Below are positions 1-64,000 of a DNA stretch of 64,000 nt, piece after piece. The stretch comes from Candidatus Omnitrophota bacterium (GTDB lineage: Bacteria; Omnitrophota; Gorgyraeia; Zapsychrales; Fredricksoniimonadaceae). The DNA is taken from positions 110,900 through 174,899 of the forward strand of contig CAJARJ010000021.1 in assembly GCA_903944345.1 (NCBI GenBank), read 5' to 3'. The notes beneath the pieces are model-generated. The model was not told the origin of the DNA and searched no databases. It saw nothing but the letters and a program-made list of their open reading frames with translations. Both the position numbers and the translations under genes were made by a program. Numbering within the stretch: position 1 is the stretch's first letter; each line of letters opens with the position of its first letter.

Positions 1-399
1 CCCGTAGATCAGGAGTATACCCGGGAATTGAGCCGCAAGGAAGAGTTGCTTGAGGCTGAAGCGCTTCTGGACGAAAAAATTCGTTTGGCCACAACGGATT
101 TGGCCAGGCTGCGCAGCGTGAAGTCGGGAGGCGGTTCCCGTCAGGTTCTTGCCCTCGAGTCGACCAAGGCCGGATTGATTGACAGGATTGCTGATCTGGA
201 ACGCCGGAAATCTTCAGGTGCCGATGCTGACGCGGGACTGACGGCGGGTCAGCTCAAGACCAGGATTTCTGCTTTGGAAAAACAGAATGAATATATCGAA
301 AAGCAAAACAGGGAACTGAGAGAGAATATTGCGGTTCTGGATGGCCGGACGAACTTCCTGCAGGACAGCCAATCCGCCAAAGATCAGGAGAAACTATGA
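1..399 (+). CDS. coiled-coil protein, 5'-partial (frame open to window edge; the ORF track starts it at a TTG at 28)
   Basis: Open frame from nt 1 with no upstream stop. Heptad-rich, charged sequence. Stop overlaps the next start (ATGA). Confidence 0.4.
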   Translation, partial: PVDQEYTRELSRKEELLEAEALLDEKIRLATTDLARLRSVKSGGGSRQVLALESTKAGLIDRIADLERRKSSGADADAGLTAGQLKTRISALEKQNEYIEKQNRELRENIAVLDGRTNFLQDSQSAKDQEKL

Positions 400-884
400 A
401 CGAGATTCTGGAAATTCTTATCAACGACGCGCGTACGCCGGTAGAAGATATTGCCAAGATGGTCAACAAGCCTGTGGCTGCGGTGCGCAAGGTCATCAAG
501 GCGTATGAGTCCGATGGCACGATTGTGCAGTACAAGGCGGTTGTTAATCCTGAAATGGTGCAGGACAAGTCTCCTGCCGCCGTGCGGGCCTTGATTGAGG
601 TCGGCATTCTGCCGCAGAAAGATGTCGGCTTTGACCGGATTGCCGAGCGCATTTACAGTTTTTCCGAAGTGCAAAGCTGTTATCTGGTTTCCGGAAGCTA
701 TGATCTTTTGTTGGTGATCGAGGGGCAGAGCATTCAGACAGTGGCGGAGTTTGTTTCCTCAAAACTTTCTCCGATGGAAGGCGTCCGCCAGACAACGACA
801 CATTTTCTTCTGAAAAAATATAAGGAAGACGGAAAAATCTTCAGGCAGCCTGTAGGCAATAAAAGGCTGAACATCACTTATTGA
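396..884 (+). CDS. Lrp/AsnC family transcriptional regulator
   Basis: N-terminal HTH (LDEIDRKIL-like: EILEILINDARTPVEDIAKMV) and C-terminal RAM domain; 162 aa. Sits directly upstream of an aminotransferase, as is typical. Confidence 0.8.
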   Translation: MNEILEILINDARTPVEDIAKMVNKPVAAVRKVIKAYESDGTIVQYKAVVNPEMVQDKSPAAVRALIEVGILPQKDVGFDRIAERIYSFSEVQSCYLVSGSYDLLLVIEGQSIQTVAEFVSSKLSPMEGVRQTTTHFLLKKYKEDGKIFRQPVGNKRLNITY

Positions 885-933
885 CATTTACCGGAGCGGC
901 ACAGAGTTGCTGGCTCCGGCCGTAAAGGCAGTT

Positions 934-2100
934 ATGAATATCTCCAGAACCATTGAATCAATTCCGCCTTCCGGAATTCGTGCCTTCTTTGACCTTGTGA
1001 TCGGGATGAAGGATGTTATTTCGCTTGGTGTCGGCGAGCCGGATTTTGTCACACCCTGGCATGTGCGGGAACAGGCTGTGTATGCCATTGAGCAGGGGCA
1101 CACTTCTTATACTTCCAACAAGGGGCTGGCTGAACTGCGCAAAGACCTTGCCCGCTATCTCAAGACTCACCGGGGGTTAGATTACGATTGGGATAACGAA
1201 ATGCTCATCACTGTTGGCGGCAGCGAGGCTTTGGATTTGTCAATGCGTGCGCTGCTGAATCCGGGTGACCCGGTGATGTATCATGAGCCGTGTTTTGTGG
1301 CTTATGCTCCCCTGATCACAATGGCTGGCGGATTGCCGGTGCCGGTTATGACTACGCAGGCGGATGGCTTTAAGGTTGTTCCGGAAATATTGGAGAAGTC
1401 GTGGCGTAAGGGGACCAGGGCGTTATTGCTGAATTATCCCTGCAATCCGACCGGGACGTCCTATACGCGTGCGGAACTTATGGCTATCGCCAAATTCGTC
1501 CGCAGCAAGGATCTGATTCTTATTTCCGACGAAATATACGACGAGTTGACCTATGACTTTGAGCATATTCCTTTTGCGTCGCTGCCGGGTATGAAGGAGC
1601 GGGTGATATATCTCAACGGTTTCTCCAAGACTTTTGCCATGACCGGATGGCGCATCGGCTGGGCGGCTGGCCCGGCCCGGGCGCTTGCGGCCATGACCAA
1701 GATTCATCAATACACCATGATGTGTGCTCCGATTGTCAGCCAGATGGCTGCGCGCGAGGCATTGAATAATGGAGGCCGGGAAGTTGCGGCCATGAAGAAA
1801 GAGTATGCCCGCCGTCGGAATTTTATTGTGGCCAGCCTCAATGAACTCGGCCTGGATTGTCACGTTCCCCAGGGAGCCTTTTATGCGTTTCCTTCCATAA
1901 AAAAGCTGGGAATATCTTCGCTGGACTTTTCAAAGGATCTGCTGGAAAAGGAAAAGGTTGCGCTGGTGCCGGGGACGGCGTTCGGATCGCAGTGCAGCGA
2001 TTATGTCCGGATTTCCTACGCCTCGAGTTACGCCAACCTGAAAGAGGCCTGTGTGCGTATCAGGCACTATCTGGAGACGTATCATGGCAAAAAAATCTGA
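934..2100 (+). CDS. PLP-dependent aminotransferase, class I/II (aspartate/aromatic aminotransferase-like)
   Basis: SKTFAMTGWRIGW lysine motif, NPTG motif, ~390 aa. ATG at 934 preferred over the TTG at 907. Confidence 0.8.
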   Translation: MNISRTIESIPPSGIRAFFDLVIGMKDVISLGVGEPDFVTPWHVREQAVYAIEQGHTSYTSNKGLAELRKDLARYLKTHRGLDYDWDNEMLITVGGSEALDLSMRALLNPGDPVMYHEPCFVAYAPLITMAGGLPVPVMTTQADGFKVVPEILEKSWRKGTRALLLNYPCNPTGTSYTRAELMAIAKFVRSKDLILISDEIYDELTYDFEHIPFASLPGMKERVIYLNGFSKTFAMTGWRIGWAAGPARALAAMTKIHQYTMMCAPIVSQMAAREALNNGGREVAAMKKEYARRRNFIVASLNELGLDCHVPQGAFYAFPSIKKLGISSLDFSKDLLEKEKVALVPGTAFGSQCSDYVRISYASSYANLKEACVRIRHYLETYHGKKI

Positions 2101-2488
2101 ACAGGATATCCGCTTCGAGACGGAATTCTTCGAAGGCATTCTCAGTTATAGCCCCGATTTTATCGAAGCACTGGCGGCTTTGGGAGATATTTACACCCGG
2201 CAGGGCGAGTATCATAAAGGTCTTGCGGTGGACAAGAAGCTTGCCGGATTGCGTCCTGACGAAACCGTTCTTTATAATCTTGCCTGCAGTTATTCTTTAA
2301 CCGGGGATTTACCGCAGGCGCGTCAGGCCATGGTGCAGGCGGTCGCCATGGGGTATCGCGATTTCGTTCATCTGGCACAGGATCCTGATCTGGCCGTGCT
2401 GCTGGCGGATGCCGAATTTGGCCGGATGCTGGTGCAATGGCAGGCTCAGTTCCGCAAAAATGCCCGCAGGTCGAGGGAGAGCGTGTGA
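2084..2488 (+). CDS. TPR-like repeat protein
   Basis: [21 protein letters not shown] ... [16 protein letters not shown]-like helices. ATG at 2084 overlaps the aminotransferase stop. Confidence 0.45.
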
Positions 2489-2904
2489 AGTCTTACCGGC
2501 AGGAGCTCTGGTTTGAAACGGCCGCGCGTCGAGTATTTCTCAATATTACCGGACAGGTTGACGAAGCTTTGCGAAAAAGCGGGGTGGTTGAGGGTTTGTG
2601 CCTTGTCAATGCCATGCATATTTCCGCCAGCGTTTTTATCAACGATGACGAAGGTGGCTTGCATCAGGACTTTGAACGTTGGCTGGAACGCCTGGCTCCG
2701 CATGCGCCTGTGGGGCAGTACCGGCATAATGACACCGGGGAAGATAATGCCGATGCCCATCTCAAGCGGCAGGTCATGGGGAGGGAAGTTGTGGTGGCGG
2801 TAACCGGCGGGAAGCTGGATTTCGGGCCGTGGGAACAGATTTTCTACGGCGAGTTCGACGGGGGCAGGCGCAAGCGTGTTCTGATCAAGATTATCGGTGA
2901 ATGA
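2485..2904 (+). CDS. YjbQ/UPF0047 family protein
   Basis: [24 protein letters not shown]...[20 protein letters not shown] matches the UPF0047 pattern. GTG start overlaps the upstream stop (GTGA). Confidence 0.65.
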
Positions 2905-3821
2905 AAGAGGGGACTATGGGCTTGCTGGTTTTGGGGACTGTGGCGCTGGACAATGTTCAGACGCCCTCGGGTATCAAAAAGAACATGCTGGGTGGAAGTG
3001 CCGCGCATTTTGCCATGAGCGCGCGTATTTTTGACGAGGTTAATGTGGTTGGAGTTGTAGGCACGGATTTCCCCTCAGTTCATCTGGATTTTATGAAGCG
3101 CAAGGGTGCTAATCTTTCGGCGCTGACTATCGCTGATGGCGAGACTTTCCGCTGGACCGGAGAATACTGCAAAGAAGATCTGAATACTGCGCTTACGCGG
3201 GAAACCCGATTGGGAGTGTTGGCAGAGTATGTTCCGGTTATCAGTGAAGCGCAGAAAAAAATGGCTTATGTATTTCTGGCCAATCTGGCTCCGTCTGTGC
3301 AGGAGAAGATGCTGCGCATGATGTCGGCGCCCGCATTTGTCGGTCTGGACACAATGAATCTCTGGATTACCACCGCTCTGAAAGATTTGCGACGTATTCT
3401 TAAAAAAGTTAATTTACTTGTTCTTAATGACGCAGAAGCCGGAATGCTTACCGGAGAACGCAATTGTGTTCGGGCGGCGCGAATTCTCAGGGGGATGGGG
3501 CCGCGAATTGTTGTGATCAAGAAGGGTGAGCACGGAGTTTATGTTTACGGCGGTACTTATGAGTTCGGATATCCGGCTTTTCCGATCGAGAAGGTTATTG
3601 ATCCGACCGGCGCCGGGGATACTTTTGCCGGAGCGTTGTTTGGTCATATTGCCCGAACCCGGCGTTCGGACGAAAAAACCTTGCGCCGTGCGGCTGTTTT
3701 CGGTACCGTGCTGGCAAGTTTTAATGTTGAAGGGTTTGGTATGGCCCGAACAGCACCGTTAACCATGCGGGAAGTTGAAAAGCGGGTCAAAGAATATCAG
3801 AAGTTCTGCGAAGTTGTTTGA
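2901..3821 (+). CDS. PfkB-family carbohydrate/nucleoside kinase
   Basis: [18 protein letters not shown] PfkB signature 2 and an N-terminal GG motif. Start overlaps the upstream stop (ATGA). Confidence 0.75.
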
Positions 3822-3854
3822 TTGAGCGTTAACCCGGGATAAGTGGAGCAGATT

Positions 3855-4127
3855 ATGACAGGTTGGGAATGGTTGGCTATGCTGGCCTCGGTTATTATGC
3901 CGATGTGGAATATCCCGTTGATCATCAAGATTCTTCACCGCCGATCCTCGCAGGATCTTTCTTTGCACTGGTTGTGGGGGGTTTGGACTTGTATGGTGCT
4001 CATGGTCCCCTGGGGTCTGGTGACCCAGGACAAGGTGCTCAAGGTTTTTACCCTGGTCAACGTACTGCTTTTTTCGGTTGTGGTTTTTGTTGTTATGAAA
4101 TACAGAAAGGTTTCTGAGGATGCCTAA
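3855..4127 (+). CDS. SemiSWEET/PQ-loop-like small membrane protein (3 TM)
   Basis: About 90 aa with three hydrophobic helices. Pattern P-x-IIKIL-RRSS-D-SL in TM1, an Asn in TM3 and a C-terminal KYR resemble SemiSWEET. GGAG sits 6 nt upstream of ATG 3855. Confidence 0.45.
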   Translation: MTGWEWLAMLASVIMPMWNIPLIIKILHRRSSQDLSLHWLWGVWTCMVLMVPWGLVTQDKVLKVFTLVNVLLFSVVVFVVMKYRKVSEDA

Positions 4128-5070
4128 GGATGCGATGCCTTCACAAGATGGCGCGGAGCCGTTGCTAAAATGCGGCTTTGCGGCCATAGTTGGCCGGCCC
4201 AATACCGGCAAGTCCACGCTTCTTAATCAGATCGTGGGTGAGAAAATTGCTATTGTTTCTCCTGTTCCGCAAACGACCCGTCAGGCCGTCAAGGGAATAT
4301 TAACCGACTCCCGGGGTCAGATTGTGTTTATTGATACTCCTGGCTGGCATAGCGGGCGGGATCACCTGGATCGTTTTATGACGCGCTCCTGTCTTAATGC
4401 CCTGGAAGGAGTGGATTGCGTTGTCCATCTGGTTGATGTTAACGATCATGTGGGCGAAGAAGAGGAGCAGGTTGTCGAGAGGCTGCGTCATGTCGAGGTT
4501 CCGATTATTCTCGGGCTTAACAAGGTTGACCTTAAGGGGCGTTTTCTTCCGGATTATATTGCATTATGGGAGCGGGTGCGCGGAGTCAGCGCGGCGGAAA
4601 TGAAAAATTTTGTCATGATTCCGCTTTCGGGAGAGAAGGGTACCCAGGTGGACAAGCTGGTGGATACGATCTTTTCGTTTCTTAAGCCTGGACCGCTTTT
4701 TTACGAGGAGGATGTCATTTCTGATACGCCGCGTCGCCTGGCTATCGGGGACATTGTGCGCGAGAAATTGTTTCTTTTGATGCGCCAGGAAGTTCCGCAT
4801 TCGGTCGCGGTGGTCATTGAAGAAGTCCGTCCAATTAAAGGTAAAACTACGTTTGTCCGGGCCGTTGTGCTGGTTGAGCGTGATTCCCAGAAAGAAATTG
4901 TGATTGGAGCCGGTGGACAGATGATTCGCAAGATTGGTGTGATGGCCAGGGAAGATCTGGAAACGCTGATGGAGACAAAGGTGTTTCTTGAGTTGCATGT
5001 GCGTTCGCAAAAAAACTGGCGTGATGATCCTGGCATGCTGGAGGATCTGGGTTACTCTTTCCAGGTTTGA
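4120..5070 (+). CDS. era: GTPase Era
   Basis: G1 GRPNTGKST, G2 PQTTR, DTPG and NKVD motifs, plus a C-terminal KH domain. TGAGGA RBS upstream. Confidence 0.85.
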   Translation: MPKDAMPSQDGAEPLLKCGFAAIVGRPNTGKSTLLNQIVGEKIAIVSPVPQTTRQAVKGILTDSRGQIVFIDTPGWHSGRDHLDRFMTRSCLNALEGVDCVVHLVDVNDHVGEEEEQVVERLRHVEVPIILGLNKVDLKGRFLPDYIALWERVRGVSAAEMKNFVMIPLSGEKGTQVDKLVDTIFSFLKPGPLFYEEDVISDTPRRLAIGDIVREKLFLLMRQEVPHSVAVVIEEVRPIKGKTTFVRAVVLVERDSQKEIVIGAGGQMIRKIGVMAREDLETLMETKVFLELHVRSQKNWRDDPGMLEDLGYSFQV

Positions 5071-5091
5071 TACTCCTGGGTGGGCGCGGAC

Positions 5092-5751
5092 ATGTTATCT
5101 AACGAGTCGATAGGCCGGGTGATCAGGATTATACGCGAAACTCTGCGTGATTTTGCTTCGCCTTCCGTGACGCTGGTTGGCAAGAAATGGCGTAGTCCCT
5201 ATCTGGTTCTGGTTTCCTGTTTGTTAAGTTTGCGGACAAAAGACGAAACGACCTTGCCTGCTTGCGAGCGTTTGTTTGTTTTGGCAGATACTCCTGTGGC
5301 AATGTTGTCTCTTTCCGTGGAGGATATCGAGCGGGCTATTTATCCGGTGGGGTTTTACCGGACGAAGGCGCGGCGGTTGAAGGAACTTTCTGCTGTTCTT
5401 CTGGAGCGTTTTGGCGGAGAGGTTCCTGATACCATGAAGGCATTGCTGAGTCTCAAGGGGGTTGGGCCCAAAACGGCCAATCTGGTTCTGGTCGAAGGAT
5501 TTGGCAAGTACGGCATATGCGTCGATACACATGTGCATCGCATTTCCAATCGTCTGGGGTATGTGCAGACCAAGACTCCGCAGGAGACCGAAGCTGCCCT
5601 GCGTTTGCGGCTGCCAAGGAAATTCTGGAAAGATTATAACTCCCTGCTTGTTCTATGGGGGCAGAATGTTTGCCGGCCGGTTTCGCCGAAATGTTCTTTG
5701 TGTCCTGTTGCCGGAGACTGTCCCCGGGTCGGAGTGGAGCATAGCCGATGA
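5092..5751 (+). CDS. nth: endonuclease III (HhH-GPD DNA glycosylase with 4Fe-4S cluster)
   Basis: HhH-GPD region (LPGVGPKTANLV, DTHVHRISNRLG) and a C-x6-C-x2-C-x5-C cluster (CRPVSPKCSLCPVAGDC). Confidence 0.8.
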   Translation: MLSNESIGRVIRIIRETLRDFASPSVTLVGKKWRSPYLVLVSCLLSLRTKDETTLPACERLFVLADTPVAMLSLSVEDIERAIYPVGFYRTKARRLKELSAVLLERFGGEVPDTMKALLSLKGVGPKTANLVLVEGFGKYGICVDTHVHRISNRLGYVQTKTPQETEAALRLRLPRKFWKDYNSLLVLWGQNVCRPVSPKCSLCPVAGDCPRVGVEHSR

Positions 5752-7040
5752 ATAATCCATTTTTTATGAATTTTTCCCAGTTACTGGATCTTCCGGTCAT
5801 TGATGCCGAAGGATGCCGGATCGGTGTTTTTTATGATTTTTCGATGAGCCTGAATAATGATATTTATACCCGTGCCTCGGGGATCATTGTGCGCCGGGGG
5901 TTCTGGCGCAGGCAGTATGCCCTGCTGCCTATTTCCGGTGTTGTTCTGGCTGGTCAGCAGTTTCGCCTGACGGGTCAAAGCGTCGGCCCAGCTTTTTCGT
6001 CTGGACGAGTGGAGTGCGAATTTGCCCTGAGGCGCGACGTGCTTGATCAGCAGGTCGTAGATGTAGAAAATCGCAAGGTTGTGCGGGTAAACGATGTTCA
6101 TCTGCTCAAGGTTGATCATCAGTTTCATATTGCGCATGTGGATGTTGGCGCGCGGGCCCTTGTGCGTCGTCTGGGTTGGGAGACAGCAGTTGATGCGCTG
6201 GTGCGCTTTTTATTTCCCCGCAGCGATTATCTGACGCTGGAAGAGCTGATCAGTTGGAAGAATTCCCAGGTTCTGACTCTGGGGAGCCAGAAGAATGTCC
6301 TCAAGCTTGATGTGGCCCGGGCCAAGCTGGCCAAGATTCCGCCGACCGAGTTGGCCGAAATCATGGGGGATCTGGACGTTTTCGAGCAGGCCTCGCTGTT
6401 TCGTTCGCTGGCATTTGATGTTCAGCTCAAAGTGTTTGCGGACATGACCGCGGATGACAAGGTGGGTCTGATCGAGCAGCTGGAAGATGTCGAGGCGGTT
6501 CAGCTGGTTTCTAAAATTCCTTCCGATGAGGCCGCCGATTTTTTGATCAGCCTGCCCAAGGTGCGCATGCATCAGCTGTTGCGTTTGATGGAGAGTCAGA
6601 GTTCCCGGCGCTTGCGGGCTCTTTTGGGGTTTCGCAAGGATTCGGCAGGTGGTCTGATGGCAACGGAATATCTGTCTTTGCGAAGTGACGCGCGGGTTGC
6701 TGACGCCATGGCCAAGGTGCGGGGAAATGTGGATTATCCGGGGAATCTTAATACGATATATATTGTCGATCAGGCAGGTAAATACCTGGGCACCACAACT
6801 ATTCGCCGTTTTATTAACGAACCGCCGGAGAGGCCTGTGCGTGAGACGTGCCATCCGCAAAAGGTTTTTGTGCGCACGGATGATGGTATGGAAGAAGTCG
6901 CGTTGCTGCTGGAACAATACAAATATTATGCGATTCCTGTTCTGGATGAGAACGATATGCTGGTGGGCTCGATCACGGTGGATGACGTAATGGAAGAATT
7001 GATCGCTTTGGCCTGGGGTAAATACAAGGATCAGTTATGA
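5748..7040 (+). CDS. MgtE_N plus CBS-pair cytoplasmic domain protein with an N-terminal PRC-barrel-like region (no transmembrane domain)
   Basis: MgtE_N-like helical region (PPTELAEIMGDLDVFEQASLFRSL...) followed by two CBS domains. No hydrophobic segments. Stop overlaps the next gene (ATGA). Confidence 0.6.
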   Translation: MNNPFFMNFSQLLDLPVIDAEGCRIGVFYDFSMSLNNDIYTRASGIIVRRGFWRRQYALLPISGVVLAGQQFRLTGQSVGPAFSSGRVECEFALRRDVLDQQVVDVENRKVVRVNDVHLLKVDHQFHIAHVDVGARALVRRLGWETAVDALVRFLFPRSDYLTLEELISWKNSQVLTLGSQKNVLKLDVARAKLAKIPPTELAEIMGDLDVFEQASLFRSLAFDVQLKVFADMTADDKVGLIEQLEDVEAVQLVSKIPSDEAADFLISLPKVRMHQLLRLMESQSSRRLRALLGFRKDSAGGLMATEYLSLRSDARVADAMAKVRGNVDYPGNLNTIYIVDQAGKYLGTTTIRRFINEPPERPVRETCHPQKVFVRTDDGMEEVALLLEQYKYYAIPVLDENDMLVGSITVDDVMEELIALAWGKYKDQL

Positions 7041-8296
7041 AGTGGCTTGACAGAATCAAACAGCATCCGGCCTGGATCAAGACAGTGCTTTTCTTGTCGA
7101 TCATGGGCCCGGGAATTATTACCGCCAATGTAGATAATGACGCCGGAGGCGTGACGACGTATTCGCTGGCAGGTGCGCATTTTGGTTACAGCCTGTTTTG
7201 GTCGTTTATTCCTATTACTATTTCTTTGGTTATTGTTCAGGAAATGTGCGCACGCATGGCGGTTGCTACGGGCAAAGGTTTGGCGGATTTGATTCGTGAG
7301 AATTTCGGGGTTAAGCCTACCTTTTATCTTATGCTGGCGTTGCTGCTGGTGAATCTGGGCAATGTGATGGCCGAGTTTGCCGGAATTGCGGCCAGTATGG
7401 AGATTTTCGGGATCAGCAAATATTTCTCGGTTCCCTTGACCGCTCTTTTCGTTTGGATCCTGATTGTCCGGGGAACCTACAAACTGGTCGAGCGTGTTTT
7501 TCTTTTTGCCTGTCTGTTTTATATTTCTTATCTTGTTTCCGGGGTTATGGCTCGTCCGGACTGGGGTGATGTTGCCCGGCAGACCATTGCGCCGCAGATT
7601 GACTGGTCGCTGCCTTATGTAGTTATGCTTGTGGGTATTGTGGGAACCACGATTGCCCCCTGGATGCAGTTCTATCAGCAGTCTTCGATTGTGGAAAAAG
7701 GTGTCGCGCGCGAGGATTACCGGATGGTCCGTCTGGACGTGATTATCGGATGTGTTATTGCTCCGGTGGTGGCGTTCTTTATTACTATGGCTTGTGCGGC
7801 CACGATTTTCCAGGCCGGCATCAGGGTCGAGACGGCCAAAGATGCGGCTCTGGCGCTGGCGCCATTTGCCGGTGAGCACGCGACCTGGCTTTTTGCTATC
7901 GGCTTATTTGTTGCTTCCATGTTTGCCGCGGCCATTTTGCCTTTGTCCACATCCTATTCTGTTTGCGAGGGAATGGGTTGGGATGCCGGAGTTGACCGGC
8001 GTTTTGAAGAAGCTCCGCAGTTCTTTGGGCTTTATACCGGGATGATTGTGATCGGAGCCGGAACGGTTTTGATCCCACGATTTCCTTTGCTGGATGTGAT
8101 GTATATTTCCCAGGTCGGCAACGGCATCTTGCTTCCGGTCATTCTGATTTTTATGTTGCGGCTGATTAATGACCGGCGCATCATGGGAGATTTTGTTAAT
8201 TCGCGTTTGTTTAATATTATTGCATGGCTGACAGTAGGCGTTGTGATTCTCCTGACGTTAATGATGGTTGCTTTTATGCTCTTCTATCATGGATAA
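7037..8296 (+). CDS. mntH: NRAMP-family divalent metal cation transporter
   Basis: About 11 TM segments. N-terminal GPGIITANVDNDAGGVTTYS matches the Nramp DPGN-like signature region. Confidence 0.8.
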   Translation: MKWLDRIKQHPAWIKTVLFLSIMGPGIITANVDNDAGGVTTYSLAGAHFGYSLFWSFIPITISLVIVQEMCARMAVATGKGLADLIRENFGVKPTFYLMLALLLVNLGNVMAEFAGIAASMEIFGISKYFSVPLTALFVWILIVRGTYKLVERVFLFACLFYISYLVSGVMARPDWGDVARQTIAPQIDWSLPYVVMLVGIVGTTIAPWMQFYQQSSIVEKGVAREDYRMVRLDVIIGCVIAPVVAFFITMACAATIFQAGIRVETAKDAALALAPFAGEHATWLFAIGLFVASMFAAAILPLSTSYSVCEGMGWDAGVDRRFEEAPQFFGLYTGMIVIGAGTVLIPRFPLLDVMYISQVGNGILLPVILIFMLRLINDRRIMGDFVNSRLFNIIAWLTVGVVILLTLMMVAFMLFYHG

Positions 8297-8312
8297 TTCG
8301 CAAGGTCGGGAT

Positions 8313-8501
8313 ATGGAACAAAGAATTGTCGTACTGGAGAAACAGGCGGCTTTTCAGGAGCATTTGCTGGATCAGCTTTCCGGGGTTCTACGGGAGCAAG
8401 GCCGACTTCTCGAGCGCCTGAACAGGGAACTGGCCGAATTAAAGACGAAGGAAGATCTGGTTCGAAACCGTGAGGATGAGGAGCCGCCGCCGCATTATTA
8501 G
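8313..8501 (+). CDS. slyX: SlyX family protein
   Basis: MEQRIVVLEKQAAFQEHLLDQLSGVLREQ... is typical of the ~70 aa SlyX coiled coil. Confidence 0.6.
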   Translation: MEQRIVVLEKQAAFQEHLLDQLSGVLREQGRLLERLNRELAELKTKEDLVRNREDEEPPPHY

Positions 8502-8526
8502 AGCATGTGCCTGCCCGGGAAGAATT

Positions 8527-8554
8527 GACGGATTATGTTTTCATGTTAAAATGC
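8527..8554 (+). promoter_or_regulatory. sigma-70-like promoter upstream of the PII-like gene
   Basis: TTGACG, a 16 nt spacer, then TAAAAT, about 50 nt before the start. Confidence 0.3.
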
Positions 8555-8604
8555 CCCGAATTTGATACAAGCTCCGGATAAAAGTCGGGGAGGAAGGGAT
8601 TAAT

Positions 8605-8907
8605 ATGGTTAAAATTGAGGCGATTGTCAGAAAAGAAAAATTTGATGACGTTTACCGTGTGCTCGAGAGTTCCGGCATAGGAGGCATGACGGTGACCGAG
8701 GCTCGCGGTTTTGGACATCACCGTAACGGGCTTCAGGAGAAGGTCAAGATTGAGATTTATGCGGACGAATTCCAGGTTGACCGGATTGTTGAGGCGATTC
8801 GTGAAACTGCCAAAACAGAAACAACGGGTGACGGCAAGATTGCGGTGCTTAATCTGGACAATCTCTACCGGATTCGGACCGGAGAAGAGGGGGCTGCGGC
8901 TATTTAA
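8605..8907 (+). CDS. P-II (GlnB) family signal-transduction protein, short form
   Basis: MVKIEAIVRKEKFDDV...GMTVTEARGFG...KVKIEIYA...GDGKIAVLNLDNLYRIRTGEEG follows the GlnB fold pattern, but the T-loop is shortened. Only 100 aa. Confidence 0.65.
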   Translation: MVKIEAIVRKEKFDDVYRVLESSGIGGMTVTEARGFGHHRNGLQEKVKIEIYADEFQVDRIVEAIRETAKTETTGDGKIAVLNLDNLYRIRTGEEGAAAI

Positions 8908-8948
8908 CAGCTGCAGCTGAGGTTGCTTGCAACTAGACTTCCTTAGGC

Positions 8949-8985
8949 CCGGGCTATTGATTTCAGAAAATTAGCCCGGCTTTAA
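8949..8985 (+). terminator. putative rho-independent terminator after the PII-like gene
   Basis: CCGGGCTA ... TAGCCCGG stem followed by a weak U-run (CTTTAAAAT). Confidence 0.35.
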
Positions 8986-8991
8986 AATCTT

Positions 8992-10470
8992 ATGCATATT
9001 TTTTCCCGGGTTGGTGTCGCCCTGGTTGTTCTGGTCGTTGTAGCGGCCAATCTTCTTCGTTTTTATCAGCTGGAGCGAGTTCCTTACGGTGCGCAGGTTG
9101 ATGAAATGTCGGCCATGGTTAGCGTCGAATGCCTTGTTACGGAAGGAACGGATGCCTGGCTGCGTCCGTTTCCTCTTTTCGCGACAGAAGATTCCGGCCC
9201 AAAACCTCCTACGTATATTTACCCGGCTGCTGCCTGGGTCAAGTTTTTTGGCCCGTCCATCGGCAGCTTTCGTGCGTTCATGGCTACAATGTTTCTTCTG
9301 GTTCTGGCGGGTTTGTTCTTATTGGGTTGTAGCCTGTATGGTCGTTCTTACGGCTTGTGGGTGGTTTTGGCGGCCAGTATTTCTCCGTGGACATGGAACT
9401 TTTCGCGTATTATTTACGAGTCACCGGTAGCTCTGGTGTATCTGGTCTGGGGGATTGCCTTTCTCTTTCTTGCCCGAAAGCGTTGGTTATTTTTTCTGTC
9501 CGGTATATTCTTGTCGGGGGCGATGTACTCCTATCCTCCGTTAAGACTGCAGATTATTCTTTCTCTGATACCTTTACTGGCGCTGCGCAGGATTCGCGGG
9601 GGGCTGTCGTTCGGGCAGGGTGTCGTGTTATTGGGGGGGGGTGTTATAGCCAGCCTGCCTCTGGCATTGAAGATCGCCAATGGCCAGTTGATGTCGCGTT
9701 TCTGGGAATTGAGTATTTTCTCAAAAGATTATCTGGAGTCCTTCGGAATTCCTTTTGGTCCCTTGGCAGTGCTGGTGGAATTTGTGCGGAACTTTGCGGT
9801 GCATTTCCGTCCGGATTATCTGTTCTGGAGTGGGGATCAGAATCTGATCCATGCAACTGGTCGTTTTGGTTTGCTCAGCTGGATTGATTTTTTAGGTCTG
9901 GGTTCTTTGCTGCTTTTGGCAGGGAGTGGCTATATTTTTCGCCGTCCTGTGGGTTCATTTTTGTCGCGAGAGGACTTGTATTTCTCGGTAACGCTTCTTT
10001 TCTGCTGGGGCTTGGCGGTCGTGCCAGCGGCGCTGACGCATGAAGGGTTACCCCATTCCCTGCGCTCTATTGGAGGAGCTCCGTTTGCTGTTTTGTTAAC
10101 CGGTTTCGGTTTGTTCAAAGCGGCCAGGATGTTTCCTTTTGTCTGGCTGTCCGGAGGTTTTCTTTCCGCCCTGTTCTTTCTGGCGTTATTCCGGACGTAT
10201 TTCTATGATTATCCGCAGAAAAGCCAGGGCTGGTTTAATATCATGGTTTTCGAGCAAGCCCGGGCCAGTCGAATAAAGGATGAATGGTTGCCTTTTTTGG
10301 CTATGTACCGGCACCGGGATGTTACGATTCAGTATTTTTTGATGAGGGAGCAAGGATTGTCTTGCCGTAAGGCCCGGGAGCTTTGGCAAGGGCTGATTCC
10401 GTTATGGCAGAGTTTTGAAGGAATATCCCGGACGAAGATACCGGTTGACTTTCCGGAAACCGAAAGGTAA
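8992..10470 (+). CDS. membrane glycosyltransferase of the PMT/ArnT (GT39/GT83-like) family
   Basis: Multi-TM protein with a DE motif in the first periplasmic loop (AQVDEMSAMV). Overall PMT_2-like architecture. 492 aa. Confidence 0.5.
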   Translation: MHIFSRVGVALVVLVVVAANLLRFYQLERVPYGAQVDEMSAMVSVECLVTEGTDAWLRPFPLFATEDSGPKPPTYIYPAAAWVKFFGPSIGSFRAFMATMFLLVLAGLFLLGCSLYGRSYGLWVVLAASISPWTWNFSRIIYESPVALVYLVWGIAFLFLARKRWLFFLSGIFLSGAMYSYPPLRLQIILSLIPLLALRRIRGGLSFGQGVVLLGGGVIASLPLALKIANGQLMSRFWELSIFSKDYLESFGIPFGPLAVLVEFVRNFAVHFRPDYLFWSGDQNLIHATGRFGLLSWIDFLGLGSLLLLAGSGYIFRRPVGSFLSREDLYFSVTLLFCWGLAVVPAALTHEGLPHSLRSIGGAPFAVLLTGFGLFKAARMFPFVWLSGGFLSALFFLALFRTYFYDYPQKSQGWFNIMVFEQARASRIKDEWLPFLAMYRHRDVTIQYFLMREQGLSCRKARELWQGLIPLWQSFEGISRTKIPVDFPETER

Positions 10471-10517
10471 ACTGGTTGCACAAATTGCAATATAAAAGAA
10501 AAGGCGGGTGATTTGCT

Positions 10518-10670
10518 ATGGTCGAGGTCAGAGTGACCGACAGAAACGGTTTTGAGAAAGCATTGCGTCAGTTCAAGAAACAGTGTCAGCGGGACGGTTT
10601 TCTGGTTGAGCTCAAGGAACGGCGTTTTTATTCCAAGCCATCCGAGCGCAAGCGTAAAAAGGGCAAGTAA
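10518..10670 (+). CDS. rpsU: 30S ribosomal protein S21 (short, 50 aa)
   Basis: MVEVRVTDRNGFEKALRQFKKQCQRDGFLVELKERRFYSKPSERKRKKGK is a clear S21 signature. Absent from the ORF track because it is under 60 aa. Confidence 0.7.
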   Translation: MVEVRVTDRNGFEKALRQFKKQCQRDGFLVELKERRFYSKPSERKRKKGK

Positions 10671-10689
10671 TAGTCAGTCATATCTTTGC

Positions 10690-10728
10690 CGGCGCCGTCT
10701 TGAGTTTTCAGGGCGGCGTCTGTTTTTT
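10690..10728 (+). terminator. putative rho-independent terminator after rpsU
   Basis: GC-rich hairpin (CGCCG/CGGCG core) followed by TGTTTTTTT. Confidence 0.45.
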
Positions 10729-10776
10729 TGGTGCTAAGAAATTTCCGACAGAATATTCATCCGACAAAGGCGGTAT

Positions 10777-12333
10777 ATGATCAAGGTCAAGCGGGCGCTC
10801 ATCAGTGTTTCGGACAAAACCGGGTTGCTGGATCTGGCCCGTGGGCTGGACAAATTCGGGGTTGAGCTTCTTTCTACGGGTGGCACAGCCAAGACCCTGC
10901 GGGAAGCAGGGCTCAACGTCATTGATGTTTCGTCCTACACCGGTTTTCCAGAGATGCTTGACGGCCGGGTCAAGACATTGCATCCGAAAATTCACGGCGG
11001 ACTGCTGGCTCTACGAGATAATCCCGAACACATGAAAACCGCTGCCGAGCACGGTATTGGCATGATCGATATGGTCGTGGTCAATCTGTATCCGTTCGAG
11101 CGAGTGACCCAGAAAAAGAACGTTTCGCTCGAGGAGGCGATAGAGAATATTGATATCGGTGGGCCGTCCATGCTCAGATCCGCGGCCAAGAATTATCGCA
11201 GCGTTGCTGTTGCCTGCAATCCGGAACGCTATGAGGAGATCCTTCGGGAGCTTAACGCTAATAACGGCATTTTACCCGATGCGCTTTTGTTCAGACTGGC
11301 GGTCGAGGTTTTTGAACGGACGGCTGCTTATGACCGTACGATTGCGGCCTTTTTGGGCCAGCGTTTTTCGACCGATGCATTTGCCTCGATGCCTGCGAAT
11401 TTCTCCGCAGAATTTATTAAAGTCCAGGATCTGCGTTACGGGGAGAATCCTCACCAGGCGGCGGCGTTCTATCGGGATGCCCGGGAAGTTTCTTCTCTGG
11501 CCAAGATTCGTCAGTTACACGGCAAGGAGCTGTCGTTCAATAATATTCTGGATTTGCACGCTGCAGTTGATATCGCCTATGCTTTTTCTGCCCCGGCAGC
11601 CACAGTGGTCAAGCATAACAATCCTTGCGGTCTGGCTCAGGACGATGTTTTGCTCAAGGCATTCCGTTCAGCCTGGGATTGCGATCCTTTGTCGGCGTTC
11701 GGCGGCATTATCGGGCTGAACCGCGAGGTTGACGCGGCAACCGCTGCAGCAATTGCCAAAGCGGGTTTTGTGGAGTGTGTCATTGCGCCGGCGTTTAGCG
11801 CCGAGGCCATGGCTCTTTTAACCCAGAAGAAGAATGTCCGTCTGGTTGCACTTCCTGTCGAGGATTATGTCAAGGATCGTTATGATTTCAAGAAGGTTCC
11901 CGGAGGACTTTTGCTGCAGGAGACAGATATCCGGGAGCTCGATCCTTCTGAATTAAAAGTGATGACAAAAAAGAAGCCGACCAAAGCCCAGATTGAATCC
12001 ATGCTTTTTGGCTGGAAAGCGGTCAGATTTGTAAAATCCAATGCGATTGTTTTGACTCGCGGAAAAAAGACTGTCGGGATCGGGATGGGGTTGACCTCTC
12101 GCGTTGACAGCGCTCAGCTGGCGCTGCGCAAGGCGGGCGTATTGGCCAAGGGTGCGTGCCTGGCTTCCGATGCTTTTCTTCCCAAGCCGGATACGGTGAC
12201 GTTTGCGGCCAAAGCGGGAGTGGTAGCGATCATCCAGACAGGGGGGTCTGTTTCTGATCCGGATGTTGTCAAGGAAGCTGACAAGCGCGGGATTGCCATG
12301 GTGGCAACCGGTGTACGTCATTTTCGTCATTGA
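10777..12333 (+). CDS. purH: bifunctional AICAR transformylase / IMP cyclohydrolase
   Basis: N-terminal MGS-like RALISVSDKTGL and C-terminal AICARFT domain; 518 aa. Confidence 0.9.
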   Translation: MIKVKRALISVSDKTGLLDLARGLDKFGVELLSTGGTAKTLREAGLNVIDVSSYTGFPEMLDGRVKTLHPKIHGGLLALRDNPEHMKTAAEHGIGMIDMVVVNLYPFERVTQKKNVSLEEAIENIDIGGPSMLRSAAKNYRSVAVACNPERYEEILRELNANNGILPDALLFRLAVEVFERTAAYDRTIAAFLGQRFSTDAFASMPANFSAEFIKVQDLRYGENPHQAAAFYRDAREVSSLAKIRQLHGKELSFNNILDLHAAVDIAYAFSAPAATVVKHNNPCGLAQDDVLLKAFRSAWDCDPLSAFGGIIGLNREVDAATAAAIAKAGFVECVIAPAFSAEAMALLTQKKNVRLVALPVEDYVKDRYDFKKVPGGLLLQETDIRELDPSELKVMTKKKPTKAQIESMLFGWKAVRFVKSNAIVLTRGKKTVGIGMGLTSRVDSAQLALRKAGVLAKGACLASDAFLPKPDTVTFAAKAGVVAIIQTGGSVSDPDVVKEADKRGIAMVATGVRHFRH

Positions 12334-12341
12334 CCGTCGCC

Positions 12342-13700
12342 ATGGGTTTTTCTCTGGAGGCCTACCTCGATACTTTTCTTAACTGGGAAAAGAATCTCGG
12401 CACTGCGTCTGTTGAAGATTTTTCGCTGGAACGCATTGAGCGTTTGTTGCGGGCTTTCGGCCAGCCGGATGACAAATTGCGTTTTGTTCATGTTGCCGGC
12501 TCGAAAGGCAAAGGTTCTGCTTGTGCCTGTTTGGCCCATATCCTGCGTTCTGCGGGGTATCGTGTTGGTTTGTACACGTCTCCGCATTTATATTCTTTCA
12601 ATGAGCGTATCCGATTACTGGAACCGGGAAATGTGGCGGGAGCGTCGGCTGTTTTCGAGGGGGTGGCCTCAATGGCGGAACTCTCTGACCGGGCCAGGTA
12701 TTATCAGGATCCGGTGGATCATTTGCGTTTCAAGGAAGGCGTCGGGATTACCTGGTTTGAATATGTTACCGTGCTGGCGGTTTCCTGGTTTGCACATAAC
12801 CAGGCGGATATTGTCGTTCTGGAAACGGGACTGGGCGGGCGTCTGGATGCGACCAATGCGCTGGAGACCATGGTTTGCGGCATTGCTCCGGTAGGGATGG
12901 AGCATACCCGTCTGCTGGGGAATACTCTTGCCGCTATTGCGAGCGAGAAAGCAGGAATTATTAAATCTGCCAGTCAGCAGGTTGTTTTAGCCGGGCAACA
13001 GCCGGAAGCATTGGAAGTTCTGCGTGCCCGCTGCCGGGCGTTTGGTATTGTCCCCACCGAGGTCGCTTGCGGCACAGATTTTCCGGTCAGGAGTGTTTCT
13101 TTGCAGGGGACGGTGTTTGATTTTCGCGGTCGTCGTGAATATCATGGTCTGAGCATTCGTTTGCCGGGAGAGCATCAGGCGGTTAATGCGGCGCTGGCCG
13201 TGGCCATGGCGGAAAGTCTGGAGTTTTACGGATTTGTTTTATCAGTGCCAGCGGTCAGGCAGGGGTTGTCCGAGGTCTTCTGGCCGGCGCGTTTCGAGGT
13301 CTTCTCCGGAACTCCCATGGCCATTCTGGATTGTGCGCATACGGGGGAATCGGCACATGCCCTGGCACGGACGTTTATGCGTGTTTTTCCGGGGCGGCGT
13401 TGTATCCTGGTGTTCGGGATTGGTACGGATAAGGATGCGCTGGCGGTTGCCCGCGGGTTAATGCCTGTGGTGGATCGCGTTGTGCTGACTCGTGCCGAGC
13501 ATGCGCGGGCGACCGATCCCGCAGAGCTTTTGTCTGCCGGACTTTTTGCGCAAGCCGATGTTAGGCTGTCCGCAGGGGTTCCTGAAGCATTAAGCAAGGC
13601 AATTGAACTGGCTGGCCCTGACGGTCTTGTGCTGGTCAGCGGTTCGGTGTTTGTTTGCGCCGAAGCACGGGCTTTGGTTCCGGCTTATTTCCGTTGTTGA
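12342..13700 (+). CDS. folC: folylpolyglutamate synthase / dihydrofolate synthase (Mur ligase family)
   Basis: HVAGSKGKGS P-loop, YTSPHL motif and Mur-ligase C domain. ATG at 12342 preferred over the TTG at 12330. Confidence 0.8.
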   Translation: MGFSLEAYLDTFLNWEKNLGTASVEDFSLERIERLLRAFGQPDDKLRFVHVAGSKGKGSACACLAHILRSAGYRVGLYTSPHLYSFNERIRLLEPGNVAGASAVFEGVASMAELSDRARYYQDPVDHLRFKEGVGITWFEYVTVLAVSWFAHNQADIVVLETGLGGRLDATNALETMVCGIAPVGMEHTRLLGNTLAAIASEKAGIIKSASQQVVLAGQQPEALEVLRARCRAFGIVPTEVACGTDFPVRSVSLQGTVFDFRGRREYHGLSIRLPGEHQAVNAALAVAMAESLEFYGFVLSVPAVRQGLSEVFWPARFEVFSGTPMAILDCAHTGESAHALARTFMRVFPGRRCILVFGIGTDKDALAVARGLMPVVDRVVLTRAEHARATDPAELLSAGLFAQADVRLSAGVPEALSKAIELAGPDGLVLVSGSVFVCAEARALVPAYFRC

Positions 13701-13736
13701 TAGCGAAGAAGGGCTGCTTTGCAGACAGGAGAGCAC

Positions 13737-15128
13737 ATGTACCGTTATCAGGGCCAGGAAGAAACGATTGTGGCGGTGGCGACTCCGCCGGGAACCGGAA
13801 GCATCGCTTTGGTTCGATTAAGCGGTGGGACGGCGTTGTCCCTGTTGGAAAAAATGTTTGTGCATTCCAGAGGCCGTTCGCTGGAGGAGTGGCCGAGCCA
13901 TACCGCGCGGCATGGGCAATTGCTGGATATCGAAGGCCGGATTGTCGATGAAGTTTTGGTGACCCTGATGCGGGCTCCGCATAGCTATACCGGGGAGAAT
14001 GTGGTTGAGATCGGTTGTCATGGCGGCTCGGTGGCGGCACGTTTTGTTGTGGAGGCGTGTGTGCGTGGCGGTGCCCGTCTGGCCCAGCCGGGCGAGTTTA
14101 CCAAAAGGGCGTTTCTTAACGGGCGCATGGATCTTGCGCAGGCTGAAGCGGTGGCAGATATTATTTGCGCGCGCACGCAGGCGGCGTTGCGGGCGGGCAG
14201 TCGGCAGCTAAACGGAGAGCTTTCCCGTCAGCTGGAGTTTGTGCGTGAAGCGGTTCTGGAGTCTCTGGCCGGGGTTGAGGCATTGCTGAATTTTCCGGAG
14301 GATGCGACCGACAAAGGCCAGGTGCGCCAGCTGAGAGAGTCTTTGCAGCGGGCTATTCTGCGGGTAAAGGAACTTTTATCCACAGCACAGGCGGGTTGTG
14401 TGTTAAGAGAAGGAGTCAGGGCGGTTATTGCCGGTAAGCCCAATGTGGGCAAATCGTCCCTGCTTAACGCTTTTCTCCGGCAGGAACGCGCGATTGTCAC
14501 GGATATTGCGGGCACTACACGCGACGTGCTGGAAGAAGCGGCTGATGTGGCCGGATTTCCGGTGAATTTTCTCGATACGGCAGGAATTCTTGTCCCTCGG
14601 GACGCGGTAGAAGAAAAAGCCGTGCAGCGTAGCCGTCATTCGATTGAAAATGCGGATGTGGTTATACTGGTTCTGGATGTTTCACGTCCGCTGGCGGCGG
14701 AGGATCGGGAGCTTATGGCCACTCCCCGCGGGGGGCGTCCCTGGCTGGTTGTCCTTAACAAGGCGGACCTTCCCCGGAAAGTCGAGTTGTCGGAAGTTTC
14801 CGGATTGATGGTCGGCTGCCGGGTGCTGATGCTTTCTTTGCTAACCCGGGAGGGTTTCTCCGAACTGGAACGGGCAGTCGCCGAATGCGTTGGTGGCGGG
14901 GCGGTTATCGAGAATGGCGCTTTGGTCACGCATTTACGGCATGTCGAGGCGTTGGATAGAGCCCGACTGCTCATGGAGCGTGCGGCGGCGCTGGACAGTG
15001 GAACTCCGCTTGAAATGGCCGCAGAAGATATGAAGATGGCTGTCAGGGAACTGGATCGGGTGACCGGAAAAGACTTTGACGCCGATCTTATTGAGCGAAT
15101 CTTCAGCGGTTTTTGTATTGGCAAGTAA
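13737..15128 (+). CDS. mnmE: tRNA modification GTPase MnmE
   Basis: N-terminal TIVAVATPPG, G domain GKPNVGKSSLLN...DTAG, C-terminal CIGK tetrapeptide. Confidence 0.85.
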   Translation: MYRYQGQEETIVAVATPPGTGSIALVRLSGGTALSLLEKMFVHSRGRSLEEWPSHTARHGQLLDIEGRIVDEVLVTLMRAPHSYTGENVVEIGCHGGSVAARFVVEACVRGGARLAQPGEFTKRAFLNGRMDLAQAEAVADIICARTQAALRAGSRQLNGELSRQLEFVREAVLESLAGVEALLNFPEDATDKGQVRQLRESLQRAILRVKELLSTAQAGCVLREGVRAVIAGKPNVGKSSLLNAFLRQERAIVTDIAGTTRDVLEEAADVAGFPVNFLDTAGILVPRDAVEEKAVQRSRHSIENADVVILVLDVSRPLAAEDRELMATPRGGRPWLVVLNKADLPRKVELSEVSGLMVGCRVLMLSLLTREGFSELERAVAECVGGGAVIENGALVTHLRHVEALDRARLLMERAAALDSGTPLEMAAEDMKMAVRELDRVTGKDFDADLIERIFSGFCIGK

Positions 15129-15139
15129 CCGCGGATTGT

Positions 15140-16555
15140 TTAAGCACGACCGGTTTTTGGCTTGACTGTGGCTGCTCCCCAAAGATTGCCCGCAGCTTCC
15201 ATCAAGGTTTCTGCCGTCGTTGGATGAGGATGCACTGCAAGTGCGAGTTGGTCAGCTGTCATTTTCGTATCAATCGCCAGAACTCCCTCTGCGATAAGTT
15301 CTCCCGCGCCGGCTCCAATAATACCCACACCCAGGATTCGCCTGTTGTCCGGATCGGCAATGATCTTGGTCACGCCTTCCGGGCGGTTCATGGTCAGTGC
15401 CCGGCCGTTGGCTGCCCACGGGAACCGGGAAACAGTAACAGGGATGTTATTTTGTTTGGCGGACTGCTCGGTCAGCCCCGCCCAGGCGAGCTGTGTTCGG
15501 GTAAAGATGACCGAAGGAATGGTGGGCTCTTCGGGGGCGCATGGGAGCCCCGCCATGATCCGGATAACTTTTCCGGCTTCGAAAGAAGCCTTGTGAGCCA
15601 GAAGGGGATTGCCAGCCACATCTCCGATGGCAAAGATGCCTTCTTCGTGCGTGCGGTTGTTTTTGTCGACAAGAATAAATCCGCGCGCATCTGTTTTGAT
15701 GGCCGTGTTTTCCAGGCCGAGTCCGCAGGTTTGCGGACGTCTTCCCACGGCTGCCAGCACATGACTGTAGGTCTCGCTGAGTTCCTTTCCCTGGCTGTTG
15801 GAGAGGACAACCCGTATGCCTTCCGGAACTTCCTCGGCTCGTATGGCTCTGGTTCCTGTCAGGATAGAATGAAATTCTTTTTTAAGGCAGCGGGCAAGAA
15901 TGTCTGCCAGGTCGCGGTCAGGGCCGTTAAGCAGTTGCGGCAAGCTTTCGACGACGGTAACTTTTGTGCCCAAAGCCGAGTAAACACTTCCCAGTTCCAG
16001 TCCGATATAACCCCCGCCAATGACAAGCAGGGATGGTGGAATGCAGGGGAGGCTCAGGGCGCTGGTGGAGTCCCAGACACGGGGACTGGAAGGAAGTAAA
16101 GGCAGAGTAACGGGAGTTGTTCCTGTTGCCAGGATGGCCAGGTCGAAAGCTATCTGAATTGTCGATCCGTCAGGTGTAGTGATTGCAGCTTCATGAGAAC
16201 CGGTGAGTTTTGCTGTTCCACGGATAAAATTGATTTTACGCTGTTTGCACAGCTGATCCAGCCCGGATGTCAGGCGGGAAAGAATATTGTTTTTCCAGGT
16301 GCGCAACTTGTCCAGGTCGATGTGCGGCTGGGAGAAGGTGATGCCCATTTTTGCGGCTTCCTGTGCTTCACGCAGGACTTCGGCGGTGTGAAGGAGTGCT
16401 TTGGAGGGGATGCATCCTTTGGAAAGGCAAGTGCCTCCTAAAAAAGGGTCGCGGTCAACCAGAGTGACATTAAAGCCGCGATCTGCGGCATTGAAAGCGG
16501 CCGAGTAGCCTCCAGGGCCAGCCCCGATAACAAGTAGTCTTTGGGATGAATTCAT
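15140..16555 (-). CDS. lpdA: dihydrolipoyl dehydrogenase (FAD pyridine nucleotide-disulfide oxidoreductase)
   Basis: GAGPGG FAD motif, redox-active GGTCLSKGCIPSK, C-terminal HPHPT interface motif. Confidence 0.75.
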   Translation of the reverse strand: MNSSQRLLVIGAGPGGYSAAFNAADRGFNVTLVDRDPFLGGTCLSKGCIPSKALLHTAEVLREAQEAAKMGITFSQPHIDLDKLRTWKNNILSRLTSGLDQLCKQRKINFIRGTAKLTGSHEAAITTPDGSTIQIAFDLAILATGTTPVTLPLLPSSPRVWDSTSALSLPCIPPSLLVIGGGYIGLELGSVYSALGTKVTVVESLPQLLNGPDRDLADILARCLKKEFHSILTGTRAIRAEEVPEGIRVVLSNSQGKELSETYSHVLAAVGRRPQTCGLGLENTAIKTDARGFILVDKNNRTHEEGIFAIGDVAGNPLLAHKASFEAGKVIRIMAGLPCAPEEPTIPSVIFTRTQLAWAGLTEQSAKQNNIPVTVSRFPWAANGRALTMNRPEGVTKIIADPDNRRILGVGIIGAGAGELIAEGVLAIDTKMTADQLALAVHPHPTTAETLMEAAGNLWGAATVKPKTGRA

Positions 16556-16666
16556 AGGGTTGTGTTCCTTTGCCGGGTGACATTTTTGCCCGGTATTATA
16601 GCACACAACAGTCAGGTTATGCTCAGATGAGCACAGTTCGGCCGGAATCCGGGATAGTGGAAGTTT

Positions 16667-17986
16667 TCAGTGTCCTTGTGTCGCAGACGGGGAAATTTTC
16701 TGCAGACGACCGGAGAGTTCGTCAAGTTCCCGGTCGCCTGTTTCGAGTGACGCCTCGACGGCAGACAGTTCACGTTCGATGTCTGTCAGGCTCCGGTCAA
16801 CCAGTGCAAGGTCTTTTTGTTGCAGGCTGATGGCTGCATCTTTTTCGTTCATCTGTGTTTTGCGCTGCTCGCTCTGTATCTTGAGTTCAGAAATTTCGTT
16901 GGCACGCAGGTTTAGGGTTTCGTTGGCCCGGGTACGTTGCTCTTTTTCGGTTGCAAGGGTTTGCTTGAGGGTTGCGATTTCCTGGGTCAGTTGGACAATC
17001 TGTTCGTTTAGCTGGGCAACTGTTTTGTTGCTCTGAGCCAGAGAGTTCTTAAGACCGGACAGAGATTCGTCCCTGGCCGCCGTGTCGGCACGCAGCTTGT
17101 TCAGTTCGGCCGAGCGCTCGGCAAGCTGACTTTTAATGTTGTTGATTTCACTCTCCTGTCGAGGGTCGTTATAATTGATTTTTGAACGCAGCTCGCCGAA
17201 ATATTTTTCAATGCGGTCCACAGCGGCAATCGCTGCGGTTTCAGAGCCTTTGAGGTCGGAATTAATCCGGGTAAGGCTGGTTTTAAGTGCGTTAAGTTGC
17301 TCGATATCGGCGGTCACAGATGCATTTTGCCCGATCATTAATGCGCGTTGTTCGACCAGCAGTTTCTGGTTTTCTGCAGAGGACGGCTGGTTCACTACGG
17401 TTGTTGCAGAGGCGAGCGGCTGTCTTTTTTCAAGCTCTTTGAGGATTTCTCCTGCACGAAGCAAATTCTGGGGAACACGTTCGGGCTGCAGTTCGGCTGT
17501 TTCGCTTAAATATTGTTCGCTATAGGTATTGCCGAACAGTTTCTCTCGCAGCTCCATGACTTCCCTGGTCCGTTTATGCAAGGACATGTAAAGCTGATCG
17601 TTTTCGGTAACAAGTTCACGGATCAGTCCGCTCAGCTCTTTGAATTCGGACTCCCTTGATCTGGCCTCCTTGCGAAGATAAGAGAGATCGGCCAGGATCG
17701 CAAGCGACTGATCGTCAGTTTTTACGCGAGGGACAAGTCCTTTGGCCGTACGGGCCAGGTAATCCTGGGCTGTTTTGTTTTCAGGGTCGATAAGTAAGAT
17801 TCGTTCAAAGTCCTTGGTAGACTGCTGGATATTCCCCTGTTCAAAAGCCTGGATAGCGAATGATTCAAGAAAGCGCAGACTCCCGGGGTCGTTTTGGGCT
17901 TGGACCGGAAGAGCGCACAGCCCCGGAAACAGCAAGGCTGAGAGCAGGATAAGCAGGCGTTGAGAAAAAAAGTTTATGTTATTCAT
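16667..17986 (-). CDS. secreted protein with an N-terminal TPR-like helix pair and a long coiled coil
   Basis: Signal peptide (LLSALLFPGLCALPVQA), then FERILLIDPENKTAQDYLARTA, then about 330 aa of heptad-rich, Q/E/L-rich sequence. Confidence 0.5.
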   Translation of the reverse strand: MNNINFFSQRLLILLSALLFPGLCALPVQAQNDPGSLRFLESFAIQAFEQGNIQQSTKDFERILLIDPENKTAQDYLARTAKGLVPRVKTDDQSLAILADLSYLRKEARSRESEFKELSGLIRELVTENDQLYMSLHKRTREVMELREKLFGNTYSEQYLSETAELQPERVPQNLLRAGEILKELEKRQPLASATTVVNQPSSAENQKLLVEQRALMIGQNASVTADIEQLNALKTSLTRINSDLKGSETAAIAAVDRIEKYFGELRSKINYNDPRQESEINNIKSQLAERSAELNKLRADTAARDESLSGLKNSLAQSNKTVAQLNEQIVQLTQEIATLKQTLATEKEQRTRANETLNLRANEISELKIQSEQRKTQMNEKDAAISLQQKDLALVDRSLTDIERELSAVEASLETGDRELDELSGRLQKISPSATQGH

Positions 17987-17990
17987 GTTG

Positions 17991-18818
17991 TCATTTCCCC
18001 TGAATAGATGAAATGTCCTGGCGCAAGGCCCGGATGGTCTGGTTTTTTTGGTCGATTGACGACTGGATAGCGCGAATGCGCTCTTGTATGCGGGTCAGCC
18101 GTCTGGCCAGATCAGTGTCCTGCGGCTCTGTGCTGATAATCTTTTCAGTCTTTATTTGAGCAGAGTTTTCTGATTTCAGGCTGACAGAGGAGTTGGGCTG
18201 ATTTTTCATGCGTTCGATGATCGCGGACATTTCATCGGCCTGACTGCGGCTTTCATCCAGCTTCTTCAGAAGTAATTCCAGATTTCCGGTGTTGTTGGTG
18301 CGTAACCCTGCCAGCTCTTTTTCAAGCGCGGAGACATTGTTCTGCATTTGATTGATGATGAGTGTGTATTTTCTGCTGTTTTCGGCCAGTTCTTTACGGG
18401 CTTGAACAGCCTTGCGGCTGTGTCGGAAAATCTGTTCCTGCAAAAGCAACCGGTCGTGTTCATAGAAGACAGAGGCTGAAACAAAGTCGACCTGGTTAAA
18501 ATCCAGTTGTTCACAAGGAAGATTTCCTAGAGTTTCTTCGGCTATTGTCGCGCCCGGAGCGGCGGTGGCAATTTTTTGCAGATGATATTGAGCCAGTTTA
18601 TTGCTGCATTCCAGTTCCAGAATCCGCTTGAAAGCGTCTGCTGCCTGGGAGTAATGACCGCCCAGATACAGTTCACGGGCATAACGGGTCATTTGCCCGG
18701 TGGTTATTTGGCGCACGGTTTTGTGATCAATGTCCGTTTGTAAAGGTGCAGACAGAGCAGTGGTCAGCGGGGCAGCCAGAAAACAAGAGAATAAAGCAGA
18801 TAAAAATAAATAGCGCAT
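17991..18818 (-). CDS. secreted TPR-like/coiled-coil protein, a paralogue of the downstream gene
   Basis: Signal peptide. FKRILELECSNKLAQYHLQKIA is homologous to the N-terminal module of 16667..17986. Coiled-coil C-terminus. Confidence 0.5.
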   Translation of the reverse strand: MRYLFLSALFSCFLAAPLTTALSAPLQTDIDHKTVRQITTGQMTRYARELYLGGHYSQAADAFKRILELECSNKLAQYHLQKIATAAPGATIAEETLGNLPCEQLDFNQVDFVSASVFYEHDRLLLQEQIFRHSRKAVQARKELAENSRKYTLIINQMQNNVSALEKELAGLRTNNTGNLELLLKKLDESRSQADEMSAIIERMKNQPNSSVSLKSENSAQIKTEKIISTEPQDTDLARRLTRIQERIRAIQSSIDQKNQTIRALRQDISSIQGK

Positions 18819-18981
18819 GACGATTCCTGTTTTTGCAGATTTCTCAAGATTTAACGCAAAAGTATAACATCAATCTGTATGAATTGCCAGAAAACGACCC
18901 GATAGGCAAAATTATAACCATAATCACCAATAAGTGTCAAACAATAAGAAAATGCTGGTTCGACAGGCATATCGATAATTT

Positions 18982-21579
18982 TTATTTAAAAAAGCTGGCC
19001 ACTGAAATCTCCGCTGGACTGATGGCACGAATCAAAGGTGTAAGTCCTTTTTCTAATATAGTTTGCATGCTTTTTGAGAGGGGGCTGTTTTGCGTGTCCT
19101 GATTGGTTTCGATAGATATGTCCAGGGAGGAAGGGTCAAGGTCAATACCGCCAGGCGTTTGGGGGGCTTGGGAGCGGTCAATCATAAGCGGGATCGATTC
19201 CTCCTGGAAAGCAGTGGCATCTTTTCCGTCCAACTCGCGGAGATAGTCGCGCAAATTATTGTCGATGGTGGCCACTCCGTCAGTAAGTTTGGTTTGTCCT
19301 TTAGGCCAGCAAACAACAATATACCACCCTTGTTCCGGGATGAGCCGCGCATAGAAAGCGTAGTTGTTCGCCAAGGTCAGATGATAAAAGCCTTCGTGCA
19401 GGTTGTTCTCGGGGTCATTATAAAACTTAATCAATGTTTTGATGATGTTTTCGAGCATGTTCGGTTGTACGGAAACCCAGGTTTTTCTTTTTATAAGGAA
19501 AACAGGCAGATCAGCGGCTACTATTTGTGTCTGCGTTTTTTGTTTGGCTCTAAAGGAGCTGGGGGAAATGTGTATGTTCCTGAGTAACTCGATGATTCGG
19601 GGAAGAGGGATAATCAGATTATCCGATAGTTCGGCCGACATGGAATCAAAATCATTCCAGAGGCCGTTCTGGATTTTTTTCAGCAAAGATTCTTCGGAGA
19701 ATGCGTTTGAGAAGTCGCCTTCTTCTTCCTTGCGGATGACATGCTCGTCGCGGATTTCAAGAAAAAGTTTCGCCCGATTTTCGGGGGTCAGATTTTCTTG
19801 TGGATTAGGATGCTGCGCCAGCAGAGGCCGTAGAATGCTTGTGATCCGTTTGAACCGTTCGTCTACAGAATATTGATGCATGCCGCCCGCGGCAAGGGCC
19901 GCTTTCAGATCCGGATCGGTTTCTTCTTTCAGTTCCCTGAAAAGACGTTGAGAAGATTTGGGATACGCTTTGTCGTCCAGTCGCCAATAAGCCCGGAGCA
20001 GTGCCAGATCCTCTTTATCCAGCGTCAATTGACCGGCAAACATTGGCAGGGCCGTTTCAGGTCCGTCAGCGTTGATGATCGGTAAAAGTGATCTGAGATA
20101 GATGTCGCGCAGAACGTAGAGAGGGATCTCCGCGGGGAATTTCGTGATGCCGGCGGTCTGTTCGAGCGATTTTGTAAAGGTACCGGCCTGTTTTTTGGAG
20201 AGCACTATCGGGACGCTGTCTATTTCAGTACGAATGGCATCGTAAGCAGAAATACTCCCGTCGGACTCAAGCGGGGCATCGTTCAGAAGATCGCGCAAAG
20301 CGGCAATATGATTGTTGATTTGCAGGAGGAAGACGGATATGTCCGGACTTTTTTTGAGCCAGGGGGTCATGTTGTTGCGTATGGCCGACAAAAGTGTGTT
20401 GAACGTATTGGGTGCGACAGGTTTTGTGCGTGATCCATTTGTGTTTTTCCTGGTGGCCGGAGGCTGGGATGCATCCTTGACCGGTTCCAGGATGACGGCT
20501 GCCCGTCGATATTTTCTTTCGGGTACTTCTGCCAGGTCTATCAGGATCGGGTCCGGCATTTGCAGCTGCAGACCTCCCGAGGTGTATTTGCGGACAATCA
20601 TGTCTCCTGTAAGCGGATCCTGGTCTTCCTTGATAAACGAGTAAGCTCCTTGCCGAAAGGCCTCCATGTACTGTTCCCACAGGCGCTGAGGGGTTCGGCT
20701 ATCCGTACTAGCCACTCCCCGGATTTTATTCTGGTCAGCGTATGCTTTGGTTAGAAAGGCCGAGCGGAGTTTGTGTTTAAACCAGGAGGCCAGAACAAGG
20801 CTGGATGAAATTGAGCGCAGTGGCGCGAAACGGGCATCGTTATTGACTTGCTCCTCGAGATACGGCAACAGGATTTCGCGTAAAAGTCCTTCTGCCAGGG
20901 CATCCCGCCGGGTTTGCCGTTCCTGGTCGCCAAGAGAAACCCTTGGAATATCCGGATCGGTTTTAAGGAGAACTTTCAGGCGCACAGCCGATACAAAAAC
21001 GCCGTTGCGGCTGTTTTCGTGCAGCCGAACCTGGTCAAGTGTAATCCATGCCTTGTGAACCAGATTGACGGGCATGTCAGCGGTTTCTCCCTGTTCGCTG
21101 GCCAGGGTATAAAAGCGTTTCCAGAAAAGATCTCCGACCGGATGCCCGGGCGCCAGTGCCAGGGAAACCTCCTGTTTCAGGGCCTGGTCTTGTTCAAGCA
21201 TGTCCCGTCCCATGATGGTTTCTCCCAGCGATGGAGGAATAATACGGTCTTGTTCGTTGGGGGAAAGGTTGACCCAGAGCTCTTTTTCAGGAACGGTCAG
21301 GGCGGTCAGAAAATATTTGACCAGCCGGGTGGTTTCGTTTTTAAGTGTTAAAGAAGGCATATGGGTATTGTCTTCCAGAAGGAAATCCAGCCGGAGTGGA
21401 TGTTCAGGGGCGATTTTTATTCCACATAGTCGAAGAGGGGTGTTGAGTGCTGGCAAGGCTACCGGCTCCGGAGATAATGCGGCGCTAAGAGAGGGCAGAG
21501 GAATCCCGCCAAGCGGTAGAAATAAAGCCAGAAATACACAAAGAAATAAACGAATCGGGGAATATAAGAAATATTTCAT
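18982..21579 (-). CDS. large secreted protein of unknown function (paralogue A, 865 aa)
   Basis: Signal peptide. A ~330 aa N-terminal region is clearly homologous to that of 21687..24347 (YFLTALTVPEKELWVNLSPNE; AVWFKHKLRSAFLTKAYADQNKIRGV). The C-terminus has no recognisable domain. Confidence 0.6.
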   Translation of the reverse strand: MKYFLYSPIRLFLCVFLALFLPLGGIPLPSLSAALSPEPVALPALNTPLRLCGIKIAPEHPLRLDFLLEDNTHMPSLTLKNETTRLVKYFLTALTVPEKELWVNLSPNEQDRIIPPSLGETIMGRDMLEQDQALKQEVSLALAPGHPVGDLFWKRFYTLASEQGETADMPVNLVHKAWITLDQVRLHENSRNGVFVSAVRLKVLLKTDPDIPRVSLGDQERQTRRDALAEGLLREILLPYLEEQVNNDARFAPLRSISSSLVLASWFKHKLRSAFLTKAYADQNKIRGVASTDSRTPQRLWEQYMEAFRQGAYSFIKEDQDPLTGDMIVRKYTSGGLQLQMPDPILIDLAEVPERKYRRAAVILEPVKDASQPPATRKNTNGSRTKPVAPNTFNTLLSAIRNNMTPWLKKSPDISVFLLQINNHIAALRDLLNDAPLESDGSISAYDAIRTEIDSVPIVLSKKQAGTFTKSLEQTAGITKFPAEIPLYVLRDIYLRSLLPIINADGPETALPMFAGQLTLDKEDLALLRAYWRLDDKAYPKSSQRLFRELKEETDPDLKAALAAGGMHQYSVDERFKRITSILRPLLAQHPNPQENLTPENRAKLFLEIRDEHVIRKEEEGDFSNAFSEESLLKKIQNGLWNDFDSMSAELSDNLIIPLPRIIELLRNIHISPSSFRAKQKTQTQIVAADLPVFLIKRKTWVSVQPNMLENIIKTLIKFYNDPENNLHEGFYHLTLANNYAFYARLIPEQGWYIVVCWPKGQTKLTDGVATIDNNLRDYLRELDGKDATAFQEESIPLMIDRSQAPQTPGGIDLDPSSLDISIETNQDTQNSPLSKSMQTILEKGLTPLIRAISPAEISVASFFK

Positions 21580-21686
21580 TATTTAAATATAGCATCTCGC
21601 GAGAGCTTAAAACAAGGAGGGATTAGGGGGGCCGGGTTGTTTTTGAATGAAGAATAGGTTTATACTTGTAACGTCTTGTTCACATT

Positions 21687-24347
21687 ATGGAAAAATATTT
21701 CAGGTCAGGCATGCAAAAATTGTTGGTTTGTATAGTTTTGAGTGTGTACTGTTCGGGGCTATTTTCGCCTGTGAGCGTGGCCGCGGTCGCTTTGCCTCCC
21801 GCAGGCGTTCCGGTACGCGGCAGCGAGCTTTTTGTTCCGGCTCTGCTGAAAGGTGTTCGTTTCTTTGCGGATGAGCCCTTTAGGCTGGAATTTTTTGTTG
21901 ATGCGGGTGATGGAATTGACAATGACGCTTTGCTTGAAGCTGAAACAGACAGGCTGATTAAATATTTTTTGGCCGCCTTGACTCTTCCTGAGCGGGATGT
22001 GTGGGTGAATCTTTCGCCTTATGAGAGCGAAAGGATTGTACCGGAGGCTTTGGGGAGGACTCAGCTGGGACAGGATCTTTTAGCCCAGGATTATGTCCTT
22101 AAACAATTGAGTGCTTCTTTAGTACATCCTGACGAAGAGGGCGGAAAGCATTTCTGGCGCGAGGTTTATCGAGCGGCGAGAGAGTTGTACGGAACCAGCG
22201 ATATTCCGGTGGATACCTTTAACAAGGTCTGGGTTGTTCCGGCCACGGCTGGGGTTTATGCCACAGAGGGTGGGGTCTTTATTGTAGATTCTTCGCTCAA
22301 GGTGCTGGGAGAGGAAGATTATCTGGCGCTGAGTCAGGCCGGACAGGCTTTCGGAGATGACCTTCAGAAACAGCTTTCATTGTTGTCCGGTCAGGCTTTG
22401 CGGACGGCGATTTTACCGCTTTTGGGGCAAGAGGTGAATCACGGTCGTGATTTTGCGCCGTTACGTCAGATTTACAGTGCCGTTATTCTTGCGGTCTGGT
22501 TCCGTCGACATTTGCGCGATACAATTCTTGGCCGGGCATACGCCGACCGGGGACTGGTGCGCGGAATTGAGGCGGAGGATGCTGATATGAAAGAAAAGAT
22601 TTATCAACAATATCTGGCCGCTTTCCGCAAGGGTGTCTTTGACTTTGTGCGGGAGGAGATCGATACCGACGGCACACTTCTGCCCAGAAAATATTTTTCC
22701 GGGGGAGCGGAGTTTGGGCAGGTGTCGCTGGAGGACAGGTCGCAGTCGGCATTTGAGTTGGTCGGCGGGGCAAGGATTTTCAGGGGGAAGATTTTTCGGG
22801 CTGTAGCCGATCTGGTTAAAACAAAGAGTGAAACACGTTCTCCTGGTGAAATAAAGCCAATTCGGTGGGAGGGCGTAGAGTCGATCCGGGAGCTTGACTA
22901 TAAAGTTTTACGTATGATCGGCAAAGATGTGTTTCGTTTGGGGAGAGCGGAGATAATAAATAAATCCGGACCGCGGAATTCTTTTTATTATCCGATAATA
23001 AATCCTGATACCGGGGAGCCTTATGAAAGACCCGTTGGTTTTAGTGGCGAGTTTTTTACAGACAAGCCTTTAATTGTTGATTTGAACCTGAAACTCAACA
23101 AGTTCGGAACAGACAAAAAGAGTGAGCCTTTGCTGGGCAAACGGTTAGGGAGCTCTTTTCTGCGCCATTTGCTGGCTTTGAGCCATGACATGGTTATTGA
23201 GGGTGGAGTTGAGAATCTTCCGACGAGGAAGGCCTTGGCAGAATCCTGGAAGCGCGGGGAGGTTTCTTCAGAGAATGATTGGCGCCATGTTTTTATCCGT
23301 ACGATTCTTGGAAAGTCTTTCCTGGGTGCGGGAGTAAAGCCGGAAGAGATCTTTATGACTTATTACAGGGACGCTTCTTTCTTGAGAGGGGCTCCGGCTT
23401 TGGAAAGCATGTTGCGGGACTGGGAAATGGGTCTTTTTATTTATCCGGTCGGATTTCATATTGAGAGAGGTGCTGCGCAGGATGCTTTTGATGCTTCCCA
23501 GAAAGAAAGTAGCGGCCGGGATGTGCGGCGATTTTTGCAGCGGCTTGATAATATGACTTTAAGGGAAGTGGACGGGGAGGTTTATCGACTGGGCGAAGTC
23601 CGTATTACGCCATTATCGAGGAAGGAATACAAATTTTCGTACCCCGTGATTGATCCTCGCACCGGCCAGCCCTATGAAGATCCGCTTGGTTTTAGCGGGG
23701 TTATTGAGGCCGGGGCTGCAAAAGTCAAGGATCTTGATCTGCGGCTGCAGGATCAGAATGCCCCGGCAACAGGAAATTTTTTGCTGGGCAAGGGGCTGGG
23801 GAATGTTTTTCAGAGAGAGTTGCTGTCGCTTCATCCGCAGATGGTGATTGAGACCAGTATTGAAAATGTCCCGACAATGGCGGCGATCGATACGGCGATA
23901 GAGCAGGGTCTTATACGTACGGCAGATGATTTGAAACAGGTGTTTCTTTCTTCGGTCCTGGGCAAGAGTGTTCTGGCTTCGGGGGCAAAACCGCACGAAG
24001 TCGTGATGACATACTACGGAATAAGTTATTTCCGGGACGACATTCTTCCTGAAAATCAGCAGGCGGTTGACCAGTTGCTTGCGGATCGTCGTGCCGGAAT
24101 GCAGTTTCGGGTTGGCTACAGGATTGACCGCCGGTTGAGCCATGTGGCATCTGCTGCGGATGCGGTCAAAGGCGGTGTCGATCTTTCTTCGGCGCTCGTA
24201 CCGCTGGATGTCTCGGGGCAGAAAGATTCAGTCCTGAATCAGGCAGAGATGGCAGAACTAACGCAGATCGAGGGTTTGCGTCCGGTTATCTTGCGGATGG
24301 AGAAAGTGGATGATCCGGCGGTTATAACCCGTGCGCTTCGCCTTTGA
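21687..24347 (+). CDS. large secreted protein of unknown function (paralogue B, 886 aa) with a C-terminal tandem repeat
   Basis: Signal peptide. The N-terminal domain is homologous to paralogue A (YFLAALTLPERDVWVNLSPYE; AVWFRRHLRDTILGRAYADRGLVRGI). Two ~215 aa repeats follow (YPIINPDTGEPYERPVGFSG / YPVIDPRTGQPYEDPLGFSG). Confidence 0.6.
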   Translation: MEKYFRSGMQKLLVCIVLSVYCSGLFSPVSVAAVALPPAGVPVRGSELFVPALLKGVRFFADEPFRLEFFVDAGDGIDNDALLEAETDRLIKYFLAALTLPERDVWVNLSPYESERIVPEALGRTQLGQDLLAQDYVLKQLSASLVHPDEEGGKHFWREVYRAARELYGTSDIPVDTFNKVWVVPATAGVYATEGGVFIVDSSLKVLGEEDYLALSQAGQAFGDDLQKQLSLLSGQALRTAILPLLGQEVNHGRDFAPLRQIYSAVILAVWFRRHLRDTILGRAYADRGLVRGIEAEDADMKEKIYQQYLAAFRKGVFDFVREEIDTDGTLLPRKYFSGGAEFGQVSLEDRSQSAFELVGGARIFRGKIFRAVADLVKTKSETRSPGEIKPIRWEGVESIRELDYKVLRMIGKDVFRLGRAEIINKSGPRNSFYYPIINPDTGEPYERPVGFSGEFFTDKPLIVDLNLKLNKFGTDKKSEPLLGKRLGSSFLRHLLALSHDMVIEGGVENLPTRKALAESWKRGEVSSENDWRHVFIRTILGKSFLGAGVKPEEIFMTYYRDASFLRGAPALESMLRDWEMGLFIYPVGFHIERGAAQDAFDASQKESSGRDVRRFLQRLDNMTLREVDGEVYRLGEVRITPLSRKEYKFSYPVIDPRTGQPYEDPLGFSGVIEAGAAKVKDLDLRLQDQNAPATGNFLLGKGLGNVFQRELLSLHPQMVIETSIENVPTMAAIDTAIEQGLIRTADDLKQVFLSSVLGKSVLASGAKPHEVVMTYYGISYFRDDILPENQQAVDQLLADRRAGMQFRVGYRIDRRLSHVASAADAVKGGVDLSSALVPLDVSGQKDSVLNQAEMAELTQIEGLRPVILRMEKVDDPAVITRALRL

Positions 24348-24427
24348 AAAGCGTGCAAGTCACAAGAATAGTTGTCTTATCCGGCAGGGTTTAAATTTTC
24401 CAGCGGATGTGATATTATCTGTCACTT

Positions 24428-26995
24428 ATGGAACCTGCCGTGACCCCTATGCTCAGACAGTATCAGGAGATCAAGTCTTCTCACCAGGACTGTATTCTTT
24501 TCTTTCGTCTGGGCGATTTCTACGAAATGTTTTATGACGATGCACGTACCGCTTCTCGCGTGCTTGAGCTGGTGTTGACCGCGCGCGGATCAGACGGTTC
24601 CGGCAAGGTGCCGATGTGCGGCCTGCCTTTTCATTCGGCTGATAATTACATTGCGAGGCTTGTTCGGGCCGGGCACAAGGTGGCGATTTGCGAGCAGGTC
24701 GAGGATCCCTCCCAGGCCAAAGGCATTGTCCGCCGGGAAGTGGTGCGGATTATTACAGCCGGGACGTTTCTGGATGATGCCGCCGAAGCCCGGTATATTG
24801 TGGCCATTGCTCCGGGTACCGGAAAGACGGGGTTGGCTTTTACTGATACCGCTACCGGAGCCATTGCGGCCAATGAGTTTGCCGGGGTTCACCAGATTCT
24901 TGAAGTTTTGGCCAGAATTCCGGTCTATGAATGTGTGTTTCCCGAATCAAGCGCGCAGCAGGTGCGTGGACTTTTGTCGCATCCCATGCTGAGACTCAAG
25001 GCACCGGTATTCAGTCCCTTTCGCGACTGGGCCTTTGATCCGGGGCGGGCGGGCAAAACCCTCACCGGTCATTTTGACACACACAGCCTGGCGGGTTTTG
25101 GTATTGAGGGGATGCCCCTGGCGCAGGCGGCGGCCGGTGGACTGGTAGAATATTTACGGGAGATGAACAAGGCTCCGCTGAAACATATTGACCATATTTC
25201 GCGTTATGACGATACCGGGTATGTTTTTATTTCTCCGCCGGCTTATCATGGGCTGGAACTCGACTCTCTGGTCAGGAATCTGGATCGCACCGTCAGTGCG
25301 GCAGGTCGCCGGTTGTTTCGTTCCTGGCTCACGCGTCCGCTGAAAGACCCTTGTGCGATACGTTCGCGTCAGGATGCGGTTATTGTGTTGCGGGATTCTC
25401 CCGGGTTAGGAGCGGGATTGGCCCGGGTTCTGGGTGATATGCCTGACTTCGAAAAAGCTCTTTCACGGATCAGTTGCGGAAGCTGGGCTGCACGCGATTT
25501 ACTGGCTGTGCGCCAGGCCTTGTCGTGTGCTCCGCGCCTGCGGGAGGCGCTTGGCGCGGCAACCGTTTCGGATCCTTTGTTGCAGGTCAGTGATCCGGCG
25601 GCTGTGCGCGAAAAACTGGAAGCCGCCATTGATCCGCAGATGCCGCTGGCCAAGAACGAAGGCAAGGTTATTCGTCGGGGCTTTAATACCGAACTTGACG
25701 AACTCAAAGGGCTCGAGGAGAATGGCGTCTCCTGGCTGCAGAGTTACCAGGCCAAGGAAATTCGTCGCAGCGGGATCAATTCGCTTAAAGTCGGTTTTAA
25801 CCGGGTGTTCGGTTACTATATCGAGATCACCAATGCCAATCTGGCTTCGGTTCCTCCCGAGTATACGCGCAAGCAGACGCTGACCAACGGGGAAAGGTTT
25901 ATAACTCCCGAGCTAAAGGAATACGAATATAAAATCCTGACTGCGCAGGACAAGATTCTCAAACTGGAAGCTGAAATTATGTCGGCCCTGGCCAGGGAAT
26001 TGATGGCGCATATTTCAGTTTTGCATGCTTTTGGGCGCGAGGCGGCGGCTATTGATGTTCTGGTTTCCCTGGCCGCACTGGCCGCTCGGCCGCGCTGGGT
26101 TTGTCCCGAATTTGTGTCCGGTCGGGAACTGGTTATTGCCGAGGGGCGGCATCCGGTGGTGGAGGAACTGACTGGCAGCGATTTTGTTCCCAATGATACG
26201 GATCTCGATGGAGAAGCGCGGTGCATGGTTATTCTGACCGGGCCGAACATGGCCGGAAAATCAACCTATATCCGGCAGAACGCAGTTCTGGTCATTATGG
26301 CGCAGATGGGGTCTTTTGTTCCGGCCGCGTCGATGCGGTTGGGCTGTGTGGACAAGATTTTTACCCGCATCGGTGCGCACGACGAGACGGGCAAAGGGCA
26401 GAGCACTTTTATGGTTGAAATGACCGAGGCCGCGGATATTCTTAACAACCTGACTGCTGACAGCCTGGTTATTCTTGACGAAATCGGGCGGGGTACGTCT
26501 ACTTATGACGGCTTGTCTCTGGCCTGGGCGATTGCGGAATTTTTGGCGGACAAAAAAGCCAGGACGTTTTTTGCCACCCATTTTCATGAGTTGACCCTGC
26601 TGGCGGAGCAGCGTCCGGGGGTTTGCAATTATAACGTGCAGGTGCGCGAATGGGAAGACCGGGTCATTTTTATGCATCGCATTGTCCCCGGAGGGGTGGA
26701 CGACAGTTATGGAATTTATGTGGCCAAGCTGGCCGGCATGCCGGCGCCGGTCTTGTCCCGGGCCAAGACCGTGCTGGCTGAGTTCGAGTTTGGTGGCGAT
26801 CTGAAGGAACGTTTGCGTAATCCGCTTTCGTCGGAAGGTGTTGCACCGGTGCAGGGGGATCTTTTCTCCGGTGTGCGCACAGATCCGCGGTTGGAGCTTT
26901 TGCGCGAGCGGTTGCATGCGCTGGATGTTAACCAGCTGACGCCGCTTAAGGCGTTGCAGACGCTGGATGAACTCAAGAATGAATTCGGGAATTGA
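24428..26995 (+). CDS. mutS: DNA mismatch repair protein MutS
   Basis: N-terminal TPMLRQYQEIK...GDFYEMF, Walker A GPNMAGKST, 855 aa. Confidence 0.9.
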   Translation: MEPAVTPMLRQYQEIKSSHQDCILFFRLGDFYEMFYDDARTASRVLELVLTARGSDGSGKVPMCGLPFHSADNYIARLVRAGHKVAICEQVEDPSQAKGIVRREVVRIITAGTFLDDAAEARYIVAIAPGTGKTGLAFTDTATGAIAANEFAGVHQILEVLARIPVYECVFPESSAQQVRGLLSHPMLRLKAPVFSPFRDWAFDPGRAGKTLTGHFDTHSLAGFGIEGMPLAQAAAGGLVEYLREMNKAPLKHIDHISRYDDTGYVFISPPAYHGLELDSLVRNLDRTVSAAGRRLFRSWLTRPLKDPCAIRSRQDAVIVLRDSPGLGAGLARVLGDMPDFEKALSRISCGSWAARDLLAVRQALSCAPRLREALGAATVSDPLLQVSDPAAVREKLEAAIDPQMPLAKNEGKVIRRGFNTELDELKGLEENGVSWLQSYQAKEIRRSGINSLKVGFNRVFGYYIEITNANLASVPPEYTRKQTLTNGERFITPELKEYEYKILTAQDKILKLEAEIMSALARELMAHISVLHAFGREAAAIDVLVSLAALAARPRWVCPEFVSGRELVIAEGRHPVVEELTGSDFVPNDTDLDGEARCMVILTGPNMAGKSTYIRQNAVLVIMAQMGSFVPAASMRLGCVDKIFTRIGAHDETGKGQSTFMVEMTEAADILNNLTADSLVILDEIGRGTSTYDGLSLAWAIAEFLADKKARTFFATHFHELTLLAEQRPGVCNYNVQVREWEDRVIFMHRIVPGGVDDSYGIYVAKLAGMPAPVLSRAKTVLAEFEFGGDLKERLRNPLSSEGVAPVQGDLFSGVRTDPRLELLRERLHALDVNQLTPLKALQTLDELKNEFGN

Positions 26996-27004
26996 AAGGT
27001 CTTT

Positions 27005-28762
27005 ATGTCCAAGGTACATGTTCTTTCTCCTGAGGTAATAGCCCGGATTGCTGCCGGTGAAGTGGTTGATCGTCCGGCGTCGGTGGTCAAGGAGCTGATG
27101 GAAAATTCTCTTGATGCCGGTGCTGAGCGGGTGGATGTCGAGTTGCGCAGTGGAGGCAAGGATCTTATTCTGGTCAGGGATAACGGCTCGGGGGTAGAGC
27201 GTGCCGATCTGGAGTGTCTTTTTGCCCGGCATGCCACCAGCAAGGTCAGGTCTTCCGAGGACCTGGAGACGCTTACATCATTCGGCTTTCGCGGGGAGGC
27301 GTTGTACAGCATCGCTGCTGTTTCCGATGTGCGTATGAGGACGGCCACTGCAGAGTCCTCTGATGCGTGGGAGATTTGCCAGAAAGGTGGCGAGCGTGTT
27401 TCCCTGATGCCGGCGGCACGCACCGGACAGGGGACGGAACTGCGGGTTGAGGATATTTTTTTCAACACTCCGGCCCGCAAGAAGTTTTTGCGGGCGGATT
27501 CTACCGAACTCGATCAGGTCATTCATGCATTTCTGCCGTGCGCGTTGTTTTATTATGGCTGTTCTTTTACACTTACCAATAATGGCCGTGTTTTGTACGA
27601 TCTTAAACCTGCAGCTTCGCGCGCTGACCGGGCCGCGGCAGCGCTTAATCTGGATTTGCCCTATATTCTGGAGGCCGGTGAAGATGTTCCCGGTGACAAT
27701 GTTCGTCTTCAGCTGGTTTTGGGGGATATCAATATCCAACGTCCGCGGAGGGATTTGCAATATGTTTTTGTTAACGGTCGTCCGGTTCAGCACAAGGGTA
27801 TTGCTTTTCAGGTCAATGATGTTTACCGGCTGATCATGCCGCAGGGCGTGCATCCGTTTTTCATGATTTTTTTGGATGTTCCTCCGGAAGATGTTGATGT
27901 GAACATTCATCCCCAGAAGCGCGAGGTGCGTTTGCGGCAGGAAGGCCGCGTTAACAGTATTCTGCGTTCTGCAGTTGAACGGGCGCTCATGGCTAAAAGT
28001 GGCGCGCGGCAGTTTGCTCCGTCACAGGATGAGCCTGTTCTTTTGCCGGCTGATCAGGGCATTTCCGCAGACCGGATTCTTTTTCATTCCCGTCAATCTG
28101 GCGGTTTTTCTGGTGCTCGCGAGAGCCTCGGGATTCCCCGTCCTTTGGCTGTGCCGGAATTTTCCCAGGAGAGGTTGTTTTCTTCTCCACAGGAAGGGCT
28201 CAAGGAACGTCTGGCAAGGGGGCGGCTTATCGGCACATTCATGTGCAAGTACCATCTTTTCGAGGAATCCGATTCTTTGTTTCTTGTGGATCAGCATGCG
28301 GCCCAGGAGCGTATTATTTTTGAGCGTATAATGAGCCAGGTTAATTCGGGCCGGGTTGAAGTCCAGCGCCTGCTGGCACCACTGGCGGTGAGGTTGACCG
28401 CCGTGGAAATGCTGGCCTGGGAGAGGTTGCACGGACTGCTTGATCAACTGGGTTTTGAGACTGCTCTTATAGGAAAAGATGCGGTAGCAGTTTCATCGCA
28501 TCCGCTGTTGCTGTCCGCGCCGGAGAATGTGTTGCGTCAGCTTCTCGCTGACGAGGGGCAGTTGAAGGCGGATACAGAGTCTGTGGCCCGGCGAGCCTGT
28601 CGGGCATCGGTCATGAGCGGAGATCGTATGCAGGCTGTTGCCGCGGAGAATCAACTCAGGGAGCTTCTGGCCTGTGCGGATTCCATGACTTGTCCGCATG
28701 GTCGTCCGGTTTTTATTGAGATGAAAGCCGACATGCTTGACCGGCAGTTTTTTCGTCTTTAG
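27005..28762 (+). CDS. mutL: DNA mismatch repair protein MutL
   Basis: GHKL ATPase motifs (VVKELMENSLDAGA, DNGSG), C-terminal dimerisation domain, 585 aa. Confidence 0.9.
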   Translation: MSKVHVLSPEVIARIAAGEVVDRPASVVKELMENSLDAGAERVDVELRSGGKDLILVRDNGSGVERADLECLFARHATSKVRSSEDLETLTSFGFRGEALYSIAAVSDVRMRTATAESSDAWEICQKGGERVSLMPAARTGQGTELRVEDIFFNTPARKKFLRADSTELDQVIHAFLPCALFYYGCSFTLTNNGRVLYDLKPAASRADRAAAALNLDLPYILEAGEDVPGDNVRLQLVLGDINIQRPRRDLQYVFVNGRPVQHKGIAFQVNDVYRLIMPQGVHPFFMIFLDVPPEDVDVNIHPQKREVRLRQEGRVNSILRSAVERALMAKSGARQFAPSQDEPVLLPADQGISADRILFHSRQSGGFSGARESLGIPRPLAVPEFSQERLFSSPQEGLKERLARGRLIGTFMCKYHLFEESDSLFLVDQHAAQERIIFERIMSQVNSGRVEVQRLLAPLAVRLTAVEMLAWERLHGLLDQLGFETALIGKDAVAVSSHPLLLSAPENVLRQLLADEGQLKADTESVARRACRASVMSGDRMQAVAAENQLRELLACADSMTCPHGRPVFIEMKADMLDRQFFRL

Positions 28763-28877
28763 GCAGGGAAAGCGCTATTTACGCTTGACGCTCGGCTTCA
28801 AATCAATGACAATACTTTGTTCCAGGCGGTTGTGTCGATTCTCCGTCAAAGGTTTCTATGATTCGGATAATTTCTTC

Positions 28878-30329
28878 ATGAACAGATATCTTTTTTCAAG
28901 TTTTCTTCTGGCCTTTTTCACGGGCGCTTCTTTTTCTATGGCGCAGAGTGAAGGTCCGCAGCTGATAGTCGAACGTTCCGGATTTATCGACGAACTTTCC
29001 ACTCGCGATCAGGATGTGCGGGAGGTTATCGAGCTTGTTGCGCGTAAGGGCGGACTTAATGTCATCAGCGGTCCCGAGGTTAGCGGCAAAGTTACGATTA
29101 TTCTGCGGAATGTGGACGCTAGGGAAGCGCTGCGGACGGTGCTGGAGTCGTGTGGACTGGCGTACTCCGAGGATGGCGCTATTTTGAGGGTCATGACCGC
29201 AGAAGAGTATTCTCTGCGCTATGGGCGTTCATTTGGCCGGGATAAAATTACGCGCGTGATAGGGTTTCATTATATTCCGGTGCAGAAAGCCGCAGCACTT
29301 TTGCAAAGCATGAAAAGCGAAAGCGGACGAGTCATCGCGGACGAGGCGACCGGCAGCCTTGTGATCACCGATGATCCCGATAAAGTGCGTGCCATGGAAG
29401 AGGCCGCGCAGGCGCTGGACATTGAGCTTACCGAAAAAATCCTGACGCTCAAATATGCCCGTGCGGAAGATGTCTTTGAAGCGGTTCGAGATATGGTCAC
29501 CCGCAGTGTGGGCAGCGTTCAGTGCGATGTCGGCGGTAACCGGCTGATTGTGAACGATTCACCCTCCAGTATCGAAAGGATACGGCGTGCGGTGGAGCGC
29601 GAAGATGCCCGCAGTCGTCGGGTTATCCTTGAAGGCAAGCTGGTGCATATTATTCTGGATGACGAACATCTGGGAGGAGTGGACTGGGCCGGGATTCTGG
29701 ATGATTACCGGAACCTGCGTCTGCGCGGCAGATATGATTTTCTTGATGGCGATTCGCAGGACAGGGTTCTTAGCCTCGGAGTTATCACTAATGGCGACTT
29801 CGAGCCTTTGCTTGAAGCGCTGGAGACAGTGGGAGATGTCCGGGAATATCCCTTGAGCAATGTGCGTTTGAGTCAGTCCGACAATGCCCGGGTGACGGTG
29901 CATTTTGACGAGCCAGCCCTTAGTCTGGTCAGCACCAGAGATGAATCGTTTACGCGGGGTACGCAGGCGGCGGCCATGGATTTTGATGTCCGCTTGAGTG
30001 TCGATCCGCAGGGACAGATCGGAGCTAGTGTTATTCTTTCGGATCCGGGCCAGGAACAGTTGCCTTTTTCCAAGGCTTCGGCGGGGGCGCTGGAATTTTG
30101 TTCCGGGGCCACCGTGGTGCTGGGAGGGTTAATAGCCACCGAGAAGATTGCTACAATTCGCAAGATTCCCTTAATGGGGGATTTGCCGATTTTCGGTTTT
30201 GCTTTTCGTTACCGGAACAGTGCTGTTCAGCGCGAAGAGTTTGTGGTATTTCTTACGCCTCGGCTGGTGGTCAGGGATGATGCCGGCGAGATCCTTGAGA
30301 AAACCGAAGTCTTGCAGGGAGGCAATTGA
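28878..30329 (+). CDS. secretin family outer-membrane channel protein (GspD/PilQ-like, short form)
   Basis: Signal peptide. N-terminal secretin_N-like repeats. C-terminal secretin core (ATVVLGGLIATEKI...IPLMGDLPIFGFAFR...EFVVFLTPRLV). Confidence 0.65.
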   Translation: MNRYLFSSFLLAFFTGASFSMAQSEGPQLIVERSGFIDELSTRDQDVREVIELVARKGGLNVISGPEVSGKVTIILRNVDAREALRTVLESCGLAYSEDGAILRVMTAEEYSLRYGRSFGRDKITRVIGFHYIPVQKAAALLQSMKSESGRVIADEATGSLVITDDPDKVRAMEEAAQALDIELTEKILTLKYARAEDVFEAVRDMVTRSVGSVQCDVGGNRLIVNDSPSSIERIRRAVEREDARSRRVILEGKLVHIILDDEHLGGVDWAGILDDYRNLRLRGRYDFLDGDSQDRVLSLGVITNGDFEPLLEALETVGDVREYPLSNVRLSQSDNARVTVHFDEPALSLVSTRDESFTRGTQAAAMDFDVRLSVDPQGQIGASVILSDPGQEQLPFSKASAGALEFCSGATVVLGGLIATEKIATIRKIPLMGDLPIFGFAFRYRNSAVQREEFVVFLTPRLVVRDDAGEILEKTEVLQGGN

Positions 30330-31354
30330 TGCTGCTTCGCCGACTGTTTGCGGTTCTCATTTTGCTGTTATCGGCCGGATGTGCGTCGGTCCCCAGAAAG
30401 CCTGTTGTGGATATTCCTGCGCATGGTCTGGTTCTGGTCGAGATTTGCCGCCGGGACGGGATCACTTGTGAGTGGGACGGGCTGGGACAGACTGTTGCGG
30501 TAAGTTCCCGGGAAAACAGGGTTCTGGCAATGGTTGGCAGTACGCTGGCATTTTCCGGTGAACGTCAGGTGACTTTAAGCGCTCCGCCTCTTTTGTTGTC
30601 CGGCGCTGTGATTGTTCCGCCGGATCTGGAAGCCATGATTGTTTCATCCGCCGGGAAGGCCGAGGTGCCACGCTGGATCGGGCGTGTGGTTGTAGACGCC
30701 GGACATGGCGGCAAAGATCCCGGCGCGTTAGGCGTTAATAAGGCCAAAGAAAAAGAAATCGTACTGGATATTGCCAGAAGAATCCGGGACGGACTGGTTC
30801 GGGCCGGCATCGAGGTGATCATGACCAGAGACGACGACGAGTTTATTTCGCTGGCGGATCGTTCTCAGTCAGGCAGCCGGCCGGAAGTGGATATTTTCTT
30901 GAGCATTCACGCCAATGCGCACAAGAATCGCAGTGCGCGTGGCATTGAAGTTTTTTTCTCCGGTCCGTTAAATTCGACGGATCTTGCGGATGACCAGCGT
31001 ATCCGCAATGGGCGGCTCATGCTTTCTTCCCTGGGGTTGGAGAATTCTTCGGCTGAATTGCGCCGGATTGTTTTTGATATGCTGTACGCTTCCAAAATGT
31101 CGGCAAGCCCGAGATTGTCGGCGGCTATCTCCCGGCATTTATCCGGAACGATTCCGGATAGTCGTAATCGCGGCAGCAAGCCTGCCCGTTTCTTTGTTTT
31201 GCGGCATACTTTGACGCCGGCGGTTTTGATCGAGACTGGATTTGTCAGTAATTTGAGAGAAGCTCGCCTGTTGACCAGCGAGTCCTACCGGCGCAAGCTT
31301 GCGGACGGTATTGTAGAAAGTGTTTTGGAGTTTCTATATGATCAGGGATTGTGA
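30326..31354 (+). CDS. N-acetylmuramoyl-L-alanine amidase (Amidase_3), lipoprotein
   Basis: Lipobox LLSAGC. Catalytic domain with VVDAGHGGKDPGA...IFLSIHANA. Start overlaps the secretin stop (ATGA). Confidence 0.8.
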   Translation: MMLLRRLFAVLILLLSAGCASVPRKPVVDIPAHGLVLVEICRRDGITCEWDGLGQTVAVSSRENRVLAMVGSTLAFSGERQVTLSAPPLLLSGAVIVPPDLEAMIVSSAGKAEVPRWIGRVVVDAGHGGKDPGALGVNKAKEKEIVLDIARRIRDGLVRAGIEVIMTRDDDEFISLADRSQSGSRPEVDIFLSIHANAHKNRSARGIEVFFSGPLNSTDLADDQRIRNGRLMLSSLGLENSSAELRRIVFDMLYASKMSASPRLSAAISRHLSGTIPDSRNRGSKPARFFVLRHTLTPAVLIETGFVSNLREARLLTSESYRRKLADGIVESVLEFLYDQGL

Positions 31355-32147
31355 CCGTCCTATCGGGGTTTTTGATTCGGGCATTGGCGGATTAACCGTG
31401 GCCCAGGAGATTACGCGTCTTTTGCCCAACGAGCAGATCGTTTATTTTGGCGATACCGCCCGGGTTCCGTATGGCACCAAGTCGCGGGAATCCGTAGTGC
31501 GGTTTTCGCGCGAGAATATGAATGTTCTGCTCAAGCACGGGGTCAAGCTCGTGGTGATTGCCTGCAATACATCGACCAGCTGGGCGCTGGGCGCTATTCG
31601 CAAGGAGTTTGCGGTTCCGGTTATAGGTGTTATCGAGCCGGGGGCACGCAGTGCTTTGAAGGTCTCCCGCAAGCGCAGCATCGGGGTTATTGCGACGGCC
31701 TCGACCGTGGCCAGCGGCAAGTATGCGTCCACGATCGAGCGTCTTGCGCCGGGGGCTCATGTGGTGTCCCGGGCCTGTCCGCTTTTTGTTCCTTTGGTCG
31801 AAGAGGGCTGGCTCGAAGGAAAAGTTACCGAAAGTGTGGCGCGGGAATATCTGGCTCCCTTGCGGGACGCCGAGGTAGACACTCTTATTCTGGGGTGCAC
31901 ACATTATCCTTTACTGAAAACCGTTTTGCAGAAAGTGATGGGGCCGGGAGTGGTGCTGGTGGATTCCGCTGCTGAAACGGCCAAAGAGGTCAAATTTTTG
32001 CTTGAGAAGGAAGGGTTGGCCAGAAGCGTCCGGCGGCCTGCACATCACGAGTTTCTTGTTTCCGATGAGCCGGAGCATTTCAGGGCACTGGCCAAGCGTT
32101 TTCTCGGCCACGATCTGCCGCATGTCAGGAGAGTCAATCATGTTTGA
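31338..32147 (+). CDS. murI: glutamate racemase
   Basis: IGVFDSGIGGLTV, CNTSTS and GCTHYP active-site motifs. Confidence 0.85.
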   Translation: MIRDCDRPIGVFDSGIGGLTVAQEITRLLPNEQIVYFGDTARVPYGTKSRESVVRFSRENMNVLLKHGVKLVVIACNTSTSWALGAIRKEFAVPVIGVIEPGARSALKVSRKRSIGVIATASTVASGKYASTIERLAPGAHVVSRACPLFVPLVEEGWLEGKVTESVAREYLAPLRDAEVDTLILGCTHYPLLKTVLQKVMGPGVVLVDSAAETAKEVKFLLEKEGLARSVRRPAHHEFLVSDEPEHFRALAKRFLGHDLPHVRRVNHV

Positions 32148-32502
32148 GCTTACGGTCAGGGACGATTTTTCGTCAGCACATTTTTTGCGGGATTATGACG
32201 GGCAATGCCGAAATCTGCACGGGCATACCTGGAAAGTCGCGGTTACGGTTTCCGGCAGTGAGCTTGACCGTATTGGGGTTATGGCGGATTTTGTCAGCAT
32301 GAAAAAGCATCTAAAAGCCATTCTTGACCAGTTGGATCACGCCTGTCTGAATGATCTGGATTTTTTTAAGGAAAACAACCCGACGGCCGAGAACCTTGCC
32401 CGGTATATCTATACAGAATATAAACCGCTGATTGCCCCCGTTCATCTGGTCAAGGTCCGGGTCTGGGAGTCAGAGCGAGCGGATGTTGTTTATTATGAAT
32501 AA
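32140..32502 (+). CDS. queD: 6-carboxy-5,6,7,8-tetrahydropterin synthase
   Basis: FSSAHFL...LHGHTWKV zinc-binding motifs, 120 aa. Start overlaps the murI stop. Confidence 0.8.
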   Translation: MFELTVRDDFSSAHFLRDYDGQCRNLHGHTWKVAVTVSGSELDRIGVMADFVSMKKHLKAILDQLDHACLNDLDFFKENNPTAENLARYIYTEYKPLIAPVHLVKVRVWESERADVVYYE

Positions 32503-33160
32503 AAAAGCGATTGTACTCTTGTCTGGCGGGTTGGATTCGGCTACTACCTTGTATTACGCCCTGAATGAAGGCTATAGCGTCGAGGCCCTGGTCTTTGATT
32601 ACGGTCAGAAGCACAAGCGGGAAATCCGTTGTGCCCAGGCTCTGGCGCGGGTTGCCGGAGTTCCGGCTTTCAAGGTCAAGATTGCTTTGCCCTGGCGCGG
32701 GTCGTCCTTGCTGGATCCCGGAATCAAGGTTCCGGACAAAGGGGTGCGCAAGAATACTATTCCCTCAACCTATGTTCCGGCGCGCAATATTATTTTTGTC
32801 AGTTTTGCCGCGTCCTGCGCGGAAGCTGTTGGAGCGCGGACAGTTTTTATCGGGGCCAATGCGGTTGATTATTCGGGTTATCCGGATTGTCGTCCCGAGT
32901 TTTTTTCGGCTTTTCAGAAGGCGCTGGATGCGGGGCTTAAGGCCGGGGTGGAGCACCGGGGTATTCGTATTTGTACGCCTTTGCTCAAGCTTAGCAAGGC
33001 CGGGATTGTCAGGCTGGGAACACGGCTTGGCGTTCCTTTCGAAAAAACCTGGTCATGTTACAATGGCGAAGGTGTTCCGTGCGGAGTGTGCGACAGCTGC
33101 CGTTTACGTGCCGGCGGTTTTAAGGAGGCAGGGGTACGTGATCCTCTGGTAAAGAATTGA
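32495..33160 (+). CDS. queC: 7-cyano-7-deazaguanine synthase
   Basis: PP-loop AIVLLSGGLDSAT and C-terminal zinc cysteines CGVCDSCRLR. Confidence 0.85.
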   Translation: MNKKAIVLLSGGLDSATTLYYALNEGYSVEALVFDYGQKHKREIRCAQALARVAGVPAFKVKIALPWRGSSLLDPGIKVPDKGVRKNTIPSTYVPARNIIFVSFAASCAEAVGARTVFIGANAVDYSGYPDCRPEFFSAFQKALDAGLKAGVEHRGIRICTPLLKLSKAGIVRLGTRLGVPFEKTWSCYNGEGVPCGVCDSCRLRAGGFKEAGVRDPLVKN

Positions 33161-33849
33161 TGAAAGCCAGAATTGCCGAAGTGTTTCATTCTATCCAGGG
33201 CGAAGGCCGTTATGCGGGTGTTCCCCAGGTGTTTGTGCGTTTTGCCGGATGCAATCTGAATTGTTCCTGGTGCGATACGCCCCAGGCCCGTGATGTGTGC
33301 GCGGGCAGTTTTAACGAGTTTGACCCGATTGAACTTTGGGTGGAAGTCGAAAAAATTTGGCGGGGAGCCCACTCGGTCAGCCTGACCGGCGGCGAACCGT
33401 TATTGCAGGGAGAATTTCTCAGGGAATTCCTGCGTATTCTCAAGGTTTATAAAGTGCGTACGTATCTGGAGACCAACGGCACTCTTCCCCGGGAACTGGA
33501 AAAAATTGTCAATGATATTGATATTGTTTCCATGGATCTCAAGCTGCCCAGCTCCACCGGCTGCCACGGTTACTGGGATGAACATGTGGATTTTCTGCGG
33601 GTCGCCTGGGGGCGGGAGCTGTTTCTCAAGACGGTCATAAGTCATACAACCTCCATGGAGGACATTGTCCGGGCGGTTGAGATGATCTGTAAGGGTGACC
33701 CGTCCATGCCTTTGTTTTTGCAGCCTAATTATTTCGATATAGAAAGCGGCATTATGGAGCGCTGCCAGGAGCTCCAGGAATACTGTCTGAATTATCTGAC
33801 AGATGTCAGGATTGTGCCGCAGATGCACAAGTTTATGGGGATCAGATAA
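33160..33849 (+). CDS. queE: 7-carboxy-7-deazaguanine synthase (radical SAM)
   Basis: CNLNCSWCDTP radical-SAM cysteine motif. Overlaps the queC stop (TGATG). Confidence 0.8.
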   Translation: MKARIAEVFHSIQGEGRYAGVPQVFVRFAGCNLNCSWCDTPQARDVCAGSFNEFDPIELWVEVEKIWRGAHSVSLTGGEPLLQGEFLREFLRILKVYKVRTYLETNGTLPRELEKIVNDIDIVSMDLKLPSSTGCHGYWDEHVDFLRVAWGRELFLKTVISHTTSMEDIVRAVEMICKGDPSMPLFLQPNYFDIESGIMERCQELQEYCLNYLTDVRIVPQMHKFMGIR

Positions 33850-33886
33850 ACGGATGCGGCTTTCGCATCAGCTTCGGGGAGGAAAT

Positions 33887-34282
33887 ATGAACAGTTCATA
33901 TGAAGGCAGGCAGGACAATATTCGTGCTCTCAAGACCCCGCTGATCGAGGTCTGGAAGAACCAGTACGCCGGGAGGAATTACCGTATTCATCTGGAGATT
34001 CCGGAATTTACGTGTGTGTGTCCCAAAACCGGTTTGCCGGATTTTGCCGAGATCAAGATTGATTATTGCCCGGCAAAAGATTGTCTGGAGCTCAAGTCGC
34101 TTAAGATGTACACGCTTTTTTACCGGGAAGTAGGAATTTTTCATGAACATCTGGTCAATAAGTTGCTGGATGACCTGGTCAAAGCTTGTCGTCCCCGTTG
34201 GATGAAAATTCTGGTAGAGATGAATCCCCGGGGAGGGATTTACACTTCGGTAGAGGCGGAATATAAGGGGAGAAAAGCATGA
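33887..34282 (+). CDS. queF: NADPH-dependent 7-cyano-7-deazaguanine reductase (type I, YkvM-like)
   Basis: [21 protein letters not shown] QueF motif with the catalytic Cys. GGGGAGG RBS. Confidence 0.8.
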
Positions 34283-35001
34283 AGCGGATTGACGGACGGG
34301 CTTATGATCAGTTGCGCCGGGTAACGGTGCAAAAGAATTATCTCAAACACGCCGAAGGTTCCTGTCTGATCGCTTTTGGTGAAACCCGTGTTGTTTGTTC
34401 TGCTTCGGTTGAAGAAGGCGTGCCTCCTTTTTTGAAGGGCAAGGGGCAGGGTTGGGTGACCGCCGAATATGGCATGTTGCCGCGTTCCTGCACCCAGCGG
34501 ATCAATCGCGAAAAGGGAGGGGGTTCGGGTCGCACCCAGGAGATTCAGCGCCTGGTTGGCCGGTCATTGCGCGCGGTGGTTGATATGAAGCTTCTGGGCG
34601 AGCGTACGGTAAAAATTGATTGCGATGTTATTCAGGGCGATGGTGGCACCCGGACAGCGTCTATTACCGGAGGGTACATTGCCTTGGCATTGGCTTTGCA
34701 GAAAATAAAAAAGAATGGCCTGATCAAGAATATTCCACTGACGGAACGGGTGGCGGCCATTAGTGTCGGCATAAAAGACGGCCAGGCTATGCTTGATCTT
34801 TGTTACGAGGAAGACAGCAAGGCGGATGTGGATATGAATGTCGTTATGGTTGGTGCAATGAATTTTGTGGAAGTGCAAGGAACGGCAGAGGGGCAATCTT
34901 TCTCAAAGAAAGACATGGATGCCATGCTGGCATTGGCGCAAAAAGGGATACGGGAACTTTTTGTTGTGCAGGACAAGGCTTTAAAAAGCAGCAAGCGCTG
35001 A
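34279..35001 (+). CDS. rph: ribonuclease PH
   Basis: RPIRVTVQ-like N-terminus, [12 protein letters not shown] motif, 240 aa. Overlaps the queF stop. Confidence 0.85.
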
Positions 35002-35034
35002 CTGTTTCAGGCAAGAAGCAGAGAGGGAGACCAG

Positions 35035-35640
35035 GTGGAAATAAAACAGCTCTTGATTGCCACGCGTAATCAGGGAAAAGTCAGGGAGTTGCGCGACTTG
35101 TTGTCACCGATGGGGATTTCTGTGCTGTCGCTGGCGGATATCAAAAATGCGCCTGCGGTTGTGGAGGATGGACTGACCTTTCGTGCTAATGCGGCAAAGA
35201 AAGCGGTGGAATTGGCGCAATTCACCGGTGCGCCGGTTATGGGAGAAGATTCAGGGCTGGAAGTCGACGCCTTGGATGGCCGGCCGGGAGTTTTCTCGGC
35301 CCGTTATTCCGGCGAGAATGCCACCGATGAACAGAATAACGACAAGCTTTTGCAGGAACTCGCCGGGGTGCCCATGGAGCGGCGCCGTGCCCGCTATCGC
35401 AGTGCCATCGCTTTTGCCGATCCGCATGATCTGATAGATGTTGTCGAGGGCAGCTGCGAGGGTGTTATTACAACAGAGCGGCGGGGCCAGAATGGTTTTG
35501 GCTATGATCCGCTTTTTCTAATTCCGCAGTACCAGAAGACTTTCGGTGAGCTTCCGTTGGAAGTCAAACAAACCTTAAGTCACCGCGCACAGGCGTTCCG
35601 GCTTTTTCTCAAGGTTCTCGAACGTTATCTTGTTGCCTGA
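35035..35640 (+). CDS. rdgB: dITP/XTP pyrophosphatase (Ham1/RdgB)
   Basis: LIATRNQGKVRE ... FGYDPLF Ham1 motifs; GTG start. Confidence 0.8.
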   Translation: MEIKQLLIATRNQGKVRELRDLLSPMGISVLSLADIKNAPAVVEDGLTFRANAAKKAVELAQFTGAPVMGEDSGLEVDALDGRPGVFSARYSGENATDEQNNDKLLQELAGVPMERRRARYRSAIAFADPHDLIDVVEGSCEGVITTERRGQNGFGYDPLFLIPQYQKTFGELPLEVKQTLSHRAQAFRLFLKVLERYLVA

Positions 35641-35723
35641 ACGCTGCCCGGACAATTGTGGTAATCCAGGCCGAATTCCGGTCGTCACTTGTTGTTTTTG
35701 AGCGGCTATTGCACGGTTCGGGG

Positions 35724-38700
35724 CTATTCAAAGATTTTCAGCAAGCCTCCGACTGTATTTTGCAGGGTCTTTTTGATCAGGGCAGGGGCTCCCAGATCGT
35801 GCTCAATCTTTGGTTTCGAGAGTGTTCCGCTTACGCGGATATTGATCAGCCCGTCGGTCGGATTGATGGCGGCGCCTGCTTCGGTCAAAGGTTCCAGCCT
35901 GGGCGTGATATTCATATCGATGTTCTGGTTCCAGTCGAGCCAGCCTTCTCCCAGTATTGAGACCGACCGGCTTTTGAGAGTCAAATCATTGGTGGTAATC
36001 TTTTCGTCCGCGAAATCAAGAGTGGCGCTGGCGTCGGTGATGATAATGTCTCCGCCCTGGAATGTGGTCGAAAGGATGTTGAGCACGCGGGAGAGAATCT
36101 CGAATTCCCACAAATAACCTTCTGTAACAGTAACCCTGGCCTGACCGTTCATTTTTTGCCATTTCAGGGTTTCGCCTTTGAGTTTCCCATCGACAGAAAG
36201 GAACCCGGAAATCTGCTTCTGGCTCAGAGGAGTGTCTTTTTTGAGCAGGGCCAGATCAGTTCGGTCGAGTTTGATAACGGTAGTAAAGGGCATATCGGCC
36301 TGGTCCAGGCGCAGACTCGCATCGAGCATGAGGGCCCCGTTGTAGAGGTTGCCTTCGAGTGAGAGTGGTTCGATCAGCCCGTCTTTCTGTTTGGCCTGCA
36401 GGGAAAGATTCTGCAGTTTGTAGCCCATAATTTTGACCAGAGAGGATTCAATACTTAATGTGCTGCTGTATTTCATCCATTCGGCTACGGGGCCTTTGAT
36501 GTCTCCCTTGATCAGGAGTGTTCCCGATGCCTGGAGGTTTTTAAGTTGTTCTGCTTGTTCTGTGGGCAGAAGTCCGGGCAGATCCTGCAAGGAGAGGTTG
36601 ATTTCTGTATGTATATCCATCGAAGGATTCTGGCCAGCCGGGAGGCTTATTAGCCCGTTAAGGGTCAGCGTTGAATCCAGGGCAGAGGCGGACATCTTGT
36701 TAATGTGGACAGTATCTGCGGTTTTGCGCGCATCTATGCCGAGGACAATGTCTCCGGTTTTGAGGGAGGCGCTGATGTCGGGATTTGTTATCAGATTTTT
36801 GATGGTGCCATTAATTGTAAATGGTCGGTTCTGGAAGGTTGTAGTTAGTTCCTTGATAGTCAGAGCGCCGGAGAGGTAAGTTAGTGTTCCGGAGAGATTC
36901 TCGAGTTTTTGCGCAAGTTTATCGCTTGAAATCCAGACATCAGCGAGGATGGCCTGGGCATCTATTTCGGCGTCCATAATTTTGGCCAGAGAGCCGTTGA
37001 TAGACGCCTGGGCCTGGAGGGTTCCTTTCAGGGCAAGCTGGTGCTCCTTGATTAGTTCGGGAATCAGCCGGGTAGCCATGGCCAGATCAAAGCGGGGAAC
37101 AGTTGCCTGGATTTTGAGCAGTGGATCAGCAAAGCGGCTGATCTCTCCGGTCAGGCTGATGTCAGTATCAAGAGTGTTCAAAGAGAGGCTGTTAATGGTC
37201 AGCTTGTCGGTTGTAAAAGTAGCCCGGGTGCTGATCGCCGAAACCTGGTCAACTTGAGGGACTTTACTCATGCGGGCATTGTCCAGAGATACAGAACCTT
37301 CATAGGCCAGGGGTTGAGGATTGCCGGGATCGAAAGCCAGTCGGATCAGGACACGGGGTTCGCCTTCGAAAGTCATATCCTGTGGCATGGTCATGCGCGT
37401 ATTCCGGCAGTCAATCCGGGAGGTAAGAACCGGTTTGCCGTTTACGGTTTCCAGGCGGGTTTCGTTTGCGGACACGGAGGTCTGGATAGTCAAAGCATCG
37501 ATACTGGCCAGCAGATTTTTGATTTCGATATTTCCGGTTGCGGCGAGTCCGGCGGAGCCGGATTTAAACTGGATATCCGCAATGGCCTGATCAGCTTTAA
37601 GATTTTGGGTCTTGCCGAGAGTCAGCAGCAGGTTGGTGATTTCCACGCCTCCGGAAGCGGATATGTCCGCTTCCTTCATGGTCAGTGTGGCAGAGTTGAC
37701 TTTGAGTTTTCCGGAGACGGACTGCTGCGCGGGCAGGTTAAGCGAGGTGATTTCGGCTTCCAGACTGCCTTCGGTCTTAAGGCCGTTTTTGTCCAACTGC
37801 AGCGAGCTGATATCCGCGGACAAAGAGGCACTTAAAGATATGTCGGGGCTGGCGCTCAGAAGTGTTTCTGCCGTTTTGAAGCGGCCCTGCAGGCTGATAG
37901 CTCCATCACTTGTCATGGTCAGAAAAACATCTTTCATATCCAGAGCTGTTTTGATTGATGTTTTGGGGGCAGGATCGGCGTCAAGCGCTGCGATGGCGGC
38001 ACTGCCTTCGAGTTCCAGTTTTCCTTTGGCCCAGAAAGCCGTGATCCGTGCGGAAGTAAGATCCAGCTGGCGGATGGTGAGCGGTAGCACCGGAGCAAAG
38101 CGCAGATATCGTCCGGCTGAAAGTCCGGCGATTTCCAGCGTTCCTTTGAAGGACTCTTCTTTGATCAGATACCGGGCCTCCACTCCCAGCGTTCCCTTGG
38201 TTGCCGGCAGACCGATGGTGCCAGAGAGGGCTATTGAGCTGTCCAAAGCCAGCGAACCTTTCAGATTCACCGGTTCGATGGTTTCTTCAAAAGGCTTCTC
38301 TCCGGAAAGATCGCTGATCTGGATGCGTCCGTTCGTGAGGGAAAAGCCGCTGACAATAATTTGAAAAGCGGGGGTTTCTTGCTTCGCGGTTTTTGAGGGA
38401 GCGGGCAAAAGGTCACTGAAGTTCCAGAGGTTTTCGCTGAAATGGATAATTCTGACAGACGGGTTGGTGACCTGCAGGTTGGGGATTACGATCTTTTTAT
38501 GAATCAGAGGCAGAAAAAGAACTTGCGCCGAAATTTCATCCAGGCGGACAAAGGATTCGTCATTCTTGTCCTTGGAGCGGATATCAAGATCGGTGAGGAC
38601 AAAACCTTTGAGCGGATGGTAGTAGAGGCGGTCAAAAGTTAATTCGCGTTTAAGCTGTTCTTTGAGGCTGCGCAGAACCATGTCCTTTACCTGAACCGGG

Positions 38701-38783
38701 ATGAGTATCCGGTTAACGTACAAGACGGCGGCGGATGCCAGTGCAACAATGAGTGCTGTGGTGACAAGAATTCTTTTGAGCAT
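35724..38783 (-). CDS. AsmA/TamB-like large envelope protein (1019 aa)
   Basis: N-terminal membrane anchor followed by a long, repetitive, beta-rich region typical of the AsmA family. Confidence 0.55.
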   Translation of the reverse strand: MLKRILVTTALIVALASAAVLYVNRILIPVQVKDMVLRSLKEQLKRELTFDRLYYHPLKGFVLTDLDIRSKDKNDESFVRLDEISAQVLFLPLIHKKIVIPNLQVTNPSVRIIHFSENLWNFSDLLPAPSKTAKQETPAFQIIVSGFSLTNGRIQISDLSGEKPFEETIEPVNLKGSLALDSSIALSGTIGLPATKGTLGVEARYLIKEESFKGTLEIAGLSAGRYLRFAPVLPLTIRQLDLTSARITAFWAKGKLELEGSAAIAALDADPAPKTSIKTALDMKDVFLTMTSDGAISLQGRFKTAETLLSASPDISLSASLSADISSLQLDKNGLKTEGSLEAEITSLNLPAQQSVSGKLKVNSATLTMKEADISASGGVEITNLLLTLGKTQNLKADQAIADIQFKSGSAGLAATGNIEIKNLLASIDALTIQTSVSANETRLETVNGKPVLTSRIDCRNTRMTMPQDMTFEGEPRVLIRLAFDPGNPQPLAYEGSVSLDNARMSKVPQVDQVSAISTRATFTTDKLTINSLSLNTLDTDISLTGEISRFADPLLKIQATVPRFDLAMATRLIPELIKEHQLALKGTLQAQASINGSLAKIMDAEIDAQAILADVWISSDKLAQKLENLSGTLTYLSGALTIKELTTTFQNRPFTINGTIKNLITNPDISASLKTGDIVLGIDARKTADTVHINKMSASALDSTLTLNGLISLPAGQNPSMDIHTEINLSLQDLPGLLPTEQAEQLKNLQASGTLLIKGDIKGPVAEWMKYSSTLSIESSLVKIMGYKLQNLSLQAKQKDGLIEPLSLEGNLYNGALMLDASLRLDQADMPFTTVIKLDRTDLALLKKDTPLSQKQISGFLSVDGKLKGETLKWQKMNGQARVTVTEGYLWEFEILSRVLNILSTTFQGGDIIITDASATLDFADEKITTNDLTLKSRSVSILGEGWLDWNQNIDMNITPRLEPLTEAGAAINPTDGLINIRVSGTLSKPKIEHDLGAPALIKKTLQNTVGGLLKIFE

Positions 38784-39067
38784 GGAAATGTTCCTGTTGT
38801 TTTGTTTCGAAAGACGCTTTTAAGAATATTGGGACTTCGGGATATTAATTCAGACGCAAGGTATTATATCATAAAGGAAAAGGAAGGCACTGGATCAGGG
38901 GGCATTTTTATTGGTCCGTATGAAATGCTCTTTTTGTCTACAAATCAGCCGGATGATAAGCTAGAATCGGAGACGTTGGTTTTGGTCATTCACAGCTTTT
39001 ATACACCGCATACTTGTCGTTACCGGACGGCTGTTGCGTAACTCGGGTTCAGGACGGAGGGGTTTAT

Positions 39068-40423
39068 ATGAAAGTCATCAAGGAGAAATACGCCCAGCTG
39101 ATTGCGGCGCAGAATGATCCCAAACGTTCGTCCTGGGCAGGAGTCAATTCCGTCACCGGGGCCGGGTTAACCAGTGACGCCGTGAATCTTATTCTTGCCG
39201 AGGCGATAGCCGCGCGCACCAGCGATATTCATATCGAGCCGTTTCAGGACATGATGCGGATCCGTTTTCGTGTAGACGGGATTCTTTATGAAGTTTTGAA
39301 CGTGCCGCATGCCCATAATGTGAATATTGTGGCCAGAATAAAAGTTTTGTGCAATTTGCCGACTGACGCTATCGCAAGCCGCAAGCCCATGGACGGGCGT
39401 TTTTCAGCCAAGATTGGCAAAGACGAGTTCGATTTTCGCGTGGCCACATTTCCTACGCTGCTTGGCGAAAAGATTGCCATTCGTGTGTTGAGCAAGAAGC
39501 ATGGTCAGGTTAATCTTAACGGGATCGGGATGAATCCCGAAGATTTGTCCAAGCTTGAGCGCATTATTGGTTGTGATAACGGACTGTTGATTGTGTGCGG
39601 GCCGACCGGCAGCGGCAAGACCACAACCTTGTATTCGGTATTGAACTATCTGCACTCTCCCCGGCTCAACATCGTCACGCTGGAAGACCCTGTTGAGTAC
39701 CAGATTTATGGCATTAACCAGTGTGATATTCGTAAAAAAGGCGATGAATCTTTTGCTTCGGGGCTTAAAGCGGTTTTGCGCCAGGATCCGGATGTTATCC
39801 TTATTGGCGAGGTGCGTGATCTGGAAACCGCCGAGATTGCTATCCGGGCGTCGATCACCGGACATCTGGTTATGACAAGTATTCATGCCAACAGTGCCTT
39901 GGGGACAGTTGTCCGTCTGGTGAATATGGGGCTGGAAAGGTATATGGTTTCCTACGCTGTTATCGGGGCAGTTGCCCAGAGGCTGGTGCCCCAGTTGTGC
40001 GAGAAGTGCAGGAGCCCGTATTCAATTGAAACTTCGACGTTGCGTGCTTTATGTGAACAGTTTGACCTTGATCTTAATCTTTTTCTTCCTGCGGCCCAGA
40101 CGGCGGTTCGGGAAGGAAAGATGCGGGAAGTTGGTCAGGCATATGCCGAAGCGATAGCCGCCTCGACCGCGACTTTTTACAAGAAAAACGGCTGTGAGCA
40201 TTGCAATGGAACAGGCTATATGGGACGAGTCGGAATATTTGAGGTGATCATGTTCAGTGAAGAGTTGCGCGACGCCATTGTGCGCGGGGTTTCCTTGACT
40301 GATCTTGAGGAGATTGCCCGCAAGAAAGGCAATCGTTCTTTGGCGATGGATGCGATAGAAAAAGCCAAGCTGGGGCTGGTGACTATTGATGATATTTACC
40401 CGATTTTGCTGGAGAAGGGCTGA
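39068..40423 (+). CDS. GspE/PilB-family secretion ATPase (short form with C-terminal zinc finger)
   Basis: Walker A GPTGSGKTT, Asp box, Walker B, His box and a tetracysteine motif (CEKC...CEHCNGTGY). Lacks the long N-terminal domains. GGAGGGG RBS before ATG 39068. Confidence 0.7.
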   Translation: MKVIKEKYAQLIAAQNDPKRSSWAGVNSVTGAGLTSDAVNLILAEAIAARTSDIHIEPFQDMMRIRFRVDGILYEVLNVPHAHNVNIVARIKVLCNLPTDAIASRKPMDGRFSAKIGKDEFDFRVATFPTLLGEKIAIRVLSKKHGQVNLNGIGMNPEDLSKLERIIGCDNGLLIVCGPTGSGKTTTLYSVLNYLHSPRLNIVTLEDPVEYQIYGINQCDIRKKGDESFASGLKAVLRQDPDVILIGEVRDLETAEIAIRASITGHLVMTSIHANSALGTVVRLVNMGLERYMVSYAVIGAVAQRLVPQLCEKCRSPYSIETSTLRALCEQFDLDLNLFLPAAQTAVREGKMREVGQAYAEAIAASTATFYKKNGCEHCNGTGYMGRVGIFEVIMFSEELRDAIVRGVSLTDLEEIARKKGNRSLAMDAIEKAKLGLVTIDDIYPILLEKG

Positions 40424-40464
40424 TCGGGCGGGTATGGTCCTGAAAAACAAATAAGGAGTCAAAG

Positions 40465-40986
40465 ATGAAACAGGTTGCAGGGTATGTTCTGGTTCTTGGC
40501 TTGGTAGCGGCGCTGGCAACGGAAGCAGGAGCGGCAGATACAGAAGGCCGCAGGAAGAGCCGGGGCGGGGCGGCTAAGCAGCATATGCAGCAACAGCGGG
40601 AGGAAAATCAGTCTTTTCGTCAGACTTTGACGGATAAAACGCCGGAAGAGCGTCAGGAAGCTATCAAGGCGCAGCGGGCGGCTCAGCAGACGGAGAACAA
40701 GGAGTTTTTCGCCGGTCAGCGCGACAAAAACAGGGCGGAACTCGAGCAGAAGTTGTCCCAGAACACCCAGATGACTCCGGAGCAAAAGGCGCAGGTTCTG
40801 GCCGGGTTTGATCAGAAGTATGCCGAAGAGAAGGCTTTCTGGGAACAGATAACCAATGACTCTTCTCTTACGGCAGAACAAAAAAAGGCGGCGATCAAGG
40901 CGCATAACGCAGAGCGCAAGGAGCAGAATCAGGTTGCACGCGAGCAAAGAAAAACGAATCGCCAGACGCAGAAATCTGTACAATAA
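40465..40986 (+). CDS. secreted low-complexity Q/E/K-rich protein
   Basis: Signal peptide (VLVLGLVAALATEAGAA) followed by a charged helical region with repeated EQK/AQ motifs. Confidence 0.4.
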   Translation: MKQVAGYVLVLGLVAALATEAGAADTEGRRKSRGGAAKQHMQQQREENQSFRQTLTDKTPEERQEAIKAQRAAQQTENKEFFAGQRDKNRAELEQKLSQNTQMTPEQKAQVLAGFDQKYAEEKAFWEQITNDSSLTAEQKKAAIKAHNAERKEQNQVAREQRKTNRQTQKSVQ

Positions 40987-41077
40987 CCTGCAGAACAAGT
41001 CTTTCTCGACAGTTTCAGGAAAGTCTGCTATAACGTATTTCCATTTTGTTGTATCTTCCGCATTATTCGAGTTTTTT

Positions 41078-41151
41078 CGGGAAGTAGCGCAGCTGGCTAG
41101 CGCACTTGCTTTGGGAGCAAGGGGTCGAGGGTTCAAATCCCTCCTTCCCGA
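41078..41151 (+). tRNA. tRNA-Pro (anticodon TGG)
   Basis: Cloverleaf: acceptor CGGGAAG/CTTCCCG, anticodon stem CTTGC/GCAAG with loop TTTGGGA, T-loop GGTTCAAATCC. No encoded CCA. Confidence 0.85.
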
Positions 41152-41290
41152 TTAATATTTCATTGAAATAAAGAGGGATTTGAAAAGGAGCTTCCTGTTC
41201 TCCATTTTCTGAAAATTTTGTAATGACCGCGCCCTTTGGTCGACCAACACTCATCACATTAAGGGCATAATTAATAACAGGAGGAAGAAT

Positions 41291-41875
41291 ATGTCAGTTT
41301 TGGTAGGCAGGCCGGCACCCGATTTCAAGGAAGTTGCAGTCCAGAACGGTAAAGTCATTGAAGGGTTTTCTTTGTCAGCGCTCAAGGGCAAATATGTTGT
41401 CCTTTTCTTTTATCCGCTGGATTTCACCTTTGTCTGCCCTACGGAGCTTCATGCTTTTTCGGAGAAATTTGACGAGTTTCGCAAGCGCGGAGTAGAGGTT
41501 GTTGCGGTCAGTGTCGATTCACATTTCAGCCACATGGCCTGGATGAACACGCCAAAGGCAAAGGGCGGCATTGAAGGCGTTCAGTATCCGATTGTTTCCG
41601 ACCTTAACAAGACTGTTTCTCGTGCGTATGATGTGCTGGCGGAAGAGCGCGGTATTGCTTATCGTGGATTGTTTCTGATCGATAGAAATGGAATTGTCCG
41701 GCATCAGGTGGTTAATGACCTTCCTCTGGGGCGCAGCGTGGATGAGGCTTTGCGCATGGTAGATGTACTTCAGCATTTTGAAGAGAATGGCGAGGTGTGT
41801 CCTGCTAACTGGCAGAAAGGCGCCAAAGCCATGAAGCCCGACCAGAAGGGGCTGGAGCAGTATTTCGGAAAATAA
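41291..41875 (+). CDS. ahpC: 2-Cys peroxiredoxin (AhpC/Tsa family)
   Basis: FFYPLDFTFVCPTE peroxidatic Cys motif and resolving Cys in EVCPANW. Confidence 0.85.
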   Translation: MSVLVGRPAPDFKEVAVQNGKVIEGFSLSALKGKYVVLFFYPLDFTFVCPTELHAFSEKFDEFRKRGVEVVAVSVDSHFSHMAWMNTPKAKGGIEGVQYPIVSDLNKTVSRAYDVLAEERGIAYRGLFLIDRNGIVRHQVVNDLPLGRSVDEALRMVDVLQHFEENGEVCPANWQKGAKAMKPDQKGLEQYFGK

Positions 41876-41913
41876 TTATTATATTTTGAATCAGTTGAGA
41901 ATAATTTTTCGGG

Positions 41914-41951
41914 GACCCGCAGGAGCAACAGCTCTCTGCGGGTCTTTTTTT
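41914..41951 (+). terminator. rho-independent terminator after ahpC
   Basis: 9 bp perfect stem GACCCGCAG/CTGCGGGTC followed by TTTTTTT. Confidence 0.7.
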
Positions 41952-42028
41952 AACTCTTTAACCCTATTTGTATAAATCTGATATAATCCCGTTGCGCTCT
42001 GCCGGATGACCGGTTCGCGCAATAAAAT

Positions 42029-44299
42029 ATGAAACGCGACCATTCCAAACTCATTTGTGATGTCAGCGAGATCGCCGGTGTTTTCACCAATACGGCTGAT
42101 CTGGGCGGTCTTCTGCAGAAGATTGTCGAGATGATCGCCGTGCATATGGACGCGGATGTTTGCTCGATTTATCTTTTTTATGAAGATTCACAGGAACTGG
42201 TTCTTAAAGCAACCTGCGGACTGGATTCTTCCTCGATCGGGCGCGTGAGCATGAAGATCGGCGACGGCCTGACCGGGGTGGCGCTCAGGGATTTGAGGCC
42301 AGTCTGCGAGGGGAATGCCGCCAGTCATCCCGACTACAGGCATTTTGAAGGAACCGGAGAAGAAAAATATCCTTCCTTCATGGCGGTGCCTATTCTGCGG
42401 GGCCGGGAGCGGATTGGCGTCATGACCTTGCAGAGCCGGCAGAAAGATTATTTCTCCGAGCCGGATGTTAACGTGTTTCGGGCTATCACGTCACAGTTAG
42501 CCACGACTGTCGAGATGGCCAATCTCCTGATTGCCATTGAACGTGCCCGCCCGGAGTCGCCCGGACGAGGAAAGGGTCCCGATATAAAATTTGTCAAAGG
42601 ACTGGTCGGCGCCGAGGGCTTGGCTGTCGGCGAGGCACTTGTCATTGCACGCAATTCACTGGACGAGTTGCTTGCCCGTCAGGTGCCCGGAGCAAGTACT
42701 CTGGAGGATTTTCGCCGCGCGGTTGCCGCGACCGAACAGGAACTTGAGCAGGTTCAGCAAGGCGTCGAAGAAAAGCTGGCCGATGTGGCTTCGCTTATTT
42801 TTTCAGCGCAGATTCTGATGCTTAAGGATCGATCCATGCTGGGCGCGATGGAAGAACTTGTCGGGCGGGGACTATCTCCGGCGGACGCGGTCAAAAGAGT
42901 TGTCAGCGATTATGTGAACCGCTTCGACCGGATGGGCAATGCCTATGTCCGCGAAAAGAAATATGACGTGCTTGATGTCGGCTTGCGTTTGCTGGATCAG
43001 CTGGCGGGAGAGGGTTCTTCCCGTGCCAGTTACGAAAGCAAGATTGTTATTGCCCGGGAACTGCTGCCTTCCGATATTTTGAAACTGAGTTCGCGCAATG
43101 TTGCCGGTGTGGTTCTGCTCTCCGGAGGTGTTACCTCCCACGCCGCGGTACTTTCCCGTTCGCTCAATATTCCGCTGGTTATTGCCGATGATGCCCGGTT
43201 GTTGTCGGTAGAACTGGGAACCAGGATGATTCTTGACGGGGCGCTTGGCAATATTTATGTGTCGCCTGACGACGAAACTCTTGGCCGTTTTCGCGAGAAA
43301 GAAGCCCTGCGCATAGAAGCGGCCAAAACTGCAGTACATCTGCGGGAAGAGACCTATACAACTGATGGAGTGCGGGTTCATCTGCTGGCCAATATCAATC
43401 TCTTGGGAGACTTGTCCGTGGCCCGCGACTACAAGGCGGAAGGGGTAGGCCTTTACCGGACAGAGTTTCCGTTTATGATCCGCAGCGACTTTCCCACCGA
43501 AGAGGAGCAGTTTGTGATCTACCGCCGTTTTGTTGAAAGCCTCAAGGGGCGGGAAATGACCTTTCGTACACTGGATATCGGCGGCGACAAGATGCTGTCG
43601 TATTATGATTACAGTAATGAAGCCAACCCTTTTCTGGGGATGCGTTCTATTCGTTTTTCGCTCAAGCATCTTGATATCTTTTCTCGTCAACTGCGGGCAA
43701 TTCTTCGGGCCGGGTTTGATAGCGAGATAAGGATTATGTTCCCCATGATCTCCTCGTTGGACGACTTTGACGCGGCCCGCGGCGTGGTTGCGGACTGTCT
43801 GGCCCAGCTGGGCCGGGAAGGCCGGCCTCATCAGAAGAATCCCCGGCTGGGGGTTATGATCGAGCTGCCTTCGGCGGTCGAGATAAGTGATGGTCTGGCT
43901 CGCGAGGCGGACTTTTTTTCTGTCGGGACAAACGACCTTATCCAGTACATGCTGGCCGTTGATCGTACCAACGAGAAAGTGGCCGATCTTTACCTGCCCT
44001 ATCATCCGTCAGTTCTAAGAGCACTTGGCCGCGTGGCCGAGGCGGCCTTGCGGCACAAGCGCGACATCTCGGTTTGCGGAGACATGGCTCACGACCCTCG
44101 GTATATTTTCTTTTTGCTGGGGCTGGGGATACGAAAGTTTAGCCTGGATGCGCGCTATCTGCCAAAAGTTCAGCAGGCTGTCATGTCTGCTTCCTGCCTG
44201 GAGGCTGCGGACTTTTCCCGTCGTGCACTTGCAGTCGGGCGGGTAGCGGAGGCCAAAAAATTGTTTGAGACCGGAATTTTGCGACAGGAGCGCGCATGA
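42029..44299 (+). CDS. ptsP: PEP-protein phosphotransferase PtsP (EI-Ntr) with N-terminal GAF domain
   Basis: GAF domain (DADVCSIYLFYEDSQELVLKAT). Phosphohistidine region GGVTSHAAVLSRSLNIPLVI. PEP-utilising C-terminal domain (LYRTEFPFM, GTNDLIQY). Confidence 0.8.
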   Translation: MKRDHSKLICDVSEIAGVFTNTADLGGLLQKIVEMIAVHMDADVCSIYLFYEDSQELVLKATCGLDSSSIGRVSMKIGDGLTGVALRDLRPVCEGNAASHPDYRHFEGTGEEKYPSFMAVPILRGRERIGVMTLQSRQKDYFSEPDVNVFRAITSQLATTVEMANLLIAIERARPESPGRGKGPDIKFVKGLVGAEGLAVGEALVIARNSLDELLARQVPGASTLEDFRRAVAATEQELEQVQQGVEEKLADVASLIFSAQILMLKDRSMLGAMEELVGRGLSPADAVKRVVSDYVNRFDRMGNAYVREKKYDVLDVGLRLLDQLAGEGSSRASYESKIVIARELLPSDILKLSSRNVAGVVLLSGGVTSHAAVLSRSLNIPLVIADDARLLSVELGTRMILDGALGNIYVSPDDETLGRFREKEALRIEAAKTAVHLREETYTTDGVRVHLLANINLLGDLSVARDYKAEGVGLYRTEFPFMIRSDFPTEEEQFVIYRRFVESLKGREMTFRTLDIGGDKMLSYYDYSNEANPFLGMRSIRFSLKHLDIFSRQLRAILRAGFDSEIRIMFPMISSLDDFDAARGVVADCLAQLGREGRPHQKNPRLGVMIELPSAVEISDGLAREADFFSVGTNDLIQYMLAVDRTNEKVADLYLPYHPSVLRALGRVAEAALRHKRDISVCGDMAHDPRYIFFLLGLGIRKFSLDARYLPKVQQAVMSASCLEAADFSRRALAVGRVAEAKKLFETGILRQERA

Positions 44300-45777
44300 A
44301 ATGTCCAAAGACTTATGAAGTGGATTTAAGCGCCATCGCTCGCGAAGCGGTGGCGCGGTATGGCTTTGCGGTCGGGTATTCGTCTTCGGTGATCAAGGAG
44401 GTAAAAGCCCTGAAAGAAAATTTTGTCATGGCTGACGAGAAGCGCGGACTGCGGGACCGGACCGACATTCTCTGGTCCTCGATTGATAATGTGGATTCTC
44501 TGGATTTGGATCAACTTGAATATTGCGAGCGTGGGCCCCGGGGGGAGATTCAGGTCAGTGTGGCTGTTGCGGACGTCGATTTGTTCGTTCCGCGTGGCAG
44601 CAAAACCGATCATCACGCGGCCGCCTGCGGGAACTCGGTCTATACCGGGATCGAAACTTTTCCCATGTTACCGGAACGGCTGTCAACCGATCTGTCCTCC
44701 CTGAGGGAAGGCGTTGACCGCCGTGCGATTGTGGTCGAGTTTGCCGTGCTTAAGAACGGGAATATCCGTCAGGGGGAGGTCTATCCTGCACTGGTTCGTA
44801 ACAAGGCCAAATTGATTTATGAAGAGATCGGCGCCTGGCTGGATGGGAAAACTGCTGTGCCCTCCAGAGTCGCGGCAGTTCCTGGGCTGGAAGATCAGCT
44901 TAGGTTGCAGGACGAAGCTGCTCGCAGGTTGAGGGATTTCCGGGTCGAGCAGGGCGCGCTTGAGCTGGAGAGTCTGGAGACCCGGGTGGTTAAAGAAAAC
45001 GGTACGATAGCCGCACTGGTTTTACCGCAGGATAACCCGGCCCAGCGGCTTATTGAAAATTTTATGATTGCGGCCAACCGTACGGTTATGGATCGTCTGG
45101 GCAAGGCGGGGATGCTGGTCATTCAGCGTATTGTGCGGATTCCCAAGAACTGGCCCGGGATCAGACAGCTGGCCGCGGAGTCACACGAGTTTCTGCCGGT
45201 CGAGCCAGACGTCAAGTCATTGTCGCTGTTCTTGCTCAAGCGTAAAAAGGCAGATCCGTCTTCTTTTGCCGATTTGTCTTTGACCGTTATCAAACTGTTG
45301 GGGCCGGGAGAGTACGAGCTGCTGGAGCCGGGTAAACCGCCGGTTGGGCATTTTGGCCTGGCCGTCACGGATTATACTCACGCCACCGCACCTAACCGCC
45401 GCTATGTGGATTTGGTCATCCAGCGCTTGATCAAGGCCGCCATTGCTGACCGTCCGTGTCCGTATTCCAGACGGGATCTTATTGAGCATGCGGCCTGGTG
45501 CACGGACCGGGACAAGGCGGCCAAGAAAGTGGAACGTTTTATGCGCAAAGTGGGCGCGGCTGTCCTGCTTGAGGGAAGAGTAGGCGACGAGTTCGAGGCG
45601 ATTGTGACCGGGGCTTCCGAAAAAGGTGTTTACGCCCGGCTGGTGTCGCCTGTTGTCGAGGGGCGTGTGGTGCGCGGAGGAGAGCGGATGGCGGTTGGAC
45701 AGAAAGTCCGGGTGCGTCTGGTCGATCTTGATCCGCGTCAAGGGCATATTGATCTGGTCAAAGTCAGGGAAACATGA
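44296..45777 (+). CDS. RNB-domain exoribonuclease (RNase II/R family, short form with C-terminal S1-like domain)
   Basis: RNB motifs DNVDSLDLDQ (motif I), VAVADV (motif II) and HFGLAVTDYTHATAPNRRYVDLVIQR (motif IV). Start overlaps the ptsP stop (ATGA). Confidence 0.75.
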   Translation: MKCPKTYEVDLSAIAREAVARYGFAVGYSSSVIKEVKALKENFVMADEKRGLRDRTDILWSSIDNVDSLDLDQLEYCERGPRGEIQVSVAVADVDLFVPRGSKTDHHAAACGNSVYTGIETFPMLPERLSTDLSSLREGVDRRAIVVEFAVLKNGNIRQGEVYPALVRNKAKLIYEEIGAWLDGKTAVPSRVAAVPGLEDQLRLQDEAARRLRDFRVEQGALELESLETRVVKENGTIAALVLPQDNPAQRLIENFMIAANRTVMDRLGKAGMLVIQRIVRIPKNWPGIRQLAAESHEFLPVEPDVKSLSLFLLKRKKADPSSFADLSLTVIKLLGPGEYELLEPGKPPVGHFGLAVTDYTHATAPNRRYVDLVIQRLIKAAIADRPCPYSRRDLIEHAAWCTDRDKAAKKVERFMRKVGAAVLLEGRVGDEFEAIVTGASEKGVYARLVSPVVEGRVVRGGERMAVGQKVRVRLVDLDPRQGHIDLVKVRET

Positions 45778-46517
45778 AAACAATACAGCGGCCGAATCGT
45801 TCAAGAATTATCCGGAATCCCGAGGGAGTTCGTGACCCCCTGGAGCTGAAAGACACTTTTGACTGCTTTCAGGTTGTTTCTGTCAGCAGGCAGGGCGCTT
45901 TTCTGGACTGGGGTTTTGAGGAAAATCTTTTTGTTCCTGCCGACCAGCAGCATGCCAGAATGGAGCGGGGGGAGTTTTATGTTGTCTATATTTCCAGTGA
46001 GCTTACCGGAGGACGAATGACCGGAACATCCTTTGTGGACCGGTGGTTATATGAGGAGTGTGCGCCGGATATCCAGCCAGGAGATGAAGTTGACCTGCTG
46101 GTGTGTGCCCGGACGGATCTTGGTTTCAAGGCAATAGTCAATAATACCTGTCTGGGGTTGCTGTATAAAAATGAAGTTTTCCGGACGCTGTCTTATGGCG
46201 AGCGGCTTAAAGGATTTTTGCGAACGATACGTCCTGACGGAAAAGCTGACCTTGCTCTGGCTCGCCAGGGTTATGACGATGTCGGCGGACTAGCCGGTCG
46301 CATTATGGCGCATCTGCAGGCCAGCGGAGGCAGCAGCCAGCTTAATGACAAAACTCCGGCGGAAGAGATTTATCGTTTGTTTGCGGTCAGCAAGAATAAA
46401 TTCAAGATGGCGCTCGGGCATCTTTATAAACGTCGGCTGGTTGTGATCGAAAACAACGGGGTTCGCTTGGTGTCCCAGGGCAATTCCGGGCGCAAGGCAC
46501 CGGGAGGGCGGGCATGA
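45774..46517 (+). CDS. S1-domain RNA-binding protein, CvfB/YitL-like
   Basis: Tandem S1-like beta-barrel segments and a C-terminal winged-helix-like tail; ~250 aa. Overlaps the RNB stop (ATGA). Confidence 0.45.
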   Translation: MKTIQRPNRSRIIRNPEGVRDPLELKDTFDCFQVVSVSRQGAFLDWGFEENLFVPADQQHARMERGEFYVVYISSELTGGRMTGTSFVDRWLYEECAPDIQPGDEVDLLVCARTDLGFKAIVNNTCLGLLYKNEVFRTLSYGERLKGFLRTIRPDGKADLALARQGYDDVGGLAGRIMAHLQASGGSSQLNDKTPAEEIYRLFAVSKNKFKMALGHLYKRRLVVIENNGVRLVSQGNSGRKAPGGRA

Positions 46518-46807
46518 TTACGAATAATGATGTGTTAAAAAAATTGCGGGTGGCCCTTAAACTGCGCGATTCGGACATTATCGAGATCTTGCGGCTGGCC
46601 GAGTTTGAAATTTCTCCCACCGAGTTGTCGGCTTTCTTTCGTCGGGAAGATCATGAGCATTATCGCCCGTGCGGTGACCAGATCCTCAGGCGTTTTTTAG
46701 ACGGGCTTATTGTCCGCAATCGCGGGAAGAAAGAAGCTTTGCAACCGCCGCAGAATGAAACGGTGTCGCAGTCTGGCGGGTTCGTACCAAAATCCGGAAG
46801 GGGGTGA
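46514..46807 (+). CDS. DUF1456 (YehS-like) domain protein
   Basis: NNDVLKKLRVALKLRDSDIIEIL...ELSAFFRRE matches the DUF1456 repeat. Overlaps the upstream stop (ATGA). Confidence 0.55.
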   Translation: MITNNDVLKKLRVALKLRDSDIIEILRLAEFEISPTELSAFFRREDHEHYRPCGDQILRRFLDGLIVRNRGKKEALQPPQNETVSQSGGFVPKSGRG

Positions 46808-46811
46808 GAAT

Positions 46812-46874
46812 ATGGGGAACAAGGACAAGGGTAAGGAAAAGAGCAAAAAGAAGCCAAAGGCTGACAAGAAATAA
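46812..46874 (+). CDS. candidate 20 aa lysine-rich microprotein (MGNKDKGKEKSKKKPKADKK)
   Basis: Strong SD GGAAGGGGGTGA 5-7 nt upstream of the ATG. Lies 4 nt after the previous stop, with a terminator immediately downstream. Not in the ORF track because it is under 60 aa. Confidence 0.3.
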   Translation: MGNKDKGKEKSKKKPKADKK

Positions 46875-46883
46875 TAGCAGCAG

Positions 46884-46930
46884 GCCGGCGTTGAAAAGGA
46901 AGTTATCTTTTCGGCGCCGGTTTTTTATTT
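46884..46930 (+). terminator. rho-independent terminator ending the ptsP-RNB operon
   Basis: CCGGCG ... CGCCGG stem followed by TTTTTTATTTT. Confidence 0.5.
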
Positions 46931-47113
46931 TCCCGGCGTCGCCAGGCAATGCTGACCAGAACGCACAGTGCGCCGAAGAAGAGCAGCAGAGCCAGTCTGG
47001 TGGCCAGGATGTAGGGGTGGTTGGCGGCGGAGATATTGCTCATCAGAATGATCGGTAACCATTCCTGCCAAAGCTATGCACCCAGAATAATGCTAAGTTG
47101 GGATCCCCATTTT

Positions 47114-47130
47114 TGGCGTGATTTTTGCAT
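47114..47130 (+). promoter_or_regulatory. sigma-54 (RpoN)-type promoter
   Basis: TGGCGTgatttTTGCAt has the GG and GC elements at exactly the canonical -24/-12 spacing. It lies ~170 nt upstream of the DUF350-like gene. Confidence 0.45.
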
Positions 47131-47297
47131 GACTGGATAATTATATGGGCACCGTTCGGGAATGCAAAATGAAATAACAAGGAAGGAAGTCTGCTGGACA
47201 GTCGGGTTTGTTTTAGTTAAGATTTTTTATAACAGCCCGAGCCCGTTGCGTAGAATTTTTCATGTCACAATGATAATTGTTAAAACAGGGGGAAGAG

Positions 47298-48092
47298 ATG
47301 TCAGAAGAAGAGTTTTATGTGCTGGCGGCCTCTTCTGTCGGTATTTTTCTTTTCTGGGTCCCCTGGATAAGAGACATCATGGTGATTTATGACCGCCGGG
47401 GCCGGTATGCCGGCATAGCGGCATTTTTTGCGCCTTTCTTTGCTCTGGGCATTCTTTTTCTTGTTCTCAGGAATTTTGCCTCCCTGGATGTCAGAAACAA
47501 TCCTGTTTATATTGTTTTCTATATGGCATTTGGTCTGGCCTGGTGCGGTCTTATGACAAAATGCTTTTCGTTTCTTGGTCTGGATTTCCGGCATGATGTC
47601 GCCGAGCAGGATAATTATGCGGCGGATGTGGCTATCAGCGGGGCAGTCCTCGGGAGTATGCTGTGTTTCTCCGGCGGCAACATTGGCGACGGGCCGGGTT
47701 GGTGGGTTGTGTTCTTTTGTGCGGCTGTGGCTACTGTCGTGTGGATGTTGGTTTGGGTTGTGATTGACCAGGTCAACGGAGTCTGTGAAGCAATTACGGT
47801 TGACCAGGATTTGGCAACGGGGGTCCGGTTCGCCGGATTTCTTGTCGCTTCGGGGCTGGTTTTCGGACGAGCTATGGCAGGCAACTGGGTGTCGGCTGCG
47901 GCTACATGGACAGACTTCTGGAGAGTGTCTGCGCCCCTGGGGGTTCTGGTTGTTGTTGCGCTTCTTCTGGACAGGCTTTTTTGCCTCTCGAAAGAAGTTC
48001 CCAGACAGAATGTTTTTGTGGCTGGTTTTCTCCCGGCGGGGATTTATATATTCTTGTCCGCTTATTATGTGTTGCGCCTGGGGGCATGGTAG
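47298..48092 (+). CDS. integral membrane protein with DUF350-like repeats
   Basis: About 8 hydrophobic helices. Segments EQDNYAADVAISGAVLG and DQDLATGVRFAGFLVASGL resemble the DUF350 (YjfL) motif. AGGGGGAAG SD before ATG 47298. Confidence 0.45.
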   Translation: MSEEEFYVLAASSVGIFLFWVPWIRDIMVIYDRRGRYAGIAAFFAPFFALGILFLVLRNFASLDVRNNPVYIVFYMAFGLAWCGLMTKCFSFLGLDFRHDVAEQDNYAADVAISGAVLGSMLCFSGGNIGDGPGWWVVFFCAAVATVVWMLVWVVIDQVNGVCEAITVDQDLATGVRFAGFLVASGLVFGRAMAGNWVSAAATWTDFWRVSAPLGVLVVVALLLDRLFCLSKEVPRQNVFVAGFLPAGIYIFLSAYYVLRLGAW

Positions 48093-49304
48093 GTGGAGGC
48101 GCTTGTTGCCGGAAGAGAGTTATCGATCGAGGATCGCTGCCGCATTCGTCGGCGAATGATGTTTGATCATTTTAAATGGGACCCGCAAAGTGGAGACCAG
48201 GATGTTCTGGCGGAATATCCTGTTATTCTGTCTGCGGACTTATGGGCTGAACTCAAGTGCAAGGCAGAGGCTTTGGCCGCCGAGCTTTATGCGGCTGAAA
48301 AGGAAATTCTTTGCAGGCCAGAACTTTTTTGTTCTCTGGGTATCCCTGATCCGATTATCAGGGCTATATCAGGGAGAAAAGCCTGTGGCGTGCTGAACCT
48401 GTCGAGATTTATGCGATTTGATTTTCATTTGACCCGCAGGGGCTGGATGATATCGGAAGTAAATGCGGACGTGCCCGGCGGGTTTATCGAAGCGTCGGCG
48501 CTGACGGAGTTAATGCTGGCATATTTTCCGGACTGTGTTTCTTCCGGTGACCCTTCCTTAAGGTTGGCGCAAAGCATCATGTCGAGGATTCCTGGCAAAG
48601 GGGCGCTGGCTTTTGTTCATGCAACGGCGTATGCGGATGACCGCCAGGTCATGGAGTTCCTTGGCAGGTACTTCAGGGATCGGGATTTCCGGGTGTTTTT
48701 CGCGGGCCCGCGGCATGTGCGCTGGCAGAAAGGCAAAGCCTCGCTCAGCGGGCCATTTGGCCCGGTTCCGCTGGATGCGGTGATACGCTTTTTCCCCGCC
48801 GAGTGGCTGATGAATTTACCGTGGTACAGCCGGTGGGAAGATTTCTTTGCCGGGGGAGAAACGTTACAGGTCAACCCTCCGGAGGCTCTGCTGGTGCAGA
48901 GCAAAAAATTCCCGCTTTTGTTCGATCGACTGCAAACTCCGTTGAATGCGTGGAAAACGCTTTGTCCTGCCGCCAGGGAGATTGCCGACGCGCCTCTCGA
49001 ATCCGGACACTGGGTGGTCAAGCCTGTTTTCAGCCGGGTAGGGGAAGGTCTTTTTATCCAGGGGGTGAGTGACCCGAAAGAAAACGTCAAGATATTAAAG
49101 GCGGCACGCCGCAACAGCCGATACTGGGTAGCGCAGGAACGGTTTGACGCGGTTCCTCTGGCTGTCGACGGAGTCGATAAGTATCTTTGTGTTGGTGTGT
49201 ATGTGATCGATCAGGCTGCTTGCGGGATTTATGGCCGGATCGCAGATCGGCCCCTGATCGATCACCGCGCAAAAGATGTTGCCGTGTTGATCAGAAAGGG
49301 TTAA
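48093..49304 (+). CDS. glutathionylspermidine-synthase-like ATP-grasp amidoligase (YgiC/YjfC family)
   Basis: Pre-ATP-grasp plus ATP-grasp pattern: LGIPDPIIRAIS...RFMRFDFHLTRRGWMISEVNADVPGG, compared with the E. coli YgiC RxDFa.dG...LLE.NADTPT. GTG start directly abuts the upstream stop. Confidence 0.6.
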   Translation: MEALVAGRELSIEDRCRIRRRMMFDHFKWDPQSGDQDVLAEYPVILSADLWAELKCKAEALAAELYAAEKEILCRPELFCSLGIPDPIIRAISGRKACGVLNLSRFMRFDFHLTRRGWMISEVNADVPGGFIEASALTELMLAYFPDCVSSGDPSLRLAQSIMSRIPGKGALAFVHATAYADDRQVMEFLGRYFRDRDFRVFFAGPRHVRWQKGKASLSGPFGPVPLDAVIRFFPAEWLMNLPWYSRWEDFFAGGETLQVNPPEALLVQSKKFPLLFDRLQTPLNAWKTLCPAAREIADAPLESGHWVVKPVFSRVGEGLFIQGVSDPKENVKILKAARRNSRYWVAQERFDAVPLAVDGVDKYLCVGVYVIDQAACGIYGRIADRPLIDHRAKDVAVLIRKG

Positions 49305-49306
49305 CT

Positions 49307-50080
49307 ATGGATGAACAACTGACTTACGGTGAGCAGCTGTTTGTGGACTGGGCTCCGGACGAGAGCGTGTGGACCCCGTGGGCCAAGCCGGTGCTGTTTA
49401 ACAGCCCGGCGTTGTCGAAAAAAGGACTTTTTAGTCCGTCTGCCGTAGAAGGCATACCGGAGCTGGAGACGTTTGCTAACCCGACTGGCCGGGTGGTTAT
49501 TGTTGATCTTCCCGGAGTCAATTCTGTCCGGGCGGCTGTTACGCTGGCCGGGTTGGGCTATCGACCGGTACCTTTATATAATGGCTGCGAAGGGCCGTCC
49601 GCGGTGATTCCTGTGCGGGAGTTGATGGACGCGGTTGAAGGGGCGACTGCACAGATTAAAGACAGAGGACTTTCATTCAACGCTCCGCCGGCGTTCCTGC
49701 TGGACAGCCGGAGAATGTCGGGGTTTCCTGCATTTGGAAATTTTGACAATCGCTGGCTGATTTTTCCACAGGATTTTCCCTCGGGTAATCTGCTTCTTTC
49801 AAAAGGGTTCAGCGAAGTTGTGCTGGTTTCCTTGCCGGACGGAGCGGTGCAGAAGGACTTGGCACATGTTCTTCTGCGCTGGAAAGAATCCGGGCTGGCG
49901 GTCAAATTTTTCTCTTTTGCCACTCAGGATGCGCTCCCGCTAAACGTTCCCCGGTCGGCGCAATATAAATTGTTTTTTTACCGGGCACTGGCCAAACTCG
50001 GCCTGCATCCAAACAGCGCCGGAGGATTCGGTGATGTGATTGCTACTCCCTCAGAAACATCCCACGGGGGTTACGGTTAA
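49307..50080 (+). CDS. hypothetical cytoplasmic protein (258 aa), third gene of the ATP-grasp cassette
   Basis: ATG 3 nt after the ATP-grasp stop. No TM or signal peptide. A Rossmann-like beta-alpha-beta start (RVVIVDLPGVNSVRAAVTLAGLGY) but no family could be assigned. Confidence 0.5.
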   Translation: MDEQLTYGEQLFVDWAPDESVWTPWAKPVLFNSPALSKKGLFSPSAVEGIPELETFANPTGRVVIVDLPGVNSVRAAVTLAGLGYRPVPLYNGCEGPSAVIPVRELMDAVEGATAQIKDRGLSFNAPPAFLLDSRRMSGFPAFGNFDNRWLIFPQDFPSGNLLLSKGFSEVVLVSLPDGAVQKDLAHVLLRWKESGLAVKFFSFATQDALPLNVPRSAQYKLFFYRALAKLGLHPNSAGGFGDVIATPSETSHGGYG

Positions 50081-50347
50081 TAAATTTCAATTACTGCTGT
50101 TTATGATTCTGGTGTGTGATATTTTGGTTTCGTTGTAAATAGGCGAAAAAACAACTTATTTGAATTTGTTTTTTGAAATTAGGGCAGGTTTTAAAAAAGA
50201 AAAAATTGTTGCTTTCAGCATGAAAATAGTTAAAGCTACTACTGTCAACTGTTTATGGTTTCTTTTGGGCTCTCACGCCCGGCGTTCGGCTTCGGCCAGA
50301 GTCCGTACTTACGTTCAGGGGCCGCATTAAGGCGAAAGGATTGGGGC

Positions 50348-51268
50348 ATGGCAGAGCATAAAGCAAGTTCTCTCCTTGATTCAAATGCCAATGAACTGGA
50401 AATCATAGAGTTTTCCATTAATAGCGCTCTTTACGGCATTAACGTGGCCAAAGTTCGCGAGATTATCAAGGCCGGGGTTGATTTCGTGCCGGTGCCTGAT
50501 GCTCCCGAGTCTATACGTGGGGCGATCAATCTCCGCGGGGCAATCATTCCGGTTGTTGATCTGGCCAAACATATCAAGATGGAGCCGGACATTGATCCTA
50601 AGCGCAGTCGGATAATTATTGCGGAGTTTAACCGGATCTGCCTGGGTTTTCTGGTTGGAGCGGTTTCTCGCATACATCGTATTTTCTGGAAATCTGTTGA
50701 AGTCCCCTCGCAGATGTTCCAGACGGGCGGGGGGTATGTCTCCGGTATTGTACGGGTCGAAGAAAAGGTTGTTTTTCTCCTGGATTTCGAGAAGATCGCG
50801 GTTCACATTAATCCGCATGCCAATATTCAGACTCCTCGCGCAGGCGAGTATGGTGCGGCAGGCTTTGACAGAGCCTCAAAGAAAATCCTTGTTGTGGATG
50901 ATTCGGATTTTACACGGCAGATGATTGTTCAGCATTTGCAGACGGCAGGATATCAGACAGAAACGGCAATCAACGGTGAAGAAGCGTGGTCGCTGTTGTC
51001 AGCGCTTAAAGGCCGGGAGGGTTTTGGCAGGGTCGCCCGGTTTTATCATTTGATGGTGACCGATATCGAGATGCCGCGTATGGACGGCTTGCACCTGATC
51101 CAGAAGATCAAGGAAGATCCGAAACTCAAGGAGCTGCCTTGCCTGGCGTTCTCGTCGATTATTTCCAGCGAAATTGTTCTTCAGTGCCGCAAGGTCGGGG
51201 CAGACGGAGAAATATCCAAGCCCGAAATAAGCCGGCTGGTTTCGCTGGTGGATTCCAAAGTGCTTTGA
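50348..51268 (+). CDS. cheV: chemotaxis protein CheV (CheW-like domain plus receiver domain)
   Basis: N-terminal CheW-like domain (LEIIEFSINSALYGINVAKVREI). C-terminal REC domain (ILVVDDSDFTR...MVTDIEMPRMDG...K). Confidence 0.75.
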   Translation: MAEHKASSLLDSNANELEIIEFSINSALYGINVAKVREIIKAGVDFVPVPDAPESIRGAINLRGAIIPVVDLAKHIKMEPDIDPKRSRIIIAEFNRICLGFLVGAVSRIHRIFWKSVEVPSQMFQTGGGYVSGIVRVEEKVVFLLDFEKIAVHINPHANIQTPRAGEYGAAGFDRASKKILVVDDSDFTRQMIVQHLQTAGYQTETAINGEEAWSLLSALKGREGFGRVARFYHLMVTDIEMPRMDGLHLIQKIKEDPKLKELPCLAFSSIISSEIVLQCRKVGADGEISKPEISRLVSLVDSKVL

Positions 51269-51322
51269 GGGGGTTGTGTTGGTAAAGAACGGCGGATTAA
51301 CCGAGGGAGATAAGGGGGTTGC

Positions 51323-53011
51323 ATGCTGGATAACATCAAATTGGGAGTGAAGCTTATCGGCGGGTTTGTTTTTGTCGCAGTGATTGCGGCGATTGTTGGT
51401 ATATTTGCCGTGTTCGGGCTTGCCGGCTTGATGGAAAAGACTGATCAGATTTCCAGGGTTGCTCTTCCTGCGGTTGAGCAGGTGGGCTCAATCAACTTCA
51501 ATATTATGGCGATCAAGGCGGGGATGCGGACTTTGAGTAATCCTGATATGAGTCAGGAGGATGTGCAGAAAGCCATCGAACTTATAGGTAAGCGGCGTTC
51601 AGCTTATCAGAAGTCAGACGAAGCCTATGCCAAGTTGACGAAGAATGCGGAAGAAGAGGCGGCTTACGCCGAGTTTAAGACAAAGCTGGGGGTTCTGCGC
51701 GAGAGCAATCTCAAGTTAACCGAAACGATCAAGACTGCTGCCGCTTTGCCCAAAGAGGATCCCAAAAGAGCAGAGCTTTATGCACAAGTTTATGCAATAA
51801 CGATGGGCGAGGCTAATGTTCAGAATGTTGAGGTTGAGAAAGCGCTGGAGAAGCTGGTCGACCTGGCTGGTCAGAAGGCAGCGCAGGCGGATGTGGATGC
51901 AGATAAGGCAATGGAAGCTTCCAACATGCTTATTGTTGTTATTACAATTATCGGCTTTATTCTGGCGGTGTTGGCTGGTCTTTATTTGACAGGCTCTATC
52001 ACCAGGCCGGTTGCCAGCAGTGTGGACGTTATGGGGCATATGGCAGAAGGGGATTTGACAAACCGTTTGCAGACCCAGCGTCAGGATGAACTGGGTGTTA
52101 TGGGAAGGGCGATGGATGCGTTTTCCGATAAATTGTCCGGTATTATTGCAGAGATCCGGGCTTCTGCAGAGCAATTGATGATGGCAACGGGAGAGGTTTC
52201 TTCCGCTTCCCAGCAGATTGCAGACGGCGCCCAGCAGCAGTCGGCCTCATTTGAAGAGCTGTCAAGTTCGGTTCAGGCCAACGCCGAGAATGTCAGAAAT
52301 GCCAACCAGATTGCCCAGAACGCTTCGGGTGATGCCCAGAAAGCCGGCCAGGCCATGGAAAGTAATGTCGAGGCCATGACCGGGATCGAAAAGGGGTCCA
52401 AGCAAATGGCGGAAGCCGTTGAGCTAATTACCGACATTGCTGACCAGACCAATCTGCTGGCATTAAATGCCGCCATTGAAGCCGCCCGTGCCGGAGAACA
52501 TGGAAAAGGCTTTGCAGTTGTTGCCGACGAGGTTCGCCAGCTGGCCGAACGTTCGGCGACATCGGCCAAGGAAATCCAGAATCTTATTAAAGCCAATCTG
52601 CGTCAGGTCGAGAATGGTGTAACCATCTCTAAAGAAGCCGGGGAGATGGTTCGCGGGATTACAGAAGGGATCAAGCAGATCGCAGAACAATTGCAGGCAG
52701 TGGCTAATGCGACACAGGAGCAGGCTGCAGCAATGGAGCAAAATACCTCGATCACGGAGTCCAATGCTTCTGCCTCCGAGCAGTTGGCGGCCTCGGCGGA
52801 GCAGATGTCGGCACAGGCAGAGTCGTTGCGCAACCTGGTGGCGCAGTTCAGAACACTGGATAGCGGGGCTTCGGCTTCGGCAGCAGTTCCGGCCAAAAAG
52901 GCCGCTGCAGGGCAGAAGAATCCTGTGGTCAAGCACTCTGTCAAGACGGTCAGAAAAGAGAATGGCGGGCATAAGAGCGATAAAGGTGACGAGCCTCTTC
53001 GCATTTCATAA
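51323..53011 (+). CDS. methyl-accepting chemotaxis protein (2 TM, periplasmic helical sensor, HAMP, MCP signalling domain)
   Basis: Highly conserved signalling hairpin [42 protein letters not shown] sits after TM2. Confidence 0.85.
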
Positions 53012-53109
53012 TTGCAGGCACCTGTTTTTGATCTCCCGGGGGGCTTCTCCCGGGAGATTTTTTTGCATAAGGATGTTTTGATAAAGACTCGTTACCGGAT
53101 GGAGGGCTC

Positions 53110-53943
53110 ATGCCAGAGAATGCCGAAGCGTTGGTAGAGCGTTCAGCAATCGACAAGGGCGGGATCAATGGCCTTATGGCCTTGTCCGGCGAGCTGGTGA
53201 TCATTCGTTCCCAGTATGTCAGGACGGAAAAGATGTTGCAGCAGGATCTTTTTCGGCAGAAAGAGTTGCTGCAGGGGGTGGGCGCGGCAAAAGTTCTTTT
53301 GAACGGCGCAATAAAAGATCCGGGTCGTTTCCAGAAAGCCGTTGTGGAGTTGGAGCAGTTGTTTAATTCTCTCGAATCTTTGGCCCGGCACGATACACTT
53401 GCCGTGCTTGTCCAGGGGATGGGACATACCACCGGCTCGCTGGAGAAAGCTTCTTCAGAATTGCAGTCCGGCATTGTAAAACTGCGGGCCGAAATCCTGG
53501 GCAGCGAAGCAGACGGTTCTTCGGCGATGGCGATTGTTCCCGCCTTGCTGGTTGTAGTAGGAGAAGAGATTTGCGCGTTTCCCTTGGCGTCTGTTACCGA
53601 AATCGTCAATGTTCCCAAGGAAGAAATTTATACAGTCGACGGGAACACGACCATGAAGTTGCGCGACCACGCGCTTTCATTAATCGAGCTTTCGCGAATT
53701 ATCCAGTTTAAAGCCAACAGCCAGGAAAATGATGCTCCGAGCCAGCGGGTGGTGGTTATTACTGATGGCAAAGAGCGGCTGGGTGTTGTTGTTGACAGGC
53801 TTCTGGGGAAAGACGAGATTGTGTTTAAAGCGCTCACCAGTCATTTTTCGAATGTGAGGGGCATTGTTGGCGCCTCCATTCTTGCCGACGGAAACGTTGC
53901 GCTCATACTCGATCCTGCGGCCATCATGCAACAGTCCCAATAA
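53110..53943 (+). CDS. CheW-like domain protein with a ~110 aa N-terminal extension
   Basis: C-terminal CheW fold (EEICAFPLASVTEIVNVPKEEIYTVDG...LGVVVDRLLGKDEIVFK). The N-terminal helical region is unassigned. Confidence 0.6.
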   Translation: MPENAEALVERSAIDKGGINGLMALSGELVIIRSQYVRTEKMLQQDLFRQKELLQGVGAAKVLLNGAIKDPGRFQKAVVELEQLFNSLESLARHDTLAVLVQGMGHTTGSLEKASSELQSGIVKLRAEILGSEADGSSAMAIVPALLVVVGEEICAFPLASVTEIVNVPKEEIYTVDGNTTMKLRDHALSLIELSRIIQFKANSQENDAPSQRVVVITDGKERLGVVVDRLLGKDEIVFKALTSHFSNVRGIVGASILADGNVALILDPAAIMQQSQ

Positions 53944-54061
53944 TCCCCGTTTCTCTGCCCTGAGCGCAGGAACAATTCCATTGACGGAATGCGTTTTGTT
54001 TAATACGATACTGTAAAAACCAATACAGTATCAACAGTTCGTATTAAAGAAAGATAGGCTG

Positions 54062-54637
54062 ATGTCAAAACAGGAGTTAACAAGGGAGCGGATTCTGGAC
54101 GCGGCTATGGTCAGGATGCTCAAGTTTGGCTATCGCAAAGTGACAATGGACGAGATCGTTCAGGATCTGGTAATGAGCAAGAATACGGTTTACAGGCATT
54201 TTGAGAGTAAGACCGAAATAGCCGAAGCCCTGTTCGGCCGCCTGGAGAAAGAGATCAATCGCGAACTGGTTCTGATCAGGGAAAGCCACAAGGACCCGGT
54301 CGAGGCGATTTTAGAAAGCATATTTTTTCTTCAGCAGCGGGTGACGCCCTGGTTTGAGCAGTTTTTGGGTGACATTCGTCTTGAGCTGCCGGATTTGTCG
54401 CAGCGTTTTCTTGCCTTTCGTGATGAAAAGCTGGCAGGGATCAGGGCTTTGCTGGATGCCAGTATAAAGAAGGGAAAAATGCGCAAGGTTAATTCGTCGC
54501 TCGCAATACGAATATACATGGGGGCGATTGATCGGGTGCTGGATCCTGTATTTCTGGAGAAAGAAAAGATTTCGTTTTCCGATGCCCTTGAGGGCGTTCT
54601 GGATATCTGGTCAAATGGAATGATCGCAAAGAAATAA
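54062..54637 (+). CDS. TetR family transcriptional regulator
   Basis: N-terminal HTH (RERILDAAMVRMLKFGYRKVTMDEIVQDLVMSKNTVYRHFESKTEI). Confidence 0.7.
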   Translation: MSKQELTRERILDAAMVRMLKFGYRKVTMDEIVQDLVMSKNTVYRHFESKTEIAEALFGRLEKEINRELVLIRESHKDPVEAILESIFFLQQRVTPWFEQFLGDIRLELPDLSQRFLAFRDEKLAGIRALLDASIKKGKMRKVNSSLAIRIYMGAIDRVLDPVFLEKEKISFSDALEGVLDIWSNGMIAKK

Positions 54638-54648
54638 AGGAGGGGCTG

Positions 54649-55416
54649 ATGAAAATCCTGTTGGACAAAACCAGGACAGGGCTGGTTGTTTTGTTGTTTT
54701 GTCTGTTGCCATTGCTGGCAAAGGCAGAGGAGGTTACGGTTGCTGCTGCGGCAAATGTGCAGTTTACTCTGGATGAGCTTAAGGCGGCATTTACCCAAAA
54801 GACAGGCATTGAGGTCAAAACGATTATTGGATCATCCGGCAAGTTGACGGCCCAGATCGAGAACGGAGCTCCGTTTGATATTTTCATGTCAGCCGACACC
54901 AGTTTTCCCGAGCGACTGTTCAAGGGGGGATTAACCCTGGAAGCCCCCAGGGTTTATGCTTACGGTTATCTGGTCCTGTGGACTTTCAAGGATATTGACC
55001 TTTCGCGCGGTCTGGCCGGACTTACTAATAGTGCAATTGGAAAGATTGCAATTGCTTCGCCGCAGACGGCACCCTATGGCCTCCAGGCGGTCAAGGCCAT
55101 CAGACACGAGAATTTGTATGAGCAGATTGAGTCAAAACTGGTGTATGGTGAAAGCATTTCGCAGGTCAACCAGTTTGTTACAACGCAGGCAGCGGATGTG
55201 GGGTTAACCGCCAAATCGGTGGTTATGTCTGCGAATATGATCGATAAAGGCAAGTGGGTGGCTGTTGACCCGCAGGCGTACGAACCGATTGCCCAGGCAA
55301 TGGTGCTTCTGGAAAGTGCCAGAAAAAATGAAGCGGCGGCCAGGAAGTTCTACGACTTTATGTCTTCCCCGGACGCCCGGGAGATTTTTGTGAAATATGG
55401 TTACACACTACCGTAA
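54649..55416 (+). CDS. modA: molybdate ABC transporter substrate-binding protein
   Basis: Signal peptide. AAANVQFTLDEL...IIGSSGKLTAQIENGAPFDIFMSAD is typical of ModA. Confidence 0.8.
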   Translation: MKILLDKTRTGLVVLLFCLLPLLAKAEEVTVAAAANVQFTLDELKAAFTQKTGIEVKTIIGSSGKLTAQIENGAPFDIFMSADTSFPERLFKGGLTLEAPRVYAYGYLVLWTFKDIDLSRGLAGLTNSAIGKIAIASPQTAPYGLQAVKAIRHENLYEQIESKLVYGESISQVNQFVTTQAADVGLTAKSVVMSANMIDKGKWVAVDPQAYEPIAQAMVLLESARKNEAAARKFYDFMSSPDAREIFVKYGYTLP

Positions 55417-55427
55417 CGAGGAGCGTT

Positions 55428-55835
55428 ATGAACAAGCTGGTTGGCACAGTGACTGAAATGCAGTCGTCAGGTAATATTTCAATTATCAAGGTCCGGGTCG
55501 GCGAGGATGTTTTCAGTGCCATCATTCTGGAATGCGGGCGCGAGTCGTCCAGTTACAGGAAAGACGATGCCGTAACGCTTCTGTTTAAAGAAACCGAGGT
55601 CGGGCTGGCCAAAGATCTATCGGGCCTGATCAGTTTCCGGAACCGTTTCATGGGGAAGATAAAGAAGATTGACGAAGGACAGTTGCTGACGCGCGTGACA
55701 CTTGCGTATCAGGATCGTTTTGTACAGGCGGTTATTACAACACAGGCGGCCGCCGAGATGGCGCTCAGGGAGAAAGAGCAGGTGGAGTGGATGGTCAAGA
55801 CCAATGAAGTCACACTGATGAAGAATCCGGCATGA
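55428..55835 (+). CDS. molybdopterin/molybdate-binding protein with tandem TOBE (Mop) domains
   Basis: Two ~65 aa TOBE repeats (MNKLVGTV...GNISIIKV; NRFMGKIKKI...). Confidence 0.7.
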   Translation: MNKLVGTVTEMQSSGNISIIKVRVGEDVFSAIILECGRESSSYRKDDAVTLLFKETEVGLAKDLSGLISFRNRFMGKIKKIDEGQLLTRVTLAYQDRFVQAVITTQAAAEMALREKEQVEWMVKTNEVTLMKNPA

Positions 55836-56503
55836 TGATTGACCCGGCTCCCCTGGTATTGACCTTCAAGCTGTCACTGGTGACGACAGTCATTCTGTTT
55901 TTTACCGGGGTACCGCTGGCGTACTGGCTGGCGTTCAGCGTCCGCAGCTGGAAATGTATTGTCGAGCCGTTGGTCAGCATGCCTCTTATTCTGCCGCCGA
56001 CGGTTCTGGGATTTTATATTCTGCTTGTGTTCAGCCCGCGGTCGTCTTTGGGGGGCTTTCTTGAGACGTTTCTGCATATAAAAGTTGTTTTTACTTTTCT
56101 CGGGCTGGTTATCGGTTCGGTTCTTTTCAGCCTGCCGTTTATGGTCAATCCGGTCAAGGCGGCTTTCCAGAGTTTTCCCAAATCATTGATCGAGGCCTCG
56201 TATGCGCTGGGGAAATCCCGGCGGGAAACCTTATTCAGGGTGATCCTGCCCAATATCAGGCCGGCGCTGCTTTCCGGAGTTGTTATGGCTTTCGCCCATA
56301 CTGTCGGAGAATTCGGGGTTGTCCTGATGGTGGGGGGCAATATCCCCGAAGTCACACGGACGGCGTCTATTGCCATATTCAATGATGTCGAAGCCCTGAA
56401 TTACGCGGACGCCGGTGTTTATTCAATGGTTCTTTTTGTTATTGCGTTTATGATCCTGTTTGTTCTGGATCGTATTAACAAGCGCACAGTCAGAGCGGTT
56501 TAA
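55832..56503 (+). CDS. modB: molybdate ABC transporter permease
   Basis: Five to six TM segments. EAS..LG...TLFRVILP ABC permease EAA-like motif. Overlaps the upstream stop (ATGA). Confidence 0.8.
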   Translation: MMIDPAPLVLTFKLSLVTTVILFFTGVPLAYWLAFSVRSWKCIVEPLVSMPLILPPTVLGFYILLVFSPRSSLGGFLETFLHIKVVFTFLGLVIGSVLFSLPFMVNPVKAAFQSFPKSLIEASYALGKSRRETLFRVILPNIRPALLSGVVMAFAHTVGEFGVVLMVGGNIPEVTRTASIAIFNDVEALNYADAGVYSMVLFVIAFMILFVLDRINKRTVRAV

Positions 56504-57376
56504 ATGATACGTGTCAGCGTTAAAAAGCAGCTGGTCACCGCCTCCGGCCCCGTCAGGCTTGAGGTGGATTTCAGGATTCCGGGCACAGAACTGGTAACGC
56601 TTTTTGGTCCTTCCGGGGCGGGCAAGACAACCATCCTGCGCATGATCGCCGGCCTGACTGATCCCGACGAAGGGCTTGTTCAGGTCGATAACGAAACATG
56701 GTTTGACAGTGCCGCCGGGATCAACAAACGTGTCCAGGACAGAAAGATCAGTTTTGTTTTTCAGGATTACAACCTTTTCCCCAACATGACGGCGCGCGAG
56801 AATCTGCAATACGCCCTGAAAGACAAGAAAGATGCCGGGCTGATCAATGAACTTCTGGAGATGGTGCATTTGACGGAATTGGGCCATTGCCGTCCGGAAA
56901 CTCTTTCCGGCGGGCAGAAGCAGCGGCTGGCCTTAATCCGGGCGTTCCTGAGAAAGCCGAAGATATTTTTGCTGGACGAGCCTTTTTCGTCGCTGGATCT
57001 GGAGTTGCGCCTCAGGCTGCAGGATGAAATACTGGGCATGTATAATCGTTTCCGGATTCCAACTATTGTGGTTTCCCATGATCTGGGGGAGGTGTTCAAG
57101 CTTTCCAGCCGGATTATGGTGCTGGAGCAGGGCAGGATTGTTCGTTCCGGCAAGCCGGGAGAGATCTTTGCCGGAGACTCCCTGAGCGGCAAGTTCAAGT
57201 TTGCGGGCAGCATTCTCATGCTGGAGAAAGAGGACTTTCTTTATATTGTCACGGTGCAGATCGGCAATAATATTACCAAGGTTGTGGCAACCGAGGAGGA
57301 GTCGGCCGGATGGAAAGTCGGCGACCGGGTTGTTGTGGTTGCCAAAGCTTTCAATCCCATTATTTTCAAAGTATGA
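56504..57376 (+). CDS. modC: molybdate ABC transporter ATP-binding protein with C-terminal TOBE domain
   Basis: Walker A GPSGAGKTT, signature LSGGQKQRLALIRAF, Walker B LLDEPFSSLD, C-terminal TOBE. Confidence 0.75.
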   Translation: MIRVSVKKQLVTASGPVRLEVDFRIPGTELVTLFGPSGAGKTTILRMIAGLTDPDEGLVQVDNETWFDSAAGINKRVQDRKISFVFQDYNLFPNMTARENLQYALKDKKDAGLINELLEMVHLTELGHCRPETLSGGQKQRLALIRAFLRKPKIFLLDEPFSSLDLELRLRLQDEILGMYNRFRIPTIVVSHDLGEVFKLSSRIMVLEQGRIVRSGKPGEIFAGDSLSGKFKFAGSILMLEKEDFLYIVTVQIGNNITKVVATEEESAGWKVGDRVVVVAKAFNPIIFKV

Positions 57377-57435
57377 GCAAAGATTATTTTCGCCGGAGCG
57401 TATCTGGAAAAGTGTAAACAAACGGGAGCATAAAG

Positions 57436-57882
57436 ATGGCAGATCGACGCAGGCCGCCGGTTAAAAAAGCGGACGAGATACTGGAAGATGTTTTTGCCGG
57501 GCATAGCGAGGCTCTTATTGATGGCAGCCAGAGCGGGAAGCGGTATTTGCTGAATTTTCTTGAGAAGTTTAACTCAATTCCCAACTCGGTGAAGTTCTTT
57601 ATTTATGACCTTCTGGCCGAGGATGCCTATCAGCTCGATGACCCTGTTGTGTGCAGACAGGCTGTCGAGCGTGCCAGGGAATATCTGCCAGAAGCGAGGG
57701 AAAAGCATACTCGCCAGTTATCCCAATATTTGCCCGCACTGCGTTTTATTGAACGGGGCATATCGATTGCGGTGGAGGCGGGTGAGTATGAATCGGCGCT
57801 TTTGTTATGTGATCTGGCCATTGAAAATGGTTTGGGCAAGGCGTATGCCGCCAAAAAGGCGTCTATAGAAAGAATGCTGTAG
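57436..57882 (+). CDS. hypothetical protein (148 aa)
   Basis: ORF with a reasonable RBS (GGGAGCATAAAG) and no recognisable motifs. Confidence 0.35.
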   Translation: MADRRRPPVKKADEILEDVFAGHSEALIDGSQSGKRYLLNFLEKFNSIPNSVKFFIYDLLAEDAYQLDDPVVCRQAVERAREYLPEAREKHTRQLSQYLPALRFIERGISIAVEAGEYESALLLCDLAIENGLGKAYAAKKASIERML

Positions 57883-58009
57883 TGAGGGTAACATAAATGC
57901 GGTCAAAAGGAGATCCCCGCTATGTTCCTTGGCAGAACAATGACAGCTTGAGTTCTGGACGATTATCAATAAATCTGTTATAAATGTGCATCAAAACTTT
58001 GGTATTTCT

Positions 58010-58083
58010 GTCCCTGTAGCTCAGTTGGATAGAGCAACAGCCTTCTAAGCTGTGGGTCGTGCGTTCGATTCGCGCCAGGGACG
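58010..58083 (+). tRNA. tRNA-Arg (anticodon TCT)
   Basis: Acceptor GTCCCTG/CAGGGAC, D-arm GCTCAGTTGGATAGAGC, anticodon loop CTTCTAA, T-loop TTCGATT. Confidence 0.8.
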
Positions 58084-58113
58084 TTTTTTATTTCCTGCGG
58101 AAAACAATCCGGT

Positions 58114-59127
58114 ATGAAAATTCTTGTCAGGGTTCTCTTTGTCCTGTTGGCTGTTGTGGTTCTGGCGGTTGGGGCAGGATGCCTTTATTTATTTTATAAC
58201 GGACGTCAGTTGATCAGCCAGCAGCTTGAGCGTGCGTCGGGCCGGCCAACGACTCTGGAAAGCTTTCGTTTGTTCTGGCCTCCGGCACTCGAGCTTGGCG
58301 GGGTGCAGGTCAAGGGCATGTTGTCCTGTGTCCGGGCGCGGCTAGAGTTTAATCAGGAAGCGCTTTTGGGCCGCAAGATAGTGGTTACTCTGCTCGAGCT
58401 GGATCATCCGGTGTTTTTTCTTGAACGTACGCCCGAGGCGGAGCTTGTTTTTGCTCCCTATGCGGGCGGCGATTCTCCCGCTAAACCGCTCTTCCCGGTT
58501 CCTGTTTCCGGGGTTTCTTCTGTAGCCGGTAAATTGCTGGTTCGTGAGGGCGAGATCCGTTTGCATGACCAGCAGGGTGCGGGGGTGTGGATTTTGTCCG
58601 GAGTTAATGCGCAGGCATTCAATCTGCCGCTGTTGCCTGTCGATATCAAAACCGACTTTTCTGTAACGGGCTCCCTGGCGCAGATGGATCTTCCTTTCCT
58701 GGGTTCTTTTGTCAAAGGGCGCGGCTGGATAAATTTTTTCAGAAAAGACATGGATGCGGTGTTGCAGACGGTTGACGATAACGGGCATGAAAGCCTGGAT
58801 GTTCATTTGCTCGCGCAGGCCAATGATCTGGCGGTGAGCGGTAAAGTCCGTCTTAACGGCAAACAGCAGAAACAATCCTCCGGAGTGAAGGCTGGCCCGG
58901 TTGAAAATGTTGTGTTAAGTTTGCTGGAGGCCTCGGAGACCGAGATTGAGGCTGATATAAGTTTCACCACCAGGCTGGACCGTTTTGAAGTGGGTCCGGT
59001 CAAATTTAAAGGGAAGGTGAAAACAGGGTTGCAATCTGATGGCTCTTCGGGTAATATTGTTGACGCTTTGAAAGAGCTGGGAGCGGCCTTGTTAAAAGAT
59101 GATGCTTCCGGTCAGTCTTCACCTTAG
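58114..59127 (+). CDS. membrane-anchored hypothetical protein (337 aa), possibly AsmA-like N-terminal fold
   Basis: N-terminal TM helix (VLFVLLAVVVLAVGAGCLYLF) followed by a beta-rich periplasmic region. Lies between two tRNA genes. Confidence 0.4.
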   Translation: MKILVRVLFVLLAVVVLAVGAGCLYLFYNGRQLISQQLERASGRPTTLESFRLFWPPALELGGVQVKGMLSCVRARLEFNQEALLGRKIVVTLLELDHPVFFLERTPEAELVFAPYAGGDSPAKPLFPVPVSGVSSVAGKLLVREGEIRLHDQQGAGVWILSGVNAQAFNLPLLPVDIKTDFSVTGSLAQMDLPFLGSFVKGRGWINFFRKDMDAVLQTVDDNGHESLDVHLLAQANDLAVSGKVRLNGKQQKQSSGVKAGPVENVVLSLLEASETEIEADISFTTRLDRFEVGPVKFKGKVKTGLQSDGSSGNIVDALKELGAALLKDDASGQSSP

Positions 59128-59179
59128 GCAAGTCATTTGCAGTATCCGGGCAAGGATCGTGCGCCCGTAACAGATTCAC

Positions 59180-59256
59180 GGTGGCTATAGCTCAGTTGGT
59201 AGAGCCCTAGATTGTGGTTCTAGTTGTCGCGGGTTCAAATCCCGTTAGCCACCCCA
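59180..59256 (+). tRNA. tRNA-His (anticodon GTG), with G-1 and encoded CCA
   Basis: Extra 5' G, acceptor GTGGCTA/TAGCCAC, anticodon loop TTGTGGT, T-loop TTCAAAT, 3' CCCA. Confidence 0.8.
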
Positions 59257-59297
59257 TTTATGTAAGTTATTGCAGCGCAATGACTTACAACACAAAA

Positions 59298-59327
59298 GCC
59301 CGGCGATGAATAATCGTCGGGCTTTTG
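59298..59327 (+). terminator. rho-independent terminator downstream of tRNA-His
   Basis: GCCCGGCGA/TCGTCGGGC stem (one G-U pair), 7 nt loop, then TTTTGTAT. Confidence 0.5.
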
Positions 59328-59589
59328 TATCTCGCCACGTTTCAAAGGGTTACGGCATCATATTTTCCGTCGATATTCGATTGTTCCCGCCATCTTATCT
59401 CCGTCGATAAATAGAGAGCGCTGAAGGCCAATATTGTCGGCCCAATTGGCCCAATCCTCTCCTAGTTTCTGGTCGCTAGTTTAAGCAATATTACTTATAT
59501 AGGGCGGGCTATTTCAGGCAGTAGGGTGGCCGTAAACTAGGAATTGGCTGGTTTTGCAGAGAGACCGGCTTTTTTGGCACATGAACAAT

Positions 59590-59622
59590 GTAGTTGACTA
59601 CTTCGATGTTGTATGCTACACT
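59590..59622 (+). promoter_or_regulatory. sigma-70 promoter with an overlapping palindromic (TetR-type) operator
   Basis: -35 TTGACT, a 17 nt spacer, then -10 TACACT, ending 29 nt before the TetR start. The inverted repeat GTAGTtgACTAC overlaps the -35. Confidence 0.4.
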
Positions 59623-59650
59623 TTCAATTAAGAGGTGAAAGGAGTTATTT

Positions 59651-60328
59651 ATGCAGACTGAAGAATATTCATTGAGGGAAAAACGAACTGCACGGTTGAA
59701 GGTTGCTTTGATGCAGACTTTTATAGAGAAGCTCAAGAGCAGTCGTTTTGATGATGTCTCTATCAGGGAAGTTTGTCGGGCGGCAGAGGTGGGGGAGACA
59801 ACTTTCTATAATCATTTCCCTGACAAGATCGATGTTATCGGGTATTACCTGCAGATTGCAACACGAAATGTTATTGCACGGGCTGTTCGCAAAACGCCAA
59901 AAGGGAAAATGATTCCGTTGATCAATGGCGTCTTTTCTTTAATAGCGGCTGAGTTTGGTAATGCCAATATGCTTTACCAGATCATCTCTGTTTTTCTCAT
60001 GCATAAAGAGATGCCCCGAAAAGTGGAGATTTCTTCTTTCGAGGTCAAGCTGGCTTTCCCTGACTATGTGGACATTGATTCAGACGAGATGCGGTCTGCC
60101 TATATTGATGAGTTTTTTGCTAAAGCTGCCGCATGTGCTATCAAAAACGGTGAATTACTTCCGAAAACAAAAGTTGAGGATGTGGTTGTTACTTTGATGA
60201 CAATTTTGAGCGGTACACCCATCGCCGTCAAGTTCGGGGATGAAGGCAGCCGAGGTTATCACTATAAACGTCAATTGAGAGCCTTTTGGGCTGATATAAC
60301 GGGGAAAGAAAATGGAGACGCGTTATGA
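59651..60328 (+). CDS. TetR family transcriptional regulator (efflux operon repressor)
   Basis: N-terminal HTH (SIREVCRAAEVGETTFYNHFPDKIDV). First gene of the efflux operon. Confidence 0.65.
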   Translation: MQTEEYSLREKRTARLKVALMQTFIEKLKSSRFDDVSIREVCRAAEVGETTFYNHFPDKIDVIGYYLQIATRNVIARAVRKTPKGKMIPLINGVFSLIAAEFGNANMLYQIISVFLMHKEMPRKVEISSFEVKLAFPDYVDIDSDEMRSAYIDEFFAKAAACAIKNGELLPKTKVEDVVVTLMTILSGTPIAVKFGDEGSRGYHYKRQLRAFWADITGKENGDAL

Positions 60329-61797
60329 AGAAATTCTTTTTTCTTCTCGGGATTGTTGTAACGCTGGTCCTGTTCGGGGTATCTCAGGCGCTGGCTGTTG
60401 AATCTGCGGGAAAGGGAGCCAAGGTTTCCGATATCCTTCAGACACCTGAACAGGTCGAACAATTTATGCGTTTGGATAATATCGCTTCGTTTAGCCATGA
60501 AGGGATGTTCCTTGATGATCAGGAGTTTTCAGATCCCGGCAGACTGAAGTTGCGTGAGGCTGTTGATCTGGGATTGAAAAATAATCTGGTTAGTCGTACG
60601 GCTAAGGAAAAGGTTGCAGAAGCCTTGGGGCGCAGATGGCAAATGTTATCTGGCCTTTTGCCGCATGTGGAGGGCTCCATCAGTCAGGGAAGGACTTTTA
60701 AAGAGAATCTTGAAGCTATCGGATTCAGGGGCCAGGGTGCTATTGGCCCGTTCAATACTTTTGATGCGCGTATTCAATTGACTCAGGAAGTGCTTAATTT
60801 AAGCGTCGCATCCAATTTTCAGGCGGGCATCAGGGATGTTAACGCCGCGCGTTATGAAAAAGAATTCGCCAGGCAGAAAGTTACACTGCTTGTTTCGATC
60901 GACTATGTAAACGCTTTGCGCGCCCAAGGGGATTTCAAAGCCGCTGAGTCCAATTGGCAGTTAAGCCAGAAATTATTAAAGCGGGCACAGGATCAATTTG
61001 AGGCGGGGGTTGCCAATAGCGTTGATGTTGCCCGTGCGAGAACCCGTTTGGCACAAGACGAATTTCGTTTGGCGCAAACACGTACCAGCGTCCACGATGC
61101 CTATCTCGATCTGCAGCGCAGTACGGGCCTTCCGTACAACGGTGTTGTGACGCTGATGAACACTCTTGGGTTCATTCGTGAACAGGTTCCTGATTTGGCT
61201 GTTGCACTTAAGACAGCGGAAGAAAAACGCCTGGATCTTCGTGTTTCTAAAGAGCGGGTTCAGGCTGCGCAATACAGGGTAAGCGGGGCCAGGACGCAAT
61301 TGTTTCCGAAGATCGAATTCTTGGGGGACATTGGTTCCAGTGCTAACGAGATCCACGAGAACGACAGGACAACGAGCAGTATCATGCTGCGGGCGAGTAT
61401 GCCGATATTCGAGGGAGGCAAGATCCTTGGCGAGATCAAGGAGGCCAAAAGTTTGAAAACGCAGATTGAACTTTACGACGAGGACTTGAAGCGTCAGGTT
61501 GAAGAAGACGTGCAGAAAGCCTTGTGGCTGCTGGATACCGGGATAGGGCAGGTTGATGCCGCGAGCCATGTGGTTGGCCTTGCCGAGCATGAATTGACGC
61601 TGGCCAGCGATAGATTTACGCAAGGTATCGGAGACAATATTGAGGTTGTAAATGCACAGACGGCGCTGGCTGAAGCCAGAAGCCAGTATGTAACTTCCCT
61701 GATGCAGTATCATACCGCCCGTATTAATTTTTATTTTGCCTTGGGTGAGACAGAGTCATTTTATTTACAGGATGTTCAGCAAAAGAAGGAGCAATAA
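60325..61797 (+). CDS. outer membrane efflux protein (TolC/OMF family)
   Basis: Signal peptide and two OEP repeats with the characteristic alpha-helical/beta-barrel pattern. Overlaps the TetR stop (ATGA). Confidence 0.75.
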   Translation: MKKFFFLLGIVVTLVLFGVSQALAVESAGKGAKVSDILQTPEQVEQFMRLDNIASFSHEGMFLDDQEFSDPGRLKLREAVDLGLKNNLVSRTAKEKVAEALGRRWQMLSGLLPHVEGSISQGRTFKENLEAIGFRGQGAIGPFNTFDARIQLTQEVLNLSVASNFQAGIRDVNAARYEKEFARQKVTLLVSIDYVNALRAQGDFKAAESNWQLSQKLLKRAQDQFEAGVANSVDVARARTRLAQDEFRLAQTRTSVHDAYLDLQRSTGLPYNGVVTLMNTLGFIREQVPDLAVALKTAEEKRLDLRVSKERVQAAQYRVSGARTQLFPKIEFLGDIGSSANEIHENDRTTSSIMLRASMPIFEGGKILGEIKEAKSLKTQIELYDEDLKRQVEEDVQKALWLLDTGIGQVDAASHVVGLAEHELTLASDRFTQGIGDNIEVVNAQTALAEARSQYVTSLMQYHTARINFYFALGETESFYLQDVQQKKEQ

Positions 61798-61799
61798 CT

Positions 61800-62684
61800 A
61801 TGGAAAATAATGCTAATGACCCAAAGGCAAAAACAGAAGAAAAGCCCAAGATCCCTCCGGCAGTTCTTGTGTTTGGCGGTATTCTGATCGGCGCGATCTG
61901 CGTGTGGTTCGGGTGCCGGAGTTTCTGTTATGTGGATACGGATGACGCTTTTATTGAAGGACATATTGTCGCCATTAGCCCGAAGGTGTCGGCTCATGTT
62001 CAAAAGGTTCTGGCCAAGGACAATCAGCGGGTAAAGACCGGAGACCTTTTGGTTGAGCTCGATAGTCAGGATTTTGAAGTGCGGGCGGCAATGGCTAAAG
62101 CGAATCTGGAAGCCGCCAAAGCTGAGGAGGAGCAGTCCCGGAGAGATGTTGACCGGTACAAATTGCTTGTTGAAAAAGAAGAAATTTCCAAGCAACAGTT
62201 CGATAAGGCGGAATTGAGATTACAAACTGCAGCTGCGCAAAGAGCTGCCGCTGAATCAGTCTTGAAACAGGCAGATCTGGATGTGTCTTATACGAAGATA
62301 TTTGCTCCTGTCGATGGACACATTACAAGAAAGTCTGTGGAGCAGGGGGCTTTTGTTCAGGTGGGTCAGCCTCTACTGGCTGTTGTTTCTGATGAAATGT
62401 GGGTGGTCGCAAACTTTAAAGAAACGCAGCTGAAGGATATGCGCCCCGGTCAAAAGGTGCGGATAAAGGTTGATATGTACGGCAAAGAGTTTGAAGGGCA
62501 TGTTGACAGCATCCAGCGCGGGACGGGTGCAAAGTTCAGCATGTTTCCACCGGAGAACGCGGCAGGGAATTTTGTTAAAGTCGTTCAGCGTATCCCGGTC
62601 AAGATCGTGTTTGATGAGACCACGGATGAGAAATATCCTTTGCGGGTTGGGATGTCTGTGGTTCCGGAAGTCAAGGTGCGGTAA
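61800..62684 (+). CDS. HlyD/EmrA-family membrane fusion protein
   Basis: N-terminal TM anchor, coiled-coil hairpin, lipoyl/beta-barrel motifs (DVSYTKIFAPVDGHIT). Confidence 0.8.
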   Translation: MENNANDPKAKTEEKPKIPPAVLVFGGILIGAICVWFGCRSFCYVDTDDAFIEGHIVAISPKVSAHVQKVLAKDNQRVKTGDLLVELDSQDFEVRAAMAKANLEAAKAEEEQSRRDVDRYKLLVEKEEISKQQFDKAELRLQTAAAQRAAAESVLKQADLDVSYTKIFAPVDGHITRKSVEQGAFVQVGQPLLAVVSDEMWVVANFKETQLKDMRPGQKVRIKVDMYGKEFEGHVDSIQRGTGAKFSMFPPENAAGNFVKVVQRIPVKIVFDETTDEKYPLRVGMSVVPEVKVR

Positions 62685-64000
62685 TGAGTACGGAGCAGGT
62701 CTCTTCAGCAACTGTGCAAGAATGGCGTCCCCGTGCCAATCCGTGGTGGATCTGCGCTGCGGTCATGCTGGCAACGATCATTGAAGTGTTGGATACGACC
62801 ATTGCCTCGGTGTCTGTCCCGAATATCGCCGGGAACCTAGGGGTCACGAATCATGAGGGGACTTGGGTCATCACCAGTTATCTGGTGGCTAATGCGATCT
62901 TGTTACCGGCCACCGCTTGGCTGGGAAGTTTTTTCGGTCGGAAACGCCTTTTGTTGATTTGCATCTTTATTTTCACGCTAGCTTCGGTCATGTGCGGACT
63001 GGCCAACAGTTTTGGTTTTCTGCTTGTTGCCAGAGTATTGCAGGGTTTCGGCGGTGCCGCTTTGCCGCCGCTGGCTCAGGCTATCCTTATGGAAAGCTTC
63101 CCCAAGGAGAAACGCGGGATGGCCATGGCTGTCTATATAACAGGACTTGTTATGGCGCCCATTCTTGGTCCAATTCTCGGCGGGTGGCTGACAGATAATT
63201 TTTCTTGGCGCTGGATCTTTCTGATCAATATCCCGATCGGGGCATTGGCATTATTTATGGCCAATGTGTTTGTAGAAGATCCGCCGTATCTCAAAAAAGG
63301 CAATGCCTCGAGTATTGATTATGTCGGGTTCTGTTTGATGGCTCTTGGGCTGGCGGTGCTGGAGATCATTCTGGATAAAGGACAGACTGAGGACTGGTTT
63401 CAAGCGACATGGATATGCTGGTCTGCTGTTACTGTGGTTGTTTCCCTGACATCATTTGTGATATGGGAATTACGTCAAAAGCATCCGGTGGTTGACTTGC
63501 GGGTTTTCAGGGACAGAAATTTTTTCTCAGGGCAGATCATTACATTTCTTCTCGGGGCGATTATGTACGGGGCGATAACCGTGATCCCGTTATTTTTTCA
63601 GACATTGATGGGGTATACAGCTTATTTAAGCGGAGTGGCACAACTGTCCCTCGGGTTGGGGATGTTTCTTGGATCGATGGTCGTTGGAGTATTAATGGGC
63701 AAAGTAGACGGACGGTTGTTCTTGCTGGCCGGATTGTTGCTGATCTGTGCCGGGTGTGGATGGATCGCGGCGACGATCAATCCGGGAATAGGTATGGAGC
63801 ATATAGCGTTGCCCTTTTGCGTTCTTGGGATGGGAATATGCGTGGCTTTTGTCCCTTTGACGACGTTAGCCCTGGGGATGCTCCGCAATGAAGATATGGG
63901 AAACGGGTCAGGTATTTTTAATTTGATGCGGAATATCGGCGGGAGTGCCGGTATCGCTCTGGTTACCACGGTCATTGCACGTATGGGACAAGTGCATCAG
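62684..64000 (+). CDS. MFS drug efflux transporter, DHA2 (EmrB/QacA) family, 3'-partial
   Basis: Open to the window edge. MFS motif A GWLGSFFGRKRLLL and 14-TM-type organisation. Start overlaps the EmrA stop (TAATG). Confidence 0.75.
   Translation, partial: MSTEQVSSATVQEWRPRANPWWICAAVMLATIIEVLDTTIASVSVPNIAGNLGVTNHEGTWVITSYLVANAILLPATAWLGSFFGRKRLLLICIFIFTLASVMCGLANSFGFLLVARVLQGFGGAALPPLAQAILMESFPKEKRGMAMAVYITGLVMAPILGPILGGWLTDNFSWRWIFLINIPIGALALFMANVFVEDPPYLKKGNASSIDYVGFCLMALGLAVLEIILDKGQTEDWFQATWICWSAVTVVVSLTSFVIWELRQKHPVVDLRVFRDRNFFSGQIITFLLGAIMYGAITVIPLFFQTLMGYTAYLSGVAQLSLGLGMFLGSMVVGVLMGKVDGRLFLLAGLLLICAGCGWIAATINPGIGMEHIALPFCVLGMGICVAFVPLTTLALGMLRNEDMGNGSGIFNLMRNIGGSAGIALVTTVIARMGQVHQ

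Follow-up and report, generated by a model that had tools for sequence, protein, structure and literature searches.

Three genes lie in tandem on the minus strand of the window, the 64,000-nucleotide stretch of Candidatus Omnitrophota DNA analyzed here. Gene A (18982..21579, minus strand) encodes a protein of 865 aa and is described for context, as it falls outside the unit that concerns us. It is followed by two smaller genes, F1 (17991..18818, minus strand; 275 aa) and F2 (16667..17986, minus strand; 439 aa). The gap between A and F1 is 163 bp, while F1 and F2 are separated by only 4 bp (17987..17990, minus strand; TGA CAAC ATG), with a Shine-Dalgarno-like GGGGA motif within the end of F1. 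The open reading frames, their shared strand and the gaps of about 160 and 4 bp are as given in the initial annotation, and both peptides quoted there occur verbatim in the F1 and F2 translations. F1 is made up of a signal peptide, a head with one TPR unit and two invariant cysteines, and coiled-coil helices. F2 has a signal peptide, a one-TPR head, a conserved LITEND..KRxRE..DRVPQ segment and a long coiled coil. Relative to an 84%-identical relative, dN/dS is 0.14 for F1 and 0.11 for F2, approximately that of the adjacent housekeeping genes. Judged by these comparisons, F1 and F2 are real genes under purifying selection.

Signal peptides were judged by sequence features (n-, h- and c-regions) rather than with a trained predictor. 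In F1, residues 1-24 (18747..18818, minus strand) form the predicted signal peptide, with a putative cleavage site, read by eye, between MRYLFLSALFSCFLAAPLTTALSA and P. The corresponding segment of F2, residues 1-30 (17897..17986, minus strand), would be cleaved between LPVQA and QNDPG and is additionally defined by the family alignment. Both N-termini have a basic n-region followed by a hydrophobic stretch of 10 residues or more, with a mean Kyte-Doolittle value of 2.25 in F1 and 3.11 in F2, and both end in A-x-A-type sites (ALSA before P in F1, VQA before Q in F2). A stretch of this length is found at the N-terminus of 37/37 family members (25 F1 and 12 F2), and Lys or Arg precedes it in 36 of them. 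Among F2 relatives, a cleavage-type site between AQA and Y is conserved. The lipobox pattern matched just 1/25 F1 members. The claim that both proteins carry signal peptides is thus borne out by Sec-type N-terminal features in F1, F2 and their relatives, and a predicted Sec-type cleavable signal peptide on both products is directly supported.

The helical head of F1, residues 32-105 (18504..18725, minus strand), is modeled by AlphaFold2 with pLDDT 88-94 and matches TPR. That of F2, residues 34-81 (17744..17887, minus strand), has three AlphaFold2 helices with pLDDT of about 80-85 and also has TPR matches. In a PDB profile search, positions 54-84 of the F1 family profile match consensus-TPR structures (E 5.6e-27, summed over repeats), as do positions 47-77 of the F2 profile (E 1.1e-7). 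Foldseek superposes both heads locally on TPR units, CTPR3 among others, at 2-3 Å. Pfam TPR_2 matches 8/25 F1 members (best E 8e-5); the window proteins themselves reach 14.5 bits against a cut-off of 27. The single TPR-like helix pair initially claimed for each protein is therefore real, given the family profiles and Foldseek, and models and alignments place one TPR unit plus a capping helix in each head. This resembles generic TPR proteins (Pfam clan TPR; designed CTPR) in its canonical 34-residue helix-turn-helix unit and capping helix. It differs in that the TPR unit is single, where such proteins have three or more in an array, and is joined to a long coiled coil, with a signal peptide ahead; neither the models nor the alignments of F1 and F2 contain a tandem array of at least three repeats with a superhelical groove. 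F1 differs further by two cysteines that flank its TPR unit, C71 (18606-18608, minus strand) and C102 (18513-18515, minus strand), each an invariant column of the family alignment. BLASTP aligns about 150 aa of F1 and F2 with 22% identity (E 7e-6), and profile-profile comparison gives a confident match (97%, E 1e-10) only across the 43 columns of the TPR unit. The term paralogues used in the initial annotation therefore holds for the shared head, whereas common descent beyond it is plausible but unproven.

The long coiled coils described for both proteins are supported by long helices in both AlphaFold2 models and by a heptad test, in which hydrophobic occupancy of a/d positions was above that of shuffles in 6/6 helices (z 2.0-5.2). 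The F1 region (17997..18452, minus strand), also seen in the family alignment, comprises helices 123-174, 177-206 and 233-274, the last being a conserved C-terminal LQxKFxxIQxRLxxIExxIxxKN motif. The F2 region (16694..17710, minus strand) comprises helices 93-151, 204-269 and 275-431, the longest of which measures about 23 nm in the model.

The automatic JGI names call P0001 and P0224 'chromosome segregation ATPase' and P0169 a Skp family chaperone; our analysis corrects both. SMC membership was rejected, as TIGR02168 reaches 28.4 bits and TIGR02169 27.0, where the cut-offs are 567 and 729, over coiled coil only, and the SMC test with NCBIfam revealed no ATPase head or hinge in F1 or F2. Skp/OmpH was likewise rejected: PF03938 reaches 12.3 bits on F1 (E 0.21), where the cut-off is 32.4, and 1/25 members match (E 0.0075). 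One could still propose, from the ATPase names and the NCBIfam SMC matches of 27-28 bits, that the N-termini are uncleaved anchors or no export signal at all, and that F1 and F2 are cytoplasmic or membrane-bound proteins of cytoskeletal or SMC-like nature. We find this very improbable. The SMC cut-offs are 567-729 bits with head and hinge missing, the A-x-A sites are conserved and F1 has its invariant Cys pair. The basic n-region ahead of the hydrophobic stretch in 36/37 members also argues against it, since it would leave the C-terminal bulk of the proteins outside the cytoplasm.

A word-index homology search with F1 and F2 returned only the same species and relatives at 79-84% identity, and their apparent orphan status is a consequence of word-based searching. 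Scans of genome contigs gave no matches and a scan of metagenome contigs one contig-end locus only. With an exhaustive HMM search, about 26 F1 clusters at 50% identity and 11 F2 clusters were recovered, mostly labeled Omnitrophota. F1 members are 210-490 aa long and F2 members 439-1093 aa, apart from one 342-aa F2 sequence that may be incomplete. F2 is usually 740-1093 aa, which makes the window F2 a short member; most relatives have about 400 residues more, a C-terminal half that it lacks. Central regions of both families are variable and of low complexity. Pfam and NCBIfam, searched with the window proteins and both family alignments, gave sub-threshold coiled-coil and TPR matches only, and no enzymatic or known binding domain in either family. 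A PDB sequence-profile search yielded designed consensus-TPR proteins and generic coiled coils only, Foldseek against the PDB nothing at E <= 1e-3 for either model, and literature searches nothing on these families. The initial annotation considered the architecture unassignable to a known system, and we agree: no Pfam or NCBIfam match is above cut-off, and the PDB sequence and fold matches are generic. It had named homology to a flagellar or division protein as evidence that would overturn its proposal, and none is found above cut-off. In curated flagellar and divisome families only sub-threshold coiled coil was matched (FlaC_arch, E 0.038; EzrA, in 1/25 members), and such a role was rejected. 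F1 and F2 are new uncharacterized families of a familiar architectural kind.

F1 is followed directly by F2 in 10/10 related places (L001, L004, L005, L006, L008, L009, L010/11, L012, L013 and the ERZ1426829 contig), with junctions of -1 to 34 bp. The claim that the two small genes form one unit is supported by this adjacency, and with cistrons 4 bp apart in the window the two products would be made together. The pair is convergent with mnmE in all eight places with enough downstream sequence; the L004 and L005 contigs end too soon and were excluded. An lpdA-like gene lies between the pair and mnmE in the window and in L001. The left-hand neighbor varies among mutS, a secretin gene and an efflux operon, while mnmE, folC and purH lie to the right across loci. 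F1-F2 is best explained as an autonomous two-gene operon conserved in Omnitrophota.

A very different picture emerges for gene A. In L001, the closest relative (84% identical F2), the 2.9-kb segment 18895..21820 (minus strand), defined by a break in blastn colinearity, is reduced to 321 bp. The C-terminal half of A is absent from all other lineages by tblastn, and in none of L001, L006, L008, L009, L010/11, L012, L013 and the ERZ1426829 contig does an A/B-type N-domain lie upstream of the pair in the same orientation. The family to which A belongs numbers more than 188 proteins, which have only an N-terminal domain in common and are dispersed across these genomes; in L010 one member lies between mnmE and folC. 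The sequence comparisons indicate that A was inserted recently, in this lineage only, between mutS/B and the pair, and is not a component.

The upstream region points the same way. A promoter-like element identified by consensus scan, CTGGCA-18 bp-TATACT with TG (extended -10), lies at 18861..18890 (minus strand), inside the 76 bp upstream of the F1 start that are conserved with L001; sequence farther upstream is not conserved. The pattern (T/C)TG(A/G)CA-18-TGYTATACT precedes F1 in 6/8 lineages (window, L001, L005, L009, L012 and L013), 38-53 nt ahead of the start and with spacing fixed at 18 bp. A second promoter-like site, a perfect TTGACA-18-TATAAT (12/12 sigma-70 match), is located at 18911..18940 (minus strand) in the A-F1 gap. 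It is peculiar to the window lineage and lies where colinearity with L001 is lost. We predict that the pair is independently transcribed from its own sigma-70-type extended -10 promoter. No terminator-like site was found after A in the A-F1 gap, so some read-through from A to F1 is possible.

The initial annotation had placed the pair in one transcription unit with the 865-aa protein, as its scaffolding or tethering partners, and had suggested examining gene neighborhoods in relatives. There, F1 and F2 are kept together and A is absent. The common strand of A, F1 and F2, the hydrophobic N-termini of all three and the missing terminator would fit such a unit. However, the pair persists without A in the closest relative and in all other lineages, the conserved promoter belongs to the pair itself, and the A family is scattered, with only its N-terminal domain in common. 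The initial annotation had itself named independent transcription and a lack of co-conservation with A as evidence against its proposal. With no co-conservation between A and F1-F2, neither the single unit nor the partnership is supported, and we give the idea very little credence.

We also considered whether F1 and F2, instead of building a structural polymer, serve an envelope machine in the periplasm as adaptors or regulators, be it by coordinating wall synthesis and constriction like CpoB/YbgF, by activating amidases through a coiled coil as EnvC does, or by assisting the nearby secretin in the manner of a TPR pilotin. F1 is comparable to the Tol-Pal-associated CpoB (YbgF) in size and in its components (signal peptide, coiled coil, TPR element), and shares a periplasmic location, predicted for F1; weak PF16331 and TPR_2 matches go with this. 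CpoB, however, has an N-terminal coiled coil and a C-terminal multi-repeat TPR, an order that is reversed in F1 with its one unit, and is encoded with tol-pal, whereas F1-F2 is flanked in all loci by mutS or secretin and, at the opposite end, by mnmE, folC and purH. PF16331 gives E 0.025, its 15.1 bits falling short of the cut-off of 30.1, and CpoB/YbgF membership was rejected. EnvC-type regulators (M23/LytM) resemble F1 and F2, as predicted, in being exported and in having a long coiled coil, and an Amidase_3 gene occurs in the wider neighborhood of the pair, as does a secretin gene. The match of F2 to the M23 peptidase chain 8tzk_E (E 2.6e-4) spans coiled coil only, and EnvC membership was rejected since F1 and F2 have no LytM/M23 domain. 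Tgl/PilF pilotin membership was rejected as well, the weak NCBIfam match to Tgl (E 0.0077) being below cut-off. All of these matches are far under family cut-offs and cover generic TPR or coiled-coil segments, and the lipobox is confined to a single F1 member. An adaptor role appears quite unlikely to us.

Alternatively, F1 and F2 might pass through the outer membrane and act at the cell surface as fibrils or adhesins. Cells of the uncultivated Omnitrophota are ultra-small and may depend on hosts, and such fibrils could help them attach to other cells. A typical F2 of 740-1093 aa would exceed 100 nm if it formed one continuous coiled coil. The periplasm is roughly 25 nm wide in well-studied Gram-negative bacteria, although Omnitrophota may differ, and we counted this discrepancy in favor of a surface location. 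The variable, low-complexity central regions count toward it too, as does a secretin gene that adjoins the pair divergently in L008 and lies no more than 6 kb away in the window, L001, L010 and L013. The secretin neighborhood, however, belongs to a larger block of syntenic housekeeping genes and is missing in L012. Pfam and NCBIfam scans of F1 and F2 uncovered no recognized outer-membrane translocation or anchoring signal (autotransporter barrel, T1SS, T9SS, PEP-CTERM, SLH or LPXTG), nor is dN/dS raised, as is often seen for surface antigens. We therefore regard surface fibrils as unlikely.

The explanation we favor, tentatively and at somewhat less than even confidence, is that the autonomous F1-F2 operon encodes co-expressed periplasmic fibrous proteins that form an envelope-associated assembly of which A is no component. 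Both proteins would be exported to the periplasm, where a C71-C102 disulfide, suggested by conservation, may clamp the F1 head. Through their similar heads, their coiled coils or both, F1 and F2 could then associate into a hetero-oligomeric fibrous assembly acting as a structural or spacing 'periskeletal' element, with the TPR heads as possible docking sites. Several points weigh against this reading: neither protein has a peptidoglycan-, lipid- or outer-membrane-binding domain that might explain anchoring, the window F2 is missing the C-terminal half of its relatives, and some transcription may continue from A into the pair.

A possible analogy is CrvA of Vibrio, which is described as periplasmic, or 'periskeletal'. 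The crvA and crvB genes are adjacent and homologous, the second is larger, and both are needed for cell curvature, with the CrvA protein assembling into a filament on the inside of the cell's curve; homologues of crv are reported from Vibrionaceae only (bioRxiv 10.1101/2020.02.20.954503). The likeness lies in two adjacent related genes with the downstream one larger, its extra C-terminal sequence paralleled in the larger F2, and is an analogy with no claim of sequence homology. F1 and F2 differ in their TPR head, and a filament or an effect on cell shape would be hypothetical for the Omnitrophota proteins. By this analogy the pair could be a phylum-specific two-component periplasmic filament, evolutionarily unrelated to CrvAB, that reinforces, shapes or spaces the envelope of these ultra-small cells, with the length of the F2 coiled coil (439-1093 aa) setting a structural dimension. 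This more specific version is doubtful.

On its own, the result unsettles no accepted view and opens up no question of long standing. The envelope biology of Omnitrophota is, to our knowledge, essentially unknown. Taken together, a conserved position, a promoter of its own, predicted export and the lack of characterized homologues make the F1-F2 pair a concrete candidate for an envelope structural element in this phylum, as well as a usable phylogenetic marker locus.

A, F1 and F2 are three consecutive minus-strand ORFs, A (865 aa) at 18982..21579, F1 (275 aa) at 17991..18818 and F2 (439 aa) at 16667..17986. The spacing in the initial annotation holds, 163 bp for A-F1 and 4 bp for F1-F2 (TGA-CAAC-ATG), and both peptides it cited are found in the sequence. 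The next gene after F2, also on the minus strand (15140..16606), encodes an lpdA-like pyridine-nucleotide-disulfide oxidoreductase. B (886 aa, 21687..24347, plus strand), which shares the N-domain of A, is divergent from A and is followed by mutS. GC skew is positive throughout the window, strong and uniform (0.10-0.24 in each 2-kb bin); the plus strand carries almost all genes, with the F1-F2-lpdA-A cluster among the few minus-strand exceptions.

F2 lies immediately behind F1 in every relative examined. The gap is 4 bp in L001 (the closest relative), L005, L009 and L004, the last with F1 present as a C-terminal fragment only; it is 5 bp in L006 and L010/L011, 8 bp in L012, 17 bp in L013 and 34 bp in the ERZ1426829 contig, and the genes overlap by 1 bp in L008. 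Both families were confirmed by tblastn at the related loci other than the ERZ1426829 contig. Downstream, mnmE-folC-purH-rpsU is convergent with the pair in all contigs reaching far enough, sometimes with one small or unrelated gene before mnmE. The divergent upstream neighbour is mutS in L009, L010/11, L013 and ERZ1426829, a secretin-amidase-murI block in L008 and an efflux/MazE cluster in L012. The comparison shows F1-F2 to be an autonomous, conserved and tightly coupled predicted operon. Window 10777-38783 is syntenic with L008, L010 and L013, an extended gene order across Omnitrophota lineages (rpsU-purH-folC-mnmE / F2-F1 / (mutS-mutL) secretin-Amidase_3-murI-queD-queC-queE-queF-rph-ham1-asmA) with A/B-type, lpdA and chorismate-binding genes inserted at varying points.

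The initial annotation had suggested one transcription unit for A, F1 and F2; the neighbourhoods of relatives show the pair without A. By blastn, L001 is colinear with the window except at one place, where L001 8767-9087 (321 bp) faces window 21820-18895 (2926 bp), that is, A and its flanks. Searching the related loci with tblastn, we found the C-terminal half of A absent from all other lineages, and the A/B N-domain only in the B orthologue of L001 and in a 1698-aa gene of L010/11, between mnmE and folC; in no related locus was it upstream of and co-oriented with F1. Judged by gene neighbourhood, A is not part of the F1-F2 unit, and a scaffold centred on A, with the small proteins as its partners, is unlikely.

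Homology between A and B is limited to the first ~340 residues (36% identity), where a hydrophobic N-terminus precedes a conserved core, LSPxExxRIxPxxLGxTxxGxDLLxQDxxLKQ. This N-domain opens more than 188 Omnitrophota proteins (P0004-P0122 among relatives). Behind it they carry a wide variety of C-terminal domains that are normally cytoplasmic (protein kinase, methyltransferases, GT1, GGDEF, receiver, radical SAM, NDK, NUDIX, HEAT, ankyrin, VWA, HTH), and A and B are therefore members of a large dispersed family. Pfam and NCBIfam gave no match for A or B, nor did a PDB sequence search with A. The N-domain appears to be a module for anchoring or targeting that is specific to this phylum; membrane-anchored long proteins offer a comparison (bioRxiv 10.64898/2026.06.07.730766). 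Within B, a GGGG run at 23573 has one more G in L002 and L003, other-sample assemblies otherwise 99.98-99.99% identical, dividing B into 233-aa and 647-aa ORFs; the difference reflects a sequencing error in this homopolymer or else a frameshift that is strain- or phase-variable.

L001 conserves the 76 bp that precede the F1 start codon, and within them a consensus scan located a promoter-like site, CTGGCA-18-TATACT with TG before TATACT (18890..18861, minus strand). This architecture, (T/C)TG(A/G)CA, an 18-bp spacer and TG(C/T)TATACT, lies 38-53 nt before the start of F1 in the window, L001, L005, L009, L012 and L013; L008 and L010 gave no such site. Upstream of the conserved site, within the portion of the A-F1 gap that is lineage-specific, the window has a perfect sigma-70 consensus (TTGACA-18-TATAAT, 12/12; 18940..18911, minus strand). 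A 39-aa ORF, MPVEPAFSYCLTLIGDYGYNFAYRVVFWQFIQIDVILLR, in the JGI and ENA gene calls (about 18851-18970, minus strand) spans both sites and is probably a spurious call. The scan of the window revealed no terminator-like site on the minus strand behind A or F2, so transcriptional read-through from A into F1, and from F2 into the lpdA-like gene, is possible. The ATG of the lpdA-like gene (16555) has an extended -10, TGCTATAAT (16595-16603, minus strand), ~40 nt ahead of it, which suggests that this gene has its own promoter; the gene is absent here in more distant relatives.

Word-index searches with the pair matched nothing beyond the same species and relatives with 79-84% identity. An exhaustive HMM search of 1.84 billion representatives, using the aligned N-terminal modules as query, gave 1131 matches, mostly generic multi-TPR proteins. 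About 37 among the best 150 had a single whole-profile match directly behind a signal peptide and were sorted by inspection into F1-like and F2-like families; on this similarity, F1 and F2 are not orphans. F1-like proteins (210-490 aa) share YRYGRE..Y..G.Y.EA.., DCxNxLAQYHLQKIA, LPCxxYxFxxEDFLPASxYYExD, LEQLxxYNxRYR and a C-terminal helix, LQxKFxxIQxRLxxIExxIxxKNxxI. Their alignment, with R48, E49, C71, A76, C102 and D122 invariant, shows an invariant Cys pair. F2-like proteins, typically 740-1093 aa with a long coiled coil, share AQAYxxQLxFLExFA, EFxRILxIDPxN, LITENDxLYxxLxKRxRExxELRE and YxxxYxxxxxxxPxDRVPQRLH; the window F2 aligns with the first half of such proteins and lacks their final ~400 residues. 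Named relatives are 'hypothetical protein [Candidatus Omnitrophica/Omnitrophota bacterium]', with one MAG labelled Elusimicrobia. Scores give no support to the automatic names 'chromosome segregation ATPase' and 'Skp family chaperone'.

Compared with L001 (F2 84% identical), F1 has a dN/dS of 0.14 and F2 one of 0.11, similar to the 0.03-0.13 of housekeeping neighbours. At both N-termini, a hydrophobic stretch of 10 or more residues is accompanied by a basic residue and an A-x-A-type site. Sequence features show predicted export-type N-termini throughout both families (25/25 F1, 12/12 F2; basic residue ahead of the stretch in 36/37), and the AQA|Y site is strikingly conserved among F2 relatives. 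A cytoplasmic, SMC-like role for these coiled coils is unlikely. AlphaFold2 models built from the family alignments give F1 a confident four-helix head (residues 32-105, pLDDT 88-94) followed by helices 123-174, 177-206 and 233-274, and F2 a three-helix head (34-81) followed by helices 93-151, 204-269 and 275-431. Each head contains one canonical TPR unit. Both family profiles match designed consensus-TPR proteins, 8 of 25 F1 members match Pfam TPR_2, and Foldseek fits both heads onto TPR units at 2-3 Å, with no match to either at E 1e-3. In each of the six long helices, hydrophobic residues occupy the a/d heptad positions more often than in 500 shuffles (z 2.0-5.2), completing an architecture of a single-TPR head and heptad-repeat helices. 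That these are real TPR and coiled-coil proteins with export-type N-termini is borne out by constraint, N-termini, models, TPR matches and heptad signal, and therefore confirms the initial observation; that observation is solid and its link to A wrong. Their description as paralogues holds only in part: BLASTP gives 22% identity across ~150 residues (E 7e-6), and profile-profile comparison (97%, E 1e-10) is confident only for the 43 columns of that unit.

We found no enzymatic or known binding domain in F1 or F2, and no description of either family in the literature searched. Surface fibrils or adhesins are an open alternative for this architecture, as is a CpoB-, EnvC- or pilotin-like adaptor; any function assigned to the pair is speculative. 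Taken together, F1 and F2 are uncharacterised, mostly Omnitrophota-restricted families in which signal peptide, TPR and coiled coil form a familiar architecture. Both proteins would reside in the periplasm, where a disulfide may stabilise the F1 head, and the two may come together as a fibrous assembly of the envelope. Their closest precedent by function is CrvA/CrvB, the adjacent, related curvature genes of Vibrio (bioRxiv 10.1101/2020.02.20.954503), as an analogy and not a family assignment.

Follow-up and report, generated by a model that had tools for sequence, protein, structure and literature searches.

The window, by which we mean the whole 64 kb (64,000 nucleotides) stretch of Candidatus Omnitrophota DNA that was analysed, contains a secretin gene that is best explained, judging from the sequences of the protein and its relatives, as a functional member of an Omnitrophota-restricted group of orphan secretins, always located immediately 5' of a lipoprotein amidase gene. 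We put the chance that it represents a T2SS-derived orphan with an altered channel function, which sits beside the amidase for historical reasons, at around one half. Secretins are normally seen as parts of larger machines, such as the T2SS, the T3SS, type IV pili and the phage export systems. The orphan looks like an unusual form of a known protein and not like a new type of system. Its features and those of the flanking genes are collected in Table 1.

Table 1. Features of the secretin-amidase locus, in positions of the window.
Feature	Position	Strand	Description and basis
mutL	27005..28762	+	Lineage-specific upstream neighbour, outside the old unit; Pfam
Orphan secretin gene	28878..30329	+	ATG start, 483 aa, stop TGA at 30327-30329; ORF and translation, Pfam, PDB profile, fold
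Signal peptide	28878..28943	+	Residues 1-22, cleavage between SMA and Q, no lipobox; read off the sequence, start shared by homologues
N0 domain	28983..29195	+	Residues 36-106; Pfam PF21305 and STN, AF2 secondary structure
Two ring-building Secretin_N domains	29235..29615	+	Residues 120-182 and 183-246; Pfam PF03958, AF2
Secretin core (beta-barrel domain)	29616..30275	+	Residues 247-466; profile alignment to PilQ/GspD cores
Gate segment, counterpart of GATE1/GATE2	29868..30107	+	Residues 331-410; diverged, part missed by PF00263
GGAGG Shine-Dalgarno of the amidase	30318..30322	+	Within the secretin 3' end, 6 nt before the ATG; sequence reading
Lipoprotein N-acetylmuramoyl-L-alanine amidase, AmiA/B/C type	30329..31354	+	341 aa; Amidase_3 1e-49
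murI (glutamate racemase)	31338..32147	+	Overlaps the amidase 3' end; Asp_Glu_race in relatives, synteny

The short secretin that the initial annotation had placed between mutL and the amidase gene is genuine, and the core motif on which that call was based was confirmed by a profile search (PF00263: 58 bits against a cutoff of 27.5, with coverage limited to positions 108-168 of the 169 in the profile). Pfam in addition recovered the N0 domain at residues 42-104 (27.7 bits, cutoff 27) and Secretin_N in two stretches (87 bits), for which the AF2 secondary structure consists of beta-alpha-beta-beta-alpha units. Read from the sequence, the signal peptide is cleaved between MNRYLFSSFLLAFFTGASFSMA and Q, while the motifs KLVHIILDDEHLGGVDW and KIPLMGDLPIFGFAFRY of the core are kept across the homologues. 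The family profile matched the solved structures of PilQ (3e-43) and GspD (2e-42) over the whole core, residues 292-474. The AlphaFold model (pLDDT 78.9) retrieved only secretins from the PDB, with InvG, PulD, GspD, PilQ and pIV as the best Foldseek matches (E down to 4e-20); the TM-scores were low because the domain arrangement differs in the monomer model. Going by its substitutions, the gene is under purifying selection: dN/dS was 0.07 (0.066) relative to a 92%-identical relative, compared to 0.059 for mutS and 0.076 for the amidase gene.

With GspD/PulD/XcpQ (TIGR02517; PDB 5WQ7, 6HCG and 5WLN) the protein has in common the N0 domain, the ring-building N domains and the double-barrel core, and the profile E-values against these structures (~1e-41 to 1e-42) and the fold agree. 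The T2SS secretin GspD possesses four N domains (N0-N3) and an S domain, whereas the window secretin has three N domains, ends around 17 residues past the core without an S domain or pilotin signal, lacks gspC-M neighbours, and carries VH instead of VG at the gate hinge, so that the hinge glycine is lost. PilQ (TIGR02515; PDB 6VE2) represents the best solved-structure match, extending across N0, N1 and the core. Unlike PilQ, however, the window secretin has no AMIN domain (no Pfam match in the protein) and no pilMNOP neighbours, and is preceded by mutL; the PilMNOP-type operons of Omnitrophota have their own, different secretin group. The scores against the NCBIfam models were 127.3 bits for the GspD equivalog TIGR02517 (cutoff 351.35; the secretin of one Omnitrophota T2SS operon, L005, scored 259 and thus likewise fell below it) and 157.1 bits for the PilQ subfamily TIGR02515 (cutoff 284.35). 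The third relevant comparison is with phage pIV (PDB 7OFH), also a small secretin with few N domains and one that works without a pseudopilus, as the window secretin presumably does. The match to pIV is distant (3e-11, C-terminal part only), and unlike the phage gene, the window gene is chromosomal, with housekeeping neighbours, without a phage context and without pI/pXI partners.

The gene is preceded by mutS (24428-26995) and mutL, and the gap of 115 nt between mutL and the secretin holds a single weak sigma-70-like site (28785-28813), which did not rise above shuffled expectation. At the other end, the secretin TGA shares one nucleotide with the amidase ATG at 30329, or four if the TTG at 30326 is the start. 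The stop/start overlap that had been noted initially is therefore real, but the junction (...AAT TGA TG) reads TGATG and not ATGA. The earlier statement that no pilus or T2SS genes are nearby was upheld in three ways: neither Pfam scans of all ORFs for T2SS, T4P and pilin genes, nor tblastn with Omnitrophota T2SS proteins, nor a scan for the prepilin motif uncovered a T2SS, T4P or pilin gene in the 64 kb. Similarly, no gspC-M, pseudopilin, ATPase or platform genes were present in the 10-kb flanks of nine relatives from the same clade. The lone GspE/PilB-type ATPase that was said to lie around 9 kb away was recovered at 39014-40423, 8.7 kb downstream, with scores under both the GspE and the PilB cutoffs. 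As a partner of the secretin it was rejected: it was encountered only in the 92%-identical relative and therefore is not linked to the secretin, and in the other clade members no such gene lies between asmA and ahpC.

T2SS-like loci next to giant genes have been described in Omnitrophota (10.1101/2023.11.21.568195), beyond which the literature contained nothing relevant on amidase-linked secretins or on the secretins of this phylum. The operon encodes GspE-F-G, pseudopilins, K, a PilM-PilN fusion, M, an AAA_22 protein and a 205-aa protein, with the secretin as the last gene. The closest relatives of the window secretin outside its own group were these T2SS-operon secretins (33-35% identity, E ~1e-75 to 1e-85), and the protein is no closer to the other orphans (26-33%) than to them. 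The T2SS-operon secretins (~505 aa) show the same organization, with a signal peptide, N0, two Secretin_N domains and a core, and without an S domain, and in three lineages they occupy the same position upstream of the amidase (L013, L020 and L089-L091, where the T2SS operon is followed by its secretin and then by the same amidase). They differ in that they are part of a full operon, have a core identity of 69% and match PF00263 end to end (159-168 bits), whereas the window secretin has no operon partners, a shorter and diverged gate and a partial PF00263 match. In a tree, made by neighbour-joining only on 230 columns and with long branches for the orphans, the amidase-linked orphans were monophyletic with a bootstrap of 91%, the T2SS-type secretins with 73% and the mutL-type subclade with 94%; long-branch attraction or several independent strandings possibly lie behind the grouping of the orphans. 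The window secretin fits the amidase-linked orphan group, as defined here, by its position 5' of amidase-murI-que, by its place in the tree and by its diverged gate. At murI identities of 56-66%, the T2SS-type secretins were 52-61% identical and the orphans 26-40%; the amidase-linked secretins thus appear to evolve about twice as fast as the T2SS-type.

The same data bear on the reading that the gene is an ordinary displaced gspD or pilQ, whose product would still be the port through the outer membrane for a machine of the T2SS or T4P kind, the secretin-less remainder of which is encoded elsewhere in the genome. This reading, which we regard as rather unlikely but still worth reckoning with, accounts well for the architecture of N0-N1-N3 plus core, as found in T2SS and T4P secretins, for PilQ and GspD being the best solved-structure matches, for the strong purifying selection, and for the N domains, which are as well conserved as in the T2SS-type secretins (N0: 53% identity within the clade and 41% to the T2SS-type N0). 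It is at odds with the observation that the T2SS operons (L005, L014, L015, L087, L088 and L089) and the PilMNOP-type operons (L036, L044, L050 and L066) of the relatives have a secretin of their own, and with the MAG RA.bin108, which among the pattern matches listed holds both kinds, one in a T2SS operon (L015) and one linked to the amidase (L019). The scores below the PilQ and GspD cutoffs, the state of the gate and the existence of sister branches that lack N0 or all N domains (see below) also count against it. A weaker argument of the same tenor is that no homologue of the T2SS L-protein was found in the four HQL MAGs of this clade or on its long contigs: a profile of the PilM-PilN protein (at the GspL position) gave 28 matches in Omnitrophota, none of which fell in the accession ranges of the MAGs HQL16, HQL20, HQL21 and HQL22, and the two match contexts that were inspected each included a secretin. 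Nevertheless, the conservation of N0, N1 and N3 would be compatible with a secretin that still docks to a partner in the inner membrane, which counts against our preferred explanation, and a partner machine encoded elsewhere in the genome is possible.

Comparison of the gene order across the phylum made clear that secretin-amidase-murI-queDCEF-rph-rdgB, followed by asmA on the opposite strand, constitutes an old and stable unit. Synteny of secretin-amidase-murI-que was observed in nine mutL-type loci and in at least 12 divergent loci with other genes upstream, and in nearly all loci the secretin stop and the amidase start overlap or lie no more than ~10 nt apart. A check on relatives that had been suggested initially turned out positively, as the secretin-amidase pairing was kept in every mutL-type relative examined. 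The upstream neighbour of the unit, on the other hand, varies between mutL, rsmB (in some cases together with an Rce1-like gene) and an entire T2SS operon, and mutL is found there only in the clade of the window. The proposal that the secretin had been inserted into a classic mutL-amidase neighbourhood like that of E. coli amiB-mutL was therefore rejected: the unit can have several different genes upstream, of which mutL is but one, and E. coli has amiB followed by mutL, the reverse of the order found here.

Some lineages have a whole T2SS operon immediately 5' of this amidase. The most likely origin of the secretin-amidase pair is therefore an ancient arrangement in which the amidase gene followed the last gene of a T2SS operon. 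After the remaining T2SS genes had disappeared from the upstream side, the secretin would have stayed in place beside the amidase, and mutS-mutL would have become the upstream neighbour later, in the lineage of the window. According to this reconstruction, the adjacency to the amidase is probably mainly historical and operonic, implying co-expression and not mechanical dependence.

An alternative that attributes more to the adjacency is a functional secretin-amidase module, in which the amidase could remodel the peptidoglycan for assembly of the ring, the secretin could expose or export the amidase, or the secretin could position or regulate the amidase at the division site. There is precedent for such connections. 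The assembly of secretins is tied to peptidoglycan by ExeAB/GspAB and by the PilQ AMIN domains, and a secretin is also the exit route of the lipoprotein PulA. Moreover, the tight stop/start arrangement with its strong internal Shine-Dalgarno is conserved across the group, the adjacency has lasted while the upstream genes changed, and T2SS-type secretins likewise end beside the amidase. Synteny by itself is weak evidence for a module, however, because the amidase-murI-queDCEF-rph block is just as conserved and includes the functionally unrelated queuosine genes, and the fact that genuine T2SS-operon secretins adjoin the amidase as well (L013, L020 and L089) weighs against the functional tie that was initially envisaged. 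In addition, among the pattern matches listed, at least five metagenome loci (L101, L104, L106, L108 and L110) have the amidase block without a secretin, and there the same amidase has retained its lipobox and N domain.

The amidase itself also argues against such a module. It carries a lipobox-like LSAGC sequence and an N-terminal Cu_amine_oxidN1-like domain, and Cys18, H126, E141, H194 and E302 are invariant among the homologues. The protein aligns unbroken to E. coli AmiA (8C2O) and AmiC (4BIN), regulatory insertion included, whereas the alignment to CwlV-type enzymes, which lack this insertion, falls apart in two stretches. It shares with AmiA, AmiB and AmiC the Amidase_3 domain, the zinc ligands and the regulatory (autoinhibitory) insertion, and differs from them in being a lipoprotein with a Cu_amine_oxidN1-like domain instead of AMIN/Tat, and from amiB in being located downstream and not upstream of mutL; against the NCBIfam equivalogs it scored 127 for AmiA (cutoff 400), 115 for AmiC (700) and 109 for AmiB (532). 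As an enzyme of the autoinhibited AmiA/B/C type for cell separation, its likely task is the housekeeping one of splitting the septum. Furthermore, the N domain of the amidase stays the same beside a full-length secretin, beside a core-only one and where the secretin is missing. Taken with the synteny, these data make the module a distinctly improbable reading.

The most pronounced difference between the orphans and the T2SS-type secretins resides in the gate, which is the most conserved feature of secretins. The gate block (residues 331-410) is the least conserved block of the mutL-type orphans (22-41% identity) and the most conserved block of the working T2SS-type secretins (76-86%); between the window secretin and the T2SS-type, identity is 7-20%. 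Conservation of the blocks outside the gate is similar in both groups. The length of the gate likewise varies in the orphans (76-89 aa; 80 aa in the window secretin), while it is fixed at 97 aa in the T2SS-type. PF00263 covers positions 1-168 in the T2SS-type and around 93-168 in most orphans; in L017 and L019 coverage starts at positions 19-28, with equally low scores. The motifs of the outer barrel and the membrane-insertion segment, on the other hand, are 70-75% identical, and the N0, N1 and N3 domains of the window clade are conserved as well as those of the T2SS-type. Elsewhere in the orphan group, N0-less forms of ~400 aa and core-only forms of 243-283 aa occur.

The comparisons show that after the uncoupling from the T2SS, the signal peptide, the N domains, the outer barrel and the membrane-insertion segment have been kept under purifying selection, that the periplasmic gate has been released from constraint, and that N0, or the N domains altogether, have disappeared in other branches. 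We infer that the secretin still forms a multimeric ring in the outer membrane, but that it no longer acts as the canonical gated exit port for a T2SS pseudopilus and would instead be a channel that stands alone or has been put to a new use. The pIV mutants altered in GATE1/GATE2 form leaky pores, and by analogy these mutants could serve as a working model for what the diverged gate does. The low conservation could, however, also reflect adaptation to a different cargo and not a loss of gating.

One could alternatively view the gene as a decaying relic, retained for no other reason than that translating it promotes expression of the amidase behind it. The faster evolution of the orphans as compared to the T2SS-type secretins, the stepwise series from full-length via N0-less and core-only to absent, and the overlap of the secretin and amidase genes are all in line with decay. 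Yet the dN/dS of the window gene is 0.066, more than 30 divergent loci have an uninterrupted secretin ORF, the barrel and membrane-insertion motifs remain strongly conserved, and the amidase has a strong Shine-Dalgarno sequence of its own, which together make a relic hardly credible.

Considering the T2SS-derived orphan as the preferred explanation, we have a lineage of an uncultured phylum in which selection maintains a secretin that belongs to no secretion operon. A further, speculative and unlikely extension is that the amidase-linked secretins are phylum-wide T2SS-independent stand-alone rings with a relaxed gate, reduced to a mature core of 220 aa in some lineages, which would act as large outer-membrane pores that let big solutes, peptidoglycan fragments or DNA in or out, or would form rings in the envelope that are co-expressed with the septal amidase. 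If true, this would be a secretin that works without any inner-membrane machine. Rings that form alone would provide a natural minimal secretin, helpful in defining what ring assembly and membrane insertion need, and would be candidates for a large-pore channel in bacteria that are very small and perhaps depend on a host. Should a partner machine reside elsewhere in the genome, the case becomes one of ordinary gene displacement. Under both readings the locus exemplifies how the tails of operons are stranded beside housekeeping blocks.

Finally, in three loci (L016, L017 and L019) the gene immediately 5' of the orphan secretin is MerR-like, and a homologue of this gene is located inside the T2SS operon of L089.

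The gene that the initial annotation had described as a secretin between mutL and an amidase encodes a genuine secretin. Its product carries a cleavable signal peptide, an N0 domain, two Secretin_N domains and the Secretin domain of PFAM (PF00263), the last matched at 58 bits (cutoff 27.5) over only the final third of the model. Using a family profile built from 24 members, the whole core (residues 292-474) could be aligned to the solved PilQ (3e-43) and GspD (2e-42), which bears out the core proposed from motifs, and the PDB matches of the AlphaFold model (pLDDT 78.9) were exclusively secretins. An S domain is absent. Although it belongs to the secretin superfamily, the protein lacks the gene contexts and accessory domains that define GspD and PilQ and fails the curated models of both (127 against a cutoff of 351 and 157 against 284, respectively). 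The gene is under strong purifying selection (dN/dS of 0.066 relative to a homolog of 92% identity, against 0.059 for mutS and 0.076 for the amidase); given this value and the conserved barrel motifs, a decaying relic is most unlikely.

Features of the window and of related loci in other genomes (L-numbers)
Feature	Position	Strand	Remarks
mutS	24428-26995	+	
mutL	27005-28762	+	115-nt gap to secretin ORF
Secretin ORF	28878-30329	+	483 aa; ATG at 28878 a sensible start
N0	residues 36-106		AlphaFold model
Two beta-alpha-beta-beta-alpha ring domains	residues 120-246		AlphaFold model
Beta-rich core	residues 247-463		AlphaFold model
Lipoprotein amidase	30329-31354	+	Amidase_3, 1e-49
Lone GspE/PilB-like ATPase	39014-40423	+	469 aa; lacks usual N-terminal domain
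886-aa protein	21687-24347	+	upstream of mutS
ORFs of 439, 275 and 865 aa	16667-21579	-	adjoin 886-aa gene
Core-only secretins	L030:9851-10654, L032:9678-10448, L034:7361-8149, L035:2281-3102, L045:9857-10588, L061:1997-2803, L083:9881-10648, L099:3656-4507		
MerR-like gene before orphan secretin	L016:4720-4953, L017:3090-3341, L019:605-847		
MerR-like gene in T2SS operon	L089:4243-4467		
T2SS-like operon section with PilM-PilN fusion, AAA_22 ATPase and protein of around 205 aa	L005:4250-7843, L088:10001-13422, L089:2158-5922		fusion in GspL position
Second secretin (C-terminal end)	L020:2-574		full PF00263 match
Giant genes	L087:1-7832, L087:20277-21425		
Giant secretin	L085:2-11098		Phycisphaerales MAG JAJDDB010000035.1

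As had been proposed, pilus and T2SS genes are lacking nearby: PFAM scans covering all ORFs of appreciable size within the 64 kb recovered no T2SS, T4P or pilin genes other than a lone ATPase, and neither tblastn searches of the window with T2SS proteins of Omnitrophota as queries nor a scan for prepilin motifs revealed any. The ATPase scores under both the GspE and the PilB cutoff and lies between the AsmA-like gene and ahpC; among the relatives examined it was shared only with the 92% relative, and was therefore rejected as a part of the secretin-amidase unit. It is followed, on the opposite strand, by an ORF of 225 amino acids without PFAM match.

The nearest homologs are from Candidatus Omnitrophota MAGs (92%, then 40-49% identity), and an identical protein is encoded in assembled lake metagenomes, the longest of the contigs measuring 312 kb. 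Inspection of the orthologous mutL-amidase loci revealed the secretin in nine relatives (40-47% identity), within the same order mutS-mutL-secretin-amidase-murI-queD-queC-queE-queF-rph-rdgB and with an AsmA-like gene on the opposite strand after rdgB. A scan of species-representative genomes added at least 12 more divergent Omnitrophota with the secretin directly upstream of the amidase-murI-que block, where mutL is replaced by an rsmB/F methyltransferase, at times followed by a Rce1-like protease. The parallel drawn earlier with amiB-mutL of E. coli does not hold, the order there (amiB, then mutL) being the reverse; considering this and the variable upstream genes, secretin and amidase form the stable unit and mutL is a lineage-specific neighbor. 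The secretin is one of a group that is confined to the phylum and linked to the amidase block. The amidase can nevertheless occur without it, as a reciprocal scan with the amidase yielded at least five lipoprotein amidase-murI-que-rph blocks devoid of any secretin, preceded by SmpB and other genes.

In the amidase itself the zinc ligands are invariant, and the regulatory insertion characteristic of AmiA/B/C is present; its alignment runs in one piece to AmiA and AmiC of E. coli and in two to CwlV-type enzymes. The overlap between secretin stop and amidase start was confirmed, although it spans 1 nt (AAT-TGA-TG) and is not of the ATGA form; a GGAGG precedes the amidase ATG by 6 nt. That this tight junction is conserved across loci speaks for the original idea of a true secretin-amidase functional module, but the other genes of the block, among them those for queuosine, are equally conserved, and an amidase that resembles a housekeeping septal enzyme and also occurs alone makes such a module rather improbable. 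The adjacency may instead reflect history and co-expression, not mechanical dependence.

The nearest relatives of the orphan secretins, i.e. those linked to the amidase outside any T2SS operon, are T2SS-operon secretins, which can occupy the same position: in L013, L020 and L089-L091 a complete T2SS-like operon (ATPase, platform protein, pseudopilins, GspK, PilM-PilN fusion, GspM, AAA_22 ATPase and a 205-aa protein) is followed by a secretin and directly by the amidase. L005, L014, L015, L087 and L088 have such an operon, with its own secretin, away from the amidase. In a neighbor-joining tree (230 core columns, 300 bootstraps) all orphans formed one group (91%) with a mutL-type subgroup (94%), the secretins ending a T2SS operon, including three abutting the amidase, formed another (73%), and PilMNOP-type secretins were separate. 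A single origin of the orphans is likely but not secure, given their long branches and a window protein that is no nearer to other orphans (26-33% identity) than to T2SS-type secretins (33-35%). MAG RA.bin108 encodes an amidase-linked secretin (L019) besides the one in its T2SS operon (L015), so that the former is an additional paralog, at least in that genome. Directly upstream of three orphans lies a small MerR-like gene (77-83 aa; 74-78% identical among the three), far more conserved than the secretin that follows, with a 57%-identical homolog between the GspM-like and AAA_22 genes of the L089 operon; we read it as a trace of operon ancestry.

With respect to the T2SS-like operons as such, the AAA_22 (ExeA-like) ATPase is 74-76% identical between genomes, the protein of around 205 amino acids directly before the secretin is unannotated, and a recognizable GspC was not found in L005, L088 and L089. 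In L020 gspE is closely preceded by the final part of a second secretin gene, and with the terminal secretin before the amidase the operon is thus flanked by secretins on both sides. Omnitrophota T2SS-like loci have been described beside giant genes (10.1101/2023.11.21.568195); L087 agrees, its operon with own secretin being flanked by genes for products of 3,638 and 3,135 amino acids with beta-helix/NosD-type domains.

Over longer distances the orphans change around twice as fast as the T2SS-type secretins (26-40% versus 52-61% identity at similar murI divergence). An independent MAFFT alignment, scored in blocks of 20 residues, showed about equal conservation in both groups (0.38-0.79) over N0, N1 and N3, the beginning of the core and the membrane-insertion segment at the C-terminus. 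In contrast, residues 331-410, which from their position in the core and the alignment to PilQ probably represent the GATE1/GATE2 inner-barrel hairpins, show the highest conservation of all parts in the T2SS-type secretins (76-86%) and the lowest in the orphans (22-41%), with 7-20% between the two groups. The segment measures 80 amino acids in the window protein and 76-89 across its clade versus an invariant 97 in the T2SS-type, and the hinge VG of AKILVGSTEP has become VH in the window protein. This divergence and shortening explain the partial PFAM match: PF00263 positions 1-168 are covered in T2SS-type secretins (159-168 bits), but only about 93-168 in most orphans (41-65 bits overall). The gate of the orphans has been released from the constraint seen in their T2SS-type relatives. 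Sister branches can do without the periplasmic domains: N0 is lost in some (around 400 aa, P0017-P0020, same mutL locus), and all N domains in others, where the signal peptide is directly followed by the core (243-283 aa). These core-only proteins cluster tightly in the tree (99% bootstrap), and nearly all of their genes have an rsmB/F methyltransferase on one side and the lipoprotein amidase on the other. Within the window clade, however, N0-N3 are as conserved as in the T2SS-type, as would fit the main rival, an ordinary gspD or pilQ that has been relocated and serves a machine with its other genes elsewhere, which we consider somewhat unlikely.

We therefore favor, at a probability of about 0.5, a reading in which the secretin-amidase pair would go back to a T2SS operon whose end adjoined the amidase block, and in which the orphan would still form an outer-membrane ring but no longer a canonical pseudopilus-gated port, next to the amidase for historical reasons. 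A more novel and somewhat unlikely reading, a partner-free ring used as a large pore, would be notable if true. We found no published description of Omnitrophota orphan secretins that are linked to an amidase or have a diverged gate; the literature searched mentions only the T2SS-like loci beside giant genes.

Some further observations were made. The giant secretin ORF of L085 (around 3,698 aa) has about twenty Secretin_N-like repeats before a normal C-terminal core. In the window, the 886-aa protein has no PFAM match, an apparent internal duplication and a fast evolution (67% identity and dN/dS of 0.26 relative to a genome in which its neighbors are 90-98% identical), and the three adjoining minus-strand ORFs also lack PFAM matches. 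GC skew is positive in all 2-kb bins (1-64000) and around 50 of the 56 large ORFs lie on the plus strand, which fits a single replichore with a strong gene-strand bias.

Follow-up and report, generated by a model that had tools for sequence, protein, structure and literature searches.

The three genes at 47298–50080 of the window (the whole 64,000-nt stretch of Candidatus Omnitrophota DNA analysed here) form one translationally coupled, self-contained module, in which a predicted ATP-grasp ligase of the GspS/YgiC type has only two constant companions: a DUF350 membrane protein and a partner, here called X, with a strictly constrained, glycine-ended tail. Our preferred reading, which we put at a probability of roughly 45%, is that, at the membrane, the ligase joins a polyamine-type amine to the C-terminal glycine of X by an amide bond, X being its dedicated substrate. 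The cassette represents a large, phylogenetically broad sister system to the YgiC/YjfC ligases, for which the in-vitro chemistry is known and the natural substrate is being sought.

Three tightly packed genes form an obligate module

All three genes are read from the forward strand. The first, g1 (47298–48092, from an ATG at 47298 to a TAG at 48090–48092), encodes a polytopic membrane protein of 264 aa that belongs to the DUF350/YjfL family; the second, g2 (48093–49304, GTG at 48093, TAA at 49302–49304), a putative stand-alone carboxylate–amine ligase of 403 aa; and the third, g3 (49307–50080, ATG at 49307, TAA at 50078–50080), the cytoplasmic protein X, a member of a large unnamed family. The coordinates confirm the tight packing described in an earlier note on this DNA, with gaps of 0 nt between g1 and g2 and 2 nt between g2 and g3, and correct its length for the third protein from 258 to 257 aa. 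Across the homologous loci, 4-nt ATGA/GTGA overlaps predominate at both junctions.

The trio occurs together in every one of the 80 genome loci (80 species, at least eight phyla) with enough DNA to be informative, a linkage far beyond chance. The order g1-g2-g3 is constant in all of these loci but one, L058, where g2 is inverted and still adjacent. Flanking genes are unrelated between loci, and we found no fourth conserved gene, as no flanking family occurred in more than nine of ∼150 loci. One scan alone matched 368 species, and homologous cassettes are scattered over many phyla, with Nostoc (Cyanobacteria) among them. The earlier note had named two findings that would speak against its proposal, a lack of profile support for GSP_synth/ATP-grasp in the middle gene and separate transcription of the genes combined with a lack of co-conservation; what was found instead is a 66.9-bit match and the trio in all 80 loci.

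It is very improbable that the adjacency is incidental, or that the cassette is an anti-phage defence system or the cargo of a mobile element. The patchy phyletic distribution would fit such an origin, as would one locus (L003) with transposase and toxin–antitoxin genes nearby, but the linkage is universal, the base composition resembles that of the flanks, and no recurring defence or mobility genes were found in ∼150 loci. None of the three proteins matched a PADLOC defence model at E ≤ 0.1. A signature of horizontal transfer was also considered and dropped, the GC content of the cassette being like that of the flanking DNA.

On its upstream side, the cassette is set off from a PtsP/RNB/CvfB/DUF1456 operon by a predicted terminator-like boundary, a G+C-rich hairpin at 46882–46923 (inverted repeat I1; 18 pairs, eight of them GC, in the terminator scan) with T/A runs on both sides. 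Between this hairpin and the CheV gene there are only three genes, none of which matches the DUF2491, PspA or DUF2170 families. A two-gene variant of the module also exists, which has no DUF350 gene and instead carries four transmembrane (TM) helices within X. A fused DUF350 was considered as the source of this four-helix block and rejected, since the block has no Pfam match and an hhalign probability of 0.2%.

The ligase and the DUF350 protein

Judged by its sequence, the product of g2 is a GspS/YgiC-type ATP-grasp ligase with its catalytic residues intact, as the earlier note had proposed. It matches GSP_synth (PF03738) at 66.9 bits (cut-off 29.3) over residues 43–396. A profile of 39 orthologues matches YgiC (7uk8) at E 1.9e-8 and GspS (2io7) at E 1.2e-4; a PDB search with the single g2 sequence returned no relative because the ligase is so divergent. 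Seven residues are invariant in the 39 orthologues (R108, D110, E122, N124, K271, K310 and R382), giving the R-x-D...E-x-N pattern and lysine of the family. The first four align to R316, D318, E330 and N332 of GspS and K310 to K533, while K271 and R382 would correspond to the second lysine and the C-terminal arginine of the family. In GspS, R316, D318, E330, N332 and K533 are the strictly conserved Mg2+/phosphate and carboxylate-aligning residues, and the glycine carboxylate is converted to an acyl phosphate (PMC2427367).

Because its 403 aa hold the GSP_synth domain alone, with no N-terminal CHAP amidase domain, g2 belongs to the stand-alone YgiC/YjfC type. Its GTG start is backed by conservation of the N-terminal 22 aa and of R19 and F24, both of which precede the alternative ATG at 48159 used in some public gene calls. 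The earlier note had held both the chemistry and the substrate of this family to be uncharacterised; this still applies to the physiological substrate, but not to the chemistry, as YgiC and YjfC are named peptide-spermidine ligases in RefSeq and are reported to have that activity (Pederick et al. 2023, as cited in PMC11762307). By analogy with these two enzymes, use of glutathione by g2 is unlikely.

The assignment of the first gene to a DUF350-like polytopic membrane protein, also made in the earlier note, is borne out by a match to PF03994 at 32.7 bits (cut-off 26) in two stretches. Hydropathy and a 66-sequence alignment give ∼8 TM helices or hydrophobic segments, a doubled form of a 4-TM unit, with two E/D-x-N/D-x-A...G repeats and the conserved motifs E-x-N-x-AA and GGNIGDGPGWW. 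To our knowledge, no function is known for DUF350. The domain recurs alongside polyamine enzymes; near the cassette, no recurring polyamine-biosynthesis neighbour was found in ∼150 loci.

X carries a disordered tail like those of YgiB and YjfM

The third gene had been described as encoding a novel soluble protein with a Rossmann-like beta-alpha-beta start. It is indeed soluble and alpha/beta, with no Pfam or NCBIfam family, but it is no orphan: the X family comprises at least 1250 clusters (50% identity, E ≤ 1e-10), and g3 has full-length similarity to members from other phyla at E 1e-54 to 1e-90. This family is the obligate partner of the ligase subfamily. In the g3 protein, a Trp-rich segment at the N-terminus is followed by an alpha/beta domain and then by a disordered tail; the helix before the tail, with the consensus FRxxWYRALALxGLRR, looks amphipathic.

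In g3, the tail (residues 233–257, ending ...HPNSAGGFGDVIATPSETSHGGYG-COOH) is encoded at 50003–50077 of the forward strand, and we propose it to be a recognition element or an acyl-donor end. It is disordered in the AF2 model, with pLDDT below 50, yet G240-G-F-G243 is invariant, and the tail follows the pattern RRNSAGGFG-x(9-19)-G[FYW]G-COOH. Of 146 family representatives, 145 end in Gly, Ala or Ser, and this residue often follows F, Y or W; Gly alone accounts for 104 of 120 homologues and for 123 of 146, the rest having mostly Ser or Ala. The two-gene variant retains the tail despite its four inserted TM helices, and its long tail contains no Asp or Glu, so that the terminal glycine holds the tail's only carboxylate.

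A partner tail of the form RGG[FY]G...G-COOH, a criterion that we propose here and that is not an established one, is seen in X and in the E. coli proteins YgiB and YjfM. YgiB ends in a GGFG...GG tail and YjfM in ...SRGGYGRSSSARGHWGG, the last 17 residues being the best-conserved part of 34 YjfM orthologues. Of the 1228 ORFs with 200 aa or more across the collected loci, 142 have GG[FY]G within their last 35 aa together with a terminal Gly; apart from YgiB and YjfM, all of these (140) are X homologues. The earlier note had set the cassette apart from DUF1190 systems, pointing to the lack of a DUF1190 or DUF2491 partner. Neither domain is detected in the cassette, so this absence stands, but the separation is less complete than supposed, as the GGFG...G-COOH tail matches those of YgiB and YjfM.

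This resemblance is a short motif that was moreover defined post hoc: the DUF1190 model (PF06693) matched neither g3 nor the X tail even at E ≤ 10, the motif being too short for it. Homologue searches from YjfM and YgiB matched Enterobacterales only, and the conservation of the DUF1190 tail therefore comes from two paralogues that are 24% identical and from YjfM orthologues down to 44%. In addition, YgiB and YjfM resemble lipoproteins, and the hydrophobic stretch in their centre is not strong enough to form a second TM helix; their tails are therefore probably periplasmic and thus beyond the reach of a cytoplasmic ligase unless modified before export. A second TM helix placing these tails in the cytoplasm was considered and rejected because of the weak hydropathy. 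The motif common to X, YgiB and YjfM could instead be a binding element.

Proposed reaction at the tail and alternative substrates

In the reaction that we favour, g2 would use ATP and Mg2+ to phosphorylate a terminal carboxylate, as in GspS, trypanothione synthetase and YgiC/YjfC, and an amine, most likely a polyamine, would attack the acyl phosphate, forming an amide. The free C-terminal Gly of X's own disordered tail would supply the carboxylate; X would then be a dedicated protein substrate that is C-terminally amidated with a cationic group. Entry of the tail into the g2 active site is putative, and the amine is suggested purely by the precedent of the family. The reaction would take place at the inner face of the membrane, where the three-gene form would rely on the DUF350 protein to keep X in place and the two-gene form on the four TM helices of X itself. 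Asp, Arg and Trp residues are invariant in the alpha/beta domain, which may serve to bind the amine or to detect the modification, and the biological role would probably be envelope or polyamine homeostasis, as proposed for related yjf/PspA-linked operons.

The tail common to X, YgiB and YjfM makes it testable whether these ligases polyaminate the C-termini of their neighbours' products. If they do, bacteria would be shown to modify proteins at the membrane, after translation, in a way that is new in kind, and three families of unassigned function would gain roles; if tail modification fails, the cassette remains a new, obligate module of three proteins, as part of which X merits family definition. 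A broader scheme, which we think less likely than not, is a widespread bacterial system that modifies the C-termini of proteins. In that scheme, a GspS-like enzyme would activate the terminal Gly of its partner as an acyl phosphate and join it to an amine, with YgiB and YjfM as the natural substrates of YgiC and YjfC. The outcome would be ubiquitin-like, without E1-type adenylation, and the amine could come from a polyamine or a lipid head group, or be supplied by a lysine, with K28, which is invariant in X, as one example.

The domain of X bears on a different account of the ligase. The family has 27 invariant columns, and g3 contains the motifs WAP..W..W.KP, DLPG, RPVPLYN, PPAFLLD..R, DNRW, QDFPS, DL.H and GGFG; the invariant residues include K28, D68, R87, N93, D134, R137, D148-N-R-W151, D157 and D185. 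With so many invariant polar residues, the conserved domain resembles an enzyme or a ligand-binding protein more closely than it does a passive substrate. It has no PDB neighbour. A Ser-His-Asp hydrolase of SGNH-like type (S160, D185-x-x-H188) was considered for X and rejected, as S160 and H188 are not conserved in the two-gene variant and the fold searches found no hydrolase.

A serious contender, though one that we consider less probable than tail amidation, is that the ligase makes a small-molecule peptide– or amino-acid–polyamine conjugate, with X as an accessory enzyme or ligand-binding subunit comparable to the amidase half of GspSA. X would then supply, bind or hydrolyse a metabolite, the DUF350 protein would export or sense the product, and the tail would merely serve docking or membrane targeting. 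The characterised relatives all use small substrates in vitro, the strongly conserved residues of the X domain are typical of a catalytic or ligand site, its Asp/Trp-rich pattern would suit binding of a cation or polyamine, and the periplasmic topology of the DUF1190 proteins speaks against tails as universal substrates. However, neither a hydrolase nor a transferase fold could be recognised in X, and the candidate Ser160/His188 pair is not conserved in the two-gene form. A small-molecule product also leaves unexplained why 99% of members end in Gly, Ala or Ser and why the tail survives the insertion of four TM helices.

We consider it quite improbable that the ligase modifies another membrane target, such as the DUF350 protein (at a residue or at a terminus), the amine of a lipid head group or an envelope precursor, with X as an adaptor that brings in the ligase by means of its tail. 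The strict linkage of all three genes, together with their translational coupling, points to a stoichiometric complex, the variant X is membrane-tethered, and the helix before the tail looks amphipathic. Against this, the two-gene variant and ygiBC function without DUF350, which can therefore not be the universal substrate, and no envelope-biosynthesis genes recur nearby in ∼150 loci.

Comparison with known systems

The closest parallel is the E. coli yjfIJKLMC operon, which likewise combines a DUF350 protein (YjfL) and a stand-alone GspS-like ATP-grasp ligase (YjfC) with a third protein (YjfM, DUF1190) bearing a C-terminal RGG[FY]G...G-COOH tail as in X, and for which a membrane/polyamine theme has been proposed. 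Unlike this operon, the cassette lacks PspA (YjfJ), DUF2170, DUF2491 and DUF1190 domains, its DUF350 protein is doubled to ∼8 TM helices, its tailed partner is a cytoplasmic alpha/beta protein and not a lipoprotein, its gene order is DUF350-ligase-partner, and its ligase is too divergent for a single-sequence PDB match. The two-gene variant has its analogue in the minimal ygiBC pair of the E. coli tolC operon, where the ligase is accompanied by a partner whose tail reads GGFG...GG; this pair differs in that YgiB is a DUF1190 protein with a lipoprotein signal and without the X domain, and in that the pair is linked to tolC.

With GspSA and trypanothione synthetase, g2 shares the ATP-grasp fold family and the Arg/Asp/Glu/Asn/Lys catalytic set, and by analogy it may share their chemistry, in which a glycine alpha-carboxylate becomes an acyl phosphate and is amidated by spermidine; it lacks the N-terminal CHAP amidase, and the similarity is at profile level only. 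ATP-grasp enzymes that modify C-terminal tails of proteins are found in RimK, which acts on ribosomal protein S6 and whose gene is separate from that of its substrate, and in the tubulin tyrosine ligase family. Like g2 in the proposed reaction, these enzymes have a dedicated protein substrate whose disordered C-terminal tail they act on; they belong to another ATP-grasp clade, add amino acids and not polyamines, and have no membrane partner.

Transcription of the cassette

The earlier note had placed the cassette behind a near-consensus sigma-54 promoter and apparently under RpoN control. The motif itself is present: a putative −24/−12 element, TGGCGTGATTTTTGCA (TGGCGTG-ATTT-TTGCA), can be read at 47114–47129, intergenic and on the correct (forward) strand, ∼170 nt upstream of the g1 start, with exact GG/GC spacing and TTGCA in the −12 region. 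The terminator that separates the cassette from upstream transcription and the nearby gene for PtsP (EI-Ntr-like) would also fit transcription from an RpoN-dependent promoter that responds to the signal of an enhancer-binding protein. We nevertheless regard RpoN control as unlikely. Such motifs occur in the window at chance frequency, with three matches to TGGC-N7-TTGCW against 2.0 expected and 12 to the extended consensus with two mismatches against 10.8 expected; no sigma-54 motif was found upstream of g1 in 94 other cassettes, the DNA upstream of this element yielded neither a palindrome nor an activator site, and cassettes exist in Nostoc as well. The spacer that holds the element is 100% identical in five sister contigs, whose conservation is therefore uninformative and gives no footprinting signal, and a metagenome scan found no relative above 46% identity. 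A search of the ∼160-nt leader against Rfam found no riboswitch or known RNA. Sigma-70-like hexamers lie in the same spacer at 47195–47223 and 47229–47256, and a Shine–Dalgarno sequence, GGGGGAAGAG, directly precedes g1 at 47288–47297.

Gene content and conservation of the cassette

The cassette comprises three plus-strand genes, each start of which is preceded by a Shine-Dalgarno-like purine-rich run: g1 (ATG 47298 to TAG 48090–48092, 264 aa), g2 (GTG 48093 to TAA 49302–49304, 403 aa) and g3 (ATG 49307 to TAA 50078–50080, 257 aa; the 258 aa in the earlier note counts the stop). The ORF coordinates reproduce the gaps it had reported, 0 nt between g1 and g2 and 2 nt between g2 and g3. Public calls of g2 differ in their start, with some using ATG 48159 to give 381–382 aa; since R19 and F24, conserved in an alignment of 39 orthologues, precede ATG 48159, we favour GTG 48093, and the resulting 403-aa form abuts the g1 stop.

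Profile searches bore out the proposed identities of the first two proteins, with g1 matching Pfam DUF350 in two stretches (32.7 bits, cut-off 26) and g2 matching GSP_synth over residues 43–396 (66.9 bits, cut-off 29.3), while g3 matched nothing in Pfam or NCBIfam. The g1 protein has about eight hydrophobic segments and two DUF350-like repeats, and conservation is strong in the motifs ASxDVR, E-R-x-N-x-AA, GGNIGDGPGWW and T-I-D-R-D. A survey of PspA systems places 4-TM and 8-TM YjfL/DUF350 proteins beside spermidine-synthase-like and GspS-like genes (bioRxiv 10.1101/2020.09.24.301986).

Homologues of g3 number 2121 at 90% clustering and fall into 1823 clusters at 50% identity, including 1250 at E ≤ 1e-10, with no Pfam domain found among them; the cassette defines a large protein family without a name, which we call X. 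Scanning a single genome for each species gave hits in 368 species, from lineages such as Acidobacteriota, Planctomycetota, Verrucomicrobiota, Gemmatimonadota, Nostoc, Firmicutes, Fibrobacterota and Polyangia. Among the 80 retrieved loci with sufficient upstream DNA, tblastn placed g1 and g2 immediately 5′ of g3, in that order, in all but one (L058), where g1–g3 is followed by an inverted, still adjacent g2. Locus L117 is also rearranged, to g2–g3 with g1 about 1.2 kb beyond, and the cassette genes remain together despite the changed order in both.

Most loci have a 4-nt overlap between g1 and g2, and g2 and g3 usually meet at −4, −1 or −23 nt, an arrangement that implies translational coupling of the three genes. 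The genes flanking the cassette vary by lineage, with no family recurring in more than 9 of about 150 loci when 1552 flanking ORFs were clustered; its GC content is like that of its surroundings, and no PADLOC model matched it. The earlier note would have abandoned its proposal had the ligase gene lacked profile support or the genes not been co-conserved; clearly neither is the case, as g1 and g2 both exceed their Pfam cut-offs and the trio is adjacent across the 80 loci. Judged by gene order and conservation, the ligase, intact and of GspS type, makes up an obligate, translationally coupled module with X and the DUF350 protein.

The ligase and its known relatives

A search with the single g2 sequence returned no solved relative; a profile of 39 orthologues matched YgiC over almost its full length (7uk8, E = 1.9e-8) and, in E. 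coli GspSA, the synthetase half (2io7, E = 1.2e-4). The invariant R108-F-D110...E122-V-N124 of g2 aligns to R316/D318/E330/N332 of GspS, and K310 to K533. The same set, along with two Lys and an Arg, is described as strictly conserved in the Leishmania TryS paper (PMC2427367), where Asp, Glu and Asn are Mg2+ ligands and the Arg positions glutathione by its glycine carboxylate, which is converted to an acyl phosphate by phosphorylation before attack by the spermidine amine. Lacking a CHAP amidase domain, g2 belongs to the stand-alone YgiC/YjfC type, unlike the bifunctional GspSA.

According to later citing papers, glutathionylspermidine is not a product of YgiC or YjfC (Sui et al. 2012, cited in PMC12506659), and both have peptide-spermidine ligase activity, their physiological substrate being unknown (Pederick et al. 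2023, cited in PMC11762307). RefSeq names for both now reflect this activity, so the earlier description of the chemistry as uncharacterised is out of date. The predicted chemistry of the cassette is not strange: its ligase would work like the GspS/YgiC/YjfC family, of which it is a distant member. The cassette shares the DUF350 association with the yjf operon but falls outside the yjf and ygi operon types, having no PspA or DUF2170 partner and, as had been noted from the sequence, no DUF1190 or DUF2491 partner. A search of the accessible literature turned up neither the X family nor its three-gene and two-gene architectures, and the cassette offers a concrete, cheap test for the physiological substrates of the whole ligase family.

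The X protein and its glycine-ended tail

A confident AF2 model of X built from 40 sequences (pLDDT 85, pTM 0.85) comprises a Trp-rich N-terminal segment, a 5–6-strand alpha/beta domain and a disordered tail from about residue 233. The invariant polar residues K28, D68, R87, N93, D134, R137, D148-N-R-W151, D157 and D185 suggest a candidate ligand or catalytic site. A Ser-His-Asp triad enzyme was considered and dropped, as a variant subgroup retains neither S160 nor H188. Despite its disordered surroundings G240-G-F-G243 is invariant, and the C-terminus lies 9–19 residues past it. Of 120 close homologues, 104 end in Gly, as do 123 of 146 diverse representatives (Ser in 13, Ala in 9), 48% of the latter having F, Y or W at the penultimate position.

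About 35 metagenome loci (L128, L130–L168; e.g. L140 2926–5622) carry a two-gene variant, in which g2 is followed by a 420–500-aa X and there is no g1 gene. This longer protein joins the X domain to a set of four internal TM helices and to a long tail, rich in Arg, Gly and Tyr, that finishes with GGGFGG; since the tail has no Asp or Glu, the terminal glycine is its only carboxylate. The TM block is not DUF350, a direct comparison being negative. With TM helices present and g1 missing, X of the two-gene variant is by prediction membrane-associated, which indicates that X works at the membrane and that an intrinsic anchor can replace DUF350.

A similar tail is found in YgiB and YjfM of E. coli K-12 (ygiB at L169 2745–3416, yjfM at L170 10388–11026), the DUF1190 partners of YgiC and YjfC. 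Both end in a conserved RGG[FY]G...GG tail, that of YjfM, encoded beside YjfC, reading ...SRGGYGRSSSARGHWGG. These paralogues share 24% identity in an alignment that finishes on the tail block, and the last 17 residues of YjfM are its most conserved part among 34 full-length orthologues, down to 44% identity. When all 1228 ORFs of at least 200 aa from the loci collected here were searched for GG[FY]G in the last 35 residues plus a terminal Gly, a motif defined post hoc after the data had been seen, 142 qualified, of which 140 were X homologues and the remaining two YgiB and YjfM. Since the motif is post hoc and X tails gave no score against the DUF1190 HMM, the likeness is one of motif and not of homology; at that level, X shares a glycine-ended, strongly constrained tail with the proteins that accompany the characterised E. 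coli ligases.

We propose, with a probability of roughly 45%, that the ligase acts on this tail: it would turn the terminal glycine carboxylate of its partner into an acyl phosphate, which would then be amidated, on the cytoplasmic side of the membrane, by an amine of polyamine type. The weightiest argument against tail amidation is topological, as lipoprotein signals are present in YgiB and YjfM and a second TM segment is not convincing in either, so that their tails are probably periplasmic unless modification precedes export. The main rival, somewhat less probable than tail amidation, is that the product is a small peptide-polyamine metabolite, in which case X would be an accessory enzyme or binding subunit whose tail serves only for docking.

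Promoter and neighbouring genes

The proposed sigma-54 promoter stands as far as its form is concerned: the element TGGCGTGATTTTTGCA at 47114–47129 shows canonical GG-N10-GC geometry, and the 255-nt spacer in which it sits separates g1 from a mini-ORF on the minus strand. The motif is statistically not distinctive, with TGGC-N7-TTGCW observed 3 times in the window against 2.0 expected, and the extended consensus with at most two mismatches 12 times against 10.8. The two further TGGC-N7-TTGCW matches lie at 34685–34700 and 63726–63741 (+). Sigma-70-like hexamer pairs are located nearer g1, and no palindromic activator site was found upstream of the element. Phylogenetic footprinting was impossible because the spacer is 100% identical in five sister contigs and the next-nearest relatives, at no more than 46–64% protein identity, have no usable upstream DNA. 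In 94 non-redundant cassettes of other lineages, the 320 nt upstream of g1 contained no such sigma-54 motif, and Nostoc has cassettes too, so the suggested RpoN control would be at most a lineage-specific possibility.

The cassette leader matched no Rfam family. A strong hairpin at 46882–46923 sets the cassette apart from the four plus-strand genes at 42029–46807, which encode a PtsP-like GAF/PEP-utilising enzyme, an RNB/RNase II-like protein, a CvfB-like S1/winged-helix protein and a DUF1456 protein; each overlaps the next by 4 nt, suggesting a single operon that ends at the hairpin. Directly 3′ of the DUF1456 gene and 5′ of the hairpin is a Lys-rich 20-aa mini-ORF, MGNKDKGKEKSKKKPKADKK (46812–46874, +), with a strong Shine-Dalgarno sequence. 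Divergent from the cassette is a hydrophobic 45-aa mini-ORF, MSNISAANHPYILATRLALLLFFGALCVLVSIAWRRRENKKPAPKR (46905–47042, minus strand), whose end falls within the bidirectional hairpin; a public gene call has a 55-aa plus-strand ORF at this site instead (L172 1585–1752).

No terminator was predicted 3′ of g3. A chemotaxis cluster (50255–53943, +), encoding a CheV-like CheW+REC protein, a methyl-accepting chemotaxis protein and CheW, starts about 170–270 nt downstream, and read-through from the cassette may occur, since the intervening AT-rich spacer holds no predicted terminator. Elsewhere in the window, the Rfam scan located three tRNA genes, at 41078–41151, 58010–58083 and 59181–59253 (+).
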